Shown: positions 1 to 45,775 of the stretch, one piece after another | Position numbering within the stretch: position 1 is the first letter of the stretch | How the letters are laid out: each line of letters starts with the position of its first letter | Source of the DNA: a virus | Lineage: Duplodnaviria > Heunggongvirae > Uroviricota > Caudoviricetes | Reading direction: 5' to 3' (one strand) | DNA: 45,775 nt | IMG/VR virus record: IMGVR_UViG_2718218398_000003 | Translations under genes and position numbers: made by a program | Notes under the pieces: model-generated | Seen by the model: the letters and a program-made list of their open reading frames with translations, nothing else | Database searches by the model: none | Told to the model about the DNA's origin: nothing

Positions 1-249
1 ATGGCGGCAGCACAACCGCTGGTATTTGATGCAGAACTGGACACCGTGCGTGGGCGTCTTGGTAGCGTAAAAGGCGTTAATTACGATACGGCGATGTGGA
101 GTTCGGCAATTAACAGCCGCAACAACGTGACCACTGATGCAGGCGCTGGCTTTGAGCAAACATTGACGGGGCTAACGCTTGGTATCGACAGCCGTTTCTC
201 CCGTGAAGAAAGCAGCACAACTCAGGCGGGTGTGGTCTGGACGTTCTGA
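1..249 (+). CDS. C-terminal fragment of an autotransporter-type outer membrane protein (5' end outside window); host flank
   Basis: ORF runs in from the window edge and ends ...SSTTQAGVVWTF*, the aromatic-terminal beta-barrel signature of type V autotransporters. It lies outside the prophage boundary marked by the tRNA-Pro fragment. From memory the E. coli proL neighbourhood has an autotransporter gene (yejO); not verified. Confidence 0.5.
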   Translation: MAAAQPLVFDAELDTVRGRLGSVKGVNYDTAMWSSAINSRNNVTTDAGAGFEQTLTGLTLGIDSRFSREESSTTQAGVVWTF

Positions 250-350
250 TAACAGAAAATAAACAGGCCGTGATGTGTCGCGGTCTGTTTATCGAATTAA
301 ATGCAGATATAAAAAAACCAACCGCAATAGGTTGGTTTTCTTGGGATTTT

Positions 351-396
351 TGGTCGGCACGAGAGGATTTGAACCTCCGACCCCCGACACCCCATG
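351..396 (-). other. tRNA-Pro 3' fragment (anticodon loop to CCA, 46 nt); probable prophage attachment core (attL)
   Basis: Reverse complement reads CATGGGGTGTCGGGGGTCGGAGGTTCAAATCCTCTCGTGCCGACCA, with T-loop GGTTCAAATCC, 3' acceptor strand and CCA, matching my recollection of E. coli tRNA-Pro(GGG). The upstream 30 nt (397-427) do not supply a complementary 5' acceptor strand (CGGCACG) or a D-arm, so this is not a complete tRNA gene. Confidence 0.7.
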
Positions 397-611
397 TCAC
401 CGCGCCTGAAACGCTGGAGACCGCGCCATTGCTGGGCTGGCAGGGTGTTTCACTGTGTGCGCAAACAGTGCATAATTCGCAAAATTCACGCTATATACAT
501 CAATGAGTTAAGAGAGATTTTTCCCCACTCCTAAATGGTCAGTTTTTGGAGCATTACTATATTAATAGGTTCCGTCTATAGCACTTTTTGATTTGCTTCT
601 AATATGCTTTT

Positions 612-638
612 CTGTGGATAAGATTTAGTTATCCACAG
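612..638. promoter_or_regulatory. perfect inverted pair of consensus DnaA-box 9-mers (TGTGGATAA / TTATCCACA)
   Basis: CTGTGGATAA-gatttag-TTATCCACAG: 10-bp perfect inverted repeat whose arms are the consensus DnaA box, in an AT-rich region about 200 bp upstream of the 835 ORF. Confidence 0.5.
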
Positions 639-834
639 ACTTATCTCCTAAGTTTCCGAGCAGCTACATGTTTTTTGTTGATTGTTTTATGTTTGGCGTA
701 AAGTCAACAATTACTTCGCTTTTTGACCATTTTAGCCCATTGGAAATTACGATCATCTTCATGTAACCTTCTAAAACTTACTAAGATTGCAGAAGTTAAA
801 GCAACATAGCTCGTAGTTTCTTAAAGGTGATTTA

Positions 835-1602
835 ATGCCACAGCCGGCGCTAAAAGCGAACGAAATCAGCAGTGAATTAATCGATATTCTTGCGGCTCGG
901 AATACGATATCCGAAATGCAATATTTTCGTTATATCAGAGATATAGAAAAGTTGCGCGACAGCGCATCTGAGGACTATCTCAAAGCGTTGGCTAATGGTG
1001 CTTTTGGGCGTAAAGATACTGCAGTTGCATTCTTTGAAGAAGCATTGAAGCATAACAACCTGATCATTGCTCAAAATTATGTAGTTTATCTCAACGATTA
1101 CGGCAGCTTCCGTGAAGTTGAACAAGTGGTAAATCGATTAGTTGAACGTTATAACTCCCCTACGATGCTGTCCCATGCATGGGAAGCTAACTTGTTCTTG
1201 GGGCGTATTGACAAAGCGCTCTACTATGCTGAGAGATTGATAAGTATGGTAGATGAAAAGGAGGCTGAATTGGTTAAGCACCTCGCAGCCACAGCACTGG
1301 CCCAATCCACGACCTTCAAAAGTGCAACTGGAATTACTGATGAAGAACTACAGGATATTGCAAACCGCATAGTGGATATCATGGCTGACCATAAAGTTAG
1401 TCCTGTTGCTATGTCTTTCTGCTCTATCCCTGAAGAGCGTACGTCATCATATGTCATGGCAGTTAATACTGAAGATTCTGATGTTCTCTCTGATATGAAC
1501 TTGGATATAGCATTTTCTCTTGCAGAAAATGAAAGTTTGATTGGAAAACCCTTCAGCGTATGGTTTGAAGGGCGTTTGGAGGAACCTGCGCGTGCCAGTT
1601 AA
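835..1602 (+). CDS. hypothetical protein (255 aa), first gene of att-proximal cargo operon
   Basis: ATG preceded by AGGTGA at 5-nt spacing; 255 codons; predicted mostly helical; no recognised motif; AT-rich relative to phage core. Confidence 0.55.
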   Translation: MPQPALKANEISSELIDILAARNTISEMQYFRYIRDIEKLRDSASEDYLKALANGAFGRKDTAVAFFEEALKHNNLIIAQNYVVYLNDYGSFREVEQVVNRLVERYNSPTMLSHAWEANLFLGRIDKALYYAERLISMVDEKEAELVKHLAATALAQSTTFKSATGITDEELQDIANRIVDIMADHKVSPVAMSFCSIPEERTSSYVMAVNTEDSDVLSDMNLDIAFSLAENESLIGKPFSVWFEGRLEEPARAS

Positions 1603-1975
1603 TAGTTCCGATTTTATCGCTTTCGCAAAAGATTGTGAAAAGCGTAACGACGAAATTGGTTACAGAAACGCTGTCGCACGTGCGTATTATGGTGCTTATC
1701 ACCACGTACTTCCGTGTTTGACCATGGGGCCGAAAGAAAGTCACCAAGGCCTCATTGACTATCTTGTTAACGATGCTTGGAAGGGTAACGAACCTTTTGA
1801 AAAAAGAGACTTAATTGGTTTGGGGTATGCTCTTCAATCGCTTAAGGATCAGAGAATAGTTTGTGATTACAGACTTAACGACACTATTACGCCAACCCAA
1901 TCAAGCACCGCGATTAAGACTGCAGAGAAATTAATCCAGCGTTGCGCTAATATGACCAAGTCTAAAGCGTCCTAA
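1592..1975 (+). CDS. HEPN-like small protein (about 127 aa), second gene of cargo operon
   Basis: Track ORF 1541..1975 begins at a TTG; an in-frame GTG at 1592 with GGAGG 9 nt upstream overlaps the stop of the upstream gene (1600-1602) and is the more likely start. Sequence ...YRNAVARAYYGAYHHVLPCLTMGPKESHQGLIDYL... resembles classical HEPN-domain signatures (recalled, not searched). Confidence 0.5.
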   Translation: MPVNSSDFIAFAKDCEKRNDEIGYRNAVARAYYGAYHHVLPCLTMGPKESHQGLIDYLVNDAWKGNEPFEKRDLIGLGYALQSLKDQRIVCDYRLNDTITPTQSSTAIKTAEKLIQRCANMTKSKAS

Positions 1976-1980
1976 TCCCC

Positions 1981-2008
1981 AAAATTGGCCTCATTTGAGG
2001 CCAATTTT
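1981..2008. terminator. bidirectional intrinsic terminator
   Basis: AAAA-TTGGCCTCA-tt-TGAGGCCAA-TTTT: perfect 9-bp stem flanked by A and T runs, directly after the stop of the 1975 ORF. Confidence 0.8.
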
Positions 2009-2044
2009 ATTATGCATTGTATTTAATTTCACCGTGCGGAAGCA

Positions 2045-2400
2045 TTACCCAATCATATGGTTCCGCGTATAAATTTTCGTTGATTTCGCGTCGCTGTGGG
2101 CTATGAGCCCTTGTGGTCTACTCCCTGTTTATCAAACAAAATGCAGCTAGTGCGCGTATTTTGTGGAATGTGGGGGCGCAGCTCCATCGTCAAATTATTA
2201 CACAAGCCTAACGAATCACGGGGCAATGAAAAGTATGGCTAAGATAGGCAGGTGCGGATACCTCTTTACTGCGTTTGTTATTACGCTCGGTATACGGTGA
2301 ACGATATACGGGCAGGCAACGTTATCGCGACTGTTATCAATAATACGTTTCAGTTTGTCCTCGAACTACATCACAACCGGCTTGAAAACTAATTACTGGA
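2045..2400 (-). pseudogene. 3' remnant of a tyrosine integrase gene (paralogous to the intact int at 3553-4737)
   Basis: Minus-strand translation ending at stop 2045-2047 gives ...QGLIAHSDAKSTKIYTRNHMIG*, clearly homologous to the intact integrase C-terminus ...QGRMAHSDAKSTKIYTKNHIDW...; nucleotide similarity to 3560-3950 continues to about 2400. No intact ORF of 60 aa or more is listed here, so it is degraded. Confidence 0.65.
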
Positions 2401-2458
2401 TTTTGTGCCTCCATAATCATATGATTTAAAATGTTATTTTATAAAAAAGGAGTTGTAT

Positions 2459-3415
2459 ATGACCAATTTGTATAAGTTTATGGGAGCGGATATAATTGAT
2501 AAATTGATGATGGATGAAACACATATAGGAATAAAATTCTCTCATTTACATGAATATAATGATCCCTATGAGTTTTTCCTTACTATTGATTTTAATCGCG
2601 GTTCTGATGAGTTAGCATTTTACAATGAAATGATTGGCATGGTTACAAAACAACCAGCAACTTGTTTTACGAAAAGCCCTGTGATACCACCTATGTGGGC
2701 ACATTATGCAGGTAATTCTTCTGGTTTTGTAATAGAGATTAATGAGGAGAAGTTTAAAAAGTATTTGGATGAAATCGGCTTCCAGGATCATAGTTCAATA
2801 GCAGATGTTGAATATAAAGATTCTCCAGATACAGGTATTGAAGACATTCTGGCGAGAGCATTTCATATCTGTAAACCTCGTTATATCTACTGGCTACAAT
2901 CCTGTATAATGACAGCCGCATATTTGACAAAACAAACTTGCTGGAGTTATGAGCAGGAACGTCGCGTAATAATTAATGAGAAAGCACTTACTAAACTGAA
3001 TGACAATCTTATGCTCCTTCCGGTACCGATTAATTGTATAACTGGAGTTATAGTTGGGCACAAATCAAATGATTTATTAAAGCAGAAAATTCAATCTTTA
3101 GCTAAAAAGGCTAAATGTAGATATTTCGAAATGGTAATAGGAAAAACAACAACTACACCATTTCTTTTATCTCAAAATCTCAAATCACACCAATTTATTA
3201 ATGGCAATATAATACCTGCATCAAGGCAATGTAAAAAATGTTATGAGCCTTTAAACATGGAAAATAAAGTTTGTGGCTGGTGTGGAATTACTAATCATGA
3301 TGTGAAAATGGCAGAGTACCGTAATTCATTTCGAATGATAGCCAACTATGGTGGGCTGGATAAATATATATCATCCATGAATAAGATTACTGAAGAGTAT
3401 AATAAGGGTAAATAA
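2459..3415 (+). CDS. DUF2971-like protein with C-terminal CxxC...CxxC zinc ribbon (318 aa)
   Basis: ATG at 2459 with AAGGAG 6 nt upstream (track start 2453 is a TTG). N-terminal ...LYKFMGADIIDKLMMDETHIGIKFSHLHEYNDPYEFF... and later ...PMWAHYAGNSSGFVIEI... and ...CWSYEQERRVI... fit my recollection of the DUF2971 family; C-terminus has CKKCYEPLNMENKVCGWCG. Very AT-rich. Confidence 0.6.
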   Translation: MTNLYKFMGADIIDKLMMDETHIGIKFSHLHEYNDPYEFFLTIDFNRGSDELAFYNEMIGMVTKQPATCFTKSPVIPPMWAHYAGNSSGFVIEINEEKFKKYLDEIGFQDHSSIADVEYKDSPDTGIEDILARAFHICKPRYIYWLQSCIMTAAYLTKQTCWSYEQERRVIINEKALTKLNDNLMLLPVPINCITGVIVGHKSNDLLKQKIQSLAKKAKCRYFEMVIGKTTTTPFLLSQNLKSHQFINGNIIPASRQCKKCYEPLNMENKVCGWCGITNHDVKMAEYRNSFRMIANYGGLDKYISSMNKITEEYNKGK

Positions 3416-3552
3416 ATTTTATTAATAAATATTGCTTTCTGGACAAGGGAGAAGTTATGGTAAATGGGCATAGAACTGCCTTTTAAATTAAGCTTTACTC
3501 TATGCCTTAGCAACCGTTATTGTCAGTCAAAATAAAGTGGAGAATTTAATAA

Positions 3553-4737
3553 CTAACCGGTTTTAATTTCTCCATGAGGGACAACAATCCAATCTATATG
3601 ATTTTTAGTATAAATTTTAGTAGATTTCGCATCGCTATGTGCCATTCGTCCCTGCGGATCAATCCCTTGTTTATCAAATAGGTGAGCTGCCAAAGCTCTT
3701 ATTTCATGGAATGTAGGTCTTTGTTCCATTGCTAGATGATTGCATAGTCCGAGTTTGTCTCGCACGGAAGAGAATGACCGACTCAAATAATCTGGTGCAA
3801 CTTGAGTTGGGTGCGAAACCTCTTTACTGCGTTTAACATGCCGTTCTGGGATTCTATGAACGACAAAGGGACTGGCCACATTGTCACGGCTATTGTCAAT
3901 TATCCGTTTCAATTCTTCACCAATTGGTATTGCAACATGTGATGCCTCCTTTTTTTGTACTTTTTGCCTATGGATGTATAGTGTACCATATATGCCATTT
4001 TGTGGTTGTTCGAACCAAACACATCCACATAAACCGTCTTTAGGTTCGCGAATTGAGTAACGGATTCGCGATACTTCGAGTCGTGCATGTGTAGTCTGCA
4101 ATGCTAGGTCCATTGCTGTTCTTAACCATGGTGCAGCGGCCTGCCTGATAGCTATAAAATGCTCGAGTGACAGGCGCCGTCTTTTCTTCTCATCAGTCCT
4201 ACGCATTTTTTTTCTGATGGCCGGGTTATCCTGCATTAGTGATTCATCGACCGCATAAGAGAACAACTTTTTAAGAAAGCTGACCTTTCTGTTCTGCACA
4301 TTTGCGGATGCGCTGGCATGATATTTGTTGATGTAGGCATTAACGTGTTCAAGTTCGATATCGCATGCCGGAACATTTACGAAAAACGCTTTTACGCGTA
4401 GAGCGTCATTTTTCCAGTCATCTAAGGTACTCTGGGAAGGTCGTTCGTCTTCGATAATTCTGGCCATTATGTGATCGACATGTTCAGCAAATGGTTTTGC
4501 TTCTCCGGTGACCCCGCCAGATTCTCTAATAAGATTATCCACTGATGGGTATAATTCTGATCGCATCCTCAGGTTGTACTCTCTGGCGATTGCAACGGCT
4601 ATTGCCCGATCCTTACCTATATTTTTCTTTTTTCCGGTAATAAGTGTGAATTTATAAACACCTCGATCTTTATCAAAAACCAGATAATCAGGAAGATGTC
4701 TGTATTCTTTTTTACGTGGCCTTGCCGCCATGGTCAT
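3553..4737 (-). CDS. int: tyrosine site-specific integrase
   Basis: 394 aa; C-terminal catalytic region with ...HEIRALAAHLF...RMAHSDAKSTKIY... (conserved H, R and Tyr nucleophile of lambda-family integrases); adjacent to excisionase. Confidence 0.93.
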   Translation of the reverse strand: MTMAARPRKKEYRHLPDYLVFDKDRGVYKFTLITGKKKNIGKDRAIAVAIAREYNLRMRSELYPSVDNLIRESGGVTGEAKPFAEHVDHIMARIIEDERPSQSTLDDWKNDALRVKAFFVNVPACDIELEHVNAYINKYHASASANVQNRKVSFLKKLFSYAVDESLMQDNPAIRKKMRRTDEKKRRRLSLEHFIAIRQAAAPWLRTAMDLALQTTHARLEVSRIRYSIREPKDGLCGCVWFEQPQNGIYGTLYIHRQKVQKKEASHVAIPIGEELKRIIDNSRDNVASPFVVHRIPERHVKRSKEVSHPTQVAPDYLSRSFSSVRDKLGLCNHLAMEQRPTFHEIRALAAHLFDKQGIDPQGRMAHSDAKSTKIYTKNHIDWIVVPHGEIKTG

Positions 4738-4943
4738 CCCTCATTTATTAACTTGCGAACAGCTTGACTAACCATTGAGTCGACTCCCCATTTTTCTGTT
4801 TCGCAGACAAAAACAGAACCGTCCACGATACGCCCCATGAGCAGACCGTTCTCGACCCAGCGTTTTATCGTTCGGTTGTCAGGAATTGAGCCATTAGAGA
4901 ATTCACGGCGTCCCCATTGGCTCGCTTTCATTAGTTTTGCCAT
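4734..4943 (-). CDS. xis: excisionase (Xis/AlpA-like)
   Basis: Small basic protein ...RTIKRWVENGLLMGRIVDGSVFV... directly upstream of and overlapping int. Start placed at internal ATG (MAKLMKASQW) with GGAG 8 nt upstream; track ORF extends to 4988. Confidence 0.7.
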   Translation of the reverse strand: MAKLMKASQWGRREFSNGSIPDNRTIKRWVENGLLMGRIVDGSVFVCETEKWGVDSMVSQAVRKLINEG

Positions 4944-5004
4944 GGCTGTTTCTCCACTTAACCCGCTGCACACGGGCAGTAATATCAAATTTCAGTCCTG
5001 ATAA

Positions 5005-5220
5005 TTAATTTTGTTCTCTGGTTGCTACCTGTTTAATTGGCCTGATGCTGTCCAGGAGCAGTCGGCGGCGCGTATTTTCTGCAAAGTGGCGGCGTCCGGT
5101 TTCTTTGTGGTAAAACTCGTTTTCTCCGACGACCCACATCCGCTTTGTCTGGTGCAGTTTTTTTACCTGCGGACCGTTTCGGGTAATAACAATTCCTGTA
5201 TGAGTTTTTATCACGCTCAT
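5005..5220 (-). CDS. small hypothetical phage protein (71 aa)
   Basis: ORF in the early-left operon, same strand as neighbours, abutting the downstream gene; no recognised motif. Confidence 0.45.
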   Translation of the reverse strand: MSVIKTHTGIVITRNGPQVKKLHQTKRMWVVGENEFYHKETGRRHFAENTRRRLLLDSIRPIKQVATREQN

Positions 5221-5579
5221 TTCTTATTCTCCGGTGCTTTCGGCATTACTGCCCAGTGAGTGATATTGACGTTTTCAAGGTCCCCGACCTGAAATGTCCA
5301 CTGCCATTCTCCGGTTTCTTTTTGTCCCCAGGTGTACCAGAGAGAACGCCAGCCAATTAGCCAGCCTTCTCCGTTAGCATCAAATAACAGAACACTTTCA
5401 TTTGCAGGTGGCAGTTCAGCTGACACTGGTATTATTTTGTTTTCCAGTGCCGCACATTTAGCTTCAAGCGCGTCGAATTTACGTACTAGGTACTCAGCAT
5501 TTGTTTCGTTCACTTTCAGATCTCGCGGTACACATTTCCCGCGAAGAAACCCTTCCATTTCGAAAACATTCATGCGCAT
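5217..5579 (-). CDS. DUF551-like phage protein
   Basis: 120 aa; C-terminal ...WQWTFQVGDLENVNITHWAVMPKAPE resembles the DUF551 signature common in lambdoid early-left regions (recalled). Confidence 0.65.
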   Translation of the reverse strand: MRMNVFEMEGFLRGKCVPRDLKVNETNAEYLVRKFDALEAKCAALENKIIPVSAELPPANESVLLFDANGEGWLIGWRSLWYTWGQKETGEWQWTFQVGDLENVNITHWAVMPKAPENKK

Positions 5580-6106
5580 TTGCGTAACTCCGATAACTCG
5601 TTAAAGCGTTCCATAAACATCCCGTAGGCATGGCCCGGTGCCAGTGGAATCACGTTGAACATCTCTGTTGCCGGGATACCTTCCAGTACAGGCCAGAAAG
5701 AGCCATCATCAAGCCCGAGATCGCGGCGTTCGGTTGCCAGCATGATGAGATCGGCATATTTCACGGGCGTACTCATAACTGGGGGTAACCCGTATTTCTC
5801 ACGGATTACGGCGTCTATTTTTTCTTCCATTTGTTTATAGTCAGGAAGAAGGCGTTTCAGTGGTGCGGGAATGTCCTGGCAATACGCTTCTGTTGCATCA
5901 TGCATTAACGCTTCAAAAGCAAATTCCTGCGGCACCAACTGGCTGCAAAGAACCGCATGTTGGGCGACGCTGTAGAAGTGCGAAAGATGACCGGCAAAGC
6001 GACAGATATTTGAAAGGGAAACCGCGATATCGTTAATATCGATGTCGTCTTTATTTATCCTGTCATAATAAAAATGCTTCCCGGAAAAAGTTTTAATAAA
6101 TGACAT
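5570..6106 (-). CDS. HD-domain phosphohydrolase (YfdR-like 5'-nucleotidase family)
   Basis: Contains H...HD metal-binding motif (...VAQHAVLCSQ...ALMHDATEAY...). Start placed at internal ATG (MSFIKTF) with GGAG 7 nt upstream; track ORF begins 27 nt earlier. Confidence 0.75.
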   Translation of the reverse strand: MSFIKTFSGKHFYYDRINKDDIDINDIAVSLSNICRFAGHLSHFYSVAQHAVLCSQLVPQEFAFEALMHDATEAYCQDIPAPLKRLLPDYKQMEEKIDAVIREKYGLPPVMSTPVKYADLIMLATERRDLGLDDGSFWPVLEGIPATEMFNVIPLAPGHAYGMFMERFNELSELRKCA

Positions 6107-6233
6107 TTTGTTCTCCACGTATATGCGCTGCACCGCGCTGAATTTTGGTTAAAGAAAACCCTCGCCATCAGGCGATTATTGAGTTAATTACGTTTCCATA
6201 AATGCCCCCGCAGGGGCATTTGCAGTAATGAAA

Positions 6234-7058
6234 TCAGGCGGTGAAAGTACCAATAAAGGTTTCTACTTTGCTGTCTTTGAATTTTTCAACAAGCAGATCA
6301 CGAAATTCGTTAGCCATTTCTTCCTGTACTGCTTCCAGCTGAATAATGCGCAGAACCAGTACAGGGCGATCACCAGTGATAATGCTGAGGCGTAATTTAA
6401 ACGGACGTTCTTTCAGGCCTTCAAACGGAACGCATTTAAACTCAAATGCTACTGGCATAATGTCTTTGGTTTTCGCTTCGACAGACTCCATCAGAGAGCG
6501 TTTGCCGCTGAAGTCATTGTCTTCAAAATCAGCGGTCTGGTTTGCTTCAATCGTGATTTTACGGACCGCCGCAGCCGCTTTTGTTGCCTGAATGGCGTCA
6601 CCATTAGCATCAAAGCCCACAAGGTAGTCGGCCCAGTCTTCAATCCATTCTGCCAGTGACTTCTGGGAGTTACGCTCGCCGTTAACAGACAACAGGGCAG
6701 AGAACGGTGCTGTCTTTTTCAGTTTGAGAGTGGCGGTGTTATCTGCGTGACCTGGTTCATCAATAGTACCCAGGTTAAGCACACTGACGGCTCGCATATT
6801 ATCAGCATCGATAAAGCAGCGGGTGCCTTCATCTGCAAGATCTTTAGAATAACGGGTAAAGTCATCGATGCTGGCAGTGGAAAGCGCACCACGGAAACGG
6901 AAGCGATTTAAATTAAATTTTTCCAGATCATGAATGCGGAAATTCTCAGGCAATGCCACAGCATCGGCACCAATCTTACTGATAATTTCATTAACACCCT
7001 GAGCAGAAATAAGGGCATGGATTTGATTAATTGCGGTTGCGTCTAAGTTCTGAGACAT
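6234..7058 (-). CDS. DUF2303/YfdQ-like phage protein
   Basis: 274 aa; resembles my recollection of the CPS-53 yfdQ product in sequence and length; function unknown. Confidence 0.7.
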
Positions 7059-7123
7059 AATAAGGCCTCACTATATAAAGATATTCAGTGATGAGATAAA
7101 TAATCAGTTAATTAAGAACGATA

Positions 7124-7486
7124 TTAATGACCTGCTGCGCGGAGTTTTCCGTCAGGTTCACCGGCAAGAGTCAGTAATTGTCCCTGGTCTTCCTGCAGAA
7201 TAGTCAGGCGACCACCGCGATTGACATACATCGGCGTTTCGGTGGTGTCTTCTTCGGAAATTTTCCCGCGGTTAGTCGGGCGAACATATGAGAGTTTGTG
7301 TTTGATTTTCACACGGTTCTCATCAAATGGTTCGATTTCCAGGTTGAGTGAGACCTTACCTTTGGTTTTCGTGTTCATCACACCGGAAGCGACTTCACTG
7401 AGAACTGCGCCGATTTTGGTTTCAAATACGCCGCCGTCCAGCTCCCCGATAAATGCCTGCACATCAGTACTGCGTTCGCTAGCCAT
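7124..7486 (-). CDS. YfdP-like hypothetical protein, first gene of early-left operon
   Basis: Start placed at internal ATG (MASERSTDVQAF...) with AGGAG 8 nt upstream. The 5' part of the track ORF (7487-7717) has odd composition (Cys/Arg/His-rich) and overlaps the leader inverted repeat, so it is unlikely to be coding. Confidence 0.6.
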   Translation of the reverse strand: MASERSTDVQAFIGELDGGVFETKIGAVLSEVASGVMNTKTKGKVSLNLEIEPFDENRVKIKHKLSYVRPTNRGKISEEDTTETPMYVNRGGRLTILQEDQGQLLTLAGEPDGKLRAAGH

Positions 7487-7535
7487 TTTGCTGCTCCTCA
7501 TCATATCGACCCTGTAAGGTCGGTTAGTTTCTCCA

Positions 7536-7622
7536 CAAAACAGAGAAGAACACCTGCGGTGGCAGCCGCCCGGATGGATTGGGTTATGAGCCCGTCGTCC
7601 GGTGATGCTCTTCTCTGTTTTG
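7536..7622. promoter_or_regulatory. 14-bp perfect inverted repeat (CAAAACAGAGAAGA ... TCTTCTCTGTTTTG) enclosing a GC-rich 59-nt segment, in the early-left leader
   Basis: Arms at 7536-7549 and 7609-7622 are exact reverse complements; the interior contains further short stems (e.g. GGGTT-atg-AGCCC). Lies about 50 nt upstream of the first early-left gene. Confidence 0.5.
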
Positions 7623-8094
7623 TAAAAAGAGCGGTACCAGCCGGAAGCAAGGGTACAAACTGGTACCGCCAAAGCAGTGGCTGTTGTGGTGGGGTTGTCA
7701 CTCAGGCGTATGGTCAACCTGACAATCCGGTGTCCTCAACGGGGAAAGAGTAACCCCGCCATACTTACCGCCGCGCCATTTCGCGGATTACCACAACGCT
7801 GAGAGCACTTAGCCAGTTACAGCACCACACTTTGTCGCGGCTCCATAAATGCCCTCATCGTTGCACCCTGGTCTCTTCCCAGGCGTCAAACCGAATCGCC
7901 ACGCTGGTTAGGCGTCTTATCAGCATCATCATTGACTTGCACATTCCGGCTACCTGGTTTGTTTGCCCGAGCAAGGAGTGGATTGTCCCCTTTAACGTCC
8001 CCAGACCGCTAACGACGCATGTGCCATACGCCGTGTTACAACCAAATTTTGTTAGTACCTTGTTTGTTTGTCTGGAAAGAAAGATAAAATGAAG

Positions 8095-8133
8095 TTGCGC
8101 ATTATGCAAGTGTTTTTGTTGCGAGATATGCAA
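8095..8133. promoter_or_regulatory. OL-like operator repeats (TTGCG-N5-TGCAA)
   Basis: Two 15-bp near-palindromic sites, TTGCGCATTATGCAA and TTGCGAGATATGCAA, just beyond the cI terminator; same motif as the site in the cI-cro intergenic region. Confidence 0.5.
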
Positions 8134-8143
8134 TTTAAAGGGT

Positions 8144-8168
8144 AATGAAAAGCCACCTTTGGGTGGCT
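8144..8168 (-). terminator. intrinsic terminator downstream of cI
   Basis: AGCCACC-tttg-GGTGGCT hairpin followed on the minus strand by a U-rich run; 20 nt past the cI stop. Confidence 0.7.
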
Positions 8169-8188
8169 AATTGATGAGGAGGTAAGGG

Positions 8189-8881
8189 TTAATTGTGTCG
8201 CTTAAGGGTTTGTGACTGGCTGATTAAGACCTTTCCAAAGACCATAAACCGGTGTTCATTTTCGCTGGTAATTCCCCATTCACGGTAAATCTGGTTATCA
8301 GAAATCACCAGTAGTTTGTCAGGTATCATTTGCAGTCGTTTGACATAAATTTTATCATCAAAACCAAATACATAGATACCATCTCCATCAAACTGATTGA
8401 TACTGACATCAACGAAGATGAGATCTCCTGGCTCAATGGTTGGACACATACTGTCCCCACGAACGTTGATAACTTTAATGTGATTGGCTGGCCGTCCGCC
8501 AAACATCGATACAGCATTATCAGTTCTGTATTCAATGGCATGAATCACATCAATGACATCACCGCCCTGGATAAGGCCATTTCCCGCACTGGCACTGACA
8601 TCCAGCATTTCAATACGGAATACATCCTTCACCTGCGCAACATCCTCACTAATACTGTTTTTACATACAGTATTACTTTTGACGTCTGAGGTAAAGAGAT
8701 CTGCAATATCAACACCTAAGCTCCTGGCAATATTACTCAGGGCTTGTTCAGTGAATTGTTTCTGCTTACCTGTTTCCAGGCGTGAGATATTCGCCGCATC
8801 CACTCCTATTGCTTCAGCGAGATCGGCGATTTTCATGTTCTTCGCCTGGCGAAGTTGTCTGACTCGGTTTCCTATGTTCAT
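8189..8881 (-). CDS. cI: cI-type phage repressor (HTH-XRE N-domain plus S24 LexA-like autopeptidase C-domain)
   Basis: 230 aa; N-terminal HTH (...IADLAEAIGVDAANISRLETG...); C-terminal ...GDSMCPTI...YVKRL... carries the Ser/Lys dyad of S24 peptidases; divergent from the cro-like gene. Confidence 0.9.
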   Translation of the reverse strand: MNIGNRVRQLRQAKNMKIADLAEAIGVDAANISRLETGKQKQFTEQALSNIARSLGVDIADLFTSDVKSNTVCKNSISEDVAQVKDVFRIEMLDVSASAGNGLIQGGDVIDVIHAIEYRTDNAVSMFGGRPANHIKVINVRGDSMCPTIEPGDLIFVDVSINQFDGDGIYVFGFDDKIYVKRLQMIPDKLLVISDNQIYREWGITSENEHRFMVFGKVLISQSQTLKRHN

Positions 8882-8901
8882 GCGTTTATTACATTTCTTT
8901 A

Positions 8902-8964
8902 TTGCGTGTTAAGCAAATCAACTTGCGCAAAATATTTGCGTGAAATAATATGCTCATCACGCAA
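8902..8964. promoter_or_regulatory. OR-like operator/promoter region between cI and cro
   Basis: Contains TTGCGTGTTAAGCAA (15-bp site), the 8-bp palindrome TTGCGCAA, and inverted repeat TTGCGTGA-N13-TCACGCAA in the 97-bp divergent intergenic region. Confidence 0.6.
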
Positions 8965-8978
8965 TATGTGGAGGTAAT

Positions 8979-9239
8979 ATGCAATCACCATTACGGAATG
9001 TGCGTAAGGCGCACGGATTTACTTTGCAGCATGTTGCTGCTGGCGTTCAGGTCAATCCAGCGACGCTGAGTCGTATTGAAAGACTGGAACAAGTTCCATC
9101 TATCGATCTTGCAGAACGTCTGGCCAATTTTTTTAAGGGTGAAATCAGCGAAATGCAGATTCTTTATCCGGCACGTTTTCAATCTAGCCAAAACCAGAAT
9201 GGGTTTAAACCACAGGAACAGGAGGTAAGCCGTGGGTAA
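8979..9239 (+). CDS. cro: Cro-like HTH regulator
   Basis: 86 aa with HTH (...FTLQHVAAGVQVNPATLSRIERLEQ...), divergent from cI. Confidence 0.8.
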   Translation: MQSPLRNVRKAHGFTLQHVAAGVQVNPATLSRIERLEQVPSIDLAERLANFFKGEISEMQILYPARFQSSQNQNGFKPQEQEVSRG

Positions 9240-9783
9240 TCATCACTGGAAAGTGGAAAAACAGCCTGAGTGGTACGTGAAAGCTGTCAGAAAAACTATC
9301 GCAAAGTTGCCGGGTGGTTACGCTGAAGCAGCTGACTGGCTGGATGTAACAGAGAACGCATTATTTAACCGCCTTCGTGCCGATGGCGATCAGATTTTCC
9401 CGCTGGGATGGGCAATGATTTTGCAACGTGCTGGTGGAACTCACTTCATTGCTGACGCTGTGGCGCAGTCTGCAAATGGCGTCTTTGTGTCTCTTCCTGA
9501 CGTCGAGGATGTGGACAACGCCGATATTAACCAGCGCCTGCTGGAAGTCATTGAACAGATCGGCAGTTATTCAAAACAGATTCGTTCAGCAATTGAAGAC
9601 GGTGTAGTGGAACCGAATGAGAAGACAGCAATTAACGACGAGCTGTACCTCTCAATTTCGAAGCTGCAGGAGCATGCAGCACTGGTCTACAAAATTTTTT
9701 GCATTTCAGAAAGTAATGACGCCCGCGAGTGTGCAGCTCCGGGCGCCGTGGCGTGTCGTGACTGTGGAGAAACTAACGCATGA
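9232..9783 (+). CDS. phage regulatory protein (possibly YdaT-like)
   Basis: GTG start with GGAGG 6 nt upstream, overlapping the cro stop; 183 aa; position after cro as in ydaS/ydaT-type pairs; family assignment is tentative. Confidence 0.55.
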
Positions 9784-10118
9784 ACAGTTTAACAACACAC
9801 TACCGTCGCTCGCAACTGATTGCGCTTCCTGTACCGGGTGGAAAAGCGAAGGTGGAGTATTGCTATGCAGTAAATGTACTAGGTGACAGGGAAATTGTAA
9901 CCCACAGCTTTGCAGAGTGGGCTGTGGGTGATTTCAACCGGCAGAAGGAGACAGTCCTTTGCGACAAGTTAACCGCTGGTTCAAAGATCACTACGGAGTG
10001 CCCGTCAGAGTCATTCGTTGGGAGCCGGAAACACAACGGGTTATCTACCTCCGCGAAGGCTATGAGCATGAGTGCTTCAGCCCGCTCGAACAGTTTCGTC
10101 GTAAATTCAGGGAAGTAG
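9780..10118 (+). CDS. hypothetical protein, probably frameshifted (see findings)
   Basis: ATG overlaps the previous stop (ATGA). The N-terminal 60 aa look protein-like but the C-terminal half is Ser-rich low complexity, while the -1 frame from about 9932 to 10138 reads as a plausible protein and overlaps the O start. Confidence 0.35.
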
Positions 10119-10127
10119 AGGTCGGTC

Positions 10128-11099
10128 ATGAGCACTAAATTAACCGGCTATGTATGGGATGGTTGCGCTGCATCAGGCATGAAATTATCCAGCGTGGCAA
10201 TTATGGCCCGCCTGGCTGATTTCAGTAATGACGAAGGTGTGTGCTGGCCATCAATTGAAACCATTGCCCGTCAGATTGGCGCGGGGATGAGTACCGTCAG
10301 AACGGCTATCGCACGGCTGGAAGCAGAAGGCTGGTTAACGCGTAAGGCGCGTCGCCAGGGTAACCGCAATGCGTCGAATGTTTATCAGCTTAACGTTGCG
10401 AAGCTTCAGGCAGCGGCATTTTCTCAACTGTCAGATTCTGACCCGTCAAAATCTGACGCATCAAAATCTGACGCATCAAAATCTGACGCATCAAAATCTG
10501 ACCCGTCAAAATTTGATGCGTCGAAATCTGGCAAAAAAGCGGGTTTTCACCCGTCAGAATCTGGCGGGGATCCGTCAGTAAAATCAAAACATGATCCGTC
10601 AGATAAAAAACCTTCTCGTCCGGACGCTTCGCAACCGGACACGCAGACGGCTGAACAGGATTTTTTAACTCGCCATCCTGATGCGGTTGTATTCAGCCCT
10701 AAAAAGCGCCAGTGGGGGACGCAGGATGATTTGACCTGCGCACAGTGGCTCTGGAAAAAAATCATCGCCCTGTACGAGCAGGCTGCCGAATGTGACGGCG
10801 AGGTGGTTCGTCCCAAAGAACCGAACTGGACAGCCTGGGCAAACGAAATTCGCCTGATGTGTGTGCAGGATGGTCGTACTCACAAACAAATCTGCGAGAT
10901 GTACAGCCGCGTCAGCCGCGATCCGTTCTGGTGCCGTAACGTGCTCAGCCCGTCGAAGCTGCGGGAAAAATGGGATGAGCTTTCTCTGCGCTTATCGCCG
11001 TCCGTCAGCACGTACACAGAAAAACGCGAAGACCCGTACTTCAAAGCCAGTTACGACAATGTGGACTACAGCCAGATCCCGGCAGGATTCAGGGGGTGA
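10128..11099 (+). CDS. replication initiator (lambda O-like; N-terminal HTH, iteron-containing)
   Basis: 323 aa; N-terminal winged-HTH-like region; internal SKSDASKSDASKSDASKSD repeat encoded by 15-bp DNA iterons, as in lambda O / ori. Confidence 0.85.
   Translation: MSTKLTGYVWDGCAASGMKLSSVAIMARLADFSNDEGVCWPSIETIARQIGAGMSTVRTAIARLEAEGWLTRKARRQGNRNASNVYQLNVAKLQAAAFSQLSDSDPSKSDASKSDASKSDASKSDPSKFDASKSGKKAGFHPSESGGDPSVKSKHDPSDKKPSRPDASQPDTQTAEQDFLTRHPDAVVFSPKKRQWGTQDDLTCAQWLWKKIIALYEQAAECDGEVVRPKEPNWTAWANEIRLMCVQDGRTHKQICEMYSRVSRDPFWCRNVLSPSKLREKWDELSLRLSPSVSTYTEKREDPYFKASYDNVDYSQIPAGFRG
10431..10535. repeat. replication origin iterons: 7 tandem 15-bp repeats (consensus TCAAAATCTGACGCA)
   Basis: Three perfect copies at 10446-10490 flanked by four degenerate copies; further CCGTCAG-containing degenerate repeats to about 10610; all inside the initiator gene. 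Confidence 0.85.
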
Positions 11100-11101
11100 T
11101 C

Positions 11102-11590
11102 ATGAGTCTTTTGAATGAAGTTCAGAAATTCATTGAAGCCCATCCGGGGTGTACTTCCGGAGACATTGCGGATGCTTTTGCAGGTTACTCACGGCAGCGC
11201 GTTCTGCAGTCAGCAAGCAAGTTACGTCAGAGTGGGCGTGTGGCTCACCGTTGTGAAGGGGATACACGCAGACATTTCCCGCGCCAGACAAAGATATCGC
11301 CGGAGGCGGAACGGCAACCAGTTCGTGAAACCAGACCTGTGCGCAATTTCTATGTCGGCACTAACGACCCGCGGGAGATTTTATGCCTGACCCGCCAGGC
11401 TGAAGAACTGGAGTCCAGGGGCTTATACCGTCGTGCTGCAACGGTGTGGATGGCGGCATTCCGTGAAAGCCACTCCCAGCCAGAACGAAACAATTTTCTG
11501 GCGCGTCGTGAGCAGTGTTTACGGAAAAGCAGCAAGCGCGCTGTATCGGGTGATGAGTGGTATCTGTCAGGGAATTACGTGGGGGCTTAA
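11102..11590 (+). CDS. PerC/ANR-family-like transcriptional regulator
   Basis: C-terminal ...LTRQAEELESRGLYRRAATVWMAAF... resembles the PerC-family signature (recalled). Start at ATG 11102; track start 11096 is GTG overlapping the O stop. Confidence 0.5.
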   Translation: MSLLNEVQKFIEAHPGCTSGDIADAFAGYSRQRVLQSASKLRQSGRVAHRCEGDTRRHFPRQTKISPEAERQPVRETRPVRNFYVGTNDPREILCLTRQAEELESRGLYRRAATVWMAAFRESHSQPERNNFLARREQCLRKSSKRAVSGDEWYLSGNYVGA

Positions 11591-12243
11591 TGAGTAATAA
11601 ATATTGCCAGGAGCTGGTGGAACTGCGGAACAAACCAGCCCATGAACTGAAGGAAGTGGGCGATCAGTGGCGCACGCCGGACAACATTTTCTGGGGAATT
11701 AACACCCTGTTTGGTCCGTTTGTTCTGGATCTGTTCACTGACGGTGATAACGCCAAATGTGCTGCGTATTACACGGCGGAAGACAACGCGCTGGCGCATG
11801 ACTGGTCAGAACGCCTTGCGGAGCTTAAAGGTGCTGCCTTTGGAAATCCCCCATACAGCCGCGCCAGTCAGCATGAGGGGCAATACATCACCGGCATGCG
11901 TTACATCATGAAGCATGCCAGTGCCATGCGTGATAAGGGCGGGCGCTATGTTTTCCTGATCAAAGCTGCCACCAGCGAAGTGTGGTGGCCGGAAGATGCA
12001 GATCATATTGCTTTTATTCGCGGGCGTATTGGTTTTGAACTGCCTGCCTGGTTTATCCCGAAGGATGAGAAGCAGGTGCCGACAGGCGCTTTCTTCGCTG
12101 GTGCTATTGCTGTTTTCGACAAGACCTGGAAGGGACCGGCAATCAGCTACATCGGGCGCGATGAACTTGAGGCATGTGGTGAGGCGTTTCTGGCGCAGGT
12201 TCGCCTGCAGGCGGAAAAGCTGGTCAGGGAGATGGCGGCATGA
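11590..12243 (+). CDS. phage Dam-type DNA N6-adenine methyltransferase
   Basis: Catalytic motif IV NPPY (...AAFGNPPYSRA...); ATG overlaps the upstream stop (TAATG); 217 aa. Confidence 0.8.
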   Translation: MSNKYCQELVELRNKPAHELKEVGDQWRTPDNIFWGINTLFGPFVLDLFTDGDNAKCAAYYTAEDNALAHDWSERLAELKGAAFGNPPYSRASQHEGQYITGMRYIMKHASAMRDKGGRYVFLIKAATSEVWWPEDADHIAFIRGRIGFELPAWFIPKDEKQVPTGAFFAGAIAVFDKTWKGPAISYIGRDELEACGEAFLAQVRLQAEKLVREMAA

Positions 12244-12566
12244 CGACGTTAACTCAATGCCAGCAGCAGGTGCTGGATATGCTGATTTCTTATCAGAAAG
12301 AGCGTGGCTTCCCGCCAACCAATCAGGAGGTGGCAACCATGCTGGGATACCGTTCGGTGAATGCAGCGGTGGAGCATCTTCGCGCACTGGAGAAAAAAGG
12401 CGTCATCACGATAAAGCGTGGTGTGGCCCGGGGGATCACGCTTCATACCGCGGTGAAGGACGACGACAGCAAGGCGGTCGGGATTATCCGCTCACTGCTT
12501 GCCGGTGAGGAAAACGCAAGGCTGCGTGCAACTCACTGGTTACATGAGAGAGGCCTGAAAGTATGA
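12240..12566 (+). CDS. LexA-type N-terminal DNA-binding-domain protein
   Basis: ...QQVLDMLISYQKERGFPPTNQEVATMLGYRSVNAAVEHLRALEKKGVI... matches the LexA winged-HTH DNA-binding domain pattern; no peptidase domain. Confidence 0.65.
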   Translation: MTTLTQCQQQVLDMLISYQKERGFPPTNQEVATMLGYRSVNAAVEHLRALEKKGVITIKRGVARGITLHTAVKDDDSKAVGIIRSLLAGEENARLRATHWLHERGLKV

Positions 12567-12952
12567 AGCTGATCCTGCCTTTCCCGCCCAGCGTGAACAC
12601 CTACTGGCGACACCCCAACAAAGGGGCATTTGCTGGTAAGAGCCTGATAAGCGCGGCGGGGCGAAAATTTCAGAGCGCGGCGTGCGCAGCAATAGTTGAG
12701 CAGTTACGTCGTCTGCCAAAACCAACGTCGGCACCTGCTTCAGTGGAGATCGTGTTGTTTCCTCCGGATAACCGGATCCGCGATCTGGACAACTATAACA
12801 AGGCGCTGTTTGACGCCCTGACCCACGCGGGTGTGTGGGAAGACGACAGACAGGTGAAAAGAATGCTGGTGGAGTGGGGACCGGTTATCCCGAAAGGGAA
12901 GGTCGAGATCACTATCAGTAAGTATGAGAAACCGGCGGGTGCAGCCGCCTGA
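12563..12952 (+). CDS. rusA: RusA Holliday-junction resolvase
   Basis: 129 aa; ...DLDNYNKALFDALTHAGVWEDDRQV... conserved RusA acidic motif; nin-region position. Confidence 0.85.
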   Translation: MKLILPFPPSVNTYWRHPNKGAFAGKSLISAAGRKFQSAACAAIVEQLRRLPKPTSAPASVEIVLFPPDNRIRDLDNYNKALFDALTHAGVWEDDRQVKRMLVEWGPVIPKGKVEITISKYEKPAGAAA

Positions 12953-12971
12953 TTAAGAGGAGAAACGAAGT

Positions 12972-13781
12972 ATGAATAATCTGATGGTTATTGATGGTAT
13001 TGAAGTTCGTCGTGATGCTTATGGGCGTTACAGCCTGAACGATCTGCACAGGGCAGCCGGGGGAGAACAAAAAAACCGCCCGAAATACTGGCTCTCCAAT
13101 AAGCAAACCTGTGAATTGATTGAACAACTTTTCACCGAGGGTGGAATTCCGCCTCTGGAACAAAATCAACCAGTTAGCGTCATTAATGGCGGAAATAACC
13201 AGGGGACGTATGTCTGCAAAGAACTGGTGTATGCCTATGCAATGTGGATCAGCCCGTCATTCCATCTGAAGGTGATCCGTACTTTCGATATGGTAACCAG
13301 CACACCGGAAAAATTATCCGGGCAGGCTGCTGACAAGATGCAGGCTGGCGTGATTCTGCTGGACTTTATGCGCCGGGAGTTAAACCTGTCTAACTCTTCA
13401 GTGCTTGGTGCCTGTCAGAAACTCCAGGAGGCTGTTGGCTTACCGAATCTGGCACCGCGCTATGCCATTGATGCTCCTGCTGACGCGCCTGATGGCTCAA
13501 GCCGCCCGACGCTGGCGCTGAGTGCACTGCTGAAGCAGTATGGTATCCGCCTGACGGCTAATCAGGCATATCACCAGATGGCGAAGCTGGGGATCGTTGA
13601 ACAACGCGAACGATACAGCCGTACCGCAATTAACAACATTAAAAAATTCTGGTCGCTGACGGCGAAAGGCTGCATGTTCGGCAAGAACATCACCAGTCCT
13701 GCAAATCCGCGTGAGACGCAGCCGCATTTCTTCGAATCCCGATTCCCTGAGCTGTTAAAGCTGCTCGATACCGTTCATTGA
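12972..13781 (+). CDS. KilA-N domain protein (antirepressor-like)
   Basis: Strong RBS AGAGGAG; N-terminal KilA-N signature (...YSLNDLHRAAGGEQKNRPKYWLSNKQT...CKELVYAYAMWISPSFHLKVIR...). Confidence 0.75.
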   Translation: MNNLMVIDGIEVRRDAYGRYSLNDLHRAAGGEQKNRPKYWLSNKQTCELIEQLFTEGGIPPLEQNQPVSVINGGNNQGTYVCKELVYAYAMWISPSFHLKVIRTFDMVTSTPEKLSGQAADKMQAGVILLDFMRRELNLSNSSVLGACQKLQEAVGLPNLAPRYAIDAPADAPDGSSRPTLALSALLKQYGIRLTANQAYHQMAKLGIVEQRERYSRTAINNIKKFWSLTAKGCMFGKNITSPANPRETQPHFFESRFPELLKLLDTVH

Positions 13782-13782
13782 G

Positions 13783-14778
13783 GTGACCGTGAGAGCGCTA
13801 CTGACCCCTGAAATTGCCCCGCGTATGGGGATCGTATTGTTCAGACCCGGTTCAGAGCTGATGCCCCTGTTTATGCAGGGGCGTGTCCTGCTGGAGCCTG
13901 AGCCGGAACATTATTCATCTTTTTCCAGTGGTGCCGTTCCGGCGGCATTACAACCACTGGCGGATGATCCTGCCGTTCGGGCTGTGTTCCGCAATGAGGC
14001 GGTGATCCGTCGTGCTGGTGGCGTGGAATGTCTTGAAAGCTGGTTACTTCGTGAAAAAGGCTGCCAGTGGCCTCATTCCGACTGGCACAGCGAGAACATG
14101 ACCACAATGCGACACGCTCCGGGCGCAATCCGTCTGTGCTGGCACTGCGATAACCAGCTGCGCGATCAGTTCACGGAACGGCTGGAATCAATGGCAACGG
14201 ATAACTGTGCCCGCTGGGTGTTGTCTGTCGTGCGTCGGGATCTCGGTTTTGATGACAGTCACGTTGTGACAATGCCGGAACTGTGCTGGTGGCTGGTTCG
14301 TAATGACCTGGCGGATGCCTTACCGGAAAGTGCAGCCCGTAAGGCACTGAGATTACCGAAGCCTGTTGTGCCGTCTGTCACCCGGGAAAGTGATCTTGTT
14401 CCTTCGGTTCCTGCCACCAGCATCATCCAGGATAAAGCGAAAAAGGTGCTGGCGCTGAAAGTGGAGCCGGAGTCGCCGGAGTCTTTTATGTTACGCCCAA
14501 AACGTCGCCGCTGGGTTAATGAAAAGTACACGCGCTGGGTTAAGACGCAGCCGTGTGCATGTTGTGGAAAGCCCGCCGATGATCCCCACCACCTGATAGG
14601 CCACGGTCAGGGTGGAATGGGTACAAAAGCGCATGACCTTTTTGTGTTGCCTTTGTGCAGAAAGCATCACGACGAGCTGCATGCGGATACCGTGGCATTT
14701 GAAGAGAAGTATGGCTCCCAGCTGGAGCTGATATTTCGTTTTATCGATCGTGCGCTGGCGATTGGTGTGCTGGCCTGA
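13783..14778 (+). CDS. DUF968-like protein with C-terminal Cys/His cluster
   Basis: 331 aa; C-terminal ...CACCGKPADDPHHL...CRKHHDELH... metal-binding pattern typical of the DUF968 family of lambdoid prophages (recalled). Confidence 0.7.
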   Translation: MTVRALLTPEIAPRMGIVLFRPGSELMPLFMQGRVLLEPEPEHYSSFSSGAVPAALQPLADDPAVRAVFRNEAVIRRAGGVECLESWLLREKGCQWPHSDWHSENMTTMRHAPGAIRLCWHCDNQLRDQFTERLESMATDNCARWVLSVVRRDLGFDDSHVVTMPELCWWLVRNDLADALPESAARKALRLPKPVVPSVTRESDLVPSVPATSIIQDKAKKVLALKVEPESPESFMLRPKRRRWVNEKYTRWVKTQPCACCGKPADDPHHLIGHGQGGMGTKAHDLFVLPLCRKHHDELHADTVAFEEKYGSQLELIFRFIDRALAIGVLA

Positions 14779-14795
14779 TTTTGTGGAGAAAGTTG

Positions 14796-15158
14796 ATGCG
14801 TGATATTCAGATGGTTCTGGAGCGTTGGGGAGCATGGGCGGCGAGTGATAGTTCTGGAGTAGATTATTCGCCTATAGCTGCTGGGTTTAAAGGGCTTCTT
14901 CCCTATACAAGTAAAACACGTCAGGCTTGTTCAGATAGTGATGCATTAATTATTGAAGGTTGTCTTGCTCGTCTAAAGCAAAAAAGGCCGGACGAACATT
15001 CGCTTCTTGTTGCCCATTACCTATTCGGTATCTCTAAAAGAAAGCTCGCCAAGGCTCGTAAAAAGGATGAGAAATTAATACGCATTGAGATACAGATGGC
15101 TGAGGGGTTTATTGATGGCTGCCTTTCAATGCTAGATCTAACATTAGATATGGATTAA
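14796..15158 (+). CDS. Q: late-gene antiterminator Q (phage 82/QuuD type)
   Basis: N-terminal MRDIQMVLERWGAWAA... matches the Q82-family signature; ATG with GGAG 7 nt upstream (track start is a TTG 15 nt earlier). Confidence 0.8.
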   Translation: MRDIQMVLERWGAWAASDSSGVDYSPIAAGFKGLLPYTSKTRQACSDSDALIIEGCLARLKQKRPDEHSLLVAHYLFGISKRKLAKARKKDEKLIRIEIQMAEGFIDGCLSMLDLTLDMD

Positions 15159-15165
15159 TTAAGAT

Positions 15166-15194
15166 GAGAAAGATACCTACACAGTATCTTTCTC
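15166..15194. terminator. strong hairpin (11-bp perfect stem) between convergent Q and the accessory cassette
   Basis: GAGAAAGATAC-ctacaca-GTATCTTTCTC, overlapping the stop of the 143-aa minus-strand gene and 8 nt after the Q stop; flanked by A/T-rich sequence. Confidence 0.6.
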
Positions 15195-15608
15195 AATTTG
15201 TTCAAATTTTGGTAATGGATTTGCTGTACTATTTTTTCCTATATTGATCATTATTTCCACAGTTGCTTCTCGAGAGCGTAGCAGCTTTTGCCTAAACTCA
15301 TCAGTGGTATATTTCGATGCTAATTGCTTATCAATGGTCTCGAGATCTCGGAGGCATTGCTTTCTTTTTGCTGCATCTTCTGGTGATTCAAGTCCATGAC
15401 GTGCAATTACCCAGCAAAGTATATATGTCAGGATTGCCGAAATAAGAGGTATTATTAAATATAGTAATTTCGCAAGGTTTGAATTGGCATCAGGTACGCA
15501 AAATGTTACCAGACCTGACAAAATGATCCCAAAACCGCCAGTAGAGAGGGTTGAAGTGACTGGGCTAGTTGGTTTTTTTTCATCAGACATTTGAACTGGT
15601 GCCGTCAT
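15177..15608 (-). CDS. small membrane protein (143 aa, two predicted TM helices), third gene of accessory cassette
   Basis: Hydrophobic segments GGFGIILSGLVTFCV and LLYLIIPLISAILTYILCWVI; overlaps the upstream gene by 26 nt; AT-rich; no recognised motif. Confidence 0.6.
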   Translation of the reverse strand: MTAPVQMSDEKKPTSPVTSTLSTGGFGIILSGLVTFCVPDANSNLAKLLYLIIPLISAILTYILCWVIARHGLESPEDAAKRKQCLRDLETIDKQLASKYTTDEFRQKLLRSREATVEIMINIGKNSTANPLPKFEQIEKDTV

Positions 15609-15846
15609 TCGTTGCTTCTTCTATCAGTTGAACGATAGTTTTGCTTTTGTCTTTAGGCATGACAATAGTGATTGACCGCTTATCGTTGGTGACTTCATCG
15701 ACAAAAACAAACTCAAACTTACGAACAGGGAATAACCTCCGCCATAGTAAAGCGGATGCAGCGTATGAGAAGCGAAACAGGAGAGGTGATATCATGATCA
15801 CCCCTATCCACATCGCGAGTTCTATGATCTGCTGGGTTAACATCAT
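15583..15846 (-). CDS. small membrane protein (87 aa, N-terminal TM helix), second gene of accessory cassette
   Basis: ATG 7 nt after the stop of the upstream gene; hydrophobic N-terminus IIELAMWIGVIMISPLLF; translationally coupled layout. Confidence 0.5.
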   Translation of the reverse strand: MMLTQQIIELAMWIGVIMISPLLFRFSYAASALLWRRLFPVRKFEFVFVDEVTNDKRSITIVMPKDKSKTIVQLIEEATNDGTSSNV

Positions 15847-15852
15847 TCCTGT

Positions 15853-16716
15853 TTAAGCTGGTCGTCTACGTTTAACTTTTTTGATAGCATAACGGTTTGT
15901 TACGCCACGCGCAGTAAATGTTTTTGTTGTTTCTAAATCAACAACATAAAGGTCCTCTTTTGAAAATTGTACTGTTGCAGCCTGAACCTGCGAAAGGAAA
16001 ACATTGTCATCTAGGCTTACTGAATGTTCTTCACCAAGATAATCAATTCGCCATCCCTTATTCCCTTCAAAGTTTACTTGAATGAATCTGACGTTAACCT
16101 CATCAATAGAAACTTCTTTTTCTAGTAAAGTACCACGTGGTAGTGGTTTGATTTCTTCAGTTTCTTCTCCTTCAAGCTTGAGAATCTCTTCTCCATTATC
16201 ATCAGTAATTTTGAAGATCGGGCGCTCTTTACCATCTAGTGGTGCTCTAACTACGTTAACTAAGGCTTGTCGTATTTCGGGATCAGTCACTAACTTTGCA
16301 ACAGCCTCATGACAAATAATTTCTTCTCCATCAAGTTCTAATACTGCTTCTTGTGTGTCGACCTTTCGAGTAACAGAAATAACCTTTCTACTCCCCAATT
16401 GTCGAATCAATGCAAGAGCTGAGCCACCAGCTAATGCACCACCAGCAACAGTGAGTCCAATTGCTTTGGCGACATCGACAGCATGAGGAACTAACTCTTG
16501 CATTGAATAAATAACACCGATTGATCCAGGTGCAGCAGGAGCGGTAACCATCAATTTGACTGTTTCCTGCCCATCATTAAGATTTCGATCCGCCTTTGCA
16601 ATAAGGTCAGCCATAGACCCTATTGATAAACTTAGTGTTTTTGCATCAATCTTATGCTGTGCTAATTCTTCATCTTCGGCATCATAGAAGACTTTGAAAG
16701 TGGTAGAACTATCCAA
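15853..16716 (-). CDS. hypothetical protein (287 aa), first gene of accessory cassette
   Basis: TTG start with GAGG 5 nt upstream; internal Gly/Ala-rich hydrophobic stretch AIGLTVAGGALAGGSALALI; acidic repeats; no recognised catalytic motif. Confidence 0.6.
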   Translation of the reverse strand: MDSSTTFKVFYDAEDEELAQHKIDAKTLSLSIGSMADLIAKADRNLNDGQETVKLMVTAPAAPGSIGVIYSMQELVPHAVDVAKAIGLTVAGGALAGGSALALIRQLGSRKVISVTRKVDTQEAVLELDGEEIICHEAVAKLVTDPEIRQALVNVVRAPLDGKERPIFKITDDNGEEILKLEGEETEEIKPLPRGTLLEKEVSIDEVNVRFIQVNFEGNKGWRIDYLGEEHSVSLDDNVFLSQVQAATVQFSKEDLYVVDLETTKTFTARGVTNRYAIKKVKRRRPA

Positions 16717-16844
16717 TTTTGCCTCAGTTTATTTTTAATTCTATCCTGTAGACTTAAATTAACGTGAAAGAGATGAAAAATCACTAACGCGGTCCGCATT
16801 TTTTCATTTAGCATGTTAAGAGTGGTTACTTCGCCACACAACTT

Positions 16845-16869
16845 AAACCCGCCGCTGAGCGGTTTTTTT
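16845..16869 (+). terminator. short hairpin plus T7 run (possible tR'-like terminator of the late leader)
   Basis: AAACCCGCCGC-tga-GCGG followed by TTTTTTT; located in the intergenic region upstream of the late/lysis genes. Confidence 0.45.
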
Positions 16870-16967
16870 GTACCTGTAAACCTGGTGCAGTACAGTAAAC
16901 ACGCTGGTTGTCGTGAATACTGACTTTTTATCTTGCTGGCATTTTAGACAAGAGTTATTGGTATGTC

Positions 16968-17195
16968 ATGTTAACCAGAAGGGAAAAAGACATGCTAAAA
17001 CAGCAAGATATGACAGAAACCGCCGCCGCAGTCCTTCATTTCTTACCTGCTGACAAGTGGGTAACGCCACGCATGATGACGAGAACTACCGGAGTAAGCG
17101 AAGCCCGGTGCCAGTTAATACTGACTCAGTTAGTTCTGGCGGGTCTGGCGAAGGATAACGGCGGGTACGGGAATAAATTCAGACGCTGCCAGTAA
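16968..17195 (+). CDS. small hypothetical protein (75 aa)
   Basis: ORF upstream of the methyltransferase, same strand; no recognised motif. Confidence 0.35.
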   Translation: MLTRREKDMLKQQDMTETAAAVLHFLPADKWVTPRMMTRTTGVSEARCQLILTQLVLAGLAKDNGGYGNKFRRCQ

Positions 17196-17345
17196 TGGCG
17201 GTTTCCTGCTGTGAAAATGGGCGGCTGGTGGGTGTTGGTAGCACCTGCCAGCCATTCGCTCATGCCTACTGGTCACAAGCGAACCACGGCCCACTGCTTT
17301 AGCGCAAAAGCAGAGTGAGCCTACCAGAGTTACGCTTACTGATCC

Positions 17346-18398
17346 ATGAAAAATACTGTAAAAATAAACAGTGTTGATTTAATCAACGCTGATTGCCTGC
17401 ATTTTATTCAGTCCCTGCCTGATGATTCCATTGACCTGATTGTTACCGATCCGCCTTACTTCAAGGTGAAACCCAACGGCTGGGACAATCAGTGGAAAGG
17501 GGACGAAGATTACCTTAAGTGGCTGGACCACTGTCTGGCCCAGTTCTGGCGGGTGTTGAAACCTGCCGGAAGCCTTTACCTGTTCTGTGGGCATCGCCTG
17601 GCATCTGATATTGAGATCATGATGCGTGAACGTTTCAACGTGCTTAACCATATCATCTGGGCGAAGCCGTCCGGACGTTGGAATGGGTGTAATAAAGAAA
17701 GTCTGCGCGCATATTTTCCTGCCACAGAGCGCGTTCTGTTTGCTGAACATTACCAGGGGCCATATCGCGGCAAAAGTGACGGCTATGCGGCAAAAGAAAG
17801 GGAACTCAAACAGCACATAATGGCACCGCTGATATCGTATTTCAGGGATGCTCGTGCCGAACTGGGTATAACGGCAAAACAAATTGCCGAAGCCACAGGT
17901 AAGAAAAATATGGTTTCCCACTGGTTTGGTGCCAGTCAGTGGCAGTTGCCGAATGAGGCTGACTATCGGAAGTTACAGGCACTGTTTTCCCGTATAGCGG
18001 CAGAGAAGTTTCAGGAACAACAACTGGAACAACCACACCACCAACTGGTGGCATCTTATGATTCACTGAATCGTAAATATTCTGAATTGCTGGATGAGTT
18101 TAAATCTCTCCGGCGCTATTTCTCCGTATCAGTCTCCGTGCCTTATACCGATGTCTGGATGCATAAACCCGTTCAGTTCTACCCGGGTAAACATCCGTGT
18201 GAGAAACCGGCGGATATGCTCAGGCAAATAATCAATGCCAGTAGTCGACCTGGTGATCTGGTTGCTGATTTTTTTATGGGATCCGGTTCCACAATAAAAG
18301 CAGCAATGGCGTTGGGGCGTCGGGCCTTAGGTGTTGAGCTTGAGTCAGAGCGGTTTAACCAGACAGTGAAAGAGATAAACGAGCTGGTGGGGAAATAA
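17346..18398 (+). CDS. DNA methyltransferase (amino-methyltransferase, DPPY motif)
   Basis: 350 aa; motif IV ...LIVTDPPYF... near the N-terminus and AdoMet-binding motif I ...[11 protein letters not shown]... near the C-terminus (beta-class order); no cognate endonuclease nearby. Confidence 0.88.
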
Positions 18399-18404
18399 TC
18401 TGGT

Positions 18405-18430
18405 GGCCACGTCAGGTGGCCTTTTTATTT
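18405..18430 (+). terminator. intrinsic terminator after the methyltransferase
   Basis: GGCCAC-gtcag-GTGGCC followed by TTTTTATTT, 7 nt past the methyltransferase stop. Confidence 0.75.
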
Positions 18431-18465
18431 CCATTACACAGCACCCGCATCTGCGAGGTGGGGTT

Positions 18466-18681
18466 ATGAAATCCATGGATAAGTTAACAACGGGTGTCGC
18501 CTATGGCACCTCAGCAGGTAGTGCCGGGTACTGGTTTTTACAGTTGCTCGATAAAGTCACGCCCTCACAGTGGGCGGCAATTGGAGTGCTGGGTAGTCTG
18601 GTATTTGGCTTGCTGACGTATCTGACAAACCTTTATTTCAAGATTAAAGAAGATAAGCGTAAGGCTGCGAGAGGTGAATAA
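18466..18681 (+). CDS. pinholin (phage 21 S21 type)
   Basis: [26 protein letters not shown]...[22 protein letters not shown] is near-identical to my recollection of S21. Track ORF starts earlier (18403) inside the upstream terminator, so the internal ATG is used. Confidence 0.8.
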
Positions 18682-19178
18682 TGTCGCCATCATTACGCAA
18701 GGCTGTTGCTGCTGCTATTGGTGGTGGGGCAATTGCTATAGCATCTGTGTTAATCACTGGCCCAAGTGGTGACGATGGTCTGGAAGGTGTTAGCCACATA
18801 CCATACAAAGATATTGTTGGTGTATGGACTGTATGTTACGGACACACCGGAAAAGACATCATGCTAGGTAAAACGTATACCGAAGCAGAATGCAAAGCCC
18901 TCCTGAATAAAGACCTTGCCACGGTCGCCAGACAAATTAACCCGTACATCAAAGTCGATATACCGGAAACAACGCGCGGCGCTCTTTACTCGTTCGTTTA
19001 CAACGTGGGTGCTGGCAATTTCAGAACATCGACGCTTCTTCGCAAAATAAACCAGGGCGATATCAAAGGCGCATGTGATCAGCTACGTCGCTGGACATAT
19101 GCTGGCGGTAAGCAATGGAAAGGACTGATGACTCGTCGGGAGATTGAGCGTGAAGTCTGTTTGTGGGGGCAGAAATGA
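18681..19178 (+). CDS. SAR endolysin (lysozyme, phage 21 R type)
   Basis: N-terminal signal-anchor-release segment ...[20 protein letters not shown]... followed by a T4-lysozyme-like catalytic domain; start overlaps the holin stop. Confidence 0.9.
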
Positions 19179-19636
19179 GCAGATTAACCGCGATTATCTC
19201 CGCTCTGGTTATCTGCATCATCGTCTGCCTGTCATGGGCTGCTAATCATTACCGTGATAACGCCATGACTTACAAAGAGCAGCGCGACAAAAACACCAGA
19301 GAACTGAAACTGGCGAACGCCACCATCAAAGACATGCAGATCCGCCAGCGTGATGTAGCGGCTCTGGATGCCAAATACACGAAGGACTTAGCTGATGCTA
19401 AAAAGCAGCTTGATGATTTGCAGCGTTGTGTTCGCACTGGCAAGTGTGGGCTGCACTTCAACGCCAGATGTCCCGCGAATGGAGCGACCAGCACCGGCAG
19501 CTTGGGCGATGTTACCAGCCCCCGACTTAATGACTCCGCTGAACGGGATTATTTCACCCTTAGAGAGCGAATCGTCACAGTGACTAAACAGATTAGTTAT
19601 CTGCAGAACTATATCGTCACCCAGTGCATTATGTAG
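19175..19636 (+). CDS. Rz: i-spanin Rz
   Basis: [30 protein letters not shown]... is close to lambda Rz as recalled; ATGA overlap with the endolysin stop. Confidence 0.85.
19395..19583 (+). CDS. Rz1: o-spanin Rz1 (embedded in Rz in the +1 frame)
   Basis: Lipoprotein signal with lipobox ...ALASVGC followed by Pro-rich segment ...[24 protein letters not shown], as in lambda Rz1; entirely within the Rz gene. Confidence 0.8.
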
Positions 19637-19682
19637 TATGTAGTATGTAGTATGTTGAGCTTTCTCACTAAAGGATGAAGAA

Positions 19683-19922
19683 ATGAATATATTAGATGAT
19701 TTTGAAAAACATGCTGAAATCTATGGGTATCTCAAGGTATTGAAAATGGGAGCGATGCACTTAGGTGCAGACTTCAAAATTTCAGAGGCATTCTCACATG
19801 ATAATGTGCTACCTCAATTGCAAGCATTCTATAAAAAAAAATATATAGAGAAAGAAGCACTTGAAGCGATAAACTGGTGGTCGTCACTGTCGCCGGAGTT
19901 ACGAAACAAATTCGACAATTAG
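19683..19922 (+). CDS. small AT-rich moron protein (79 aa) downstream of the lysis cassette
   Basis: ORF with its own terminator (19960-19984); AT-rich; no recognised motif. Confidence 0.45.
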   Translation: MNILDDFEKHAEIYGYLKVLKMGAMHLGADFKISEAFSHDNVLPQLQAFYKKKYIEKEALEAINWWSSLSPELRNKFDN

Positions 19923-19959
19923 TATTTGAGTTTTTGATCTAACATACGTCACACTTGAA

Positions 19960-19984
19960 ATGCCGCCTCCGGGCGGTTTTTTTA
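19960..19984 (+). terminator. intrinsic terminator
   Basis: GCCGCC-tccg-GGCGG followed by TTTTTTTTTATT. Confidence 0.8.
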
Positions 19985-20510
19985 TTGCTATTACAAAGCC
20001 CACTCCCTACAGAGTGGCTTTGATAATGGCTTATACCCTACACGGGATAACTTAACTGATATCCCTTTTAACGGATAAAGGTATTCAAGCCTGACACATC
20101 ATGCGCTGTATCGTCGCTGTATTCCCGCATTAACCATGACCGTAGCCCGACGGGGAACTCCTTCTGCGCGAGTGTGCGGGAATAATCAAAAACGATGCAC
20201 ACCGGGTTTTTACCGCGCTAATGATTCGCGGGTTTGTCCCTCATGCTCGCCAGTCCTGTGCGGGGGTGGAAGAAACAGGACACTCACACAGATTCTTGTG
20301 GGTCGATGCTATTCCTTTCTGGATTATCCCGATGCCATTCATGCAAGGGCTGTATCAGACGTTCGTCATGGCTTTCAGGCTGACGGGTCCTCCCGGTGGG
20401 GTGGCCTGCCACGGGGCGGGAGCGTCGCGCAAAAAAGCTAGTTTTTGCATTTTTATCGGCCACCATCATCTTTGCATATTATTGATTATTAATGGTTATT
20501 TGTTTTTTGT

Positions 20511-20540
20511 ATGTCGAATTGAGTGTTTTTTGTTCGACAT
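20511..20540. promoter_or_regulatory. inverted repeat ATGTCGAA-N14-TTCGACAT upstream of the terminase small subunit (candidate terminase-binding / cos-region element)
   Basis: 8-bp perfect arms with a T-rich spacer, inside the about 600-bp non-coding region between the lysis module and the terminase genes. Confidence 0.35.
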
Positions 20541-20599
20541 CGAACGCGTTTTCTTAAAGTTGTTCGCACGATGCATGTTTAAAGCTCTCCGGAGGAAAT

Positions 20600-21091
20600 A
20601 TGGATCATGAGTTGAAAAACCTGGTGCTGAATATTAATCAACTGGCGGCTTTATCTGGTCTGCACCGCCAGACTGTCGTGGCAAGACTGAAAAACATTCG
20701 TCCCGCTGGTGGACATGACAAACTCAAGCTATACCGGTTGACCGATATTCTGACTGAATTTATGGGGTTACCACCGCCGGTTGCTGAGGGCGAAATGGAT
20801 CCACATGAACGCAAAGCCTGGTATCAGTCTGAACGTGAGCGTCTTAAGTTCGAACAGGAAACGGCACAACTCATTCCGGCCAGTGATGTCAGACGGGAGT
20901 TTGCCATCTGGGCAAAAGCGGTCGTGCAGGTGCTGGAGACATTACCGGATATTCTGGAACGTGACTGCGGCCTGCAGCCTGCCGCTGTGAGCCGTGTTCA
21001 GTCCATTATTGATGATCTGCGCGATCAGATAGCCCTGCGGGTGACCGAAGCAGGTGCGGATGATGAGGAGGAATTACAGCAGGAGGAGTAA
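20600..21091 (+). CDS. terminase small subunit
   Basis: 163 aa immediately upstream of and overlapping (TAATG) the large terminase; acidic C-terminus; position equivalent to lambda Nu1. Confidence 0.7.
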   Translation: MDHELKNLVLNINQLAALSGLHRQTVVARLKNIRPAGGHDKLKLYRLTDILTEFMGLPPPVAEGEMDPHERKAWYQSERERLKFEQETAQLIPASDVRREFAIWAKAVVQVLETLPDILERDCGLQPAAVSRVQSIIDDLRDQIALRVTEAGADDEEELQQEE

Positions 21092-23193
21092 TGCTGAATC
21101 AGGAAACCGCAAAGGCAGCACGAACCGATTCAGGTTATATCCTTCGCGCACCGAGACGAATGCGGGTTGCTGATGCCGTTGCTCAGTATATGCGGGTGCC
21201 CATGGGGGCCGGGAATTCAGTCCCGTGGGATCCGCTGGTGGCACCGTATGTTATTGAGCCGATGAACTGCCTGGCCTCGCGTGAATACGACGCAGTGATA
21301 TTTGTTGGCCCGGCACGAACTGGCAAGACTATCGGCCTGATTGACGGCTGGGTGATTTACAATGTGATTTGCGATCCTGCTGATATGCTGATCATTCAGA
21401 TGACGGAGGAAAAAGCCCGCGAACACTCCAAAAAACGACTTGCCAGAACGTTTCGCGTCAGCCCGGAAGTGGTCAGTCGCCTGAGTCCGAACAAAAATGA
21501 CAACAACGTTTATGACAGAACATTCCTTGCTGGCAACTACCTGAAAATCGGCTGGCCGTCAGTCAATATCATGTCCTCATCAGATTATAAATGCGTGGCG
21601 CTGACGGATTATGACCGTTTTCCGGAAGATATTGATGGCGAGGGGGATGCCTTCTCTCTTGCCTCAAAACGTACCACCACATTTATGTCCAGTGGTATGA
21701 CGCTGGTGGAGAGTTCCCCCGGCAGGGATGTGAAGGATGTGAAATGGCGACGGACTTCACCGCATGAGGCTCCACCAACCACGGGGATACTGTCGCTCTA
21801 TAACCGTGGCGATCGCCGTCGCTGGTACTGGCCCTGTCCACACTGTGGTGAGTATTTTCAGCCCTGCGGCGATGTGGTTGCTGGTTTCCGTGATATTGCC
21901 GATCCCGTGCTGGCAAGTGAGGCGGCTTATATTCAGTGTCCTTCCTGTTCAGGACGGATTATGCCTGAACAAAAACGTGAGCTGAACGGACGTGGGGTCT
22001 GGTTGCGGGATGGTGAATCCATCAATGCGGATGGCAGTCGTTATGGTGATCCCCGACGCTCACGTATTGCGTCATTCTGGATGGAGGGTCCGGCAGCTGC
22101 TTACCAGACACTCTCGCAACTCGTTTACAAACTGCTTACTGCAGAACAGGAATACGAGACAACCGGAAGTGAAGAAACACTCAGGGCGGTTATCAATACC
22201 GACTGGGGATTACCTTATCTTCCCCGTGCCAGCATGGAGCAACGAAAAAGTGAACTGCTTGAGCAGCGGGCAGAGCCAGTTCCTTCCCGCAGTGTGCCGG
22301 ATGGCGTTAATTTCCTGGTGGCGACAGTTGATGTGCAGGCGGGACGTCATCGCCGTTTTGTGGTTCAGGTAACGGGCTATGGCAGCCGTGGCGAACGCTG
22401 GATTATTGATCGTTACAACATCACGCAGTCATTGCGCGGTGACAGCGACGGGGAGAGCCAGCGAATTGATCCGGCCAGCTATCCGGAAGACTGGGATGTC
22501 CTGCTGACGGATGTTTTTCATAAAAGCTGGCCGCTGGCCTCCGATCCTTCTCAACAAATGCGACTGATGGCAATGGCGGTGGACTCCGGCGGTGAAGACG
22601 GGGTCACTGATAATGCCTATAAATTCTGGCGTCGTTGCCGTCGTGATGGCCTTGGTAAACGTATTTACCTGTTTAAGGGCGACAGCATCCGGCGCGCAAA
22701 ACTGATCACCCGTACATTCCCTGATAACACCGGACGAACGGGCCGACGGGCGCAGGCCGCAGGTGATGTGCCGCTCTGGCTTCTTCAGACGGATGCCCTG
22801 AAAGACCGGGTGAATAACGCGTTATGGCGTGACTCTCCAGGTCCCGGCTATGTGCATTTCCCTGACTGGCTGGGGAGCTGGTTTTACGACGAACTGACGT
22901 ATGAAGAGCGGAGCAGTGACGGGAAATGGAGTAAGCCGGGTCGCGGTGCCAACGAAGCTTTTGACCTGATGGTGTATGCCGAGGCTCTGGTCATTCTGCA
23001 TGGATACGAAAAGATCCGCTGGCCGGATGCACCGGAGTGGGCGAGCCGGGAAACCTGGCTGGAGTGTGTCCCGGACAGTACCGAACCGTCACCCTCACCG
23101 GAACCGGTATCCACGCCTGTTAAAAAACAAAAACGGAAGAAAACAGTAACTGACGATGTTAACCCCTGGCTGACTTCCGGAGGATGGTTATGA
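21091..23193 (+). CDS. terminase large subunit (lambda GpA family)
   Basis: 700 aa; N-terminal ATPase region (...VIFVGPARTGKT... Walker A) and lambda-A-like organisation; followed by W-like and portal genes. Confidence 0.9.
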   Translation: MLNQETAKAARTDSGYILRAPRRMRVADAVAQYMRVPMGAGNSVPWDPLVAPYVIEPMNCLASREYDAVIFVGPARTGKTIGLIDGWVIYNVICDPADMLIIQMTEEKAREHSKKRLARTFRVSPEVVSRLSPNKNDNNVYDRTFLAGNYLKIGWPSVNIMSSSDYKCVALTDYDRFPEDIDGEGDAFSLASKRTTTFMSSGMTLVESSPGRDVKDVKWRRTSPHEAPPTTGILSLYNRGDRRRWYWPCPHCGEYFQPCGDVVAGFRDIADPVLASEAAYIQCPSCSGRIMPEQKRELNGRGVWLRDGESINADGSRYGDPRRSRIASFWMEGPAAAYQTLSQLVYKLLTAEQEYETTGSEETLRAVINTDWGLPYLPRASMEQRKSELLEQRAEPVPSRSVPDGVNFLVATVDVQAGRHRRFVVQVTGYGSRGERWIIDRYNITQSLRGDSDGESQRIDPASYPEDWDVLLTDVFHKSWPLASDPSQQMRLMAMAVDSGGEDGVTDNAYKFWRRCRRDGLGKRIYLFKGDSIRRAKLITRTFPDNTGRTGRRAQAAGDVPLWLLQTDALKDRVNNALWRDSPGPGYVHFPDWLGSWFYDELTYEERSSDGKWSKPGRGANEAFDLMVYAEALVILHGYEKIRWPDAPEWASRETWLECVPDSTEPSPSPEPVSTPVKKQKRKKTVTDDVNPWLTSGGWL

Positions 23194-23402
23194 ACCAGAA
23201 TGATATCGAAGCCATGATTCAGCGTTATACGGAAGCTGAAATGGCGGTGCTGGACGGAAAATCCGTCACCTTTAATGGTCAGCAGATGACCATGGAAAAC
23301 TTATCTGAGATCCGGCAGGGACGGCAGGAGTGGGAGCGCCGCCTTGCGGCTCTGATTACACGACGACGGGGGCATCCCGGGTACCGGCTGGCGAGGTTCT
23401 GA
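23184..23402 (+). CDS. W: head-tail joining protein (lambda gpW-like)
   Basis: 72 aa between terminase and portal, overlapping both; size and position as lambda W. Confidence 0.65.
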   Translation: MVMNQNDIEAMIQRYTEAEMAVLDGKSVTFNGQQMTMENLSEIRQGRQEWERRLAALITRRRGHPGYRLARF

Positions 23403-24910
23403 TGGCAATTCTTGATGATGTGATTGGCGTTTTTTCACCAGGATGGAAAGCGGCAAGGCTGCGTTCCCGTGCGGTGATCCAGGCTTATGAGGCCGTAAAA
23501 ACGACGCGGACACACAAAGCCCGGCGGGAAAACCGAACTGCCGACCAGTTAAGCCAGTACGGGGCCGTGTCGTTACGTGAGCAGGCCCGTTACCTTGATA
23601 ACAACCACGATCTGGTTATTGGTGTATTTGACAAGCTGGAAGAACGGGTGGTGGGGAAAAACGGGATTATTGTCGAGCCACATCCGGTATTACGCAATGG
23701 GGCCATTGCCCGTGATCTGGCAGCGGAGATTCGCACCCGATGGAGTGAATGGTCTGTCAGCCCGGAAGTCACCGGGCAGTTTACCCGTCCGATGCTGGAA
23801 CGTCTGATGCTGCGTACCTGGCTGCGCGATGGTGAGGTGTTTGCCCAGATGGTTTCCGGGCGCATAAACAGCCTGACGCCTTCTGCCGGTGTTCATTTCT
23901 GGCTGGAGGCGCTCGAGCCGGACTTTATTCCCATGACCAGTGATGAGAGCAACAGGCTGAATCAGGGCGTGTTTGTTGATGACTGGGGGCGTCCCGAAAA
24001 ATATCTGGTGTATAAAAGCCGTCCCGTATCCGGACGGCAGATGGAAACCAAAGAAGTGGATGCAGAGCGAATGCTGCATCTTAAATTTGTTCGCCGTCTG
24101 CACCAGATGCGCGGGACGTCTTTGTTGTCCGGTGTGCTGATCCGCCTCAGTGCCCTGAAAGAGTATGAAGATTCTGAGCTGACTGCAGCAAGGATCGCCG
24201 CTGCTCTGGGGATGTACATCCGGAAAGGCGACGGGCAGAGCTATGAACCGGATGGTAATGGCAGCAAGGATAAGGAACGCGAGCTTACCATTCAGCCAGG
24301 CATTATTTACGACGATCTGAAACCCGGCGAAGAAATTGGAATGGTGAAGTCGGATCGCCCCAATCCTAATCTTGAAACTTTTCGTAATGGTCAGTTGCGT
24401 GCCGTGGCGGCGGGCAGTCGTCTGAGTTTTTCCAGTACGGCACGCAACTATAACGGCACTTACAGCGCCCAGCGTCAGGAACTGGTTGAGTCCACTGATG
24501 GCTACCTGATCCTGCAGGACTGGTTTATTGGTGCCGTCACCCGCCCGATGTATCGTGCATGGCTGAAACAGGCTGTGGCATCCGGTGTTATCAGGCTACC
24601 CCGTGATCTTGACCGTTCTTCACTGTATACCGCGGTGTATTCCGGACCAGTGATGCCGTGGATTGACCCTGTTAAGGAGGCTGAGGCCTGGAAAATCCAG
24701 ATTCGTGGTGGAGCGGCGACAGAATCAGACTGGGTACGTGCTGGTGGTCGTAATCCGGATGATGTCAAACGTCGGCGCAAGGCCGAAATTGATGAAAACC
24801 GCAAGCTGGATCTGGTATTTGATACCGATCCGGCCAGTGATAAAGGAGGCAGCAGTGCCGCAACGAAACGACAGGAGCCGCAGCACACCGACGACCAGTC
24901 CGAAGAATAA
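23402..24910 (+). CDS. portal protein (lambda gpB family)
   Basis: Start at MAILDD... overlapping the W stop (track ORF starts 72 nt earlier in the same frame); about 500 aa; position and size of the portal. Confidence 0.88.
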   Translation: MAILDDVIGVFSPGWKAARLRSRAVIQAYEAVKTTRTHKARRENRTADQLSQYGAVSLREQARYLDNNHDLVIGVFDKLEERVVGKNGIIVEPHPVLRNGAIARDLAAEIRTRWSEWSVSPEVTGQFTRPMLERLMLRTWLRDGEVFAQMVSGRINSLTPSAGVHFWLEALEPDFIPMTSDESNRLNQGVFVDDWGRPEKYLVYKSRPVSGRQMETKEVDAERMLHLKFVRRLHQMRGTSLLSGVLIRLSALKEYEDSELTAARIAAALGMYIRKGDGQSYEPDGNGSKDKERELTIQPGIIYDDLKPGEEIGMVKSDRPNPNLETFRNGQLRAVAAGSRLSFSSTARNYNGTYSAQRQELVESTDGYLILQDWFIGAVTRPMYRAWLKQAVASGVIRLPRDLDRSSLYTAVYSGPVMPWIDPVKEAEAWKIQIRGGAATESDWVRAGGRNPDDVKRRRKAEIDENRKLDLVFDTDPASDKGGSSAATKRQEPQHTDDQSEE

Positions 24911-24923
24911 TTCCTGGTTCAGG

Positions 24924-26882
24924 ATGCAGGCTGGTCACCAGAGTGACGCGGATATTTATATTTATGACGAGATTGGTTTCTGGGGGGTTACAGCGAAGCA
25001 GTTTATCAGTGATCTGAATGCACTGGGCGATATCACCCACATTAATCTCCATATCAATTCACCGGGTGGCGATGTCTTTGAAGGCATCGCCATTTTTAAT
25101 GCGCTGAAAACACATGGTGCGTCCATTACCGTTTATGTCGACGGTGTGGCGGCGTCAATGGCGTCGGTCATTGCGATGGTGGGAAACCCGGTCATTATGC
25201 CGGAAAACACCTTCATGATGATTCATAAACCATTTGGCTTTACGGGCGGTGATGCGGAGGACATGCGCACCTATGCCGACCTGCTCGATAAGGTTGAGGC
25301 GGTTCTGTTACCCGCTTATGCACAGAAAACCGGGAAAACCACCGATGAAATTGCTGCCATGCTGGCGGATGAGACCTGGATGTCCGGAGCCGAATGTCTG
25401 GCTCATGGATTTGCTGACCAGGTGACGCCAGCCGTTAAGGCAATGGCATGTATTCAGTCAAAACGTACAGAGGAATTTAAAAAGATGCCGGAATCCATTC
25501 GAAACATGATTACTCCGCCACGCAACAGTGCTCCACGCGTACCGGATGATGAACCAGCAGCACCCCGGACGCCAGTGCAGGCAGCAGCACCAGTGGTGGA
25601 TGAAAACAGTATCCGTGCGCAGGTACTGGCAGAGCAAAAAGCGCGTGTAAACGGTATTAATGATCTGTTTGCCATGTTTGGCGGGCGTTATCAGGCGCTG
25701 CAGGCTCAGTGCCTTGCCGATCCTGAGTGTTCGCTGGAGCAGGCCCGCGAGAAGCTGTTGAACGAGATGGGGCGCGAGTCCACGCCATCCAATAAAAATA
25801 CCCCGGCTCATATTTATGCCGGTAACGGTAATTTTGTGGGGGACGGGATCCGCCAGGCGCTGATGGCGCGTGCCGGATTTGAAAAAACCGAACGTGATAA
25901 TGTCTACAACGGGATGACTCTGCGTGAATATGCCCGTATGTCACTGACTGAACGGGGTATTGGGGTTTACAGTTATAACCCGATGCAGATGGTCGGTGCG
26001 GCGTTCACACACAGTACGTCTGACTTCGGTAATATTCTGCTGGATGTTGCGAACAAAGCCATTCTGCAGGGCTGGGAAGATGCCCCTGAAACCTATGAAC
26101 AGTGGACGCGGAAAGGTCAGTTGTCTGATTTTAAAATTGCCCATCGTGTGGGTATGGGTGGCTTCAGTGCTCTGCGTCAGGTGCGTGAAGGGGCGGAATA
26201 TAAATACGTCACCACCGGAGATAAACAGGCCACTATTGCACTGGCGACCTATGGCGAGCTGTTCAGTATCACCCGTCAGGCCATTATCAATGATGATCTG
26301 AATATGCTGACCGATGTCCCGATGAAACTGGGCCGTGCGGCGAAATCCACTATTGCCGATCTGGTTTATGCCATTCTGACGTCTAACCCGAAAATCTCCA
26401 CAGATAATGTAAGTCTGTTCGATAAAGCGAAACATGCAAACGTACTGGAGAGCGCTGCAATGGACGTGGCATCGCTGGATAAAGCCCGCCAGTTGATGCG
26501 CGTTCAGAAAGAGGGGGAGCGTCATCTGAATATTCGTCCTGCGTTCGTACTGGTACCGACGGCGATGGAGTCTGTTGCTAACCAGGTCATTCGCTCCTCA
26601 AGTGTCAAGGGGGCTGACATTAACGCCGGTATTATTAACCCGGTGAAAGATTTTGCGACCGTTATTGCAGAGCCTCGTCTTGATGATAACAGCCAGACCA
26701 CCTTCTACCTGGCTGCGTCAAAAGGCTCCGATACGATTGAAGTGGCTTATCTCAACGGTGTGGATACGCCATATATTGATCAGATGGAGGGCTTCAGTGT
26801 GGATGGCGTGACAACGAAAGTGCGTATTGACGCCGGTGTCGCGCCAGTTGATCACCGCGGTCTGGTGAAATGTACGGCGTAA
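24924..26882 (+). CDS. prohead protease (ClpP/S14-like) fused to major capsid protein
   Basis: N-terminal ClpP-like domain (...GVAASMASVI...MIHKP... with Ser and His of the catalytic triad) and a large C-terminal capsid-like domain; start at MQAGHQ just after the portal stop is uncertain (weak RBS). Confidence 0.75.
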   Translation: MQAGHQSDADIYIYDEIGFWGVTAKQFISDLNALGDITHINLHINSPGGDVFEGIAIFNALKTHGASITVYVDGVAASMASVIAMVGNPVIMPENTFMMIHKPFGFTGGDAEDMRTYADLLDKVEAVLLPAYAQKTGKTTDEIAAMLADETWMSGAECLAHGFADQVTPAVKAMACIQSKRTEEFKKMPESIRNMITPPRNSAPRVPDDEPAAPRTPVQAAAPVVDENSIRAQVLAEQKARVNGINDLFAMFGGRYQALQAQCLADPECSLEQAREKLLNEMGRESTPSNKNTPAHIYAGNGNFVGDGIRQALMARAGFEKTERDNVYNGMTLREYARMSLTERGIGVYSYNPMQMVGAAFTHSTSDFGNILLDVANKAILQGWEDAPETYEQWTRKGQLSDFKIAHRVGMGGFSALRQVREGAEYKYVTTGDKQATIALATYGELFSITRQAIINDDLNMLTDVPMKLGRAAKSTIADLVYAILTSNPKISTDNVSLFDKAKHANVLESAAMDVASLDKARQLMRVQKEGERHLNIRPAFVLVPTAMESVANQVIRSSSVKGADINAGIINPVKDFATVIAEPRLDDNSQTTFYLAASKGSDTIEVAYLNGVDTPYIDQMEGFSVDGVTTKVRIDAGVAPVDHRGLVKCTA

Positions 26883-26905
26883 ACATCGCAGACAACAACT
26901 CTGAT

Positions 26906-26929
26906 GGCCCGTAAGTAAGGGCTTTTTTT
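26906..26929 (+). terminator. intrinsic terminator after the capsid gene
   Basis: GGCCC-gtaagtaa-GGGC followed by TTTTTTT. Confidence 0.7.
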
Positions 26930-26972
26930 GTACCTGAAATCAGCCCCTGAACGGGGCTGTGTGGAGACAGTT

Positions 26973-27296
26973 ATGGCAAAGAATTTTGTAGAAGAAGGAA
27001 AAACGGTGGCGATTGTTGCCAGTGCAGCCATCAGCAGCGGAGATCTGGTGCAGGTGGGTGATGTTTTTGCGGTGGCGCTGACCGATATTCCACAGGGTGA
27101 AACAGGCGACGGTATGACCGAAGGTGTGTTTATGCTGCCTAAGCTGAAAACGGATGACATGAAAACGGGTAAGAAGGTTTATCTGAAGTCCGGAAAAGTT
27201 CAGCTGACTAACAGCGGCTCTGATCCGCTGGTCGGGGTTGTCTGGGCAGATGCCGGAACCAGTGCAGAAGAAGTGCCGGTAAAACTCAATGTCTGA
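26973..27296 (+). CDS. small head-module protein (possibly decoration/cement-type)
   Basis: Start MAKNFVEEGK with GGAG 6 nt upstream (track start 26928 lies in the terminator); 107 aa; position between capsid and head-tail connector genes. Confidence 0.5.
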   Translation: MAKNFVEEGKTVAIVASAAISSGDLVQVGDVFAVALTDIPQGETGDGMTEGVFMLPKLKTDDMKTGKKVYLKSGKVQLTNSGSDPLVGVVWADAGTSAEEVPVKLNV

Positions 27297-27564
27297 TCCC
27301 TTTTCCCGGCTGGCAGCGCGTATGGATGCTATCACGGTCAGAAAGATGGGAAAGCCAGCCTCGATTAATGATGTCGATATGACCGTGATCCCGGGAGAAA
27401 CACTGGCAGAGCTGAATGCTCTGTCCGGACCTGCGGTCTCTCTGGTGGTGTTTTCTTCGGGATACCGCCCACGGCGCGGGGATCGCGTTGTTTATGACGG
27501 ACAACAATGGACGGTCACACGGCATGAACGCTTTAACGGTAAGCCAATGATCTTTATTGAGTAA
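27289..27564 (+). CDS. head-tail connector / head completion protein (FII-like position)
   Basis: 91 aa, overlapping neighbours, immediately upstream of Z. Confidence 0.55.
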   Translation: MSDPFSRLAARMDAITVRKMGKPASINDVDMTVIPGETLAELNALSGPAVSLVVFSSGYRPRRGDRVVYDGQQWTVTRHERFNGKPMIFIE

Positions 27565-27575
27565 AGAGGTGTGGG

Positions 27576-28154
27576 ATGAAGGGGCTTGAGAATGCCATCC
27601 GTAATCTGAACAGCCTTGATACCCGTATGGTGCCACAGGCCAGCGCATGGGCGATAAATCGTGTGGCACAGAAAGCGGTCTCGGTCGCCACCCGGCAGGT
27701 TGCCGGGAATACCGTTGCGGGAGATAACCAGGTGAAAGGGATCCCCCTGAAACTGGTACGTCAGCGTGTCCGGGTGTTTAAAGCCAGTCCGTCAGGAAAA
27801 ATGACGGCCAGGATCCGCGTTAACCGGGGCAATCTGCCCGCTATTAAGCTGGGGACAGCCCGGGTCAGACTGGCCCGGCGTGGTGGAAAACTGCAGTACC
27901 GTGGCAGTGTGCTGAAGGTGGGTAAATATCTTTTCCGGGATGCGTTTATTCAGCAACTGGCGAATGGTCGCTGGCATGTGATGCGGCGTATTGATGGCAA
28001 AAATCGTTACCCCATTGATGTGGTGAAAGTCCCGCTGTCCGGACCGCTGACACAGGCATTTGAAGATGCCCGCGACCGCATTATTGCTGCGGAAATGCCG
28101 AAACAGCTGGGGTATGCACTGAAACAACAACTGAGGTTATGGCTGACCCGATGA
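27576..28154 (+). CDS. Z: tail completion protein Z
   Basis: 192 aa; MKGLENAIRNLNSL...NGRWHVMRRIDGKNRYPIDVVKVP... matches lambda gpZ as recalled. Confidence 0.85.
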   Translation: MKGLENAIRNLNSLDTRMVPQASAWAINRVAQKAVSVATRQVAGNTVAGDNQVKGIPLKLVRQRVRVFKASPSGKMTARIRVNRGNLPAIKLGTARVRLARRGGKLQYRGSVLKVGKYLFRDAFIQQLANGRWHVMRRIDGKNRYPIDVVKVPLSGPLTQAFEDARDRIIAAEMPKQLGYALKQQLRLWLTR

Positions 28155-28552
28155 ACCGACATACACAAATCCGCCAGGCCGTACTGGCACGCCTTCGGGA
28201 ACAGTGTGGAGACAGCGCCACGTTTTTTGACGGGCTTCCGGCATTTATTGATGCGCAGGAACTGCCTGCCGTGGCGGTGTGGCTGAGTGATGCTCAGTAC
28301 ACCGGAAAAATGACGGATGAAGATGACTGGCAGGCTGTTCTGCATATTGCTGTCTTCATCCGGGCACAGGCACCGGATTCAGCGCTGGATATGTGGATGG
28401 AGAGCACCATTTTCCCGGCTCTGAATGATATACCGGCACTTTCCGGACTCATCGACACCCTGATCCCTCTCGGTTTTAACTATCAACGTGATAATGAGAT
28501 GGCCACCTGGGCGATGGCGGAAATCACGTACCAGATCACGTACACGAATTAA
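28139..28552 (+). CDS. U: tail terminator protein U
   Basis: 137 aa; ...ATFFDGLPAFIDAQELPAVAVWL...PALSGLIDTL... matches lambda gpU as recalled. Confidence 0.85.
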   Translation: MADPMNRHTQIRQAVLARLREQCGDSATFFDGLPAFIDAQELPAVAVWLSDAQYTGKMTDEDDWQAVLHIAVFIRAQAPDSALDMWMESTIFPALNDIPALSGLIDTLIPLGFNYQRDNEMATWAMAEITYQITYTN

Positions 28553-28557
28553 AGGAG

Positions 28558-29307
28558 GTGGCAATGACCACACCAAATCCACTGGCAAAAACGAAAGGTG
28601 CGGGAACGACGTTCTGGATGTACACCGGCAAGGGCGATGCGTTTGCGAACCCTTTATCGGACACTGACTGGCTGCGTCTTGCGATGGTGAAGGATCTGCA
28701 ACCTGGCGAAATGACCGCTGATGCAGAAGATGACACTTATCTCGATGATGAAGATGCAGACTGGAAAACGACAACCCAGGGGCAGAAATCCGTCGGTGAT
28801 ACTTCGGCGACGCTGGCCTGGCGTCCGGGTGACAGCGGGCAGAAAAAACTGGTTCAGTTGTTCGACTCCGGTGAAGTCTGCGCGTTTCGTATCAAATATC
28901 CCAACGGCACTGTTGATGTTTTCCGTGGCTGGCTGAGCTCACTGGGTAAAACCATTGCCTCAAAAGACGTGATGACCCGCACAGTGAAAATCAGCGGTGT
29001 GGGGCGTCCGTATCTGGCAGAGGAAGGCACTGAAACAGTGAGCGTTACCGGGCTGACGGTGGCACCGGCATCTGCCAGTGTAAAAGTGGGAGCAACCACC
29101 ACGCTGACCTTTACAGTAAAACCTGACGGAGCCAGTGACAAAGCGATCAGTGTGCATTCGACAGATCCACAGACTGCCACGGTGACCCTGAACGGGCTTG
29201 TGGCCACGGTGAAAGGCGTGAAGCAGGGCAGTGTCAGCATTGTGGGTATGACTTCTGACGGCGATTTTGTGGCAGTGGCTGCGGTGGCTGTCAGCGCCGC
29301 AGGTTAA
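28558..29307 (+). CDS. V: major tail protein V (with C-terminal Ig-like domain)
   Basis: 249 aa; lambda gpV-like N-domain and C-terminal Big_2-like domain (...VTGLTVAPASASVKVGATTTLTFTVKPDGASD...). Confidence 0.9.
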   Translation: MAMTTPNPLAKTKGAGTTFWMYTGKGDAFANPLSDTDWLRLAMVKDLQPGEMTADAEDDTYLDDEDADWKTTTQGQKSVGDTSATLAWRPGDSGQKKLVQLFDSGEVCAFRIKYPNGTVDVFRGWLSSLGKTIASKDVMTRTVKISGVGRPYLAEEGTETVSVTGLTVAPASASVKVGATTTLTFTVKPDGASDKAISVHSTDPQTATVTLNGLVATVKGVKQGSVSIVGMTSDGDFVAVAAVAVSAAG

Positions 29308-29327
29308 CAGGACGATACTCATCATTT

Positions 29328-29351
29328 GCCCCGGTTATCCGGGGCTTTTTT
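29328..29351 (+). terminator. intrinsic terminator after V
   Basis: GCCCCGG-ttat-CCGGGGC followed by TTTTTT. Confidence 0.85.
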
Positions 29352-29367
29352 GCAGGTGGAGAACATG

Positions 29368-29754
29368 ATGTTTCTGAAACAGGGCACGTTTAATTATGAA
29401 AAGCAGTCCGTGGTGCTCAGTGAGCTGTCCGGGCTGCAGAGAATTGAATATCTGGCGTTTGTTCAGCAGCGAACGGCAAAGTTTGATGCCGGGGAGGGAG
29501 AACTGCCGGAGGCTGAACGACAGATTGCTTTTCTGCGGATGGGGATGGATATCAATGCCTGGCTGGTTTCCCGCTCACTGTGGAATGCGGAACAGTCTCA
29601 GGATGTTGAGACGCTTTGCGCATCCGTTATTACAACATGGTCGTATGATGCCCTGGGAGCGGGGGCGGAGATGGTTCTGTCGCTGAGCGGTATGGGAGCC
29701 ATTGAGAATGCCGGGGATTTGGAGCATGAGGTGCTGACGCCGGAAAAGTCCTGA
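29368..29754 (+). CDS. G: tail assembly chaperone G
   Basis: MFLKQGTFNYEK...VVLSELSGLQRIEYLAF...AWLVSRSLWN... matches lambda gpG; start at the ATG 6 nt after GGAG. Confidence 0.85.
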   Translation: MFLKQGTFNYEKQSVVLSELSGLQRIEYLAFVQQRTAKFDAGEGELPEAERQIAFLRMGMDINAWLVSRSLWNAEQSQDVETLCASVITTWSYDALGAGAEMVLSLSGMGAIENAGDLEHEVLTPEKS

Positions 29755-30092
29755 CGTGGGAAATGCAGTTTGTCATGCGGCTTGCCCGGGAGTTCCGGCG
29801 GGCAGACTGGCGGCGGATGCTGTCGGAAATGTCGGCCACTGAGCTTGGTGAATGGGGCGATTATTTCCGGATGCAGAGCTTCAGTGATGTGTGGATGGAT
29901 GCGCAGTTTGCCTCGCTGAAGGCATTGATCGTGAGAATGGTGTCCGGTAGCAGTGATGCTGCGGTGGCTGATTTCAGCCTTTTACCGGAAGAGAACGGGA
30001 TACCGGAGCGAACGGACGAAGAACTGATGCATCTTGGGGAAGGTATTTCCGGAGGTGTGCGTTATGGACCAGATAGCCAACCTGGTCATTGA
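29368..30092 (+). CDS. T: tail assembly chaperone G-T fusion made by programmed -1 frameshift
   Basis: The -1 frame is open only from 29730 and continues to 30092 encoding a gpT-like sequence (...MRLAREFRRADWRRMLSEMSATE...GGVRYGP...); slip-prone GGAAAAG at 29742-29748 lies 4 nt before the G stop, as in lambda. Confidence 0.7.
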
Positions 30093-33000
30093 TTTGGGGA
30101 TTGATGCGGCAGAGTTTAAAAATGAAATTCCCCGTATCAAAAACCTTCTGAATGGTGCAGCCAGCGATGCAGAACGGTCTTCTGCCCGTATGCAGCGTTT
30201 TATGGAGCGTCAGACTCAGGCCGCCCGGCAGACAATGCAGGCGGCTTCTTCGGCTGCAACAGCCGCATCCGTCCATGCGCAGACGGTGGAGAAGAGCGCA
30301 CAGGCTCATGAACGCATGGCCCGCGAGGTGGAGCAAACCCGCCAGCGTATGGAGGCACTGAGCCAGAAAATGCGCGAGGAACAGGCGCAGGCCATGGCTC
30401 TGGCGGAGGCTCAGGATAAAGCGGCTGCCGCGTTTTATCGTCAGATTGACAGTGTGAAACAGGCCAGTGCGGGGCTGCAGGAATTACAGCGTATTCAGCA
30501 GCAGATCCGACAGGCCAGAAACAGTGGCGGGATTGGTCAGCAGGATTATCTGGCGCTGATTTCTGAGGTTACGGCGAAAACCCGTGTTCTTACACAGGCT
30601 GAGGAAGAGGCTACCCGACAGAAAGTGGCGTTTATCCGTCAGCTTAAAGAGCAGGCAACCCGCCAGAATCTTTCTTCTTCTGAGTTGCTTCGTGCTAAGG
30701 CTGCCCAGCTGGGGGTAAGCAGTGCTGCAGAAGTGTATATCCGCAAAATGGAGCAGGCAGGAAAAGCAACGCATTCGCTGGGTCTGAAAAGTGCAGCGGC
30801 CCGTCAGGAGATAGGCGTTCTGATAGGTGAACTGGCCCGCGGCAATTTAGGTGCGCTGAGGGGATCCGGAATAACGCTGGCTAACCGTGCCGGATGGATA
30901 GACACATTGATGTCACCGAAAGGCATGATGCTTGGCGGGGTTATTGGCGGTATTGCCGCGGCTGTCTATGGTCTGGGTAAAGCCTGGTATGACGGTCAGA
31001 AGGAGGGGGAAGAATTTAACCGCCAGCTGTCGCTGACGGGGCATTATGCCGGAGTCACTGCCGGGCAGCTGTGGACGCTCAGTCGTGCTATTTCCGGGAA
31101 TGGTATCACGCAACATGCTGCAGCCGGTGCGCTGGCTCAGGTGGTGGGGAGTGGTGCATTTCGTGGAAACGATATCGGTATGGTGGCGAGAGCTGCCGCA
31201 CAGATGGAGCGATCGGTTGGCCAGTCGGTCAGCGATACCATAAATCAGTTTAAGCGGCTGAAGGATGATCCTGTAAATGCCGCGAAGGCTCTGGACAATG
31301 AGCTGCATTTTCTTACTGCCACTCAGCTTGAGCAGATACGCGTCCTTGGGGAACAGGGGCGGTCCAGTGATGCGGCACGGATAGCCATGTCTGCACTGGC
31401 AGAGGAAACCGGTCGGCGTACTGCGGATATTGATAATAACCTCAATGCGCTGGGCAGTACGCTGAAGTATCTGTCTGATTTATGGAGTCGTTTCTGGGAT
31501 GCGGCCATGAATATTGGTCGTGAAGACTCGCTGGATGAACAGATTTCCGCTTTACAGGAGAAAGTGTCGCGGGCGAAAAGACTCCCCTGGACGGCATCAT
31601 CTTCTCAGGTTGAGTACGATCAGCAGCGTCTTAACGAGCTTCAGGAGAAAAAACGCCAGAAGGATTTGCAGGATGCAAAAGAGCAGGCAGAGCGGAATTA
31701 TCAGGAGCAACAGAAACGCCGTAATGCTGAAAATGCTGCACTGAACCGGATGAATGAAACGGAAGCAGCACGACATCAGCGTGAAATTGCGCGTATTAAT
31801 GCCATGCAGTACGCCGATCAGGCTGTCAGGGATGCGGCGATACAACGTGAAAATGAACGTTACGAGAAAGCCCTGGCATCCGGTAAGAAAAAAACACGCG
31901 AAACCCGTAATGATGAGGCCACCCGGTTATTGCTGCAGTACAGTCAGCAACAGGCACAGGTGGAAGGACAGATTGCTGCTGCAAGACAGTCAGCAGGCAT
32001 TGCCACTGACAGGATGACAGAAGCGCATAAACAGCTTCTGGCTCTGCAGCAGCGCATCAGCGATCTGGACGGGAAAAAACTGACGGCAGATGAAAAGAGT
32101 GTGCTGGCCCGTAAAGATGAACTGATTCAGGCACTGACGCTGCTGGATGTAAAACAGCAGGAGCTTCAGAAACAGACGGCACTCAACGATCTGAAGAAAA
32201 AAACAATTCAGCTGACCAGTCAACTGGCTGAAGAAGAGCGCGCTCAGCGTCAGCAACATGACCTGGATATCGCCACGGTGGGTATGGGTGATCAGCAGCG
32301 GCAGCGATATCAGGTACAACTGAGCCTTCGCCAGAAATACCAGCAACAGCTGGAGCAGTTGAGGCGGGATAGTGAGCAGAAAGGGACATATAACACGGAT
32401 GACTACAGAAAGGCCGAGCAGGCGCTGACGGAGAGCCTGAACAGGCAACTGAATGAGAATCGCCGTTACTGGCAACAGCTTGAAATTGCTCAGGGTAACT
32501 GGAAAAACGGTGCCATGCGGGCGTTTCAGAATTTCACGGCAGATGCGGATAATGCGGCAGGCACTGCGGAGCAGATGCTTACAGCGGCATTTAATAGTGC
32601 AGGTAATGCACTGGCTACATTCTGTACCACCGGAAAACTGAACTTCAAATCTTTTACCGCCTCGCTCCTTTCTGATCTGGCAAAAATCATGGCTCAGATG
32701 TCCATGATGCAGGCAGTTAAGGGGATTGGTTCGGCGTTTGGCTGGGGGAGTGCAGCAACTGCCAGTGTGACGCCCAATGCTGATGGTGGTGTTTATCAGT
32801 CTGCTGATTTGAGTCGCTACAGTGGCACGGTGGTTAACCGTCCGACGTTTTTTGCTTTTGCAAAAGGTGCAGGTGTGATGGGGGAAGCTGGGCCTGAAGC
32901 CATTCTGCCTCTGCGTCGTGGTGCTGACGGTAAGCTGGGGGTTGTGGCGGATATTGGTGGTTCAGGTATGGCGATGTTTGCCCCGCAGTACAACATCGAG

Positions 33001-33138
33001 ATCAATAACGATGGCACGAACGGGCAGATAGGTCCGGCTGCCCTGAAGGTGGTTTATGACCTCGGGAAAAAAGCAGCAGCGGACTTTATGCAACAGCAGG
33101 CCCGTGATGGTGGTCGGTTAAGTGGAGCATATCGGTAA
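30064..33138 (+). CDS. H: tail tape measure protein H
   Basis: about 1024 aa, highly helical and Gln/Ala/Arg-rich; C-terminus ...NNDGTNGQIGPAALKVVYDLGKK...DGGRLSGAYR matches lambda gpH; ATG with GGAGG 9 nt upstream. Confidence 0.9.
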   Translation: MDQIANLVIDLGIDAAEFKNEIPRIKNLLNGAASDAERSSARMQRFMERQTQAARQTMQAASSAATAASVHAQTVEKSAQAHERMAREVEQTRQRMEALSQKMREEQAQAMALAEAQDKAAAAFYRQIDSVKQASAGLQELQRIQQQIRQARNSGGIGQQDYLALISEVTAKTRVLTQAEEEATRQKVAFIRQLKEQATRQNLSSSELLRAKAAQLGVSSAAEVYIRKMEQAGKATHSLGLKSAAARQEIGVLIGELARGNLGALRGSGITLANRAGWIDTLMSPKGMMLGGVIGGIAAAVYGLGKAWYDGQKEGEEFNRQLSLTGHYAGVTAGQLWTLSRAISGNGITQHAAAGALAQVVGSGAFRGNDIGMVARAAAQMERSVGQSVSDTINQFKRLKDDPVNAAKALDNELHFLTATQLEQIRVLGEQGRSSDAARIAMSALAEETGRRTADIDNNLNALGSTLKYLSDLWSRFWDAAMNIGREDSLDEQISALQEKVSRAKRLPWTASSSQVEYDQQRLNELQEKKRQKDLQDAKEQAERNYQEQQKRRNAENAALNRMNETEAARHQREIARINAMQYADQAVRDAAIQRENERYEKALASGKKKTRETRNDEATRLLLQYSQQQAQVEGQIAAARQSAGIATDRMTEAHKQLLALQQRISDLDGKKLTADEKSVLARKDELIQALTLLDVKQQELQKQTALNDLKKKTIQLTSQLAEEERAQRQQHDLDIATVGMGDQQRQRYQVQLSLRQKYQQQLEQLRRDSEQKGTYNTDDYRKAEQALTESLNRQLNENRRYWQQLEIAQGNWKNGAMRAFQNFTADADNAAGTAEQMLTAAFNSAGNALATFCTTGKLNFKSFTASLLSDLAKIMAQMSMMQAVKGIGSAFGWGSAATASVTPNADGGVYQSADLSRYSGTVVNRPTFFAFAKGAGVMGEAGPEAILPLRRGADGKLGVVADIGGSGMAMFAPQYNIEINNDGTNGQIGPAALKVVYDLGKKAAADFMQQQARDGGRLSGAYR

Positions 33139-33467
33139 TGGAGACGTTTCACTGGAAAGTGCGCCCGGATATGAATGTGGTATCAGAGCCGAAAGTGGTG
33201 ACAGTGAAGCTGGGCGATGGTTATGAACAGCGTCGTGCGGCGGGACTGAATAACCAGTTGTCGACTTACAGCGTGACGATACGTGTTCGTAAATGTGAAC
33301 ACCCATCTTTAAAAGCCTTTCTGGAACGGCACGGTGGCGTCCGCGCATTTCAGTGGACGCCACCTTATGACTGGAAACCGATTAGGGTGGTTTGTCGTAA
33401 ATGGTCGGCAAGCGTGGGGGCGCTGTGGGTAACCATAACGGCAGATTTTGAACAGGTCGTGGCATAG
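33138..33467 (+). CDS. M: minor tail protein M
   Basis: 109 aa; METFHWKVRPDMNVVSEPKVV...FEQVVA matches lambda gpM. Confidence 0.9.
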   Translation: METFHWKVRPDMNVVSEPKVVTVKLGDGYEQRRAAGLNNQLSTYSVTIRVRKCEHPSLKAFLERHGGVRAFQWTPPYDWKPIRVVCRKWSASVGALWVTITADFEQVVA

Positions 33468-33476
33468 GAGGCTCTG

Positions 33477-34175
33477 ATGCAGGATATTCCACAGGAAACA
33501 CATCATGAGACGACACGCCTCACTCAGTCAGCCCAGGTGGTGCTCTGGGAAATCGATCTGACAGAGGTCGGTGGTGAACGTTATTTTTTCTGTAATGAGC
33601 AGAACGAAAAAGGTGAGCCGGTCACCTGGCAGAGACGACAGTATCAGCCGTATCCCATTCAGGGGACGGGATTTGAACTGAACGGCAAGGGCAGTGCTGC
33701 CCGTCCGACACTGACGGTTTCTAACCTGCACGGTATGGTCACCGGGATGGCGGAAGAGCTGCAGAGTCTGGTCGGCGGAACGGTGGTCCGGCGTAAGGTT
33801 TACGCCCGTTTTCTGGATGCGGTGAACTTCGTCAACGGAAACAGTGACGCCGACCCGGAGCAGGAGGTGATCAGCCGCTGGCGCATCGAGCAGTGCAGCG
33901 AACTGAGCGCGGTCAGTGCCTCTTTTGTACTGGCCACGCCGACGGAAACGGACGGCGCTGTTTTTCCGGGACGTATCATGCTGGCCAACACCTGCACCTG
34001 GACCTATCGCGGCGATGAGTGCGGTTATCACGGTCCGGCGGTCGCGGATGAATATGACCAGCCAACGTCCGATATCACGAAGGATAAATGCAGCAAATGC
34101 CTGAGCGGTTGTAAGTTCCGCAATAACGTCGGCAACTTTGGCGGCTTCCTTTCCATTAACAAACTTTCGCAGTAA
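33477..34175 (+). CDS. L: minor tail protein L
   Basis: 232 aa; lambda gpL-like, including the C-terminal Cys cluster (...CTWTYRGDECGYHG...CSKCLSGC...). Confidence 0.9.
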   Translation: MQDIPQETHHETTRLTQSAQVVLWEIDLTEVGGERYFFCNEQNEKGEPVTWQRRQYQPYPIQGTGFELNGKGSAARPTLTVSNLHGMVTGMAEELQSLVGGTVVRRKVYARFLDAVNFVNGNSDADPEQEVISRWRIEQCSELSAVSASFVLATPTETDGAVFPGRIMLANTCTWTYRGDECGYHGPAVADEYDQPTSDITKDKCSKCLSGCKFRNNVGNFGGFLSINKLSQ

Positions 34176-34180
34176 ATCCC

Positions 34181-34924
34181 ATGACAGAGACAGAATCAGC
34201 GATTCTGGCGCACGCCCGGCGATGTGCGCCAGCGGAGTCGTGCGGCTTCGTGGTGAGAACGCCGGAGGGAGAAAGATATTTTCCCTGCGTGAATATCTCC
34301 GGTGAGCCGGAGGAGTATTTCCGGATGTCGCCGGAGGACTGGCTGCAGGCAGAAATGCAGGGTGAGATTGTGGCGCTGGTCCACAGCCACCCCGGTGGTC
34401 TGCCCTGGCTGAGTGAGACTGACCGGCGGCTGCAGGTGCAGAGTGATTTGCCGTGGTGGCTGGTCTGCCGGGGTGAGATTCATAAATTCCGCTGTGTGCC
34501 GCATCTCACCGGGCGGCGCTTTGAGCACGGGGTGACGGACTGTTACACGCTGTTCCGGGATGCTTACCATCTGGCGGGGATTGAGATGCCGGATTTTCAT
34601 CGCGGGGATGACTGGTGGCGTAACGGTCAGAATCTCTATCTGGATAATCTGGAGGCTACAGGGCTGTATCAGGTGCCGTTGTCAGCGGCGCAGCCGGGCG
34701 ATGTGCTGCTGTGCTGTTTTGGTTCATCGGTGCCGAATCATGCCGCTATTTACTGCGGCGACGGCGAGCTGCTGCACCATATTCCTGAACAACTGAGCAA
34801 ACGAGAGAGGTATACCGACAAATGGCAGCGACGCACACACTCCCTCTGGCGTCACCGGGCATGGCACGCATCTGCCTTTACGGGGATTTGCAACGATTTG
34901 GCCGCCGCATCGACCTTCGTGTGA
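34181..34924 (+). CDS. K: tail tip assembly protein K (MPN/JAMM plus NlpC/P60 domains)
   Basis: ...EIVALVHSHPGG... JAMM-like motif and the Cys/His hydrolase region; matches lambda gpK. Confidence 0.85.
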   Translation: MTETESAILAHARRCAPAESCGFVVRTPEGERYFPCVNISGEPEEYFRMSPEDWLQAEMQGEIVALVHSHPGGLPWLSETDRRLQVQSDLPWWLVCRGEIHKFRCVPHLTGRRFEHGVTDCYTLFRDAYHLAGIEMPDFHRGDDWWRNGQNLYLDNLEATGLYQVPLSAAQPGDVLLCCFGSSVPNHAAIYCGDGELLHHIPEQLSKRERYTDKWQRRTHSLWRHRAWHASAFTGICNDLAAASTFV

Positions 34925-35469
34925 AAACGGGGGCCGAAGCCATCCGGGCGCTGGCCACTCAGCTCCCGGCGTTTCGTCAGAAACTGAATAAGGGCTGGTA
35001 TCAGGTGCGCATTGCCGGGCGTGATGCAGGCGAAAATGAATTATCTGCCCGTCTTAATGAGCCGCTGGCAAATGGTGCCGTGATCCACATCGTGCCGCGT
35101 CTGGCGGGAGCTAAAAGTGGCGGTGTGTTTCAGGTGGTGCTTGGGGCGGCGCTGATTGCGGTGGCATGGTGGAACCCTGTGGGCTGGCTGGGTGCCGCGG
35201 CTGTATCGGGCATGTATGCGGCAGGGGCCAGTATGATCCTGGGCGGAGTGGCGCAGATGCTGGCACCGAAAGCCAGGACGCCCACGGCAGCCAGTACAGA
35301 TAACGGCAAACAGAACACCTATTTCTCCTCACTGGATAACATGGTTGCCCAGGGCAATGTTTTGCCTGTTCTGTACGGTGAAATGCGCGTGGGGTCGCGG
35401 GTGGTTTCTCAGGAGATCAGCACGGCAGATGAAGGGGATGGTGGTCAGGTTGTGGTGATTGGTCGCTGA
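34822..35469 (+). CDS. I: tail tip assembly protein I
   Basis: 215 aa; MAATHTLPLASPGMARICLYGDLQRFGRR... matches lambda gpI as recalled; overlaps the K 3' end. Confidence 0.9.
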   Translation: MAATHTLPLASPGMARICLYGDLQRFGRRIDLRVKTGAEAIRALATQLPAFRQKLNKGWYQVRIAGRDAGENELSARLNEPLANGAVIHIVPRLAGAKSGGVFQVVLGAALIAVAWWNPVGWLGAAAVSGMYAAGASMILGGVAQMLAPKARTPTAASTDNGKQNTYFSSLDNMVAQGNVLPVLYGEMRVGSRVVSQEISTADEGDGGQVVVIGR

Positions 35470-35487
35470 TGCAAAATGTTTTATGTG

Positions 35488-35512
35488 AAACCGCCTCCGG
35501 GCGGTTTTGTCG
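35488..35512 (+). terminator. hairpin plus T-run between I and J (weak terminator/attenuator)
   Basis: CCGCC-tccg-GGCGG followed by TTTTGTCGTTT. Confidence 0.55.
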
Positions 35513-35526
35513 TTTATGGAGCGTGA

Positions 35527-38928
<3,402 letters not shown>

Positions 38929-38946
38929 ATTTTATAACCCAGAACG

Positions 38947-38972
38947 GGCGTCAGAAATGACGCCTTTTTTAT
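38947..38972 (+). terminator. intrinsic terminator after J
   Basis: GGCGTCA-gaaa-TGACGCC followed by TTTTTTATT. Confidence 0.85.
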
Positions 38973-38994
38973 TGCAGAAAAGCGAGAGGTAATT

Positions 38995-39594
38995 ATGCGT
39001 AAACTTTATGCCGCCATTTTGTCCGCAGCCATTTGTCTGGCCGTATCCGGTGCGCCTGCATGGGCGTCTGAACATCAGTCCACGCTGAGCGCGGGGTATC
39101 TTCATGCCCGGACGAACGTTCCCGGCAGTGATGATCTGAACGGGATTAACGTGAAATACCGTTATGAGTTTACGGACACACTGGGGATGGTGACGTCGTT
39201 CAGCTATGCAGGAGACAAGAATCGCCAGATTACCCGTTACAGCGATACCCGCTGGCATGAAGATTCCGTTCGTAACCGCTGGTTCAGCGTAATGGCGGGG
39301 CCGTCTGTGCGCGTGAATGAATGGTTCAGCGCGTATGCGATGGCGGGTGTAGCTTACAGCCGTGTGTCGACTTTCTCCGGGGATTATCTTCGCGTAACTG
39401 ACAACAAGGGGAAAAAGCACGATGTGCTGACCGGAAGTGATGACGGTCGCCACAGCAACACGTCTCTGGCGTGGGGGGCTGGCGTGCAGTTTAACCCGAC
39501 CGAATCCGTGGCCATTGATATTGCTTATGAAGGCTCCGGCAGTGGTGACTGGCGCACTGACGGTTTCATCGTGGGTGTCGGTTATAAATTCTGA
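38995..39594 (+). CDS. lom: Lom/Ail-family outer membrane beta-barrel protein (moron)
   Basis: 199 aa with signal peptide; C-terminus ...[26 protein letters not shown] matches lambda Lom as recalled. Confidence 0.9.
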
Positions 39595-39620
39595 TTAGCC
39601 AGGTAACACAGTGTTATGAC

Positions 39621-39648
39621 AGCCCGCCGGTTCAGGCGGGCTTTTTTG
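39621..39648 (+). terminator. intrinsic terminator after lom
   Basis: AGCCCGCC-ggttca-GGCGGGCT followed by TTTTTTG. Confidence 0.85.
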
Positions 39649-39658
39649 TGGGGGGAAT

Positions 39659-42600
39659 ATGGCAGTACGGATTTCAGGTGTACTGAAAGATGGCGCAGGT
39701 AAGCCGATACAAAACTGCACCATTCAGCTAAAGGCCAGGCGCAACAGCACCACGGTGGTGGTGAACACGCTGGCCTCAGAAAATCCGGATGAAGCCGGGC
39801 GTTACAGCATGGACGTTGAGTACGGTCAGTACAGCGTTATTCTGTTGGTGGAAGGCTTCCCGCCGTCACATGCCGGGACCATCACCGTGTATGAAGATTC
39901 CCGACCCGGTACGCTGAATGATTTTCTCGGTGCCATGACGGAGGATGATGCCCGTCCTGAGGCACTGCGCCGTTTTGAACTGATGGTGGAAGAGGTGGCG
40001 CGTAACGCGTCTGCGGTGGCACAGAACACGGCAGCCGCGAAGAAGTCAGCCAGCGATGCCAGCACATCAGCCCGTGAGGCGGCAACCCATGCGACTGATG
40101 CTGCAGGCTCAGCACGCGCAGCCAGCACGTCAGCCGGACAGGCCGCGTCGTCGGCTCAGTCAGCGACTTCCAGCGCAGGAACGGCATCAACAAAGGCTAC
40201 TGAAGCATCAAAAAGTGCTGCCGCTGCAGAGTCCTCAAAAAGCGCGGCAGCTACCAGTGCCAGTGCCGCGAAAACGTCAGAAACGAATGCTGCAGCGTCA
40301 CAACAATCAGCAGCCACTTCTGCATCCACCGCAACTACGAAAGCGTCAGAAGCTGCCACCTCAGCCCGGGATGCGGCGGCTTCAAAAGAGGCGGCAAAAT
40401 CATCAGAAACGAACGCATCCTCGAGCGCCAGTAACGCAGCTTCCTCGGCAACAGCGGCAGGAAATTCCGCGAAGGCGGCAAAAACGTCAGAGACGAACGC
40501 CAGGTCTTCTGAAACGGCAGCGGGACAGAGCGCCTCGGCTGCGGCAGGCTCAAAAACAGCGGCTGCGTCGTCTGCCAGTGCAGCGTCAACAAGTGCCGGG
40601 CAGGCCTCAGCCAGTGCCACCGCCGCCGGAAAATCGGCAGAAAGCGCCGCATCGTCTGCTTCAACAGCCACAACGAAGGCTGACGAAGCCACTGAACAGG
40701 CCAGCGCAGCAGCGAGGTCTGCTTCCGCAGCGAAGACATCCGAAACGAACGCGAAAGCGTCGGAAACCAGCGCAGAATCCTCAAAAACGGCTGCCGCATC
40801 GTCAGCCAGTTCGGCGTCGTCATCGGCATCATCTGCGTCTGCTTCAAAAGATGAGGCGACCAGACAGGCGTCAGCAGCGAAGAGCAGCGCCACGACGGCA
40901 TCCACGAAGGCAACAGAGGCGGCAGGCAGTGCGACGGCAGCATCTCAGAGCAAAACTACTGCTGAATCCGCTGCGACCCGTGCGGAAGCTGCTGCTGATC
41001 GTGCTGAAGAGATTGCCGGTGCAGTTGCGATGGAAGACGCAAGCCTTACAACTAAAGGTGTTGTGAAACTTAGCAGTGCTGTTGATAGCACCAGTGAATC
41101 GCTGGCCGCAACGCCAAAAGCAGTTAAAGCAGCCAATGACAATGCGAATAGCAGGGTGCCATCTAACCGAAAAGTTAACGGAAAAGCACTGACTGCGGAT
41201 ATAACATTAACGCCGAAAGATATTGGTACTTTAAATTCAGTAACGATGTCTTTCTCTGGCGGGGCTGGGTGGTTCAAACTGGCTACGGTTACCATGCCAC
41301 AAGCGAGTTCCATCGTTTACATCGCATTGATTGGTGGCGCTGGTTACAACGTCGGTTCCCCACATCAGGCAGGCATTTCAGAACTGGTTCTACGAGCAGG
41401 CAATGGAAACCCCAAAGGAATTACCGGGGCTTTGTGGAAGCGTACAGCCGTCGGATTAACGAATTTCGCCTGGATCAACACATCCGGCGATACATATGAT
41501 ATTTACGTTGAGATTGGCAATTATGCGACGAGTGTAAATATCCATTGGGATTGTACTGCAAATGCGTCAGTTTCTGTTTATACCTCGCCAACATATTCAG
41601 CGAGTAAGCCTTCCAGCGTTACCTATGGTGTTGTTTATACGATGTATAGCTCACATCAGAAACCTACACCATCAGATATTGGAGCACTGCCAACAACCGG
41701 AGGAACAGTTTCAGGTCCGTTGTCTGTTACAGGTGGATTAACTGGTTCATTGAATGGTAATGCAAGTACAGCCACGAAATTGCAGACGGCAAGATCTATC
41801 GGTGGAGTTGTTTTCGACGGTTCTGCAAATATTAACCTTCCAGGTGTAAACACTACGGGTAATCAGAACACCACTGGTAATGCTGCAACTGCTACAAAAC
41901 TTCAGACTGCAAGAAAAATATCCGGTGTTCCATTTGATGGTTCTACTGATATCACTTTAACCGCCGCGCATGTGGCTGCTTTTGCCAGAAGGGCAACGGA
42001 TACATATGCCGATGCGGATGGGGGCGTTCCCTGGAATGCCGAATCAGGCGCTTATAAGGTCACCCGCTCTGGCGACAGCTATATTCTGGTTAACTTCTAT
42101 ACCGGAGTCGGAAGTTGCCGGACCTTGCAGATGAAGGCGCATTACAGAAATGGTGGTCTGTTCTACCGTTCTTCAAGAGACGGTTATGGTTTTGAGGAAG
42201 ACTGGGCAGAAGTTTATACCTCGAAAAATCTTCCACCAGAAAGCTACCCAGTCGGCGCACCAATCCCGTGGCCATCAGATACCGTTCCGTCTGGTTATGC
42301 CCTGATGCAGGGGCAGACTTTTGACAAATCTGCCTACCCGAAACTTGCAGCCGCTTATCCGTCAGGCGTGATCCCTGATATGCGTGGCTGGACGATTAAG
42401 GGCAAGCCCGCCAGTGGTCGTGCCGTATTGTCTCAGGAACAGGACGGCATAAAATCGCATACCCACAGCGCCAGCGCATCCAGTACTGATTTGGGGACGA
42501 AAACCACATCGTCGTTTGATTACGGCACTAAATCCACGAATAACACTGGTGCGCATACCCATAGTGTTAGCGGTACGGCTGCTTCAGCCGGTGCACATAC

Positions 42601-42886
42601 CCATTCGATGACATTTGTTTCAGGTGGTTCCAGTGGTGCTCCGGGAAGTGGATCACCTGATTATTCTAAATACAGTGTTAACACTTCTTCTGCAGGCGCT
42701 CATACGCACTCTGTATCGGGTACTGCTGCAAGCGCAGGTGCACACGCACATACTGTAGGTATTGGTGCGCATACGCACTCGGTTGCGATTGGTTCACATG
42801 GACACACCATCACCGTTAACGCTGCTGGTAACGCGGAAAACACCGTCAAAAACATCGCATTTAACTATATTGTGAGGCTTGCATAA
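39659..42886 (+). CDS. stf: side tail fibre protein (Stf) with long Ala/Ser/Thr-rich repeat region and His-rich C-terminal repeats
   Basis: 1075 aa; N-terminus [30 protein letters not shown]... like lambdoid Stf; central low-complexity repeats (...[11 protein letters not shown]...); C-terminal repeated ...[20 protein letters not shown]... motifs; followed by tfa. Confidence 0.9.
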
Positions 42887-43470
42887 TGGCATTCAGAATG
42901 AGTGAACAAGCACGGACCATAAAAATTTATAATCTGCTGTCCGGAACTAATGAATTTATTGGTGAAGGTGATGCATATATTCCGCCTCATACAGGTCTGC
43001 CAGCAAACAGTACCGACATTGCACCGCCAGATATTCCAGCTGGCTTCGTGGCTGTTTTCAACAGTGATGAGTTATCGTGGCATCTCGTTGAAGATCATCG
43101 GGGTAAAACGGTTTATGACGTGGCTTCCGGCGACGCGTTATTTATTTCTGAACTCGGTCCGTTACCGGAAAATGTCACCTGGTTATCCCCGGAAGGGGAG
43201 TTTCAGAAGTGGAACGGCACAGCCTGGGTGAAAGATGCAGAAGCAGAAAAACTGTTCCGGATCCGGGAGGCGGAAGAAACAAAAAACAGCCTGATGCAGG
43301 CAGCGAATGAGCATATTGCGCCACTTCAGGATGCTGTAGATCTGGAAATCGCAACGGAGGAAGAAAACTCGTTGCTGGAAGCCTGGAAAAAGTATCGGGT
43401 GTTGCTGAACCGTGTTGATACATCAGTAGCACCGGATATTGAGTGGCCTGCTGTCCCTGTTATGGAGTAA
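42886..43470 (+). CDS. tfa: tail fibre assembly protein (Tfa)
   Basis: 194 aa; [54 protein letters not shown]... classic Tfa signature; start overlaps the stf stop. Confidence 0.9.
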
Positions 43471-43573
43471 TCGTTTTGAGATACGCCGCATACACGTTGT
43501 ATGCAATAACGTGCTGCGGCTTGGTAAATTTTAGCTAGTTTCAGCAGGAGACATAAAAAACTTCAATATAAGA

Positions 43574-44361
43574 TTAAGCATCACGTATTGCCAACCTGAT
43601 TTTTGACTGATACCAATTGGGGCCTTCTGCAATTATTTCTTCCTCAACATGCATGATGGGATGCATTTCAATTTCAGAGTTTTTGACTTTTAGATCTAGT
43701 CCATATTTTTTTGAAATTTGTAAAACTTCATTTTTGAAATCCTTATCTGCGAAAGGTGAAATCCTTATTTCTTCCAACAGATTATTAAGAGATACAGGGA
43801 CTAGTTTTCCCTTTACAGGTGGAGTGTTAAAGGTATTCTCTTGAAAAATAGCTCTAAACTCTTTTTCGTGTTCGAAAGATGGTCTCTTGTTAAAGAATAC
43901 ATCTGATTCTGGATTGTATTGTTTTATCCAGAAATTTTTGACGTATTTTACGTGTTTTAATTGTAGTTTGTTTAGATTATTATTTTCAAGTTGGCTTTGG
44001 AGGTTTTTTTCTTTGATTTTATGACAACGCCTTTAGCGGGGTTTTTACAATACAGCTTCCACATAGCTTCAGATTCATGTTCGTTACAATGCCAGCAACT
44101 TATATATGTCCTCTCGCTTATTTCCTTAAGTGTCTTTAAATTGAATGCCATGAAAGGCTCTAAGTCCATGCCGGCACCATGAGTAGCGCATAGTTTTTCC
44201 TGTGTCTCAATGAATTTTTTATAGCCAGTATGTCCCCAAGCAAATTCACCTTCGAACGGATCTTCAAAATTTTTTGCTGAGCAAAAAAATAAAGCATTTT
44301 GTTCGAGTAACATAGAGAATTTCTCTATGTCAAGATATCGCCATATATACTCAGTGTGCAT
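43574..44361 (-). pseudogene. DUF2971-like gene disrupted by a frameshift in an A7 tract (paralogous in family to 2459-3415)
   Basis: ATG at 44361 with AGGAG 5 nt upstream; N-terminus MHTEYIWRYLDIEKFSMLLEQNALFFCSAKNFEDPFEGEF... and ...CWHCNEHESEAMWKLYCKNPAKGVVIK fit DUF2971. This frame stops at 43972, but a second frame is open without stops from 44032 to 43574 and continues with ...HEKEFRAIF... The frames switch at AAGAAAAAAACC (about 44003-44011). Confidence 0.55.
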
Positions 44362-44572
44362 GATAGCTCCTTGCAATATAACTATTTCTATCTGTTCATT
44401 TGTACTTAAAAAGGATTGAGTAGCCCGAACAGTTCTATCCGTAAATATACCAGATAGAAGAGTTGTACAATAACAAATCCTCCGTATAAGAACCAGCCAT
44501 AATAGTCTGGTTCTTAAGGTTTTTTTGTTCGAGGGGTTTTAACCTACGATTCGTCCCCATATCGGCGATAAA

Positions 44573-45775
44573 TTAGGCTTGTACCAACGCTTCTGTTTCT
44601 GTGAGTGAAATCTGATAGCGTTTTACTGCCTCAGCAAAGGCGTGCGCGGCATCTGCATTTGATACCATATATTCTTCAGTTACCCCTGTTTGAGAATGGA
44701 AAGTAATATTTCCATAAATGCAAATAGGGATTTGGTAGTTGTCTTTAAAACGACGGTCTGGTGAGCCATTCTTATTCGTTTTCGCCCATGTATAACCATC
44801 TATGCGTGAGTCACTGGGAACACCTTCTTCCTCATGGAATCTTAGATATTCTGAACTAATTTGTAATTCGCGTAAATCAATCAGAGCGAATGCTCCATCG
44901 GCTCGTGGTATGACTGCAACTCCAGGATAAAGCAAAATATCGTCTCCATTTGCATTTTCAAACCTCATCGCACGCCCTGTAAATTGAATGAGATCCGTTG
45001 AACTAAAATCAAAGGTAACTGGGTGACGATTAACAGACCGGGTTGCTAATGTTCTTTCAGCAAACTGGTCTGTAGCTTTATCTGCAGTAATATCCCATTT
45101 TTTGACACTCGATTTTAACATATCAAATGCATGGACCATCGCTGCATATGCGCGCTGTGAAGCATCACTGCTCTCGAATGTTATGGCTATTTTTGTGCTG
45201 TCTTCCCATGAAACTAGGCGAGATATCTCAGCTTGGGTTAGGGGGAGTAGTGTCTCAAGTTCTGCGATGCGTCGTTTGTAAAACCAACGGAATAGACTTG
45301 ATTTGCGTCGAGCCAGCTCGCTTTTTTGTTTTGATTCTTCGGCAAGAGCCTCTTGAAGATCTGCTTTTATCTCTGCTCTTTGTTCTCGTGCTTTAGCAAT
45401 CAAATCTCGTAAAGGTAAAAGGGAGGTACTTGTAAGGACTTCTACCGAAGCGCTGGATATTTCATTCATGCCAGCTACAGGCATATATATTTTAGCGTTC
45501 GATGGTGTGTTTTCTGGAGATGACCCAGACCCCAAATGAGGTTCTGTAGGGGCTGGATTTAATGGATTGGTAACTGAGTATCCATCATCATAGGGCAAGG
45601 TAGGTGTAGTATAAGATAAGCCTGTGCCCGGTAATCCGACAGTTGCTCTAACCCCTTTTTTACCAACATTGACAGTTGCGCCAGGCATGCCAATGCTTGC
45701 ACTTATTCCACGCTTGCCAATGTTGAGTCGAACGCCAGGAAATAAAGTAAAGGTTTGTCTGAAACGAAGAGACAT
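44573..45775 (-). CDS. DUF4236-domain protein (400 aa); start codon at the window edge
   Basis: N-terminus MSLRFRQTFTLFPGVRLNIGKRGISASIGMPGATVNVGKKGVRATVGLPGTGLSYTT matches the DUF4236 signature as recalled; remaining 340 aa has a predicted coiled-coil segment and no recognised catalytic motif. Confidence 0.65.
   Translation of the reverse strand: MSLRFRQTFTLFPGVRLNIGKRGISASIGMPGATVNVGKKGVRATVGLPGTGLSYTTPTLPYDDGYSVTNPLNPAPTEPHLGSGSSPENTPSNAKIYMPVAGMNEISSASVEVLTSTSLLPLRDLIAKAREQRAEIKADLQEALAEESKQKSELARRKSSLFRWFYKRRIAELETLLPLTQAEISRLVSWEDSTKIAITFESSDASQRAYAAMVHAFDMLKSSVKKWDITADKATDQFAERTLATRSVNRHPVTFDFSSTDLIQFTGRAMRFENANGDDILLYPGVAVIPRADGAFALIDLRELQISSEYLRFHEEEGVPSDSRIDGYTWAKTNKNGSPDRRFKDNYQIPICIYGNITFHSQTGVTEEYMVSNADAAHAFAEAVKRYQISLTETEALVQA

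Follow-up and report, generated by a model that had tools for sequence, protein, structure and literature searches.

We propose, with a probability of roughly 0.8, that the region downstream of ymfL in the early-right operon of an e14/SfII-type lambdoid prophage contains two independently translated genes that overlap out of frame, namely ymfM and a nested gene for a DUF4222 protein (Table 1). In the arrangement suggested by comparative analysis, ymfM would start at an ATG coupled to the stop of ymfL and encode a selected N-terminal domain of about 59 amino acids, after which its frame would run on for 52 codons through the DUF4222 gene and stop 9 nt before the ATG of an O-like replication gene. 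Within this run-on, independent initiation at a Shine-Dalgarno (SD)-like sequence and a TTG at 9959 would give, in the -1 frame, a DUF4222 protein of 59 amino acids. The run-on may act in translational coupling or anti-polarity, delivering ribosomes to the replication gene, with its Ser-rich tail peptide idle. Judged by their substitution patterns, both sense ORFs are real, with selection acting on the amino acids of DUF4222 and, in the ymfM run-on, only on its openness and the position of its stop.

Table 1. Features of the ymfM region. Positions are those of the window, the whole 45,775-nucleotide stretch of viral DNA that was analysed.
Feature	Position	Strand	Description
ymfL	9232..9783	+	CII-like; Phage_CP76 / NCBIfam YmfL (NF041471, E = 4e-49)
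ymfM ORF	9780..10118	+	112 codons; 109/112 identical to K-12 b1148, 'cell division inhibitor YmfM' / SfiC
ymfM, non-overlapping part	9780..9958	+	N-terminal domain, about 59 codons; purifying selection in its own frame
AAGGAG	9945..9950	+	SD-like sequence of the nested gene, 8 nt upstream of TTG
Nested DUF4222 gene	9959..10138	+	59 codons, TTG start; RgdR-family SH3/Tudor-like beta-barrel (predicted)
Dual-coding overlap	9959..10115	+	DUF4222 codons 1-52 = YmfM residues 61-112, one base out of register
ymfM stop (TAG)	10116..10118	+	NTA codon (DUF4222 codon 53) plus the next base
O-like replication initiator	10128..11099	+	HTH_36; phrog_391
Iterons of 15 nt	10437-10530		Within the O-like gene

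Organization and integrity of the locus

This segment of the window has the e14-type order ymfL-ymfM-O, and it matches the ymfL-ymfM region of e14 in 2646 of 5426 E. coli genomes and also that of SfII/SfIV-type phages. The ymfM ORF is orthologous to K-12 b1148, as indicated by near-identity of the products and by a matching gene order (after ymfL and before an O-like gene), and its product matches phrog_1170 (E = 1e-69). Overlapping junctions are found between the cro-like gene and ymfL, between ymfL and ymfM (as ATGA, 9780-9783), between the DUF4222 gene and the O-like gene, and between the O-like gene and the gene that follows. The ATG of the O-like gene is in the ymfM frame, and the DUF4222 stop overlaps the start of the O-like gene. 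Rfam, tRNA, and promoter and terminator scans gave nothing relevant at the ymfM/DUF4222 locus.

The original prediction, made from the letters of the window, had considered a single gene with a frameshift near 9940-9975. The window sequence is not an error, because copies with 100% or at least 99% identity exist and there is no indel relative to K-12: positions 9700-10200 occur with 100% identity in one E. coli chromosome, a complete genome, identity is 99% or higher in 376 records (the query is covered to 80% or more in 2008), and the alignment of 9780-10138 with K-12 shows zero indels. This identity across the population, together with the conserved two-frame layout, rules out a sequencing error or a private frameshift mutation. 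Nor does the single-gene proposal survive the comparison of relatives, with 40 loci sharing the two-frame layout, a single conserved Met start, and separate genes in distant relatives.

The N-terminal domain and the tail of YmfM

The annotated frame had been described as starting at a coupled ATG and reading as protein for about 60 codons before turning Ser-rich, and this is what we find: Ser makes up 5% of YmfM residues 1-60 and 23% of residues 61-112, where S, T, A and G together reach 48%. The N-terminal domain has dN/dS values of 0.15-0.49 in its own frame and of about 1 or more in almost all comparisons in shifted frames, and its homologs also occur as standalone proteins of 59-68 aa encoded directly after a CP76 gene. 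On this comparative evidence, the N-domain gene is real. The tail behaves differently, with dN/dS of 0.7-6.6 in the YmfM frame of the overlap, the same as in the third frame, from which its amino-acid sequence is judged to be unconstrained; its S/T/A/G-rich composition is similar across all types. The AlphaFold2 model of the 112-aa protein has a pLDDT of 47 overall and is poor even in the N-domain (about 50-56), which counts against the two-gene reading; in the tail it is below 50, and the tail is predicted to be disordered. Searches of PDB sequences with the YmfM and DUF4222 proteins returned nothing meaningful. Residues 11-50 of YmfM give weak matches to long multi-repeat proteins, including P0222 and P0233, and these look like a shared beta-strand motif, LPVGGG..VTYCYAV.

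The nested DUF4222 gene

The -1 frame opens after a TGA at 9929-9931, contains no start codon in 9932-9958, reaches the TTG at 9959-9961, and ends at a TAA (10136-10138) that overlaps the O-like gene by 11 nt. The original prediction had read this frame, from 9932, as a credible protein ending over the O start, and the assignment to Pfam DUF4222 (PF13973) confirms it: the match scores 68 bits, where the curated gathering threshold is 27 (E = 5e-19), and spans profile positions 3-53 of 53. The protein is 58/59 identical to that of K-12, and its frame is under the strongest purifying selection of the segment (dN/dS 0.03-0.28; in most pairs dS is saturated or close to it). A confident AlphaFold2 model (pLDDT 82) predicts a small SH3/Tudor-like beta-barrel.

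The TTG of the window is a weak start codon. In relatives the aligned position is occupied by ATG or GTG, the start aligns at one Met across 25 diverse proteins, most relatives carry a purine-rich SD-like stretch upstream of it, and in several of them the DUF4222 frame is closed by a stop 0-2 codons before the start. These aligned starts and the strong purifying selection support the view, already raised as one option in the original prediction, that DUF4222 is a real, independent small gene that starts at TTG 9959 behind AAGGAG. Annotations are divided, with only ymfM listed in the curated K-12 genome and only DUF4222 (WP_001250272.1) called here by PGAP, in thousands of genomes. One could argue from the K-12 annotation, and from the weakness of the e14-type TTG, that the 112-aa YmfM alone is translated and that the DUF4222 match is a non-expressed relic, but a relic would be expected neither to show such purifying selection nor to retain a conserved start and a confident predicted fold, and the family has a functional member, RgdR; we give this reading practically no credence.

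In the window, the SD pairs with the UUG in a hairpin (z about -2), which suggested that initiation of DUF4222 depends on the translation of ymfM; the hairpin is not conserved (median z -0.4, n = 32), and we dropped it as a general mechanism. An antisense ORF at 9863-10135, called by other pipelines, was also rejected: it is open in 34 of 37 relatives compared with 48-64% expected by chance, its ends are not conserved, and the call is probably an artefact or by-product. That the antisense frame is in register and so often open is nevertheless a point that we count against the two-gene reading.

Selection for an open frame with a fixed end-point

In 40 of 40 loci (38 distinct loci, SfV and ST64B), the ymfM frame stays open all the way across DUF4222 as far as it overlaps it. 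Synonymous resampling gives a median probability of 0.05 per sequence that the frame is open, and it is observed open in 38/38, although raw counts from related loci overstate their independence, and kinship is addressed by an event-level test and by natural controls. At the event level, none of 147 at-risk codons ends in a purine, and the 25 Fitch events at these codons are all T/C, with no exchange between purine and pyrimidine, whereas 49 of 181 safe codons end in a purine and 22 of the 32 events there are purine-pyrimidine exchanges (Fisher p = 2.6e-8). The natural controls are standalone DUF4222 genes, only eight in number, seven of which have stops in that frame (p = 1e-7). The openness of the run-on needs an explanation other than protein sequence, because the tail evolves like a non-coding frame; these comparisons show a run-on that is selected only for staying open and for its end-point, and not for its amino acids. 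Taken as an overlapping pair, the two genes display selection in both frames and lack amino-acid constraint on both overlapping peptides. The original prediction had named as contrary evidence a conserved C-terminal half of the 112-aa product with a non-conserved -1 peptide, and the homologs show the opposite; the maintenance by selection of the 112-codon frame itself, through stop avoidance and a fixed stop, had not been anticipated.

The end-point is conserved in its spacing. The gap between the ymfM stop and the ATG of the replication gene is 9 nt in 31 of 36 loci (6, 6, 3, 3 and -11 in the rest), while the position of the DUF4222 stop varies between +4 and +92 beyond that ATG. The stop is built from a rare codon, with NTA in column 56 in 33 of 37 sequences, though the residue varies among V, I and L, and it sits inside the SD region of the O-like gene. 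An upstream stop close to a downstream start, at conserved spacing, is a layout consistent with translational coupling; no stable mRNA structure is predicted around the O start (z = +1.0) that could support coupling by unwinding. We would put at about even odds the idea that the main reason for keeping the run-on open is to let ribosomes passing from ymfL to ymfM terminate right where the replication gene has its SD and start.

Alternative explanations

Two further readings would join the N-domain and DUF4222 in one protein. A frameshift mutation or a sequencing error may have split an ancestral YmfM-N plus DUF4222 gene, as might be thought from the existence of in-frame fusions of both parts (P0031, P0050, P0057, P0063 and P0087) and from the change of frame where protein-like sequence turns low-complexity. 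Yet the fusions have five different junctions, form clusters of 1-14 members with one contig each, and come from four Logan or ENA assemblies and one NCBI assembly, compared with up to 1295 members for clusters of the 112-aa form. The same two-frame layout recurs in 40 loci from about 25 species with four divergent N-domain types, the stops 0-2 codons upstream of the DUF4222 start lie in the way of a joined frame, YmfM-N and DUF4222 are separate genes in loci L055 and L057, and the identical and near-identical copies described above count against a private lesion, all of which makes a broken fusion extremely unlikely. Programmed -1 ribosomal frameshifting, by which a single start would yield two products through the joining of YmfM-N to DUF4222, as happens in lambda G/GT and dnaX, fits the -1 position of DUF4222, the nine open codons upstream of the TTG in the window, and a U_UUA_AAG heptamer at +21 in 7 relatives. 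In a scan of 38 loci, however, an X_XXY_YYZ heptamer was absent from the permissive interval in the window and in 26 of the 38, and none was conserved; in L021, L037 and L041 the -1 frame remains closed until 0-1 codon ahead of the start, and no RNA structure near the site is conserved (median z -0.4). Most relatives instead have the SD-like stretch and an ATG, GTG or TTG at the conserved DUF4222 N-terminus, so that the downstream domain has initiation signals of its own, and a fusion was not found as a conserved product. We consider frameshifting very unlikely.

The remaining alternatives accept both genes and concern the 3' half of the 112-codon ORF. It might be an accidental run-on, open by shared ancestry and of no selected role, so that only the N-domain and DUF4222 matter; the tail has the dN/dS of the untranslated third frame and is predicted to be disordered, N-domain homologs work elsewhere as proteins of 59-68 aa, and the L053 lineage has lost most of the tail through a deletion. 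Such an accident is improbable when 25 independent synonymous events at risky codons yielded zero purines, when the stop is made from rare NTA codons despite the change of residue and mostly lies at the same distance from the next ATG, and when standalone DUF4222 genes quickly gain stops in the ymfM-type frame. A stronger competitor, though one that we favor less than coupling, holds that the frame stays open because YmfM activity needs a Ser/Thr-rich disordered tail for its length, its composition or as a degradation tag, and not for the delivery of ribosomes. It competes with the coupling step only, and the data fit a disordered tail needed for length or composition just as well: in those parts of its report considered below, the filamentation clone is described as expressing all 112 codons of the ORF, the composition of the tail is alike in all types, the O start lacks a stable structure that would need unwinding, and in SfV and ST64B the frame extends into a Phage_ASH domain and can act as a linker. 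Against it, the tail shows no detectable amino-acid constraint, its composition follows automatically from the conserved DUF4222 codons, N-domain homologs exist that lack such a tail, and a need at the protein level leaves the exact 9-nt spacing unexplained.

As for the origin of the two-gene layout, it most likely arose by loss of an intervening KilA-N/ANT gene that is still present in more distant relatives, where the order is CP76, YmfM-N, KilA-N/ANT, DUF4222 and replication gene (L055 and L057).

SfiC, RgdR and other known systems

The ymfM gene (b1148) of the cryptic prophage e14 in E. coli K-12 has been identified as the SfiC division inhibitor, and expression of the K-12 clone blocks Z-ring formation and causes filamentation, as reported in the first results section, discussion and methods of that study (Ansari et al., bioRxiv 10.1101/2020.11.19.390815). 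The e14 gene is the same as that of the window, with the same neighbors (cI-like, cro-like, ymfL and O-like), so that what is new is the reading and not the sequence. From the same sections of the report, the SfiC-defining clone also carries the native SD, the start and about 53 of the 59 codons of DUF4222, and no frame-specific ymfM mutant is described in them (10.1101/2020.11.19.390815). Burke 2013 and Mediati 2018 used shotgun clones that likewise contain both cistrons. Because DUF4222 is nested out of frame in the second half of ymfM, the published ymfM experiments that we examined did not separate the two products. In the literature searched, we found no paper naming both ymfM and ribosome profiling. 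One may speculate, at rather long odds, that the nested 59-aa DUF4222/RgdR-family protein accounts for some or all of the SOS-associated division block of SfiC, with the 3' half of ymfM serving as a 'translated spacer' that takes ribosomes over the embedded gene to the start of the replication gene.

RgdR (ECs1581) is encoded in the cryptic prophage CP-933C / OI-51 of EHEC O157 (Flockhart et al. 2012, PMC3378721). It activates LEE1/ler, represses motility and binds DNA weakly and non-specifically, and an RGD tripeptide at residues 20-22 is important for its activity (PMC3378721). RgdR and the window protein both match Pfam DUF4222 (RgdR at E = 2e-23), are 43% identical over 49 residues, and are both encoded directly upstream of, and overlapping, a replication gene. 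RgdR is longer, with 99 aa, N- and C-terminal extensions and the RGD, a tripeptide absent from the whole 59-aa window protein, and its gene is part of a P4-like element and, unlike that of the window, has no ymfM-type ORF around it.

In lambda Rz/Rz1 and in phiX174 E within D, a small gene that has an SD and a start of its own is embedded in another frame of a longer one, both genes are translated, and both overlapping peptides are functional. The long frame of the window differs from these pairs in showing only stop avoidance and a fixed stop, with no amino-acid constraint in the overlap. Lambda G/GT, dnaX and the IS3 transposases are alike in having a conserved downstream domain in the -1 frame of an upstream ORF, but the window lacks a conserved slippery heptamer or stimulatory structure, its downstream gene has a conserved start of its own, and the parts are separate elsewhere. 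Coupled phage early operons share with the window their ATGA-type stop/start overlaps, and the ymfM stop 9 nt before the O ATG would suit such a chain; unlike in those operons, the chain in the window appears to bypass the DUF4222 cistron by reading through it in another frame, and the dependence of O on ymfM is something that we infer.

Implications

Comparative evidence indicates that both sense ORFs are real, yet the annotations list one each. The filamentation and Z-ring phenotype ascribed to 'ymfM', which under the name SfiC has been a question since 1983, came from DNA that also encodes almost all of a second, far better conserved protein, and the one relative of that protein to have been studied, RgdR, is a regulator. 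The YmfM and DUF4222 products could be separated by three single-base changes. The locus would also be a clean natural case of selection that keeps a reading frame open and fixes where it ends while leaving its amino acids unconstrained, and as such it matters for the recognition of overlapping genes and of translational coupling in phage genomes.

A nested gene pair in an e14-type prophage

The window represents an E. coli lambdoid prophage of the e14/SfII type. Positions 9700-10200 match one complete E. coli chromosome at 100% identity, and 376 records match them at 99% or more. Among 5426 complete E. coli genomes, 2646 carry the segment, as do phages SfII, SfIV and others. Within the O-like replication gene a 15-nt unit, TCTGACGCATCAAAA, is repeated 6.3 times in tandem; the copies encode a DASKS/DPSKS repeat and are probably origin iterons. 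Downstream of this gene lie PerC-like, Dam, LexA-DNA-binding, RusA and KilA-N genes; the third, flanked by the Dam methylase and RusA genes, encodes a 108-aa protein consisting of the LexA DNA-binding domain alone, without the S24 peptidase domain. The sole Rfam match in the window is IS009 (RF02111, 209 bits).

Coordinates of features in the window and in related loci
Feature	Record	Position	Strand	Remark
cI-like S24 repressor	window	8189-8881	-	
cro-like HTH gene	window	8979-9239		
ymfL	window	9232-9783		CII-like Phage_CP76 protein
ymfM	window	9780-10118	+	112 codons
Antisense ORF	window	9863-10135	-	90 codons
Hairpin	window	9944-9961		
DUF4222 gene	window	9959-10138	+	59 codons, TTG start
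O-like replication gene	window	10128-11099		with 15-nt iterons
15-nt repeats	window	10437-10530		within O-like gene
LexA-domain-only gene	window	12240-12566	+	
IS009	window	43229-43427	+	
Standalone YmfM N-domain locus	L055	1501-2564		more distant prophage
Standalone YmfM N-domain locus	L057	1013-2092		more distant prophage
Standalone YmfM N-domain locus	L056	1501-2405		more distant prophage
SfV orf37	L044	1352-2188		ymfM-type frame through DUF4222 into Phage_ASH
SfV DUF4222	L044	1501-1680		GTG start
ST64B sb41	L045	1358-2515		ymfM-type frame through DUF4222 into Phage_ASH, then Phage_pRha
rgdR (ECs1581)	L052	3720-4019		E. coli O157 Sakai; DUF4222
Degenerate locus	L053	1501-1737		Entomohabitans teleogrylli
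Degenerate locus	L054	1501-1731		Salmonella

The 112-codon ORF is ymfM (109/112 identity to K-12 b1148), and the 59-codon ORF in the -1 frame matches its K-12 counterpart at 58 of 59 residues. As the original prediction held, the ymfM ATG at 9780 is coupled to the upstream gene, overlapping the ymfL stop as ATGA, and the product becomes Ser-rich after about 60 codons (5% Ser in residues 1-60, 23% in 61-112). The -1 frame, described as a credible protein, clearly belongs to Pfam DUF4222 (E=5e-19), and its TAA (10136-10138) does overlap the start of the O-like gene, lying 11 nt inside it. This frame is open from the TGA at 9929-9931 onward, with TTG 9959 as its first start codon and AAGGAG upstream at 9945-9950. 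No Pfam or NCBIfam model matched the 112-aa product. The curated K-12 record annotates ymfM alone, as 'cell division inhibitor YmfM'; PGAP/RefSeq annotates the DUF4222 CDS alone, also in a genome identical to the window; and the choice in phage records ranges from ymfM or DUF4222 to an antisense ORF. We conclude that the locus is a real nested gene pair, ordinary-looking and previously unremarked, and not a frameshift.

One gene or two

The locus had also been read as one gene with a frameshift, and proteins that fuse the YmfM N-domain (the first ~59 codons) to DUF4222 do exist. However, the junction differs in each, and the fusion clusters have 1-14 members from one contig each, whereas clusters of the 112-aa form reach 1295 members. 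An X_XXY_YYZ heptamer is absent from the window and from 26 of the 38 loci compared, and none is conserved. What decided against a frameshift was an exhaustive search with the N-domain only, which recovered standalone homologues of 59-68 aa. The other suggestion, an independent small gene starting at TTG 9959, is borne out by purifying selection on the DUF4222 frame and by a start position kept across the family: all members align at one Met, encoded mostly by ATG, sometimes by GTG, and by TTG in the E. coli e14 type. A purine-rich stretch precedes this start in most loci, and in several a stop lies 0-2 codons ahead of it. A hairpin pairs the DUF4222 SD (GAAGGA) with UCCUUU, a stretch that includes the initial UU of the UUG start codon; it has a z of about -2 (71-nt fold), is specific to the e14 type and is not conserved in relatives.

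Selection on each frame

The comparison drew on 38 distinct loci. Besides the window and phage records, these comprise 31 found by scanning one genome per species (Escherichia, Shigella, Atlantibacter, Citrobacter, Buttiauxella, Enterobacter, Kosakonia, Raoultella, Leclercia, Silvania, Pantoea, Mixta and others) and three remote loci with only ~45-65% DUF4222 identity. Upstream of the nested gene's start codon, the ymfM frame has a dN/dS of 0.15-0.49, and nearly all comparisons in the other frames give about 1 or a higher value. Within the overlap the DUF4222 frame has values of 0.03-0.28 (dS is saturated or nearly so in most pairs); those of the ymfM frame, 0.7-6.6, do not differ from the third frame's. 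These values indicate that sequence constraint acts on the proteins encoded by the N-terminal ~59 codons of ymfM and by the complete DUF4222 gene, and that the sequence of the Ser-rich tail is unconstrained. Conservation of the C-terminal half of YmfM without that of the -1 peptide, proposed as evidence against the original prediction, is thus the reverse of what we observe.

The tail frame is kept open and its stop is fixed

On this comparative evidence, the tail reading frame is maintained despite an unconstrained peptide. In every locus a frame of ~108-117 codons from a conserved start crosses DUF4222 one base out of register (in two loci its first ATG is internal). The tail is open in 38/38 loci, against a median expected probability of 0.05 (range 0.013-0.14) when synonymous codons are resampled using flanking-gene codon usage. 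We also counted events on a tree at four DUF4222 columns where a third-position purine would create a stop and at five comparable safe columns. All 25 substitutions at the risky columns are T<->C, with purines in 0/147 codons, whereas 22 of 32 events at the safe columns are purine<->pyrimidine (Fisher p=2.6e-8). Where DUF4222 lacks a preceding ymfM-type run-on, the same frame carries stops in 7/8 cases (Serratia, Morganella, Citrobacter phiNP, Elizabethkingia, CharmingMan, L055 and L057), versus 0/40 overlapped loci (p=1e-7).

In 33/37 distinct sequences the ymfM stop falls at the same aligned DUF4222 codon; in the others it comes 1-3 codons further on. It is built from rare GTA, ATA or TTA codons, and the DUF4222 residue there varies between V, I and L. 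From this stop to the downstream ATG is exactly 9 nt in 31/36 loci; the distance of the DUF4222 stop beyond this ATG varies between +4 and +92.

Stops abound in the remaining sense frame and in two antisense frames. The antisense frame in register with DUF4222 contains an ORF that is stop-free in 34/37 relatives (48-64% expected by chance), with ends that are not conserved. Some phage records (MK416017, ON470608) list this ORF as a CDS; we regard it as a probable by-product and its annotation as a probable artefact.

What the data show is an overlap of two cistrons in which the inner one starts at a conserved codon of its own. Ribosomes from ymfL would carry on into ymfM through the ATGA overlap, pass over the nested start in another frame and stop within the replication gene's SD region, where termination may support translation of that gene or prevent polarity. 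DUF4222 would have a translation rate of its own, which the TTG start probably reduces in the e14 type. Alternatively, YmfM activity may require a disordered tail of given length or composition. The predicted YmfM model is poor (pLDDT 47): residues 13-64 give weak strand/helix signals and no part of the tail is ordered. We found no mRNA structure supporting an unwinding mechanism. Delivery of ribosomes to the replication-gene start is our preferred reading of the run-on, at about even odds.

Relatives with other layouts

In two related loci the order is CP76 - YmfM-N - KilA-N/ANT - DUF4222 - replication gene (L055, L057), and in a third it is CP76 - YmfM-N - KilA-N - replication gene (L056). 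With KilA-N/ANT between them, the N-domain and DUF4222 are thus separate genes in L055 and L057, where DUF4222 sits just before the replication gene. This non-overlapping layout may be ancestral, and the e14-type layout looks like the loss of the intervening gene followed by run-on of the N-domain gene through DUF4222; less probably, events ran in the reverse order.

In SfV and ST64B the ymfM-type frame lacks its usual stop and runs into a Phage_ASH domain (E=2e-18), with no ATG at the beginning of that domain, and in ST64B it extends further into Phage_pRha. The same run-on probably occurs in many Stx phages. The gene annotated as 'transcriptional regulator / antirepressor / Rha' conceals an unannotated DUF4222 gene. 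Two loci are degenerate: in Entomohabitans teleogrylli an in-frame deletion takes out the DUF4222 core and the ymfM frame (78 aa) still ends at the replication-gene start, and in Salmonella a recombination or deletion junction directly follows YmfM residue 55.

The two products and the SfiC phenotype

The sole studied relative of the DUF4222 protein is RgdR (ECs1581; 43% identity over the domain core), a 99-aa regulator encoded by a P4-like prophage of EHEC; it activates LEE1/ler, acts as a repressor of motility and shows weak, non-specific DNA binding (PMC3378721). Like the window's DUF4222 gene, rgdR overlaps the replication gene that follows it, with its stop overlapping the start of primase gene ECs1582; unlike RgdR, the window protein has no RGD motif. 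DUF4222 genes lie immediately upstream of a replication gene in lambdoid phages, P4-like elements and phage EKP1 (recorded host Elizabethkingia anophelis), a recurrent position that hints at a link to replication.

Few proteins carry the N-domain: the family has 47 representatives among 1.84 billion proteins. YmfM residues ~11-50 (LPVPGG..V.YCYAV) weakly match a unit repeated 3-16x in long secreted-looking proteins (P0222, P0213, P0230-P0232 and P0236; P0222 shows LPVGGGDVTYCYAV), which is probably a common beta-strand motif and not homology.

Ansari et al. (bioRxiv 10.1101/2020.11.19.390815) cloned the ymfM ORF in pBAD24 and deleted ymfM by recombineering; the first results section, discussion and methods describe no frame-specific mutant. 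The clone includes the native SD, the TTG and ~53/59 DUF4222 codons, the entire conserved core, and the deletion presumably takes out both genes. Earlier shotgun clones (Burke 2013; Mediati 2018) likewise carry both cistrons. Therefore, from the published clones as described in these sections, SfiC, the SOS-associated division inhibitor, is not assignable to one product. The nested pair thus bears on a known phenotype, an implication that is testable by separating the frames.

Follow-up and report, generated by a model that had tools for sequence, protein, structure and literature searches.

In phage lambda, the lysogen transcribes a prophage-encoded pair, rexAB, which specifies two proteins: one is soluble and about 280 aa long, and the other, RexB, is about 140 aa long and sits in the membrane with four TM segments. 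The trigger and mechanism of RexAB are still debated. A second point of reference is PDC-S42 (PDLC05015, PDLC05016), a phage defence candidate that PADLOC lists as a single-gene system (Payne et al., bioRxiv 10.1101/2024.01.29.577857). The PDC families were picked because their members occur inside BREX, DISARM or type I RM loci, and the source paper lists 145 PDC systems, all described there as untested (bioRxiv 10.1101/2024.01.29.577857). No text match for PDC-S42 was found in the supplements of that paper; the literature text searched made no mention of PDC-S42, the LAPAL motif or DUF7946.

We analysed a 45,775-nucleotide stretch of DNA (the window), in which a block of three minus-strand genes, here called A, B and C, had been put forward as an undescribed exclusion or abortive-infection system. 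The word undescribed has to be narrowed. The family of A is already a listed defence candidate, whereas the trio of A, B and C appears to be new.

Gene layout and prophage context

Three tightly packed minus-strand ORFs were confirmed between Q and the leader of the late operon, at the coordinates of the original prediction except for the start of the third. Gene A (15853..16716, minus strand; 287 aa, predicted soluble, pI 5.0) starts with a TTG codon at 16716, and a Shine-Dalgarno sequence, GAGG, is found 5 nt upstream. Gene B (15583..15846, minus strand; 87 aa, one TM) begins 6 nt past the A stop codon (TAA ACAGGA ATG). The start of gene C (15177..15590, minus strand; 137 aa, two TM) overlaps the stop of B by 8 nt (ATGTCTGA). 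The proposed translational coupling holds, but with other spacings than the 7-nt gap and 26-nt overlap originally given. The third ORF had been read as 143 aa (15177-15608), the length obtained if the ATG at 15608 is used; judging from its homologues, the ATG at 15590 is the most likely start codon of C, because most homologues are 137 aa long and the Citrobacter copy lacks the upstream ATG. In other taxa, the junctions between the genes are 0-20 nt or overlaps.

As judged from codon comparisons, A, B and C are real genes under strong purifying selection. Compared with the Citrobacter copy, at dS values of 0.46-0.66, gene A has a dN/dS of 0.033, B one of 0.065 and C one of 0.083; over all three genes the ratio ranges from 0.03 to 0.13, with B at 0.065-0.13. 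The block is also AT-rich, as first noted, with a GC content of 0.37-0.44 over 15000-16950 against 0.51-0.58 upstream and about 0.50 downstream. As proposed, the three genes form a discrete cargo operon, translationally coupled and on the opposite strand, which occupies a prophage slot of variable content.

The element that carries it is a lambdoid E. coli prophage. The cassette lies just after Q, on the opposite strand and ahead of the late leader; some 6 kb separate it from the repressor region. In the window it is flanked by Q, by genes for a small phrog_331 protein and a DNA methyltransferase, and by the lysis genes, and A is neither embedded in nor adjoining a known defence system there. 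A survey of related prophages bore out the variability of the slot: in sister prophages it holds other minus-strand genes or is empty, and among sister prophages with the same virion genes it is likewise empty or differently filled. The other minus-strand genes that sister prophages carry in this gap between Q and the late promoter are without known function. Lambdoid backbones that differ in their early regions, including a 43-kb circular record, carry the identical cassette, and this distribution shows modular exchange. A tblastn search of 50,697 deposited phage genomes gave no match to A.

The slot had been equated with the one where lambdoid phages carry stx. It is indeed a variable cargo slot, but the equation is imprecise: Stx phages carry stx downstream of the late leader, inside the Q-dependent transcript, whereas the cassette lies before that leader and on the other strand. 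At one related locus (L032) the trio precedes a tRNA cluster, a feature that typifies Stx-phage late regions.

Both brackets proposed for the cassette were examined. On the left, an inverted repeat (15165..15195, both strands) lies between the convergent genes Q and C and overlaps the C stop codon. The hairpin, predicted to have an 11-bp stem, is real; its stem is 11-13 bp, its folding energy is -15.6 kcal/mol on the plus strand and -17.5 kcal/mol on the minus strand, and its z scores against shuffled sequences are -4.9 and -4.7, respectively. Hairpins with different stem sequences occur at the equivalent position in the Enterobacter, Citrobacter and Klebsiella loci. The element probably ends transcription from both sides, that of the early (Q) transcript and that of the cassette; no clear U-run follows it on either strand within the window.

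On the right, the sequence reads as a divergent control region of 134 bp (16717..16850, both strands). A consensus promoter scan of this region returned no strong promoter, and none for the cassette. The cassette promoter is presumably located here on the minus strand, and the best candidate, read by eye, is a -10 sequence, TAGAAT, at 16743-16738 (minus strand) with a weak -35; it would leave a leader of about 15 nt holding the Shine-Dalgarno sequence. On the plus strand, a Q-dependent late promoter presumably lies just upstream of a terminator-like site at 16851..16870 (GCCGC-TGA-GCGGT then T7; 5-bp GC stem, plus strand only). This promoter is placed to the right of the cargo because the spacing between Q and C is only 18 nt and because the stretch shared with other prophages sets in between 16767 and 16846. 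The terminator-like site, which resembles lambda tR' in the late-operon leader, is conserved in 1419 of 5426 E. coli genomes, irrespective of cargo or Q type. A terminator is thus present where the original prediction had one, but it does not mark the cassette boundary: since the leader is common to more than 1000 E. coli prophages whatever fills the slot, comparison of these sequences assigns the terminator to the late operon and not to the cassette. Rfam and tRNA scans found nothing inside or adjoining the cassette.

Protein A, its membrane partners and their distribution

Protein A had been described as showing no assignable motif, a view that profile searches overturned. It matched the PADLOC PDC-S42 model PDLC05015 over its full length (E 9.8e-33, 111.9 bits; aa 3-287 on profile positions 2-292 of 302) and the NCBIfam model NF053583, "LAPAL motif-containing putative phage structural protein", with 207.5 bits (aa 7-286 on profile positions 1-292 of 292), where the curated cut-off is 60 bits. 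It also matched phrog_3243 (E 2.7e-61), which is annotated as of unknown function. The RefSeq protein WP_032198010.1 is identical to A and is named a LAPAL structural protein in some genomes. The position of the LAPAL motif reads TLSLSIGS in A and DLAPALLA in distant members, so that the literal motif is missing from A. At E<=1e-3 the family comprises 2032 cluster representatives at 50% identity, with proteins of about 290-310 aa. Pfam DUF7946 (PF25678) had no match in A; sub-threshold matches were found in 9 of 29 distant members, over roughly the N-terminal 90-180 residues, and the best score among the distant members listed individually was 24.7 bits against a gathering threshold of 27.

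A search of PDB sequences with the A-family profile returned chance matches only (E above 0.3). The structural model of A has three domains: an N-terminal beta-alpha-beta-beta unit (1-75), an alpha/beta domain in the middle (112-187) and, at the C-terminus, an OB-like barrel (198-285). Residues 79-105 form a Gly/Ala-rich loop, which hydropathy analysis scores as a borderline hydrophobic stretch. In the model, the barrel elements are E198-213, E222-226, E229-235, H238-245, E256-267 and E272-285, with block-mean pLDDT values of 66-94, and their arrangement agrees with the OB-fold layout of a five-stranded barrel with a helix between strands 3 and 4. Within the barrel, W222 is invariant across the family, and F211, N215, F216 and R223 are invariant in Enterobacterales.

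The TM segments first predicted for the two smaller proteins, one in B and two in C, were upheld by hydropathy analysis. In B, a single N-terminal segment (about aa 6-34) is followed by a conserved LLWRRLFP motif and then by a small C-terminal domain, which by the positive-inside rule is probably cytoplasmic. Orthologs of B are 79-92 aa long and follow A at every trio locus; the gene is annotated by PGAP in some genomes only. In C, the two segments (about aa 20-39 and 45-70, in the numbering of the 143-aa form) make up a hairpin that is followed by an invariant motif, W..RHGLESPEDAAKR, and by two predicted cytoplasmic helices. The model of C has four helices and is of low confidence (pLDDT 63, pTM 0.32). 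Neither B nor C matched a known effector family in the Pfam, PADLOC, PHROG and NCBIfam profiles. Among the E. coli alleles, pairwise identity is 42-47% for B and C compared with 70% for A.

The trio recurs elsewhere, a point that the original prediction had wanted surveyed: B and C were present at every examined locus with an A homologue of about 30-97% identity. These loci come from E. coli (three alleles), Klebsiella, Enterobacter, Citrobacter, Tatumella, Proteus, Pseudomonas and Halomonas. A search for related loci with a narrower alignment yielded five, and a single-protein genome scan for such loci found none. Solo A genes were seen only among relatives at 22-29% identity. Two of these distant solo relatives lie directly downstream of a CI/S24 repressor in prophage immunity regions, and three others have ordinary chromosomal surroundings that hold neither defence nor mobile-element genes. 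Other members of the A family adjoin PemK, HicB or SocA-Panacea genes on other mobile elements.

Proposed function and alternative readings

The most plausible reading is still the one first suggested, that the cassette is an exclusion or abortive-infection module expressed in the lysogen. We put it forward tentatively, at slightly under even confidence, in the form of a soluble sensor with two membrane partners that is analogous, and not homologous, to RexAB. The position of the cassette on the strand opposite to the late genes and upstream of the late leader, in an AT-rich block in a variable slot, fits lysogen-expressed cargo. The embedding of PDC families inside BREX, DISARM or type I RM systems, for which they were chosen, supports a defence reading, as does the occurrence of two solo A relatives in the post-CI position where lambda keeps rexAB. 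Also in its favour are the coupled operon under purifying selection, the conservation of the trio as a unit, the full-length match of A to PDC-S42 and the exchange of the cassette between backbones. From this context we infer a defence role, and with it lysogen expression, membrane topology, contact among A, B and C, a ligand and an anti-phage effect. Counted against this reading are the solo relatives in ordinary chromosome, the failure of the scan to find a promoter, the lack of matches for B and C and the weak model of C.

Under the exclusion or abortive-infection reading, the cassette would be transcribed in the lysogen from its own promoter, without Q, and would protect the lysogen against other phages. 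Protein A would act as a soluble, non-enzymatic sensor or adaptor, whose OB-like barrel (W222, F211, N215, F216, R223) may bind a phage-derived cue, most likely single-stranded nucleic acid or an intermediate of replication or injection. Protein A would then signal to the cytoplasmic parts of B (single-pass) and C (a two-pass hairpin with a helical tail) in the inner membrane, and the B and C pair would either compromise the membrane, giving abortive infection in the manner of the lambda RexA/RexB logic, or block genome entry. A more specific version holds that the trio is a new class of abortive-infection system in which an OB-fold sensor with no relative of solved structure detects such a cue and gates a two-protein inner-membrane effector, as an independent analogue of RexAB; this we consider unlikely.

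Rather less probable is superinfection exclusion at entry, in which B and C, with A docked, would block or trap incoming phage DNA at the injection site without killing the cell. Two small predicted inner-membrane proteins with cytoplasmic tails would suit this function, the predicted OB-like domain of A could bind DNA ends or single strands, and a prophage cargo position fits. The much faster divergence of B and C than of A is also what is expected of parts that touch phage or host components which themselves change. T4 Imm, P22 SieA and HK97 gp15 are examples of small membrane proteins that act as entry blocks. Such known entry blockers are, however, single small proteins with no need of a 287-aa soluble partner. 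Moreover, solo relatives of A exist without any membrane partner, and therefore the family can exert its core activity without the B and C pair.

The proximity of the slot to the lysis genes, together with the membrane proteins encoded there and the ordinary chromosomal contexts of some solo A relatives, could instead point to lysogenic conversion or phage physiology, that is, to modulation of the host envelope or stress response or to control of the phage's own induction or lysis timing. We regard this as quite improbable. No signal peptide, no lipobox and no similarity to holins, antiholins or spanins was found, the cassette is opposite in strand to the late leader and upstream of it, and the A family was identified through its embedding in defence systems.

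A toxin-antitoxin-like or addiction module, in which B, C or both would be membrane toxins restrained by A, is more doubtful still. It would stabilise the prophage or a recombination module, with an anti-phage effect that is secondary or nil. The small, hydrophobic, tightly coupled genes downstream of a larger soluble partner resemble such a module, the block is AT-rich and mobile, and related family members adjoin PemK, HicB or SocA-Panacea genes; but typical antitoxins are far smaller and less conserved than A, genes for A often stand alone, and no match to toxin-antitoxin families was found in Pfam, NCBIfam or PADLOC. Finally, the virion structural role that the NCBIfam name suggests for A is highly improbable: its score is well above the NF053583 cut-off and the family is frequent in prophages, but A lies on the other strand from every structural gene and is no part of the Q-dependent transcript, is followed by two membrane-protein genes, has relatives in immunity regions or non-phage chromosomal sites, went unmatched in the tblastn search of deposited phage genomes, and occupies a slot that sister prophages with the same virion genes leave empty or fill differently.

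If the cassette does protect its lysogen, this would be the first function for a family with about 2000 cluster representatives at 50% identity, which is now a computational candidate only. The family would then come in two forms, one solo and one joined to a membrane module of two proteins, and the gap between Q and the late promoter of lambdoid prophages would be a cargo slot worth mining. Without an anti-phage phenotype, the cassette would be one more accessory operon of a prophage, with no function assigned. Its length of 1.6 kb and its location in E. coli make it cheap to test.

Comparison with known systems

With respect to PDC-S42, A belongs to the same family, but is the first gene of a three-gene operon that encodes two membrane proteins and lies in a lambdoid slot. 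It likewise falls within NF053583 by score, but the structural label of that family is unsupported by position, strand or distribution. By its modelled C-terminal barrel, A may be likened to the OB-fold single-strand-binding proteins (SSB, PriB, RPA, Rim1). The Tai tail-assembly-inhibition systems were set aside, since they have a different location and no membrane components (PMC11364771).

The cassette and lambda RexAB are alike in joining a soluble protein to a membrane component in a prophage, and the proteins are of similar size. Homology was rejected for both proteins compared: hhalign of the A profile against RexA gave a probability of 0.2% (E 0.37), and BLASTP of C against RexB gave only chance segments of 19-20 residues. 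The two systems also differ in organization. The cassette has two membrane proteins, and C has two hydrophobic segments rather than the four TM segments of RexB. It sits after Q and not in the immunity region, and it is not co-transcribed with the repressor, a position that is occupied instead by two distant solo relatives of A. If the proposed protective role is correct, the cassette would be a sequence-unrelated counterpart to RexAB.

Setting and limits of the cassette

The whole window is one complete E. coli prophage of lambdoid type. Its integrase gene (3553-4737, minus strand) is followed by a region with a CI-type repressor (about 8.2-8.9 kb), by genes for replication and of the Nin type, and then by the gene for antiterminator Q, a member of the Q21 family (14781-15158; PF06530, E 4e-53). 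Annotated identical copies are carried by RefSeq E. coli genomes. Three minus-strand ORFs, A (15853-16716, 287 aa), B (15583-15846, 87 aa) and C (probably 15177-15590, 137 aa), are present as originally predicted, and all are genuine protein-coding genes. In comparison with a Citrobacter copy (dS 0.46-0.66), dN/dS was lowest for A (0.033), followed by B (0.065) and C (0.083); B is annotated by PGAP in some genomes only. A starts with TTG, preceded by a GAGG Shine-Dalgarno sequence, and B in fact starts 6 nt past the A stop, not after a 7-nt gap. The 26-nt overlap first proposed for B and C applies only if C starts at 15608 (143 aa). Since most C homologues are 137 aa long and the upstream ATG is missing from the Citrobacter copy, C likely starts at the ATG at 15590, which gives an 8-nt overlap, ATGTCTGA. 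Hydropathy bore out one TM segment in B and two in C, and found a borderline hydrophobic Gly/Ala-rich stretch in A (aa 79-105). The block is AT-rich, as had been noted (GC 0.37-0.44 versus 0.51-0.58 upstream). The hairpin at its left end is real (15165-15195; -15.6 kcal/mol when folded as the plus strand, -17.5 as the minus strand, z about -4.8), and its position is kept in Enterobacter, Citrobacter and Klebsiella copies with differing stems.

The terminator-like site at 16851-16870, which has a T-run on the plus strand alone and resembles lambda tR', was previously taken as the right-hand bracket of the cassette. It and the DNA rightward of it are common to 1419 of 5426 complete E. coli genomes, including prophages whose slot content differs, and homology breakpoints fall at 16767-16846, varying with the left-hand content. 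The site therefore belongs to the leader of the late operon rather than to the cassette. In sister prophages the slot that runs from Q to this leader is occupied by unrelated hypothetical genes on the minus strand (148 aa in L020, 3462-3908; 339 aa in L019, 2886-3905); it is empty in L021, whose Q is of another type. Given these prophages and the window, opposite-strand cargo seems to have a general hotspot here. The stx position in Stx phages is downstream of the late leader; the slot adjoins it but is not identical with it, contrary to the original prediction. With only 18 nt from Q to C, the late promoter that depends on Q has to be on the right-hand side of the cargo. This puts the cassette outside the late transcript, from which it diverges across 16717-16850. 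A short inverted repeat upstream of A (16786-16800, minus strand; plus-strand sequence AACGCGGTCCGCATT) is kept under different cargo in the window, L002, L003 and L019, and is absent from L020. Its folding energy is no better than that of shuffles (z 0.09); it may act as a site bound by protein and not as folded RNA.

To the right of the cassette follow, in order, genes for a small phrog_331 protein (67 aa from the later start used in RefSeq) and a 350-aa N6/N4 DNA methyltransferase (PADLOC MTase_II, E 3e-152), both on the plus strand within 16968-18398, after the late leader; then holin essD, lysozyme and Rz-like lysis genes, and finally terminase, head and tail genes. The first two are common to many E. 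coli prophages; as a late-expressed orphan, the methylase could have an anti-restriction role. PADLOC candidate family PDC-S31 was matched by a 320-aa DUF2971 protein adjoining the integrase (2453-3415, plus strand; E 4e-22) and, fragmentarily, by a 134-aa ORF past the tail-fibre genes (43972-44376, minus strand; E 4e-12), so both prophage ends seem to carry candidate defence cargo too. Beyond the integrase, two adjacent or overlapping ORFs (835-1975, plus strand; 255 aa with weak TPR matches, 144 aa without a match), "hypothetical" in RefSeq, may be a further accessory pair. A full-length match to Rfam IS009 (RF02111; 43229-43427, plus strand; 209 bits, gathering score 117) sits within a 194-aa ORF (42886-43470) downstream of the tail-fibre gene.

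Family and predicted structure

The original prediction found no assignable motif in the three proteins. This stands for B and C, which gave nothing beyond noise in Pfam, NCBIfam, PADLOC or PHROGs. A, with no Pfam match, has three full-length matches: PADLOC PDC-S42 (E 9.8e-33), NCBIfam NF053583, "LAPAL motif-containing putative phage structural protein" (207.5 bits, cut-off 60), and phrog_3243. Its family, already catalogued as a defence candidate, has 2032 cluster representatives at E<=1e-3 in an exhaustive profile search, nearly all of 280-320 aa and of a single architecture. The PDC systems are 145 candidates selected for embedding in BREX, DISARM or type I RM loci (10.1101/2024.01.29.577857). 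The LAPAL motif reads TLSLSIGS in the window A and DLAPALLA in distant members. Of 29 distant members, 9 have sub-threshold matches to DUF7946, which cover their N-terminal half.

AlphaFold2 modelled A with confidence (pLDDT 84.3, pTM 0.76). From the N-terminus the model runs through a beta-alpha-beta-beta domain, a hydrophobic Gly/Ala loop of poor order, an alpha/beta domain in the middle and, C-terminally, a barrel of predicted OB topology. Foldseek searches of the PDB gave no match at E<=1e-3, the Rim1 SSB alone reaching high local probability; matches in BFVD were to uncharacterised phage proteins only. Few residues are invariant family-wide, and those that are lie scattered (G64, R149, W222, D237, F240), which argues against an enzyme. 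In the Enterobacterales, conserved F211, N215, F216, G221, W222 and R223 come together on the barrel's first strands, an arrangement that would be compatible with a ligand-binding face. The low-confidence model of C has two TM helices and two cytoplasmic helices; the motif W..RHGLESPEDAAKR, immediately after TM2, is invariant in 17 homologues.

Distribution of the three-gene form

A, B and C form a set, separated by 0-20 nt or overlapping, in three E. coli alleles (the window; L002 and L003, at about 70% A identity; L032), Klebsiella pneumoniae (L007-L011), Enterobacter (L028), Citrobacter (L029, L030), Tatumella (L034), Proteus (L013), Pseudomonas (L004-L006, L035, L037), Halomonas (L036) and a contig labelled Vagococcus (L033). 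The last, from Vagococcus sp. WN89Y, a Firmicute by label, carries an enterobacterial-type trio (69% identity to A), for which assembly contamination seems a likelier origin than transfer. In Enterobacterales prophages the trio is nearly always convergent with a Q21-family Q; in L032 it lies ahead of the tRNA cluster typical of Stx-phage late regions. A is slowest to diverge, with about 70% identity between E. coli alleles versus 47% for B and 42% for C. The family is rare in E. coli: A-like DNA is present in 63 of 5426 genomes and the exact cassette in 12, and tblastn against 50,697 deposited phage genomes gave no match. One exact copy is in NZ_CP174001.1 (L031), a 43,337-bp circular record deposited as plasmid pOHT76-1_1, with Q and cassette identical to the window and different early genes (ybcN, ninE, ybcO, rusA, ylcG). 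The record appears to be the genome of a lambdoid phage in circular form; the phage may have been excised or induced and then assembled as a replicon. Three trio-bearing Klebsiella prophages (L008, L009, L011) have, near their lysis genes at about 1.7-2.4 kb within each locus, a protein of the Acb2/Tad1-hairpin family (PF24729), whose members are sponges for immune signalling nucleotides.

Relatives of A at 22-29% identity are solo genes: three in ordinary chromosomal contexts, two in phage-like or mobile elements with toxin-antitoxin genes, and two immediately downstream of a CI/S24 repressor. As far as the literature and libraries searched show, the obligate grouping of A with two membrane partners in a three-gene form, its broad conservation across Gammaproteobacteria, its fixed location between Q and the late leader and the predicted OB-like domain of A are new.

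Possible function and comparison with RexAB

Quite possibly, the cassette is a lysogen-expressed accessory module against other phages, in which a sensor is coupled to a membrane effector. Its strand and location outside the Q-dependent transcript, its AT-richness, the optional and exchangeable slot, the repressor-linked position of distant relatives and the defence-embedding behind the PADLOC entry all point this way. A would be the soluble, conserved, apparently non-catalytic sensor, and B and C, small, fast-evolving membrane proteins with cytoplasmic tails, the effector; it is the pairing of a soluble OB-like protein with two small membrane proteins that suggests such coupling. A variant in which the cassette blocks entry is unlikely, and a non-defence function in conversion or physiology is less likely again. 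Below these ranks a toxin-antitoxin-like module, a doubtful reading. That A is a structural protein, as its NCBIfam label has it, is highly improbable. The defence hypothesis is reasonable but unproven.

In outline, such a sensor-effector module would work similarly to RexAB. Membership of the RexAB family was rejected (A against RexA, hhalign probability 0.2%), and C has no similarity to RexB. The position of lambda rexAB, downstream of the repressor, is also that of two distant solo relatives of A.

Follow-up and report, generated by a model that had tools for sequence, protein, structure and literature searches.

The stretch of DNA analysed here (45,775 nucleotides, referred to as the window) holds a lambdoid prophage that looks complete: genes for integrase, repressor, Q, S/R/Rz, terminase, and tail are all there. 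We consider it probable that this E. coli lambdoid prophage carries two independent orphan N6-adenine methylase modules, one an M.EcoGII-type enzyme for Q-dependent late hypermethylation and the other a Dam-family enzyme encoded in the nin region, together with a possible antisense safety layer. Both methylase genes are real but ordinary in E. coli lambda-like prophages and were already known. Orphan methylases of both kinds, M.EcoGII-type and phage Dam-type, are well recorded from lambdoid prophages, and the genes themselves add little. Possibly new is solely a conserved, unannotated small RNA ahead of the late methylase.

The late methylase and its cassette

The late gene (17346-18398, plus strand, ATG start) encodes a product of 350 aa, residues 29 to 341 of which matched PF01555 (N6_N4_Mtase; E = 2.2e-42) in a profile search. 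[quoted passage not shown] The product is 81% identical to M.EcoGII over the full length, without large gaps, and 77% identical in the TRD; these figures are accurate to about 1% because the M.EcoGII sequence came from a machine-read supplement. With some 19% of its residues differing from M.EcoGII, the window allele is nearer to the reconstructed non-specific ancestor Anc291 (89.6% identity). It is 70.6% identical to SUPREM, to which M.EcoGII is 70.3% identical (sequences and activities of Anc291 and SUPREM from PMC11551740). By these identities, the window enzyme is as near to the tested enzymes as those are to one another. Orf56 of phage cdtI is 100% identical to the window product, the methylase of Stx2_EH2246 is 94% identical to M.EcoGII, and at least 80% of the surrounding 2 kb (16700-18700) is present in 844 of 5,426 complete E. 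coli genomes.

M.EcoGII is non-specific, deleterious on expression, and silent in the lysogen (PMC5778455). The M.EcoGII/M.EcoGI family as a whole acts on adenine regardless of sequence context, stays silent in lysogens, and proves toxic on expression (PMC5778455, PMC4659465, and PMC6602927), and M.EcoGII homologs were inactive by RT-PCR or methylome analysis (PMC4659465 and PMC6602927). From the 81 to 90% identity to tested enzymes, we infer that the window product is also non-specific; silence in the lysogen and toxicity, known from the homologs, are predicted for it by analogy. In other methyltransferases, a single change in the TRD can shift specificity. Given membership in the M.EcoGII/M.EcoGI family, the target-motif determination proposed in the earlier note would be expected to yield no motif.

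The gene for the Q antiterminator (14781-15158, plus strand; RefSeq start 14793; PF06530, E = 4.3e-53; phrog_79) lies upstream, and its product is clearly homologous to the Q of Stx2_EH2246 and alignable with it over the full length. Two minus-strand genes lie between Q and the putative late promoter pR' with its short leader (16776-16848, plus strand). We placed this promoter by homology: the segment 16776-16870 corresponds to the one directly after the Q stop codon in Stx2_EH2246, and 16776-16848 is common to cdtI and phiP27, both with a Q annotated as the same type. A consensus scan for the pR' hexamers found no plus-strand promoter at 16700-16990, and manual candidates were weak. The segment runs into a tR'-like intrinsic terminator (16849-16870, plus strand; GCCGCTGAGCGGT followed by TTTTTTT), which forms the left edge of a mobile cassette. 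A terminator is annotated at the matching site in Ayreon, and homology with phages of other Q types (mEp460, SfV, and Ayreon) begins at about 16846. The first gene of the cassette is a small conserved ORF of 67 aa (16992-17195, plus strand; phrog_331, E = 4.6e-26) that possibly encodes a winged-helix protein. Its matches to MarR_2/TrmB are weak (E = 0.045 to 0.12), its phiP27 ortholog is named "TrmB family regulator" in RefSeq, and ORFs of 65 to 83 aa occupy its position in P840, PhiR46_1, and the Vibrio locus L032.

The right boundary of the cassette is another intrinsic terminator (18405-18430, plus strand; hairpin GGCCACGTCAGGTGGCC followed by TTTTTATTT), which falls in the 67 nt that separate the methylase stop (18398) from the ATG of an S21-type holin (18466); Ayreon has an annotated terminator there too. 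It is followed by a phage-21-type lysis cassette (18466-19636, plus strand) of S21-like holin, lysozyme, and Rz (PF04971, E = 3.6e-35; PF00959, E = 7.2e-47; PF03245, E = 1.4e-39), for which RefSeq uses the names essD/rrrD. The order is terminator, small ORF, structured RNA region, methylase, terminator, and the two terminators mark out the methylase unit as a moron-like cassette in the Q-dependent late operon. The methylase also precedes holin/lysozyme genes in Ayreon, cdtI, P840, PhiR46_1, and Vibrio L032. In phiP27 and Stx2_EH2246, the gene order is Q, small ORF, methylase, tRNAs, and stx2AB, and transcription of the stx genes starts from pR' (PMC7547250). The DPPY gene thus lies where the earlier note had put it, in the late transcription unit just ahead of the lysis cassette. 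The note had also given it separate termination at 18405-18430; the hairpin is there, but it would not uncouple the methylase from the lysis genes under Q antitermination.

The nin-region methylase, orphan status, and alternative roles

The product of the second gene (11590-12243, plus strand) is an orphan N6-adenine methyltransferase, 217 aa long, with NPPY at residues 86-89. It belongs to the phage "Dam" family, as it matches PF05869 "Dam" (E = 1.2e-45; 155.7 bits against a cut-off of 28.1) and TIGR01712 (255.3 bits against a cut-off of 97.05). Its start overlaps the upstream stop (TAATG) and its stop overlaps the next start (ATGA); given this translational coupling within the nin operon, the enzyme is probably made with the delayed-early genes. 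The dam product of phage cdtI is 98.6% identical to it. Sequence and structure searches and a literature search by family name found neither a close characterised relative nor a solved one. M.EcoVT2Dam (phage VT2-Sakai orf32) belongs to the same PF05869/TIGR01712 family and is likewise an orphan of the nin region, although it is shorter (175 versus 217 aa). VT2 Dam was reported to be GATC specific (PMC6602927). Identity to M.EcoVT2Dam is only 31% over 144 residues, too low to carry GATC specificity over to the window enzyme, which probably recognizes GATC or some other short sequence. GATC is mildly depleted in the window (153 observed versus 209 expected), which is uninformative on specificity. 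The label "Dam-type" given to this gene earlier is right as to NPPY and family, but "Dam" is only the name of the Pfam family.

The two genes are intact amino-methyltransferases of different families, as the earlier note had claimed: PF01555 with DPPY and FMGSG, and PF05869/TIGR01712 with NPPY. Its claim that both lack a partner endonuclease agrees with our scans with Pfam, NCBIfam, PHROGs, and PADLOC, which found no restriction-endonuclease-like neighbor among the flanking ORFs of either gene. The sole nucleases nearby, RusA and a DUF968/HNH protein, are standard nin-region genes and occur independently of the methylases; DUF968 is also found in Stx2_EH2246, without an annotated Dam in the approximately 5 kb examined upstream of its methylase. 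The pairing of two orphan methylases is not unusual. Phage cdtI, whose sequence was already available, has this very pair (100% identity for the late enzyme and 98.6% for the nin enzyme), both genes also occur in Stx2c phages, and a comparable pair is found in Yersinia phage P840.

Several other roles for the late enzyme were weighed against protection of phage DNA. A sequence-specific orphan expressed in the lysogen could regulate host or prophage genes epigenetically, as the orphan methyltransferases Dam and CcrM do, and the cassette is flanked by terminators of its own and contains a weak match to a promoter (9/12) within the small ORF at 17050-17077. However, such matches are not enriched in the region (7 versus 10.8 in shuffles), the gene lies 3' of the tR'-like terminator and is opposed by a putative antisense promoter, and the enzyme is 81 to 90% identical to enzymes shown to be non-specific. 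We regard this role as very unlikely, and the epigenetic function suggested earlier is improbable for an enzyme from a family that is non-specific, silent in lysogens, and toxic. Equally hard to credit is RNA as the main substrate, with host or phage RNAs methylated late as a takeover function. M.EcoGII does act on RNA and DNA:RNA hybrids in vitro (PMC5778455), and engineered relatives are efficient RNA methylases (PMC11551740), but the initial rate of M.EcoGII is about 90-fold higher on DNA than on RNA (Supplementary Table S3 of PMC11551740), and the late position before packaging and the Com/Mom-like context suit DNA protection. The least credible of the alternatives, with hardly any probability left to it, treats the methylase as the modification component of a cryptic restriction or defence system in which the minus-strand gene 15177-15608 and the LAPAL protein (minus strand, 15853-16716) are its partners. 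The LAPAL gene is 630 bp upstream of the methylase, and its product hit PDC-S42, a candidate defence family in PADLOC (E = 1e-32); the 15177-15608 ORF (143 aa) had no family match in the scans of flanking ORFs. Against this linkage, both genes have the opposite orientation to the methylase and lie beyond the terminators that bound the cassette, profile scans revealed no nuclease domain, the cassette occurs without them in Ayreon, phiP27, and Stx2_EH2246, and the DNA shared with mEp460 and SfV starts at the cassette (16846).

A conserved RNA element ahead of the late methylase

A four-helix RNA is conserved within the 150 nt 5' of the methylase ATG. Among the loci searched, each of the 50 close E. 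coli-type ones has it, as do about 26 of the more diverse ones; the loci with the element span Enterobacterales, Gilliamella, Vibrio, and Cellvibrionaceae, and some relatives are without it. In VHML, as in the window, the RNA element is followed by the methylase. The 150-nt spacer is not coding, as every reading frame is open in at most 7 of 26 sequences. We found no match to the element in Rfam 15, and a literature text search with the sRNA sequence returned no paper. STnc130 (16837-16972, minus strand) reached 21.6 bits, short of the gathering score of 55, in a match largely driven by the terminator, and was rejected. The prophage anti-sRNAs of Tree et al. (2014), which are 51 to 60 nt long and lie 3' of moron genes, are not obviously the same RNA.

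Modeled on the minus strand, the element is a candidate cis-antisense sRNA of about 100 nt (17210-17317) with four helices: P4' (17313-17294), P1' (17293-17289 with 17222-17218), P3' (17283-17255), and P2' (17253-17223). The minus-strand covariance model R2 scored 107.6 bits on the window (E = 5e-23). In the minus-strand alignment, which was fitted to the covariance model, 88.8% of cells are paired versus 74.9% in shuffles (reached by 0 of 500), both sides have changed in 27 of 34 pairs, and covariation scores 0.457, compared with at most 0.115 for slid controls. RNAalifold on a plain MAFFT alignment recovered P1 alone. The element also has a conserved "tail," in which the sequence is maintained without covariation. 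A conserved extended -10 box (TGGTAGGCT, TGnTAnnnT; 17318-17326, minus strand) could serve as an antisense promoter with a predicted start near 17311, and TGnTAnnnT stands at the same register in 22 of the 26 diverse loci. The -35 of the candidate is poor, and its 3' end is a run of three to four U's after the branched structure.

The same DNA could instead act on the sense strand as a cis leader (a translational operator, riboswitch, or autoregulatory site), with no antisense sRNA at all. The element always ends at the first cassette ATG at a nearly fixed distance (135 to 141 nt), the methylase ATG has no preceding Shine-Dalgarno sequence, the plus-strand fold has a z of -3.97, and covariation is strong in the plus-strand model too; in the E. 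coli group, helix P2 contains tandem G.U pairs when read on the plus strand, and these would be A.C mismatches on the minus strand. Other wobble pairs point the opposite way. Plus-strand cells hold 76 A.C versus 26 G.U combinations, favoring the minus strand, and two P3 pairs are canonical in 25/25 and 26/26 scorable sequences on the minus strand but in 10/25 and 13/26 on the plus strand. Helix P3' reaches 94.8% pairing in the minus-strand model, with G.U pairs frequent. No helix is supported in the 3' tail (the possible 3' helices P5 and P6 of a sense leader gave no convincing covariation), but the tail matches the minus-strand extended -10 box. A sense-strand leader is therefore rather unlikely, while the wobble-pair asymmetry and the conserved extended -10 box argue for an antisense RNA. 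The element is most likely an sRNA of about 100 nt transcribed from its own extended -10 promoter, and it may help to keep a toxic methylase off.

More broadly, and with doubt slightly outweighing confidence, we propose that an undescribed, widely conserved cis-antisense sRNA of about 100 nt, with a promoter overlapping the methylase start codon, guards M.EcoGII-type genes in temperate phages. Together with the late terminator, the small possible winged-helix ORF, and a Com-like zinc-ribbon protein in Vibrio, it would form a safety catch of several layers. If real, the element would be a new regulatory RNA family and a concrete answer to how a lysogen tolerates a gene for an all-adenine methylase. 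It might also serve to control the expression of M.EcoGII, a widely used chromatin-footprinting reagent.

Proposed function and comparison with known systems

In our best reading, the late enzyme would hypermethylate progeny DNA in a Mom-like manner as a broad anti-restriction measure while remaining silent in the lysogen. Anti-restriction, one of the two purposes suggested earlier, is also the likeliest. The cassette sits as an insertion with the Q-dependent late promoter region on one side and the lysis genes on the other, and the methylase would be transcribed solely when Q drives RNA polymerase past the upstream terminator. Shortly ahead of packaging, the enzyme would methylate most adenines of the replicating phage DNA, and the progeny DNA would thus enter new hosts shielded from many adenine-methylation-sensitive type I, II, and III systems, as Mom does for phage Mu. 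Being toxic, it would have to stay off in the lysogen, where the antisense sRNA may pair with the leader of leaky methylase transcripts until swamped by late transcription. Heavily m6A-modified DNA is a target of methylation-dependent nucleases (PMC11037411), so protection by hypermethylation would cost something. Our comparison places M.EcoGII-type genes as the first cargo of the Q-dependent late operon, 5' of stx2 in some Stx phages, a position that would explain silence in the lysogen and predicts hypermethylated virion DNA. A literature search found no paper reporting such DNA for any phage carrying an M.EcoGII-type gene. If the prediction is true, it would matter for the host range of phages and for how stx and cdt genes spread across restriction barriers.

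Among known systems, M.EcoGII and M.EcoGI from prophages of E. coli O104:H4 C227-11 (Murray et al., 2018; PMC5778455) share the window enzyme's beta class, motif order, lambdoid prophage location, and, for M.EcoGII, length (349 versus 350 aa). The Stx2_EH2246 enzyme, a close M.EcoGII homolog, has the same cassette and RNA element as the window. A review sets M.EcoGII next to Mom (PMC12707154). Mom and Com of phage Mu provide toxic, late, broad modification of phage DNA under several layers of control in the lysogen, to which we liken the predicted action of the window enzyme. However, Mom adds acetamido-adenine whereas the window enzyme is predicted to methylate, the proteins are unrelated, and the window has no com gene, its proposed control being Q antitermination plus antisense RNA. 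Com together with non-specific adenine methylases is known from Mu-like prophages (PMC3299994), and in Vibrio and Cellvibrionaceae loci the gene ahead of the methylase encodes a Com-like zinc-ribbon protein (PF10122, E = 1.6e-4 in L032). The Mu-like prophage enzymes Hia5, Hin1523, and Nma1821 are promiscuous adenine methylases, presumed to be anti-restriction, at the mom position 3' of com (PMC3299994), but they are alpha class with reversed motif order (PMC5778455) and have no detectable relationship to the window protein.

The candidate sRNA covers about -135 to -35 of the leader and excludes the start codon, unlike P22 sar, lambda OOP, and the antisense RNAs of type I toxin-antitoxin systems, to which it has no sequence relationship. 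Those RNAs (sar versus ant, OOP versus cII) hold back harmful or late genes. Like the candidate, they are short, structured, and convergent over the 5' region of a gene that has to be kept silent. The safety-catch arrangement may, as a tentative analogy that we hold with somewhat less than even confidence, resemble the logic of type I toxin-antitoxin systems placed inside a phage late operon.

Two methyltransferase genes in one prophage

This window is a lambdoid prophage of E. coli, and across positions 16700-18700 its sequence matches E. coli FORC_042 with 100% identity. The RefSeq annotation of the surrounding FORC_042 region lists integrase, repressor-like regulators, a phage N6-adenine methyltransferase, RusA, KilA-N, DUF968, and Q, followed by two minus-strand hypotheticals, a small hypothetical, a "DNA-methyltransferase," essD/rrrD/Rz, terminase, and tail genes. 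An earlier note had reported two amino-methyltransferase genes without partner endonucleases in this prophage. Both genes are there, the late methylase (17346-18398, plus strand) with a DPPY-containing PF01555 match and the nin-region enzyme (11590-12243, plus strand) with NPPY-containing PF05869 and TIGR01712 matches, and profile scans found no restriction-endonuclease likeness in the flanking ORFs. The observation was confirmed in all details, and the finding is correct yet ordinary.

Between the left end of the window and its integrase gene (3553-4737, minus strand) lies the gene for a DUF2971 protein (2453-3415, plus strand). Among the PADLOC families, this protein hits PDC-S31, a candidate defence family (E = 4e-22). 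A 15-bp tandem repeat (10437-10530; 6.3 copies, 88% matches) codes for repeated SDASK/SDPSK peptides within ORF 10128-11099 (PF13730), annotated as a "helix-turn-helix domain-containing protein."

The nin-region enzyme has 217 aa, with NPPY at residues 86 to 89 and both family matches far above the cutoffs. The "Dam-type" label given to it in the earlier note stands for family and motif, but GATC specificity is not established, and identity to the GATC-specific M.EcoVT2Dam is only 31%. GATC is the best guess for the target, judging from the family. The enzyme is 98.6% identical to the "dam" product encoded by phage cdtI and by Stx2c phages, and no related protein was found among solved structures. 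Its gene overlaps both neighbors (TAATG at the start, 11588-11592; ATGA at the stop, 12240-12243), which suggests translational coupling; the enzyme is therefore probably translated within the nin-region operon. In FORC_042, an IS3-family insertion (13576-14789 of that locus) lies directly upstream of the Dam-like gene. Both methylases are present in cdtI and the Stx2c phages, and Yersinia phage P840 has an analogous pair. The two modules nevertheless look independent, because no Dam is annotated in phage Stx2_EH2246 from the replication genes through the antiterminator gene Q (approximately 5 kb upstream of the methylase).

The late methylase and its position in the late operon

The late methylase gene is already known, and so is its type. 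The 350-aa product (PF01555, E = 2.2e-42; DPPY at residues 35 to 38, FMGSG at 310 to 314) has a counterpart of 100% identity in orf56 of phage cdtI, which is inducible. Among 5,426 complete E. coli genomes, 844 contain 80% or more of the 2 kb surrounding the gene. The closest relatives of the product with a solved structure belong to the beta class: PDB 8urk, 9c3u (deposited only as "Methyltransferase"), and M.RsrI. Over its whole length the product shares 81% identity with M.EcoGII, whose sequence was taken from a machine-read file with a few evident reading errors (Supplementary Table S1, PMC11551740). Identity is 89.6% to the reconstructed ancestor Anc291 and 70.6% to the engineered relative SUPREM, and M.EcoGII and SUPREM are themselves only 70.3% identical. 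By these pairwise identities (no tree was built), the late methylase is no more distant from these three tested enzymes than they are from one another. Each of the three is reported to act without site specificity (PMC5778455, PMC11551740), and the late methylase is most likely nonspecific as well, as judged by sequence. For this reason, the target-motif determination proposed in the earlier note would probably return no motif.

The gene sits in a cassette. Phages Ayreon and cdtI both have a terminator, the small ORF, the methylase, a second terminator, and the holin in that order; by sequence homology, mEp460 and SfV share the cassette DNA stretch with the window. In phiP27 and the Stx2a phage Stx2_EH2246, whose methylase is 94% identical to M.EcoGII, the small ORF and methylase directly follow Q and precede tRNA genes and stx2AB. 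Since the stx genes are driven by the Q-dependent late promoter pR' (PMC7547250), this placement between Q and stx2AB puts the cassette within the late transcript. Window positions 16776-16870 align with the Stx2_EH2246 segment right behind the Q stop codon, and the homologous segment includes a tR'-like GC hairpin with a T run (16849-16870). In phages with other Q types, homology to the window starts only at approximately 16846 and extends rightwards. A promoter scan did not pin down the pR' hexamers in the window, where the late promoter is putative and deduced from homology.

In both the window and cdtI, two minus-strand genes (15177-16716) separate Q (14781-15158, plus strand) from this segment. 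In the window they encode a 143-aa product without a family (15177-15608) and a LAPAL-motif protein (15853-16716) with a hit to PDC-S42, a candidate defence family of PADLOC (E = 1e-32); the pair occupying the Q-to-late-promoter site in cdtI is different. The noncoding DNA leading from the tR'-like terminator to the small ORF (16837-16990) is highly conserved across phages. Of the promoter-like matches in the region, the strongest falls here (10/12; minus strand, 16969 to 16941), as does a subthreshold Rfam match to STnc130 (21.6 bits versus 55).

The separate terminator attributed to the methylase in the earlier note does exist: a terminator scan detected a hairpin (18405-18421) with a T run in the 67-nt gap ahead of the S21-type holin ATG (18466). 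After Q action, it does not separate methylase expression from that of the lysis genes; paired with the terminator upstream, it bounds a moron-like cassette. The phage 21-type lysis cassette (18466-19178) follows directly. Its holin begins MKSMDK with two nearby start codons and its lysozyme has a hydrophobic N terminus, which would fit a pinholin working with a signal-anchor-release (SAR) endolysin. Methylases of 48 to 61% identity again lie just before holin and lysozyme genes in Yersinia phage P840, PhiR46_1, and a Vibrio zhanjiangensis prophage. Many Stx2a phages (LC727850, NC_019442, KY914478, and others) retain a remnant matching only residues 316 to 350, suggesting repeated loss of the cassette. 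In strain GZ04-0086, the methylase region is interrupted by IS2.

A conserved RNA element ahead of the methylase

The small ORF (16992-17195, plus strand; 67 aa, phrog_331) is conserved and always lies ahead of the RNA element and methylase. ORFs of 65 to 83 aa occupy its position in phiP27, Stx2_EH2246, P840, PhiR46_1, and a Vibrio locus (L032). Its similarity to winged-helix proteins (MarR/TrmB) is weak, and a role as cassette regulator is a guess.

The 150 nt from the small ORF to the methylase ATG form an unusually stable fold (z = -3.97), and conservation reaches well outside E. coli. In 20 loci representing 16 genera, 134 to 141 nt run from "TGTGAAATGGGCG" to the ATG position, and 18 of these loci end at an ATG; the arms of the long hairpin vary in sequence among loci while complementarity is kept. 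The four-helix element (approximately 17210-17326), which shows strong covariation, contains no conserved reading frame, and neither strand matches Rfam 15. When searched with a covariance model made from 12 seeds, 586 kb of sequence yielded 26 copies, all on the methylase strand. Each copy ends at the first ATG of the cassette (25/26) except in Vibrio phage VHML, where the methylase is located somewhere from the element to the terminase genes. Exactly one copy at an identical offset was present in each of 49 of 49 further IMG/VR loci and in FORC_042, and none in the 22-kb early-to-lysis region of VT2-Sakai, which lacks a full-length methylase. Among the compared loci, the element occurs in L005-L016, L022, L027, L028, L031-L035, L037, L044, L051, and L089-L168. 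In Xenorhabdus and Photorhabdus (L017-L026, L042, L050), with methylases of approximately 65% identity, it is shortened, divergent, and barely detected by the covariance models (16.3 bits in L042); several other relatives (L030, L036, L038-L041, L043, L049) have none.

The function probably lies on the minus strand, though it may lie on the sense strand. Read on the methylase strand, 86.4% of the cells in the 26-copy alignment are paired (70.8% when shuffled), and both partners changed in 24 of 30 pairs; a minus-strand model of 34 pairs gives 88.8% (74.9% when shuffled) and 27 of 34, all from alignments fitted to the models and from phylogenetically related sequences. Three features favor the minus strand, including this model, in which helix P3' is G.U rich and 94.8% paired. 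A.C "mismatches" outnumber G.U pairs (76 versus 26), and two pairs extending helix P3 (CA 15, TA 4, CG 6; AC 13, GC 4, AT 9) are canonical in all scorable sequences only if read as minus strand. The conserved 3' "tail" supports no helix; in 22 of the 26 loci, its invariant letters, read as minus strand, give TGnTAnnnT, an extended -10 box (TGGTAGGCT in the window, 17326 to 17318). Read on the minus strand, the element would be a candidate cis-antisense small RNA of approximately 100 nt, starting near 17311 and ending near a U run (17217-17214), although this 3' end departs from the textbook form of a terminator. The putative antisense promoter would overlap the methylase start codon. A GATC in the -35-like region (17341-17344), present in most but not all aligned sequences, was given no weight. 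The candidate antisense RNA is the sole element here that may be new.

Proposed role and the parallel with Mu

Family membership, motifs, cassette anatomy, and a conserved late position were all observed for the late methylase. In its proposed role, Q antitermination would come first, after which the enzyme would modify most adenines of the phage DNA before packaging; the methylated progeny would be broadly guarded from adenine methylation-sensitive restriction. The earlier note had also considered epigenetic regulation, which is unlikely in the lysogen because homologs are silent and toxic; methylome studies found them silent in ST131 and O111 strains (PMC6602927, PMC4659465).

The proposed role parallels the protection of Mu by Mom, and a 2025 review groups M.EcoGII with Mu Mom among enzymes made only on cell exit (PMC12707154). 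In Vibrio and Cellvibrionaceae loci, a 38-aa Com-like zinc-ribbon ORF sits between the RNA element and the methylase, and the element there ends at the Com ATG, not the methylase ATG. In L032 (2852-2968), this ORF matches PF10122 slightly below the gathering score (E = 1.6e-4; 21.5 bits versus 22.9); a similar ORF was read by eye in the upstream sequences of L035 and L044. Com together with nonspecific adenine methylases in the mom position is already known from Mu-like prophages (PMC3299994). The arrangement of Com-like ORF and methylase parallels com-mom of Mu and reinforces the Mom analogy.

What the first reader, a model, noticed from the sequence alone, without database searches (positions are those of the whole stretch)
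24924..27296. Head module uses a ClpP-like protease fused to the capsid protein, unlike lambda, while the tail is lambda-like
A single ORF of about 650 aa combines an S14/ClpP-type protease domain with a capsid-like C-terminal domain; lambda has separate C, Nu3, D and E. The start codon is poorly supported (AGG adjacent to ATG), so the true N-terminus or translation mechanism is unclear. A small downstream ORF (26973-27296) may be a decoration-type protein.
Basis: partly seen in the sequence, partly recalled or inferred. Interest (0 to 1): 0.35.

Follow-up and report, generated by a model that had tools for sequence, protein, structure and literature searches.

The report
Gifsy-2-type fused protease-scaffold-capsid gene

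Summary
One uninterrupted ORF ending at 26882 carries an N-terminal ClpP-like protease domain, a helical middle segment and a C-terminal Mu-gpT-type capsid domain. The 107-aa ORF at 26973-27296 is a capsid cement (decoration) protein. None of this is new. The protein scores 985 bits against NCBIfam NF045540 (cut-off 475) and is 69.9% identical to the Gifsy-2 "tripartite capsid gene" (Effantin 2010). It is 99% identical to phages mEp460, cdtI and Tritos, and related DNA occurs in 2,136 of 5,426 complete E. coli genomes.

Two refinements came out of the comparison:
- **Start codon.** ATG 24924 is very probably not the start. A conserved SW(F/Y) motif lies upstream of it, and many relatives have no Met at that position. 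GTG 24855 sits behind AAGGAGG, overlaps the portal gene by 56 nt and gives 675 aa. Lambda C has the same layout.
- **Possible internal start.** Met211 (ATG 25485) is invariant, and a conserved AGGA lies 10 nt upstream. The third base of codon 206 is the most conserved of 612 codon columns. This suggests a nested, Nu3-like start giving a 465-aa scaffold-capsid protein. It is inferred from sequence only, and the spacing is longer than optimal.

The parts
23402..24910 (+). Portal gene (lambda gpB family). It is context only; its last 56 nt overlap the start of the fusion gene.
   Evidence: Pfam Phage_portal_2 E 5.7e-82 and TIGR01539 at 456 bits. PGAP annotation of the 99.7%-identical locus L001.
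24843..24849 (+). Shine-Dalgarno AAGGAGG, 5 nt upstream of GTG 24855.
   Evidence: Anti-SD duplex dG -11.6 kcal/mol, against -2.6 for ATG 24924. A GTG with an SD at dG -11.6 sits at offset -35 to -37 in about half of the Enterobacterales loci and is weaker (-7 to -9) in others.
24855..26882 (+). Best-supported full-length CDS: protease-scaffold-capsid fusion protein, 675 aa, 73.6 kDa, GTG start.
   Evidence: PGAP uses this start (WP_001442205.1). The 675-aa form dominates public gene calls; one cluster has 8,230 members. A conserved SW(F/Y) motif lies upstream of ATG 24924, and Met is absent at that position in Gifsy-2, Fels-1, Pseudomonas and Pasteurellaceae relatives. NF045540 scores 985 bits.
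24924..24926 (+). It is probably just internal Met24.
   Evidence: No usable SD (dG -2.6). The position is I, L or F in about 35 of 80 relatives. Starting here would cut off the conserved SWF motif encoded at 24912-24920.
24915..25442 (+). ClpP-like (S14-type) prohead protease domain, residues about 21-196. Ser101 is at 25155-25157, His124 at 25224-25226 and Glu173 at 25371-25373.
   Evidence: Pfam CLP_protease E 4.5e-36 and NF045542 at 215.8 bits. PDB ClpP hits down to E 3.8e-16, with GxAASM and MIHxP aligned. Ser101, His124 and Glu173 are invariant in the 8-phage alignment, and Glu173 is invariant in all 67 genes.
25470..25475 (+). Codons 206-207 (GAGGAA), which contain a conserved SD-like AGGA 10 nt upstream of ATG 25485.
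   Evidence: The third base of codon 206 is G in 66 of 67 non-redundant genes, the lowest third-position entropy (0.11) of 612 columns. Glu is GAG in 54 of 54 cases; the variants CAG, AAG and GGA-GAC keep AGGA or GGAG.
25485..26882 (+). Candidate nested in-frame CDS from invariant Met211: scaffold plus capsid without the protease, 465 aa, 50.7 kDa. This is inferred and not demonstrated.
   Evidence: Met211-Pro212 are invariant in 67 of 67 genes. Met211 aligns with lambda C Met309, which follows AGGAGG. An analogous single ATG with an SD sits at the junction in MinM1 and S1.
25512..25598 (+). Variable Pro/Ala-rich linker, residues about 220-248.
   Evidence: This is the least conserved, indel-rich stretch of the 8-phage alignment.
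25599..25769 (+). Conserved helical middle (scaffold-like) segment, residues about 249-305.
   Evidence: It is the only moderately confident part of the AF2 model (pLDDT 59-83, three helices). It aligns with the Nu3 part of lambda C. The scaffold role is inferred, as in PMC8508860.
25806..26879 (+). Major capsid protein region, residues about 318-675, 39.0 kDa if cleaved near 318. It is the Mu gpT-type HK97-fold lineage. The cleavage site is not known.
   Evidence: Pfam Phage_capsid_4 E 1.3e-54 and Mu-like_gpT E 3.7e-8. A profile of 14 diverse capsid domains hits the solved 'Mu GpT domain' capsid proteins 8rkc/8rkx at E 7e-11 and 9jod at 1.8e-8.
26906..26930 (+). Terminator-like hairpin (GGCCC...GGGC followed by T7) between the fusion gene and the cement gene.
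   Evidence: Pattern scan. A terminator is annotated at the same place in Ayreon and mEp213. The fold of the intergenic region is not better than shuffles (z -1.15).
26973..27296 (+). Capsid cement/decoration protein gene (107 aa, 11.1 kDa), with GGAGA at 26963-26967.
   Evidence: Pfam PF09956 Phage_cement_2 E 9e-21 and PHROG 122 E 1.8e-47. It is 61% identical to the Gifsy-2 gene in the same position. The Foldseek top hits are capsid auxiliary proteins.

Best explanation
This is the head-shell module of an mEp460/cdtI/Gifsy-2-type lambdoid phage.

**Shown by sequence comparison.** One gene encodes, from N to C terminus: a ClpP-like serine protease domain, a Pro/Ala-rich linker, a helical scaffold-like segment related to lambda Nu3, and a Mu-gpT-type HK97-fold coat protein. 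The next gene encodes a small cement protein of the PF09956 family.

**Inferred from the Gifsy-2 work and from general HK97/lambda head assembly.** The precursor assembles into a T=7 procapsid with the protease and scaffold parts inside. The protease then removes everything N-terminal of the coat domain. The shell expands during DNA packaging, and cement trimers bind at threefold positions to stabilise it, doing what gpD does in lambda.

**Translation, inferred from comparative data.**
- The full-length protein (675 aa, 73.6 kDa) starts at GTG 24855 behind AAGGAGG, inside the last 56 nt of the portal gene. Lambda C starts in the same way.
- I estimate about a 55% chance that a second, nested initiation at ATG 25485 (Met211) gives a protease-less scaffold-coat protein (465 aa, 50.7 kDa). 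That would let the phage make fewer protease domains than coat subunits, as lambda does with Nu3 nested in C.

The confidence value below refers to the identity of the module, not to the nested start.
For: **Identity.**
- The protein is 69.9% identical over its full length to the Gifsy-2 gene and 72% to Fels-1. Another 31 Pseudomonas phage records match at about 57%.
- The synteny portal, fusion gene, cement gene is seen in E. coli, Salmonella, Providencia, Pseudomonas, a cyanophage and Stenotrophomonas.
[quoted passage not shown] PMC8508860 describes the same single protease-scaffold-MCP gene in MD8.
- Ser101 and His124 are invariant.

**Start at 24855.** See, and the lambda C parallel of GTG behind GAGGAGG (dG -12.0) overlapping gene B by 20 nt.

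**Nested start.**
- Met211-Pro212 are invariant in 67 of 67 genes.
- The third base of codon 206 is the most constrained of 612 columns, with GAG in 54 of 54 cases.
- Elsewhere in these genes, Glu before a GA-starting codon is 74% GAA, and the Lys206 genes use AAG although they prefer AAA 3-6 fold.
- With only 11 representatives below 70% identity, the probability that all use a G-ending codon is about 10^-4.5, assuming the lineages are independent. With 29 representatives below 80% identity, codon 206 is the only one of 11 Glu/Lys/Gln-only columns with a single third base.
- Met211 aligns with lambda C Met309, which follows AGGAGG (dG -10.8).
- MinM1 (S78-type protease domain) and Stenotrophomonas S1 (no protease family matched) each have one in-frame ATG with an SD at the same junction.
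Against: - Nothing speaks against the identity of the module.
- For the start: no protein-level data were available. Some annotators use ATG 24924, which lies 13 nt after the portal stop, so termination-reinitiation there cannot be excluded.
- For the nested start: the spacing AGGA-N10-ATG is longer than optimal, and the duplex energy is modest (-6.0; five other in-frame start codons in this gene score better).
- The hhalign match to lambda C is weak (probability 30%, E 5e-4).
- RefSeq annotates lambda nu3 from residue 239 and not 309.
- I could not read Effantin 2010 to see which precursor sizes were observed.
- The full-length structure prediction failed (pLDDT 35), so domain boundaries rest on alignments.
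Confidence: 0.93

Rival explanations
1. Only the full-length 675-aa polyprotein is made. Every coat subunit carries its own protease and scaffold. The invariant Met211-Pro212 and the conserved AGGA reflect protein-level constraints or another RNA-level constraint, such as a cleavage or recognition motif, a translational pause or local RNA structure, and not an initiation site.
For: - The SD-to-ATG spacing of 10 nt is long and the duplex energy is only -6.0.
- SKRxEEFxxMP is a conserved peptide motif in its own right.
- The papers I could read on this architecture mention no second product (PMC8508860).
Against: - A purely protein-level constraint does not explain why a synonymous third position is the most conserved of 612 columns.
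- It also does not explain why Glu is GAG in 54 of 54 cases against the gene's own preference for GAA.
- When the residue changes to Gln, Lys or Gly-Asp, the AGGA/GGAG core is still kept.
- The same ATG-plus-SD signature is found in the S78-type sister lineage and at lambda C Met309.
Confidence: 0.4
2. The gene starts at ATG 24924, as the first reader and the Ayreon and mEp460 annotations have it. Ribosomes that terminate at the portal stop (24908-24910) re-initiate 13 nt downstream, giving 652 aa.
For: - The ATG lies 13 nt after the portal stop.
- It is the first ATG before the conserved protease core.
- It is used in GenBank records MF807953 and JQ182728.
Against: - It has no SD (dG -2.6).
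- The equivalent codon is Ile, Leu or Phe in Gifsy-2, Fels-1, the P. aeruginosa phages and most Pasteurellaceae loci.
- The SW(F/Y) motif encoded just upstream, after the portal stop, is conserved from E. coli to Pseudomonas.
- Two loci (L062, L081) begin at MKSW(F/Y).
- A strong, conserved SD plus GTG lies 69 nt upstream.
Confidence: 0.08
3. The long ORF is an artefact: two real genes, protease and capsid, joined by a sequencing frameshift or a lost stop codon in this copy.
For: None was found.
Against: - The same continuous ORF is present in 74 phage records, including plaque-forming phages (mEp460, cdtI, Tritos, Ayreon, F10, MD8).
- It is also present in about 2,000 E. coli genomes and in 79 loci from other species.
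- A curated NCBIfam model exists for the fusion.
Confidence: 0.01

Closest known systems
Salmonella phage Gifsy-2 'tripartite capsid gene' with its downstream decoration gene (Effantin et al. 2010, Virology 402:355; cited in PMC12315714 and PMC8538268)
   Same: The fusion protein is 69.9% identical over its full length and the cement protein is 61% identical. The gene order is the same: portal, fusion gene, cement gene, FII-like, Z. According to the citing papers, Gifsy-2 has fused protease and coat genes and a trimeric decoration protein at threefold axes.
   Different: The N-terminal extension and start site differ. Gifsy-2 is annotated from an ATG 99 nt upstream of the anchor position, and the window uses GTG 69 nt upstream. 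The Pro/Ala linker differs. I could not read the primary paper, so the precursor sizes and cleavage site reported there are unknown to me.
Phages mEp460, cdtI, Tritos, Ayreon and phi458, and the corresponding E. coli prophages (NCBIfam NF045540)
   Same: DNA identity is 98-99% across 24600-27400 and protein identity is 99%. This window is a member of that group.
   Different: Essentially nothing differs. Only the annotated start codons vary between records.
Pseudomonas phage MD8 gp5 and F10 gp5 (PMC8508860)
   Same: They have the same three-part single gene at 57% identity and the same synteny with a head decoration gene.
   Different: The host and GC content differ. The residue pair at 206-207 is Gln-Glu (CAGGAG) rather than Glu-Glu.
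Phage lambda C / Nu3 (S49 protease with the scaffold nested in the same frame)
   Same: - Both genes follow the portal gene and overlap its 3' end.
- Both have a GTG start behind a strong SD.
- In both, a protease domain is followed in frame by a scaffold segment.
- Both have an internal ATG with an SD at the junction; lambda C Met309 aligns with Met211.
   Different: - In lambda the reading frame stops after the scaffold, and D and E are separate genes. Here it runs on into the coat protein.
- The protease is S49 in lambda and ClpP/S14-like here.
- The coat proteins are unrelated at sequence level.
- The decoration gene comes after the coat gene here and before it in lambda.
HK97 gp5 (delta-domain scaffold fused to the coat protein) with the separate protease gp4
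   Same: The scaffold function is fused to the N terminus of an HK97-fold coat protein and removed by a prohead protease. This rests on established knowledge and on PMC8508860.
   Different: - The HK97 protease is a separate S78-family gene.
- HK97 has no decoration protein and uses chainmail crosslinks.
- There is no detectable sequence relationship to the delta domain.
NF045541-type fusions (Synechococcus phage MinM1, Stenotrophomonas phage S1)
   Same: The scaffold and coat parts are homologous from about residue 197 onward (399.8 bits, below that model's cut-off of 525). The synteny is the same, with a DUF2190 cement gene downstream. Each has an internal ATG with an SD at the junction.
   Different: The N-terminal domain is not ClpP-like. 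In MinM1 it is Peptidase_S78 (HK97-type); in S1 no protease family was matched.

Membership tests
NCBIfam NF045540, ClpP-like prohead protease/major capsid protein fusion protein (Gifsy-2-type tripartite capsid gene) | Whole-protein score above the curated cut-off, with end-to-end coverage of the model. | tested here: met
   985.1 bits against a cut-off of 475. Residues 9-651 match model positions 2-651 of 652.
NCBIfam NF045540, ClpP-like prohead protease/major capsid protein fusion protein (Gifsy-2-type tripartite capsid gene) | Protease and coat domains in one uninterrupted reading frame. | tested here: met
   The ORF runs from 24663/24855 to 26882 without a stop. CLP_protease and Phage_capsid_4 are on the same protein.
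NCBIfam NF045540, ClpP-like prohead protease/major capsid protein fusion protein (Gifsy-2-type tripartite capsid gene) | Full-length homology to the experimentally studied Gifsy-2 gene, and the same gene neighbourhood. | tested here: met
   69.9% identity over residues 1-651. The order portal, fusion gene, cement gene, FII-like, Z is the same in both.
NCBIfam NF045540, ClpP-like prohead protease/major capsid protein fusion protein (Gifsy-2-type tripartite capsid gene) | The precursor is cleaved to a mature coat protein that forms a T=7 decorated shell. | not testable with these tools
   This needs virion or procapsid biochemistry or cryo-EM. It is known for Gifsy-2 only through papers that cite Effantin 2010.
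Peptidase family S14 (ClpP-type) / ClpP-related head maturation protease NF045542 | Domain match, with the catalytic Ser and His in the conserved GxxxSM and MIHxP contexts. | tested here: met
   NF045542 scores 215.8 bits against a cut-off of 120. Ser101 and His124 align with the ClpP catalytic residues and are invariant.
Peptidase family S14 (ClpP-type) / ClpP-related head maturation protease NF045542 | Third triad residue (Asp171 of E. coli ClpP). | tested here: inconclusive
   The aligned position is Glu173, with Asp172 next to it. Both are invariant in the 8-phage alignment, and Glu173 is invariant in all 67 genes. Whether Glu serves in the triad cannot be decided from sequence.
HK97-fold major capsid proteins, Mu gpT-type lineage (Pfam PF25209 / PF10124) | Sequence membership above the Pfam gathering thresholds, and relatives with solved capsid structures. 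| tested here: met
   PF25209 scores 186.7 bits (cut-off 27) and PF10124 scores 33.5 bits (cut-off 20.1). The profile hits PDB 8rkc/8rkx 'Mu GpT domain' at E 7e-11 and the 9jod capsid protein at 1.8e-8.
HK97-fold major capsid proteins, Mu gpT-type lineage (Pfam PF25209 / PF10124) | Three-dimensional HK97 fold (A domain, P domain, E loop, N arm). | tested here: inconclusive
   The AF2 model of the full protein had a mean pLDDT of 35 and was unusable, because the alignment was too shallow.
Capsid cement protein family PF09956 (Phage_cement_2, formerly DUF2190): ORF 26973-27296 | Pfam match above threshold, position directly after the coat gene, and a fold like known capsid auxiliary proteins. 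| tested here: met
   PF09956 scores 74.6 bits (cut-off 24). The synteny is seen in all relatives examined. The Foldseek top hits are phiCD508 capsid chain C (E 8.8e-4, TM 0.58), Pam3, HFTV1 and T1 capsid chains, although the model is only moderately confident (pLDDT 63.5).
Lambda gpD / SHP decoration protein family | Sequence or fold match to gpD. | tested here: not met
   Pfam returned only PF09956 and PF22758. There is no PDB sequence relative. No gpD or SHP entry appears among the top 50 Foldseek hits. The protein probably works like gpD but is not a member of that family.
Lambda C/Nu3-type nested protease-scaffold gene | An in-frame internal ATG with a ribosome-binding site at the protease/scaffold junction, conserved at the nucleotide level. 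| tested here: met
   See for the invariant ATG and the constrained AGGA. It aligns with lambda C Met309. The spacing of 10 nt is longer than optimal.
Lambda C/Nu3-type nested protease-scaffold gene | A separate shorter polypeptide is actually made from the internal start. | not testable with these tools
   This needs Western blots or proteomics, toeprinting or initiation-site ribosome profiling.

The most novel reading that the evidence does not exclude
The fused capsid gene may really be two nested genes, as lambda C/Nu3 is. A conserved internal ribosome-binding site (AGGA at 25471-25474) and the invariant ATG 25485 would direct synthesis of a protease-less scaffold-coat protein of 465 aa alongside the 675-aa protease-scaffold-coat protein. 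The ratio of the two starts would then set how many protease domains are built into each procapsid.

The same signature is present in the S78-type sister fusions (MinM1, S1) and at lambda C Met309. If real, it would be a general design rule for head genes of this kind. It would also be missing from the annotation of this gene wherever it occurs, including roughly two in five complete E. coli genomes.

I could not check whether Effantin 2010 already reported such a product.
Probability: 0.5. Interest if true: 0.45.

Novelty: already known. Interest (0 to 1): 0.17.

Why it matters
As stated, the finding matters little. The architecture was described for Gifsy-2 in 2010 and for MD8 in 2021, it has its own NCBIfam model, and this window is 99% identical to sequenced phages.

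Two practical points follow:
- Public records disagree on the start codon (three different starts). The comparative evidence here favours the PGAP choice, GTG 24855.
- If the nested internal start is real, it would explain how a phage that fuses its protease to its coat protein avoids making about 415 protease domains per head. It would also link the HK97 solution (scaffold fused to coat) and the lambda solution (scaffold nested in protease) in one gene.

Both points can be tested cheaply in mEp460, cdtI or Gifsy-2.

Tried and rejected
- **Full-length structure prediction.** AF2 with an 18-sequence alignment gave a mean pLDDT of 35 and was unusable. The alignment was too shallow (76-99% identity), because only proteins returned by the search for homologous proteins could be submitted and the 120 listed were all close relatives. 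The fold test for the coat domain was replaced by a profile search of PDB sequences.
- **Primary literature.** Effantin 2010 could not be read by DOI or PubMed id because it is not held. A lambda review could not be fetched by PMC id. Searches for the size or start of gpNu3 gave nothing decisive.
- **Cement protein against PDB sequences.** Neither the single sequence nor the profile found a relative. Only the fold comparison was informative.
- **Tritos-type start at ATG 24759.** Rejected. It has a weak SD (dG -5.6), lies 150 nt inside the portal gene, and the extension is not conserved.
- **Programmed frameshift from portal into the fusion frame.** Considered because about a dozen singleton 1159-aa 'portal + ClpP + capsid' proteins exist in the databases. 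Rejected. Their length is exactly what any 1-nt deletion in the 257-nt stretch where both frames are open would give, and they are very rare compared with clusters of thousands of normal genes.
- **Regulatory RNA structure between the fusion and cement genes.** The fold is no better than shuffled sequence (z -1.15).
- **Lambda gpE homology of the coat domain.** None was found (E 0.34).
Full report
**1. What is in the sequence**

The + strand frame is open from 24654 to the stop at 26880-26882. Pfam places a CLP_protease domain at residues 23-168 (E 4.5e-36) and a Phage_capsid_4 domain at 354-649 (E 1.3e-54), with a weaker Mu-like_gpT match. NCBIfam has a curated model for exactly this architecture, NF045540 'ClpP-like prohead protease/major capsid protein fusion protein'. 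It scores 985 bits against a cut-off of 475 and covers the protein end to end. PHROG 133 also matches over the full length.

The 107-aa ORF at 26973-27296 has GGAGA 5 nt before its ATG. It matches Pfam PF09956 (Phage_cement_2, formerly DUF2190; E 9e-21) and PHROG 122 'head decoration' (E 1.8e-47).

**2. Where the window comes from and how common this is**

The region 24600-27400 is 98-99% identical to phages Tritos, mEp460, cdtI, Ayreon, phi458 and others. Related DNA is present in 2,136 of 5,426 complete E. coli genomes. At the protein level, 74 phage records carry the full-length fusion:
- E. coli and Stx phages, at 74-78% identity
- Fels-1, at 72%
- Gifsy-2, at 69.9%
- a Providencia phage, at 64%
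- 31 Pseudomonas phage records, at about 57%

A scan of one genome per species found 79 further loci in Enterobacterales, Pasteurellaceae, Shewanella and Pseudomonas. The idea that the long ORF is a frameshift artefact is excluded.

**3. It is a described system**

[quoted passage not shown] 2010)'. PMC8538268 lists Gifsy-2 among phages with a trimeric cement protein at each threefold axis. PMC8814770 lists Gifsy-2 as T=7.

PMC8508860 describes the same single protease-scaffold-MCP gene in Pseudomonas phage MD8. It reports an HHpred match to the lambda protease region at 99.9% and names Mu gpT as the closest coat protein. I could not obtain Effantin 2010 itself.

**4. Domains**

Protease:
- ClpP structures match down to E 3.8e-16, with the GxAASM and MIHxP motifs aligned.
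- Ser101 and His124 (675-aa numbering) are invariant in the 8-phage alignment.
- The position of ClpP's Asp is Glu173, which is invariant in the 8-phage alignment and in all 67 non-redundant genes.

Middle region:
- A conserved SKRxEEFxxMP segment is followed by a variable Pro/Ala-rich linker and then conserved helices at about residues 249-305.
- These helices were the only moderately confident part of an otherwise failed AF2 model.
- They align with the Nu3 part of lambda C in a weak profile comparison (E 5e-4, probability 30%).

Coat domain:
- A profile of 14 diverse coat domains hits the solved 'Mu GpT domain' capsid proteins 8rkc/8rkx (E 7e-11) and the 9jod capsid protein (1.8e-8).
- There is no similarity to lambda gpE.

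Cement protein:
- It is 61% identical to the Gifsy-2 gene in the same position.
- It has no sequence relative in the PDB.
- Its AF2 model (pLDDT 63.5) finds capsid auxiliary proteins as top structural matches: phiCD508 capsid chain C (E 8.8e-4, TM 0.58), Pam3, HFTV1, the phi29 gp8.5 base and T1. Lambda gpD is not among them.

**5. The mosaic claim**

The tail genes are lambda-type: Z, U, V and G, T and a tape-measure protein with the lambda C-terminal domain. However, the large terminase subunit (gpA domains), the portal (lambda family) and the FII-like connector are lambda-type as well.

The non-lambda part is therefore confined to the coat protein and the decoration protein. In addition, the decoration gene follows the coat gene here instead of preceding it, and no FI homolog was seen between the cement gene and the FII-like gene.

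**6. The start codon**

Annotators use three starts: GTG 24855 (PGAP, 675 aa), ATG 24759 (Tritos) and ATG 24924 (Ayreon). I compared the junction in eight diverse phages and then in about 80 loci.
- The codon equivalent to 24924 is Ile, Leu or Phe in Gifsy-2, Fels-1, the P. aeruginosa phages, most Pasteurellaceae and others. It cannot be the family's start.
- A motif S-W-(F/Y) is encoded just upstream of it, at 24912-24920. That is downstream of the portal stop at 24908-24910. The motif is conserved from E. coli to Pseudomonas, and two loci (L062, L081) begin MKSW(F/Y). This stretch is therefore translated.
- In the window, the only in-frame start upstream with a ribosome-binding site is GTG 24855, behind AAGGAGG plus 5 nt (anti-SD duplex dG -11.6, against -2.6 for 24924). 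The site is conserved in mEp213, Stx2 phages, a Klebsiella phage and about half of the Enterobacterales loci.
- The 675-aa form is also the dominant gene call in public data.
- Lambda C is built in the same way, with a GTG behind GAGGAGG (dG -12.0) overlapping the end of portal gene B by 20 nt.

I put the probability that 24855 is the main start at about 0.8. Re-initiation at 24924 after the portal stop cannot be excluded without protein data.

N-terminal sequencing of virions would not settle this. The N-terminal part is presumably removed during maturation, so it is the uncleaved precursor that must be examined.

**7. A probable nested start**

Met211-Pro212 (ATG 25485) are invariant in all 67 non-redundant genes (below 97% identity). 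Ten nucleotides upstream lies GAGGAA (codons 206-207).

In a codon alignment, the third base of codon 206 is G in 66 of 67 genes. That is the lowest third-position entropy (0.11) of 612 columns. Glu206 is GAG in 54 of 54 cases, whereas other invariant Glu columns are about 3:1 GAA. The non-Glu variants are CAG-GAG (7), AAG-GAx (5) and GGA-GAC (1), and all keep AGGA or GGAG at a fixed distance from the ATG.

Controls:
- Elsewhere in these genes, Glu before a GA-starting codon is 74% GAA.
- The Lys206 genes use AAG although they prefer AAA 3-6 fold.
- With only 11 representatives below 70% identity, the chance that all use a G-ending codon is about 10^-4.5, assuming the lineages are independent. 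With 29 representatives below 80% identity, codon 206 is the only one of 11 Glu/Lys/Gln-only columns with a single third base.

Parallels in other lineages:
- Met211 aligns with lambda C Met309, which follows AGGAGG plus 4 nt (dG -10.8). That is the strongest internal site in C and would give 131 aa. RefSeq annotates nu3 from residue 239 instead. My recollection is that gpNu3 is about 13 kDa, but I could not verify it.
- In the sister lineage, MinM1 (with an S78-type protease domain) and Stenotrophomonas S1 each have exactly one in-frame ATG between residues 150 and 330. It lies at the protease/scaffold junction and is preceded by GGAGGG (dG -10.0) or AGGAG (dG -6.6).

The natural reading is a nested gene. 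It would give a 465-aa, 50.7-kDa scaffold-coat protein alongside the 73.6-kDa full-length protein.

Caveats:
- The 10-nt spacing is longer than optimal.
- The duplex energy is modest.
- No protein evidence was available.
- I cannot tell whether Effantin 2010 already addressed this.

**8. Verdict**

The finding is correct but ordinary: a member of a known, named and very common family. The added value of this check is a better-supported 5' end (24855) and a testable hypothesis of a nested internal start at 25485.

Noticed in passing
window 24654-24910; proteins P0006-P0017: About a dozen singleton database proteins of 1158-1159 aa join portal, ClpP and capsid domains. Their length is exactly what a 1-nt deletion anywhere in the 257-nt stretch where the portal and fusion frames are both open would produce. 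They are probably indel errors or pseudogenes and not programmed frameshifting.
   Followed up: partly
window 26906-26930 and 26941-26959: A terminator-like hairpin with a T7 run sits directly after the coat gene, followed by a second GC-rich hairpin (CAGCCCC-TGAA-CGGGGCTG) just before the cement gene's SD. Other annotators marked a terminator at the same place in Ayreon and mEp213. The overall fold is not better than shuffled sequence (z -1.15). A role in differential expression or mRNA stabilisation within the late operon remains open.
   Followed up: partly
window 27289-27564: PGAP names this 91-aa protein 'DNA breaking-rejoining protein', and Pfam family PF13856 is labelled 'ATP-binding sugar transporter from pro-phage'. 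By position, by a weak Phage_attach match and by PHROG 153, it is the lambda FII-like head-tail connector. The database names look misleading.
   Followed up: partly
L091 (lambda) 2743-2745, which is lambda coordinate 5342: Lambda C has its strongest internal ribosome-binding site (AGGAGG plus 4 nt, dG -10.8) before Met309, which would give a 131-aa product. RefSeq NC_001416 annotates nu3 from Met239 (coordinate 5132, dG -6.9, 201 aa). The RefSeq nu3 start may be too far upstream.
   Followed up: partly
proteins P0018, P0019, P0068, P0076, P0086: Database proteins join the ClpP-capsid fusion to terminase, tape-measure, tail L or DUF1983 tail-tip segments; one such cluster is seen on 37 contigs. 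They probably come from deletions in defective prophages that fuse distant late genes.
   Followed up: no
window 25461-25463 (codon 203): Lys203 is AAA in 56 of 57 Lys-bearing genes. This is the second most constrained third position in the gene and lies three codons upstream of the conserved AGGA. It may belong to the same translation-initiation region.
   Followed up: no
window 20600-21091: The gene upstream of the large terminase subunit is a DUF1441 protein with an HTH. It sits in the position of a small terminase subunit but is not lambda Nu1-like by Pfam.
   Followed up: no

Follow-up and report, generated by a model that had tools for sequence, protein, structure and literature searches.

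The DUF2971 gene on the minus strand at positions 43574-44361 of the sequence analysed here (a 45,775-nucleotide stretch of viral DNA, hereafter the window) is interrupted by a single-base frameshift within a run of seven A residues, which bears out the central claim of a first-pass annotation made from the sequence alone. The intact allele differs solely by having eight. With A8, the disrupted DUF2971 and PDC-S31-like gene would encode 262 aa. The best reading of its present state, and in our judgement a very probable one, is recurrent and heritable pseudogenisation at a homopolymer hotspot; among the options that the annotation had raised, a decayed gene is the best supported, with the A7 allele on at least two haplotypes and further indels in the broken copies. 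On this reading, the gene belongs to the cargo of a lambdoid prophage whose insertion site lies between yejO and tRNA-Pro/yejM, and when intact it yields a stand-alone 262-aa DUF2971 protein with an ADP-ribosyltransferase (ART) fold closest to DarT. The protein would belong to a family whose members include one proven abortive-infection system that consists of a single gene, and the PADLOC candidate class PDC-S31. The window copy has lost one A from the ancestral A8 run, which shifts the frame after Lys119 and brings a stop 10 codons on, and the resulting 129-aa fragment lacks the strands bearing Y140, K159 and E166-x-E168 and so should be catalytically dead. The deletion is a vertically inherited mutation of the replication-slippage kind seen at homopolymers; it has arisen more than once in E. 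coli, and broken copies then gain further indels in the manner of unconstrained pseudogenes.

As it stands, the N-terminal ORF (43972-44361, minus strand) consists of 129 codons and a stop. It opens at an ATG at 44361 (context MHTEYIWRYLDIEKF... on the minus strand), its protein begins MHTEYIWRYLD..., and it is closed by a TAA at 43974-43972; its final 10 codons, TSKANLKIII, are an out-of-frame tail. The -1 frame of the minus strand is free of stops from 44032 to 43574, and the two frames overlap in AAGAAAAAAACC (44002-44013) around the A7 homopolymer, which lies at 44004-44010 (T7 on the plus strand), is the site of the frameshift and is A8 in the intact allele. The C-terminal coding part, in the -1 frame at 43574-44003 on the minus strand, encodes residues 120-262 of the intact protein, and conceptual translation with one A added to the run gives a continuous protein of 262 aa. 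Because the first start codon in the -1 frame is a TTG at 43777 (67 aa), with none earlier, no separate gene is encoded by the C-terminal part. Homologues 259-262 aa long, at 97-100% coverage, favour the upstream ATG at 44361 as the start, and so do the alignments of 22 and 57 sequences described below. RefSeq/PGAP places the start at the internal Met of MLLEQN (44313), giving 246 aa for the intact protein and 113 aa for the truncated one, and the latter is held in RefSeq from that Met as WP_225517690.1, a 'hypothetical protein'. The first-pass annotation had correctly given the end of the N-terminal part (43972) and the open adjacent frame (44032 to 43574, which a frame check of the minus strand found without a stop), its overlap at about 44003-44011 was essentially right, and a single-base indel does restore the frame as it proposed. 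Its two lengths need correcting: the 134 codons were counted from a TTG at 44376, where the ATG at 44361 gives 129, and the restored protein has 262 aa, not about 285.

Homologues and domain content both treat the two parts as one gene. The Pfam DUF2971 profile (PF11185) matches the fused protein with 29.4 bits (E 2.2e-6, residues 100-170, profile positions 1-88 of 89), above its gathering threshold of 22 bits, and matches neither half when each fragment is searched separately. This match bridges the frame junction (residues 117-120), and the earlier description of the C-terminal part as DUF2971-like is borne out in this form, for the fused protein only. An intact 262-aa E. coli protein matches the fused protein over 100% of its length (E 4e-172). 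Among full-length homologues, the 24 closest (248-292 aa, E <= 1e-58) align with 90-100% of the fused protein, each as a single protein and in genera that include Enterobacter, Pseudomonas and Herbaspirillum; remoter relatives in Acinetobacter and Pectobacterium are single proteins as well. The alignment to intact DUF2971 homologues that had been suggested as a check therefore runs end to end against single proteins of 254-270 aa. Residue conservation, read from alignments of 22 and 57 sequences, gave invariant positions both 5' of the shift (D34, C89, W90 and W101) and 3' of it (Y140, K159, E166, E168, R170 and P203), with Y104 nearly invariant across the 57 homologues. That the two ORFs are normally separate genes was ruled out by the intact alleles together with the homologue alignment.

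The allele was then counted in 5,426 complete E. coli genomes, of which 121 carry the gene, always as one chromosomal copy. Tract lengths were taken from exact matches to short queries centred on the tract, and the A6 genomes were identified by aligning fetched loci. The intact A8 tract is found in 83 of the 121 carriers, and in every one of these rows listed RefSeq gives the product as 'DUF2971 domain-containing protein'. A7 is found in 34 carriers (28%), for which RefSeq gives 'hypothetical protein' or nothing; A9 in one (ECO8855, 'hypothetical protein'); and A6 in two (DETEC-P169 and 98218, no RefSeq annotation), while the tract length of one carrier is unassigned. In public assemblies (NCBI, JGI/IMG, ENA and Logan), the exact truncated 129-aa product is present on 316 contigs and two full-length alleles are present on 213 and 152. 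The frameshift is thus a genuine and widespread allele and not an assembly error here, since A7 is seen in 34 independent complete genomes and its exact product on 316 contigs, and the sequencing error that had been offered as one explanation can be set aside. The proposed comparison of tract length among related strains proved informative, with A6, A7, A8 and A9 all found.

We aligned the window with 13 related loci (14 sequences in all) and found two SNP haplotypes across the gene, which differ at 44320, 43942, 43804 and 43561. On the window haplotype, A7 is carried by the window, FORC_042, PSJ-29, 65COLEC and CUVET20-1667, and A8 by OHT76-1 and 4114, in which A8 is the sole difference in the 951-bp gene region. 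In both OHT76-1 and 4114 the prophage adjoins prfC, with an unbroken DinI-like gene and a DUF4236 gene that differs in its SNPs. The other haplotype has A8 in CFS3313, A7 in CT282, 4224 (ST131) and CCUG 73778, and A6 in DETEC-P169 and 98218; 4224 and CCUG 73778 are ST131-type genomes, so that A7 is carried there on the CFS3313-type haplotype. Because SNPs that separate the haplotypes are found on either side of the tract, two or more independent losses from A8 to A7 are more parsimonious than a tiny gene conversion.

Broken copies carry further damage. A T7 run at codons 25-27 (44283-44289, minus strand) is a second indel hotspot, being T8 in four related genomes on two haplotypes; this produces a T8 and A7 compound allele in PSJ-29 and 65COLEC and a T8 and A6 compound allele in DETEC-P169 and 98218. 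CUVET20-1667, which has A7, has an extra 1-nt deletion at 43696. Throughout the 14 aligned sequences, these secondary lesions are confined to copies already out of frame, and the compound alleles contain many stop codons when translated. We regard the compound alleles as genuine because they are common to assemblies from different countries. Three single variants (the A9 of ECO8855, the A7 of CT282 and the 1-nt deletion of CUVET20-1667) may be long-read homopolymer errors, which would cut the number of independent events. The pattern in these alignments is what is expected of a constrained gene that decays once broken, and no reversal from off to on was seen among the 14 sequences. As a separate observation, FORC_042 is without one base at 44519, beside an intergenic minus-strand A run (44519-44526) upstream of the DUF2971 gene, so that indels at homopolymers in the cargo region are not limited to the gene.

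A confident structure was predicted by AlphaFold for the intact allele P0001, which is 98% identical to the conceptual fused protein (mean pLDDT 93.1, pTM 0.85). The six best Foldseek matches to this model are all DarT (E 2.5e-4 to 1e-2), and the model resembles solved ARTs in having the ADP-ribosyltransferase fold. DarT, the ssDNA thymidine ADP-ribosyltransferase toxin of DarTG systems, therefore provides the best solved-structure matches, although identity is only 9-13%, the TM-score is 0.38-0.48 and the DUF2971 protein has large helical inserts. No DarG-like macrodomain antitoxin was found beside the gene in the neighbourhoods of E. coli, Enterobacter and Pseudomonas. In agreement with this, a published analysis places DUF2971 among ART families, near DarT and AbiGi, and gives it a strictly conserved Tyr as well as an ExE motif, the latter being its motif III (PMC12522546). 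Both family motifs are present in the intact protein as Y140 and as E166 and E168. The ART-fold ExE motif is represented by the invariant E166-K-E168, with its codons at 43859-43867 on the minus strand, downstream of the frameshift; the motif stands in the context EKEFR, and E166 and E168 are invariant in the 57 homologues. The 129-aa product, which is missing the catalytic motif together with roughly half the fold, should be inactive, a prediction made because the ExE motif lies 3' of the frameshift, and the A7 allele is accordingly best regarded as a probable functional null.

The fused protein also matches four PADLOC PDC-S31 profiles (E 1.1e-21, 2.3e-10, 7e-8 and 1.7e-6), and the best of these matches spans residues 80-233 and is obtained with the fused protein only. 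PDC-S31 is a candidate class of single-gene phage defence only, and the window copy is frameshifted; a literature search found no paper describing PDC-S31. A distant family member is Aristaios, a Lactococcus DUF2971 protein that acts as a stand-alone abortive-infection system (PMC11381338, PMC13064643) and is reported to interfere with phage transcription (PMC13064643). Aristaios and the intact E. coli protein share the DUF2971 domain, a predicted ART fold and a stand-alone position on a mobile element, but Aristaios is a 316-aa protein from a Gram-positive plasmid, and the Pfam domain is the level at which the two are taken as related. We infer that the intact protein may be an NAD-dependent DNA- or RNA-modifying toxin for phage defence. 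A stand-alone, phage-borne gene with a toxin fold would fit a single-gene defence or exclusion role, and the prophage cargo positions of the DUF2971 gene in three genera provide context for this candidate role. The 90% identity cluster of P0001 also includes E. coli DUF2971 proteins of 328-329 aa, longer than the 262-aa form.

The alternative that fares best, while still unlikely in our view, is that the A run is a contingency locus at which slipped-strand mispairing reversibly moves a costly, toxin-like defence gene between an on state (A8) and an off state (A7, A9), both of them kept by selection. The frequent off allele (34 of 121 genomes, or 28% of the complete-genome carriers, and 316 contigs where the two full-length alleles total 365) and the four tract lengths from A6 to A9 would fit a selected switch, as would the occurrence of A7 on at least two haplotypes, and a toxin like DarT would plausibly carry a cost. 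Short tracts can be reversible in other bacteria, as reported for the 7C tract of M. tuberculosis glpK (10.1101/717272). The composition of the gene, however, offers an ordinary source for the run. The DUF2971 gene has a GC content of 34.5%, against 50% for the window, and uses AAA for 23 of its 30 Lys codons; the probability of a run of at least eight is 0.22 in base shuffles, 0.45 in codon-order shuffles and 0.75 in synonymous shuffles. An A8 run is thus expected from composition, and we see no sign of an evolved tract. Moreover, an Enterobacter homologue with 81% identity reads AAG AAA AAA ACA CTC at the site, that is, an in-frame A7. Runs of 8 nt mutate far more slowly in mismatch-repair-proficient E. 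coli than classical phase-variable loci do. The A8 copies of the window haplotype occur only in the prophage at the prfC site and look ancestral, given that site and the different SNPs in their neighbouring gene. The locus is therefore like phase-variable genes and other homopolymer polymorphisms in that indels in a mononucleotide run toggle the frame and several tract lengths exist, but it differs from them in that its tract is short and expected by chance, its broken copies acquire additional disabling indels and no reversion was seen. These differences are why we consider that the tract behaves as a mutational hotspot and not as an evolved switch. Of the features of on/off switching by slipped strands, which had been put forward earlier, a polymorphic tract length is present, and an excess of the tract over composition is absent in the shuffles.

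A bolder version, to which we give a little less credence again, has the A run turning a costly DarT-like abortive-infection toxin on and off, or dimming it, where lineages would toggle between A8 (defended) and A7 or A9 (undefended) or slippage on A7 would leak toxin. If true, a defence gene would be under homopolymer control in E. coli, which is not known for such phase variation. The leak by itself, in which the A7 allele would still make full-length protein by -1 ribosomal frameshifting on AAG AAA AAA or by transcriptional slippage and would be turned down and not dead, seems to us very improbable. A -1 shift at the run does yield the exact intact protein sequence, and A runs read by tRNA-Lys are intrinsically slippery in E. 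coli. Yet the in-frame motif at the tract is G AAA AAA, with no canonical X XXY YYZ slippery heptamer; no Shine-Dalgarno-like element was found upstream near the tract; and the 70 nt 3' of the tract fold at -2.3 kcal/mol (z = -1.07 against shuffles), so no stimulatory structure was detected there. A programmed -1 ribosomal frameshift was rejected on these three grounds. The A7 allele is also a single mutation from the in-frame gene, which would have left no time for a frameshift signal to evolve. Transcriptional slippage is efficient solely at runs of about 9 or more. A promoter and terminator scan of 43400-44700 found no more sites than in shuffled sequence. Finally, an error of sequencing or assembly in the window, or a pair of ORFs that are normally separate genes, is hardly credible: homopolymers are a classic place for errors and some single variants elsewhere may be such, but the identical A7 comes from genomes of many laboratories, hosts and countries, the exact truncated protein comes from several sources, the compound alleles are common to unrelated assemblies, and the gene is one continuous ORF in 83 genomes and in all distant homologues, with a Pfam domain across the junction.

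Recurrent pseudogenisation, our preferred reading, would mean that a single one-base hotspot has cost about a third of carriers their DarT-like candidate defence gene, with at least two haplotypes affected. In RefSeq the N-terminal fragment goes under 'hypothetical protein' and not as a pseudogene, and with this label and the internal-Met start, surveys of E. coli defence systems would miscount the locus. The alleles also form a small natural data set on how easily prophage-borne defence genes of toxin type are inactivated while the DUF4236 neighbour stays intact, and they provide matched on and off alleles with which the role of the DUF2971/PDC-S31 protein could be tested.

The gene lies in an AT-rich cargo region that starts after the tail fibre assembly gene (42886-43470, plus strand; Pfam Caudo_TAP, E 3e-45), the last structural gene, which is itself preceded by the tail fibre gene (39659-42886). 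The upstream neighbour is a DUF4236 protein gene (44573-45775, minus strand; Pfam DUF4236, E 7e-21), a 400-aa ORF that runs from the window edge. This gene is intact in 13 of 13 annotated E. coli loci, with a length of 1,203 bp (400 aa; WP_001351450.1 in 12 loci and WP_039264498.1 in ECO8855). In related genomes the order after the DUF2971 gene is DUF4236, DinI-like gene, tRNA-Pro and yejM, and the left flank of the window holds yejO-type autotransporter sequence and an integrase. The gene had been placed at the right prophage end; the true right end lies beyond the window, as the gene order of the related genomes shows. We also considered an obligate two-gene system of DUF4236 and DUF2971, which the neighbours of two homologues rule out: the Enterobacter homologue occupies the end of a P2-like prophage, by itself behind Ogr/Delta (CAT is also a neighbour), and the Pseudomonas homologue is in a different prophage region with unrelated neighbours and no adjoining DUF4236. 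A search of the DUF2971 gene region against a collection of sequenced phages returned no match.

The window contains another DUF2971 gene near its left end (2453-3415, plus strand; 320 aa, Pfam DUF2971 E 1.8e-9), beside the integrase (3553-4737, minus strand). The two DUF2971 genes were rejected as recent paralogues, since the identity between them is only 21%, across 67 aa near the ExE motif (E 0.006). A 51%-identical homologue in Pseudomonas nitroreducens similarly has a second, different DUF2971 gene about 3 kb away in a prophage-like region (2248-2910 and 6001-6780 of locus L016), and such pairing on one element may recur. Elsewhere in the prophage, a 287-aa ORF (15853-16716, minus strand) has no Pfam match and matches PADLOC PDC-S42 over nearly its full length (E 9.8e-33). 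In the left flank, a 255-aa ORF (835-1602, plus strand) has weak TPR-type Pfam matches, all under gathering thresholds, and the left flank of related genomes holds a recombinase and a yejO-type autotransporter fragment. The DinI-like gene, which lies outside the window between DUF4236 and tRNA-Pro (about 1141-1397 of the related loci), is annotated as frameshifted in 10 of 10 related loci at the yejM/tRNA-Pro site (L001-L004 and L007-L012) and is intact in both prophages at the prfC site. In three aligned proL-site loci the gene has lost 1 nt in ACTAAAATG, and the DinI-like gene of FORC_042 has an additional 8-bp duplication (GTTACACG).

What the first reader, a model, noticed from the sequence alone, without database searches (positions are those of the whole stretch)
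44573..45775. DUF4236-domain protein of unknown function adjacent to the DUF2971 gene
A 400-aa minus-strand ORF begins with a textbook DUF4236 N-terminal domain followed by a long region with no recognisable motif. It is AT-rich, lies beyond tfa in the accessory arm, and co-localises with a DUF2971-like gene; the two may form one functional unit. The start codon is the last triplet of the window, so upstream regulatory sequence is not visible.
Basis: partly seen in the sequence, partly recalled or inferred. Interest (0 to 1): 0.55.

Follow-up and report, generated by a model that had tools for sequence, protein, structure and literature searches.

The report
Orphan DUF4236 prophage cargo gene
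The last gene of this E. coli prophage window is an intact, strongly conserved gene that travels and survives on its own; it encodes a protein of unknown function with a previously undescribed core domain, it keeps turning up among anti-phage genes in related bacteria, and it does not depend on the broken DUF2971 gene beside it.

Summary
Window 44573-45775 (-) is a real 400-aa gene, identical to RefSeq WP_001351450.1. Residues 3-56 match Pfam DUF4236 (E 7e-21). The rest has no Pfam, NCBIfam, PADLOC or PDB-sequence match. The ATG at the window edge is the true start.

New here:
- Residues 95-400 form a conserved core. The AlphaFold model has pLDDT 96.8: a helical hairpin, an alpha/beta part, and a beta-sandwich that resembles a PH domain only weakly. 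No solved structure matches significantly.
- The family is large (2,908 clusters at 50% identity, at least 583 species) and under purifying selection (dN/dS 0.06-0.15).
- About a third of 149 sampled relatives add a transmembrane helix, usually followed by a bacterial SH3 or peptidoglycan-binding domain. This places the core at the cytoplasmic face of the inner membrane.

The neighbour is a DUF2971 gene (PADLOC PDC-S31-like) inactivated by a 1-nt homopolymer deletion. In E. coli the two genes always co-occur (121 of 121 genomes, at least four sites). Relatives 79-93% identical sit alone, without DUF2971, in other prophage cargo slots, in an ICE beside Gabija-like genes, and in a Yersinia island of restriction and Kiwa genes.

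Best reading: an autonomous single-gene cargo gene, probably phage exclusion or defence acting at the membrane. The function is unproven.

The parts
44573..45775 (-). Complete CDS of the 400-aa DUF4236-domain protein (identical to WP_001351450.1), stop codon included
   Evidence: ORF and translation. Identical annotated CDS in E. coli genomes. True start confirmed by an upstream in-frame stop in L001. dN/dS 0.06-0.15 against orthologues.
45608..45769 (-). Residues 3-56: DUF4236 domain. A very basic (pI 12; 8 K/R, no D/E) Gly-punctuated beta-hairpin meander with alternating hydrophobic and polar residues.
   Evidence: Pfam PF14020 E 7e-21. AF2 predicts five consecutive short strands at low confidence. 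Charge computed. Alternation read from the sequence.
45494..45607 (-). Residues 57-94: variable, acidic, Pro/Ser-rich linker predicted to be disordered
   Evidence: pLDDT 27-40. The least conserved block of alignment A1. dN/dS 0.2-0.5 here against about 0.05-0.13 elsewhere.
45197..45427 (-). Residues 117-193: antiparallel helical hairpin (two long helices) that opens the conserved core
44576..45190 (-). Residues 196-400: alpha/beta subdomain plus a beta-sandwich capped by a C-terminal helix (weakly PH-like). Carries the family-wide invariant polar residues W227, D228, R241, R250, N274, N276, E315, D322, W330, N334, K335, D340, R342, N346, E367 and S372.
   Evidence: AF2 pLDDT 96.8, pTM 0.90 for residues 95-400. 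Invariant columns of A2. Foldseek against the PDB finds nothing at E <= 1e-3, only recurring weak PH-domain hits with probability 0.5-0.69. No Pfam or PDB sequence hit.
44480..44565 (-). Degenerate copy of the tRNA-Pro 3' end plus its terminator hairpin (an attachment-site scar), immediately 3' of the DUF4236 stop codon. It separates this gene from the DUF2971 gene and probably still acts as a weakened terminator.
   Evidence: A 47-nt direct repeat 87% identical to the sequence just 3' of the intact tRNA-Pro. Three-way alignment with the attL copy and the tRNA-Pro end. The 29-nt hairpin core is identical in E. coli cassettes at three other integration sites, and the surrounding spacer is near-identical.
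43574..44376 (-). Neighbouring DUF2971 / PDC-S31-like gene, inactivated here by a 1-nt deletion in a homopolymer (T7 at 44004-44010; intact alleles have T8). Not required by the DUF4236 gene.
   Evidence: Three-frame translation and repair. Pfam DUF2971 and PADLOC PDC-S31 on the repaired protein. Comparison with the intact 246-aa allele in L096.

Best explanation
The gene is an autonomous single-gene accessory cargo gene (a 'moron') of a lambdoid prophage integrated at tRNA-Pro next to yejM.

Shown. It is intact and under strong purifying selection. It is bracketed by its own terminator-like elements and reads convergently to the tail operon. It belongs to a very large, ancient, functionally uncharacterised family. 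The protein has three parts: a highly basic N-terminal DUF4236 beta-meander, a disordered linker, and a ~300-aa conserved core (helical hairpin, alpha/beta subdomain, weakly PH-like beta-sandwich) that is absent from Pfam and has no significant match among solved structures.

Inferred, step 1. About a third of 149 sampled relatives continue after the core with one transmembrane helix, and most of those end in a bacterial SH3 or peptidoglycan-binding domain, which belongs in the periplasm. The core therefore most likely works on the cytoplasmic face of the inner membrane. The E. coli form lacks the anchor and would attach peripherally, for example through the basic amphipathic DUF4236 sheet or the PH-like module, or remain soluble.

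Inferred, step 2. Close relatives sit alone in five or more different prophage, ICE and defence-island cargo slots among known anti-phage systems. The most likely job in the lysogen is therefore stand-alone phage exclusion or abortive-infection defence exerted at the membrane. In this reading the conserved polar pocket of the core senses a ligand or a phage or envelope cue, and the DUF4236 domain and hairpin drive self-assembly or membrane action. It does not need the adjacent DUF2971 gene.
For: Real, selected gene: (dN/dS 0.06-0.15). Intact in 120 of the 121 E. coli genomes that carry it, at >=99% identity.

Family size and conservation: 918 word-index hits, with 65-70% identity even in Rhodobacterales. 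2,908 clusters at 50% identity at E <= 1e-3, of which 401 at <= 1e-30. At least 583 species across many phyla.

Structure: pLDDT 96.8, pTM 0.90. No significant PDB neighbour for the beta part. No sequence match to Pfam or PDB.

Membrane link: 46 of 149 representatives have a predicted transmembrane helix 30-45 residues after the core. 33 of 65 long forms carry SH3_3 and 3 carry PG_binding_1. Pro/Ala/Ser-rich linkers follow the helix, and the tail of P0182 looks TonB-C-like by eye.

Autonomy: neighbour clustering across 80 loci finds no conserved partner. DUF2971 is absent from every non-E. coli locus tested. The immediate neighbours are heterogeneous.

Conflict context of close relatives:
- Yersinia: between a type I R-M system and ScoMcrA-HNH, Mrr and KwaA-KwaB.
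- Serratia: ICE cargo beside an OLD-TOPRIM ATPase plus UvrD helicase, a Gabija-like pair.
- Enterobacter: prophage P-to-nin region, with BstA_C nearby in one of the four places shown, L101.
- Edwardsiella: prophage Q-to-lysis region.
- Klebsiella: prophage end at ssrA.
- E. coli: flanked by the DUF2971/PDC-S31 gene, and in strain CP66-6 also by a PDC-S64-like gene and an S1 peptidase.
Against: There is no experimental or literature evidence of function. DUF4236 appears in a single paper, as a hypothetical protein.

The protein matches no PADLOC model.

Across the distant family the immediate neighbours are mostly housekeeping genes, and only about 5 of 117 look defence-related. No control set was run, so this count neither supports nor excludes enrichment. 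The ancestral role may be cellular.

No catalytic or pore-forming motif was recognised.

The E. coli protein has no transmembrane segment, and the K/R counts flanking the helix in long forms show no positive-inside bias. The topology therefore rests on where SH3b and PG-binding domains normally reside.

The PH-like assignment is weak (Foldseek E 0.05-0.15).

The promoter is not established: promoter-like sites are no more frequent than in shuffled sequence.
Confidence: 0.4

Rival explanations
1. The family has a cellular, envelope-related role unconnected with phage conflict, such as a scaffold or stress sensor on the inner membrane. Prophages and islands carry it only as a passenger or as a lysogenic-conversion fitness factor.
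For: The family is very broad. Its neighbours are mostly housekeeping genes, and it sits as a lone gene between core genes in Paracoccus, Phaeobacter and Cedecea. The variants with a transmembrane helix plus SH3b or PG-binding domain resemble envelope-spanning housekeeping proteins. The protein matches no PADLOC model.
Against: Distribution is patchy: 2.2% of complete E. coli genomes. Horizontal spread is evident, with 93% identity between E. coli and Klebsiella prophages and 65-70% identity to Alphaproteobacteria. Close relatives sit repeatedly in cargo slots among known defence genes. Copies abut tRNA or tmRNA integration sites.
Confidence: 0.3
2. The DUF4236 protein and the DUF2971 protein form one two-gene functional unit.
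For: Co-occurrence and adjacency are perfect in E. coli (121 of 121 genomes). The pair has the same orientation and the same ~200-260 bp spacer, and it occurs as a >=99% identical cassette at tRNA-Pro, tRNA-Thr, icd and yegL sites.
Against: DUF2971 is frameshifted here and decays further in some strains while the DUF4236 gene remains intact. Relatives at 79-93% identity lack DUF2971, and it is absent from every non-E. coli locus tested. An attachment-site scar lies between the genes. The DUF2971 protein Aristaios and the PADLOC model PDC-S31 are single-gene systems. The >=99% identity of the cassette means the E. coli linkage is recent and physical rather than evidence of co-selection.
Confidence: 0.08
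3. The protein serves the phage itself, for example in lysis timing, envelope remodelling at injection or exit, or host takeover, and not the lysogen.
For: A full-length relative at 32% identity sits between the large terminase and downstream late genes in two Microcystis phages. DUF4236 N-terminal domains occur in many lytic phages. In Edwardsiella the gene lies beside the lysis cassette. Relatives carry peptidoglycan-binding domains.
Against: In E. coli, Klebsiella and Edwardsiella the gene reads against the late operon as its own unit. Most family members are not in phages. The gene survives when the prophage is largely deleted, as in strain 65COLEC.
Confidence: 0.12

Closest known systems
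Pfam DUF4236 (PF14020) proteins; PHROG 17982
   Same: Residues 3-56 match PF14020 well above threshold. The whole protein matches PHROG 17982 end to end. RefSeq already names it 'DUF4236 domain-containing protein'.
   Different: Both are labels for unknown function. Pfam models only the 55-aa N-terminal domain. The conserved ~300-aa core has no family model, although 59 of 68 short and 49 of 65 long relatives combine it with DUF4236.
Aristaios (single-gene DUF2971 abortive-infection system, Lactococcus; PMC11381338) and PADLOC candidate PDC-S31
   Same: This is the family of the adjacent gene. It shows that the tfa-to-att arm here holds a defence-type cargo gene, and that DUF2971 proteins act alone.
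   Different: It does not describe the DUF4236 protein itself, which has no similarity to DUF2971 or PDC-S31. The local DUF2971 copy is a pseudogene.
PH-domain-like beta-sandwiches
   Same: The last seven strands plus the capping C-terminal helix have PH-like topology. Foldseek repeatedly lists PH domains: Brag2, PIKE, Sin1, GRK2, Rtt106 and MTMR6.
   Different: All hits are non-significant (E 0.05-0.15; TM-score about 0.18 normalised to the query). There is no sequence similarity. The module is embedded in a larger fold together with the hairpin and alpha/beta part. Ligand or lipid binding is untested.
Zorya ZorAB-type envelope-anchored phage sensors (comparison from general knowledge; not tested here)
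   Same: The long paralogues combine a periplasmic peptidoglycan-binding module, a membrane anchor and a cytoplasmic coiled-coil part. That layout is suited to relaying envelope perturbation to the cytoplasm.
   Different: There is no homology to ZorA or ZorB: one protein instead of a motor complex, no MotAB-like channel, and no ZorC/D-type partner. The E. coli protein lacks both the anchor and the peptidoglycan-binding domain.
Classical lambdoid prophage cargo genes (lambda rexAB, bor, lom; BstA; HK97 gp15-type exclusion genes; comparison from general knowledge)
   Same: AT-rich, self-contained, expressed apart from the late operon, placed in the known cargo slots (tfa-to-att, P-to-nin, Q-to-lysis), and exchangeable between prophages.
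   Different: No sequence or fold relationship to any of them, and no demonstrated phenotype.

Membership tests
Pfam DUF4236 (PF14020) | HMM match above the gathering score (27 bits) | tested here: met
   74.9 bits, E 7.1e-21, residues 3-56 covering profile positions 1-55 of 55.
PHROG 17982 | Full-length match to the family profile | tested here: met
   E 3.2e-193, residues 1-400 against profile positions 1-390 of 390. The family has no annotated function.
   Co-occurrence is 121 of 121 in E. coli. DUF2971 is absent from all non-E. coli loci tested by tblastn and from six Enterobacterales contexts with Pfam-annotated neighbours.
   DUF2971 has a T8-to-T7 frameshift in the window and a further lesion in strain 65COLEC, while the DUF4236 gene stays intact.
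Known or candidate anti-phage systems in PADLOC-DB v2.0.0 | Match to any of the 5,027 models | tested here: not met
   No families at E <= 1 for the DUF4236 protein.
Anti-phage defence genes in general (guilt by association) | Recurrent location in defence islands or mobile-element cargo regions next to known systems | tested here: inconclusive
   Clear for the close Enterobacterales clade: R-M, Mrr and Kiwa; Gabija-like genes; prophage cargo slots. Not evident for the distant family, where about 5 of 117 immediate neighbours look defence-like and no control set was run.
PH-domain-like fold | Seven-stranded beta-sandwich capped by a C-terminal helix, with a significant structural match | tested here: inconclusive
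Secreted or integral membrane protein | Signal peptide or hydrophobic transmembrane segment in the E. coli protein | tested here: not met
   No 19-residue window reaches Kyte-Doolittle 1.6 in P0001. The N-terminus is the basic DUF4236 domain with no hydrophobic core. By contrast, 46 of 149 relatives do carry one transmembrane helix after the core.
Toxin-antitoxin module | A conserved small partner ORF adjacent to the gene | tested here: not met
   No conserved neighbour cluster across 80 loci.

The most novel reading that the evidence does not exclude
The conserved core (helical hairpin plus alpha/beta part plus PH-like sandwich) together with the DUF4236 domain defines a new, very widespread class of single-protein guards at the inner-membrane face. 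The anchored forms read the state of the peptidoglycan or envelope through a periplasmic SH3b or PG-binding domain. Free forms such as this prophage copy trigger phage exclusion or abortive infection through a new, non-enzymatic assembly or membrane mechanism.
Probability: 0.2. Interest if true: 0.7.

Novelty: new variant of a known kind. Interest (0 to 1): 0.42.

Why it matters
If the gene protects against phage on its own, it would add a new single-gene system with a new fold to the defence repertoire. It is present in about 2% of complete E. coli genomes, including clinical lineages, and its close relatives occur across Enterobacterales in prophages, ICEs and defence islands.

It would also give a first functional handle on two things: DUF4236, a domain found in many phages and bacteria, and a large unmodelled core family (about 2,900 clusters at 50% identity). 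The membrane-anchored, peptidoglycan-binding relatives of that family point to a link between envelope state and a cytoplasmic response.

If the gene does nothing against phage, it remains a well-defined orphan family with a high-confidence model. Its conserved residues can be mutated directly.

Tried and rejected
- **Sequence searches of the core.** Pfam on the single protein and on 68 relatives one by one, NCBIfam, PADLOC, and PDB sequences with two profiles. Only coiled-coil noise came back.
- **Literature.** DUF4236, PF14020, IPR025330, PHROG 17982 and WP_001351450 returned one incidental mention.
- **Search for a conserved partner gene.** All-against-all clustering of ORFs from 80 loci found only antisense shadow ORFs of the gene itself and lineage-specific synteny. 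The 1,664-aa helicase found upstream in five loci (four named Azospirillum, one an unclassified Proteobacteria MAG) was rejected as a general partner.
- **DinI association.** DinI appears beside or near the gene in E. coli, K. aerogenes and Enterobacter. I judged this positional, since both are common prophage cargo, because DinI is absent from most contexts.
- **Toxin-antitoxin, structural-protein and decaying-ORF readings.** Rejected on neighbour analysis, gene orientation and dN/dS.
- **Promoter scan.** Promoter-like sites were no more frequent than in shuffled sequence, so no promoter is claimed.
- **Positive-inside test of the long forms' topology.** Uninformative: 1.5 against 1.4 K/R on the two flanks.

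Full report
**1. What is in the sequence**

Window 44573-45775 on the minus strand is a 400-aa ORF whose ATG is the last triplet of the window. The same DNA occurs at 100% identity in E. coli chromosomes, where the product is WP_001351450.1, 'DUF4236 domain-containing protein'.

Reading on through NZ_CP042336 (L001) shows a TAA in frame 15 codons upstream of the ATG. No alternative start codon lies between them, and an AGGGA motif sits about 9 nt upstream, so the start is genuine.

Beyond the window, in order, come:
- about 280 bp of spacer, which by eye contains a palindrome followed by a T-run, probably the terminator of the preceding gene;
- a frameshifted DinI-like gene;
- tRNA-Pro, about 780 nt past the window end;
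- yejM.

An exact copy of the 3' part of tRNA-Pro lies at window ~343-395. The window is therefore essentially a whole lambdoid prophage integrated in tRNA-Pro, and the finding is its last intact gene.

Pfam DUF4236 matches residues 3-56 (E 7e-21), and the full length matches PHROG 17982, function unknown. Nothing else matches in Pfam, NCBIfam, PADLOC or PDB sequences. GC content is 43% for the gene and 35% for the neighbouring segment, against 50.5% for the prophage.

**2. The neighbour**

The 'DUF2971-like gene' is a pseudogene here. A 1-nt deletion in a homopolymer (T7 at 44004-44010; T8 in the intact 246-aa allele of strain AR_0077) splits it into two ORFs. A second lesion is present in strain 65COLEC.

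The repaired protein matches Pfam DUF2971 and PADLOC PDC-S31, a single-gene candidate system. A DUF2971 protein, Aristaios, has been shown to act alone as an abortive-infection system in Lactococcus (PMC11381338).

**3. One unit or two?**

Within E. coli the two genes are inseparable. Each is found in 121 of 5,426 complete genomes, and each copy of the DUF4236 gene has the DUF2971 gene beside it, in a cassette >=99% identical that follows tfa. The cassette occurs at tRNA-Pro/yejM, tRNA-Thr/proA, an icd site and a yegL site. This linkage is recent and physical.

Outside E. coli it disappears:
- Proteins 79-93% identical sit without DUF2971 in Klebsiella, Serratia, Yersinia, Enterobacter, Edwardsiella and Cedecea.
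- A tblastn of the repaired DUF2971 protein against all loci held at that point found it only in the two E. coli loci.

Between the two genes lies a degenerate copy of the tRNA-Pro 3' end with its terminator hairpin. This scar travels with the cassette to the other integration sites. It indicates that the two genes were joined by an old integration or excision event and did not arise as an operon.

The DUF4236 gene is therefore autonomous.

**4. The protein**

A first AlphaFold run on 27 close homologues gave a mediocre model, pLDDT 65.

A search of the 1.84-billion-protein representative library with residues 95-400 found 2,908 clusters at 50% identity at E <= 1e-3, of which 401 at <= 1e-30. 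An alignment of 67 of these with the window protein (A2) gave a model with pLDDT 96.8 and pTM 0.90.

The layout of the protein is:
- Residues 1-56: a Gly-punctuated beta-meander with pI 12 and no acidic residue.
- Residues 57-94: a variable, disordered linker.
- Residues 95-116: a short conserved segment that adds a strand to the fold.
- Residues 117-193: two long antiparallel helices.
- Residues 204-221: a helix.
- Then eleven strands and a 26-residue C-terminal helix.

Polar residues invariant or nearly invariant across about 30%-identical relatives are D228, R241, R250, N274, N276, E315, D322, N334, K335, D340, R342, N346, E367 and S372. They include the signature T-W-x-K-x-N-K-[DN]-G-S-P-D-R-R-F and point to a specific binding or catalytic site.

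Selection is strongly purifying: dN/dS is 0.06-0.15 overall and 0.2-0.5 in the linker only.

**5. Clues from relatives**

Of 149 representatives:
- 84 are about 340-430 aa, like the E. coli protein.
- 46 are longer and have one predicted transmembrane helix 30-45 residues after the core.

Of 65 long forms, 33 end in a bacterial SH3 domain and 3 in PG_binding_1. Pro/Ala/Ser-rich linkers follow the helix, and one tail looks TonB-C-like by eye.

Because these end domains are extracytoplasmic and the N-terminus has no signal sequence, the DUF4236-hairpin-core part should be cytoplasmic and held at the inner membrane. This step is inferred: the positive-inside count was uninformative. The E. coli protein has no hydrophobic segment. 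If it acts at the membrane, it must bind peripherally.

**6. Genomic context**

They include Proteobacteria, Acidobacteriota, Bacteroidota, Verrucomicrobiota, Planctomycetota, Nitrospirota, Chloroflexota, Gemmatimonadota, Myxococcota and a Bifidobacteriaceae MAG. Two Microcystis phages encode a relative at 32% identity.

Clustering all ORFs of 80 loci gave no conserved neighbour. The largest clusters were antisense shadows of the gene itself and lineage-specific synteny, such as a 1,664-aa helicase immediately upstream in five loci, four of them named Azospirillum.

The 117 immediate neighbours are heterogeneous. Most are housekeeping genes, a few are transposases, and about five are defence-like (AbiEii, ThsB, AbiJ, PbeA, a type IV REase). 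No control set was run, so this count is neutral for the family as a whole.

The close Enterobacterales clade is different. The gene sits alone in these places:
- between a type I R-M system and ScoMcrA-HNH, Mrr and KwaA-KwaB in Yersinia;
- beside an OLD-TOPRIM ATPase plus UvrD helicase (a Gabija-like pair) in the cargo of a Serratia conjugative element;
- between P and the nin/RusA region of an Enterobacter prophage, with BstA_C nearby in one of the four places shown;
- between Q and the lysis genes of an Edwardsiella prophage;
- at the ssrA end of Klebsiella prophages.

In E. coli strain CP66-6 the flank also holds a PDC-S64-like gene and an S1 peptidase that resembles protease modules of defence systems. 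Several copies abut tRNA or tmRNA genes.

**7. Interpretation**

Shown:
- an autonomous, selected, horizontally mobile single gene;
- a new conserved core domain;
- membrane-anchored relatives with cell-wall-binding domains;
- repeated residence of close relatives in cargo slots rich in defence genes.

Inferred: the protein works at the cytoplasmic face of the inner membrane and most likely gives the lysogen phage exclusion or abortive-infection protection as a single protein. In this reading the conserved pocket acts as sensor, and the basic DUF4236 sheet with the hairpin acts as the assembly or membrane-acting part.

I put about 0.5 on a role of some kind in phage conflict and about 0.4 on the whole statement. 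The main rival, at about 0.3, is a cellular envelope function merely carried by mobile elements. A function serving the phage itself gets about 0.1, and a two-gene unit with DUF2971 less than 0.1.

**8. Novelty and score**

The gene is already catalogued as a hypothetical DUF4236 protein, and no paper in the searchable library says anything about its function. Its behaviour as a self-contained prophage or island cargo gene is a familiar kind of thing. The protein family, its fold and any mechanism are uncharacterised. I therefore file it as a new variant of a known kind.

Interest is 0.42. It is a solid, testable orphan with suggestive but circumstantial context, not a demonstrated new system.

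Noticed in passing
window 44480-44565 (-); compare L001 11112-11229 and window ~343-395: A degenerate copy of the tRNA-Pro 3' end plus terminator hairpin lies between the DUF4236 and DUF2971 genes. This gives three tRNA-Pro-end copies across the prophage region. The internal one is an old attachment-site scar, and it travels with the cassette to prophages at tRNA-Thr, icd and yegL sites.
   Followed up: yes
window 44004-44010: The DUF2971 gene is inactivated by slippage in a homopolymer (T7 here, T8 in intact alleles). In a spread sample of 25 of the 121 E. coli carriers, about a third had no DUF2971 annotation, and most of those matched the window allele at >=99.8% identity. Whether the tract is phase-variable or simply decaying was not tested.
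   Followed up: partly
window ~343-395 (-): An exact 3' part of tRNA-Pro followed by its native terminator marks the left prophage junction. The integrase candidate is the 394-aa ORF at 3553-4737 (-). The intact tRNA-Pro and yejM lie about 0.8 kb beyond the right end of the window.
   Followed up: partly
L001 10656-10911 (about 280 bp beyond the window end): A frameshifted DinI-like gene sits directly upstream of the DUF4236 gene. Intact DinI genes also lie near the homologue in K. aerogenes (L109/L110) and Enterobacter (L101-L104) prophages. I judged this positional (shared cargo slots), but the recurrence was not analysed statistically.
   Followed up: partly
L002 (strain 65COLEC, NZ_CP070914 1605214-1619590): The prophage is reduced to its integrase-side early genes (through yfdP/Q/R) and a truncated tail-fibre gene plus tfa. 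The DUF4236 gene is retained intact, whereas the DUF2971 gene carries a second lesion.
   Followed up: partly
L013/L014 996-5990; L040, L041, L043, L052, L057 ~700-5700: In five loci from the species scan (four named Azospirillum, one an unclassified Proteobacteria MAG) and in the two contigs that carry P0135, a 1,664-aa helicase (AAA_11/AAA_12 + DUF559 + MTES_1575) ends about 10 bp before the gene for the long form (transmembrane helix plus SH3b). This may be a lineage-specific operon.
   Followed up: no
L011 6001-8982: The PG_binding_1-bearing relative P0182 is followed 37 bp downstream by an Ivy (lysozyme-inhibitor) gene, on an element with RepB/ParB and a serine recombinase. Its own C-terminal ~130 aa look TonB-C-like by eye.
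   Followed up: no
L009 8001-9531; L019; L029: In Paracoccus and related Rhodobacterales the homologue (about 68% identical) is a lone gene wedged between core genes. It ends 190-250 bp from a convergent tRNA-Glu, which looks like a one-gene island or an integration remnant.
   Followed up: partly
L095 6875-9807: In E. coli CP66-6 (cassette at tRNA-Thr/proA) the flank beyond the DUF4236 gene carries two more genes. One is an S1 peptidase that hits the RT-Protease, LmuA and HamA protease modules. The other is PDC-S64-like (E 2e-21). The arm is therefore a small stack of defence candidates.
   Followed up: partly
window 39659-42886 (+): The side tail-fibre gene has a long Ala/Ser/Thr-rich low-complexity N-terminal half. 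It generates several long spurious ORFs in other frames and on the opposite strand (for example 40056-41066 and 40156-40905).
   Followed up: no
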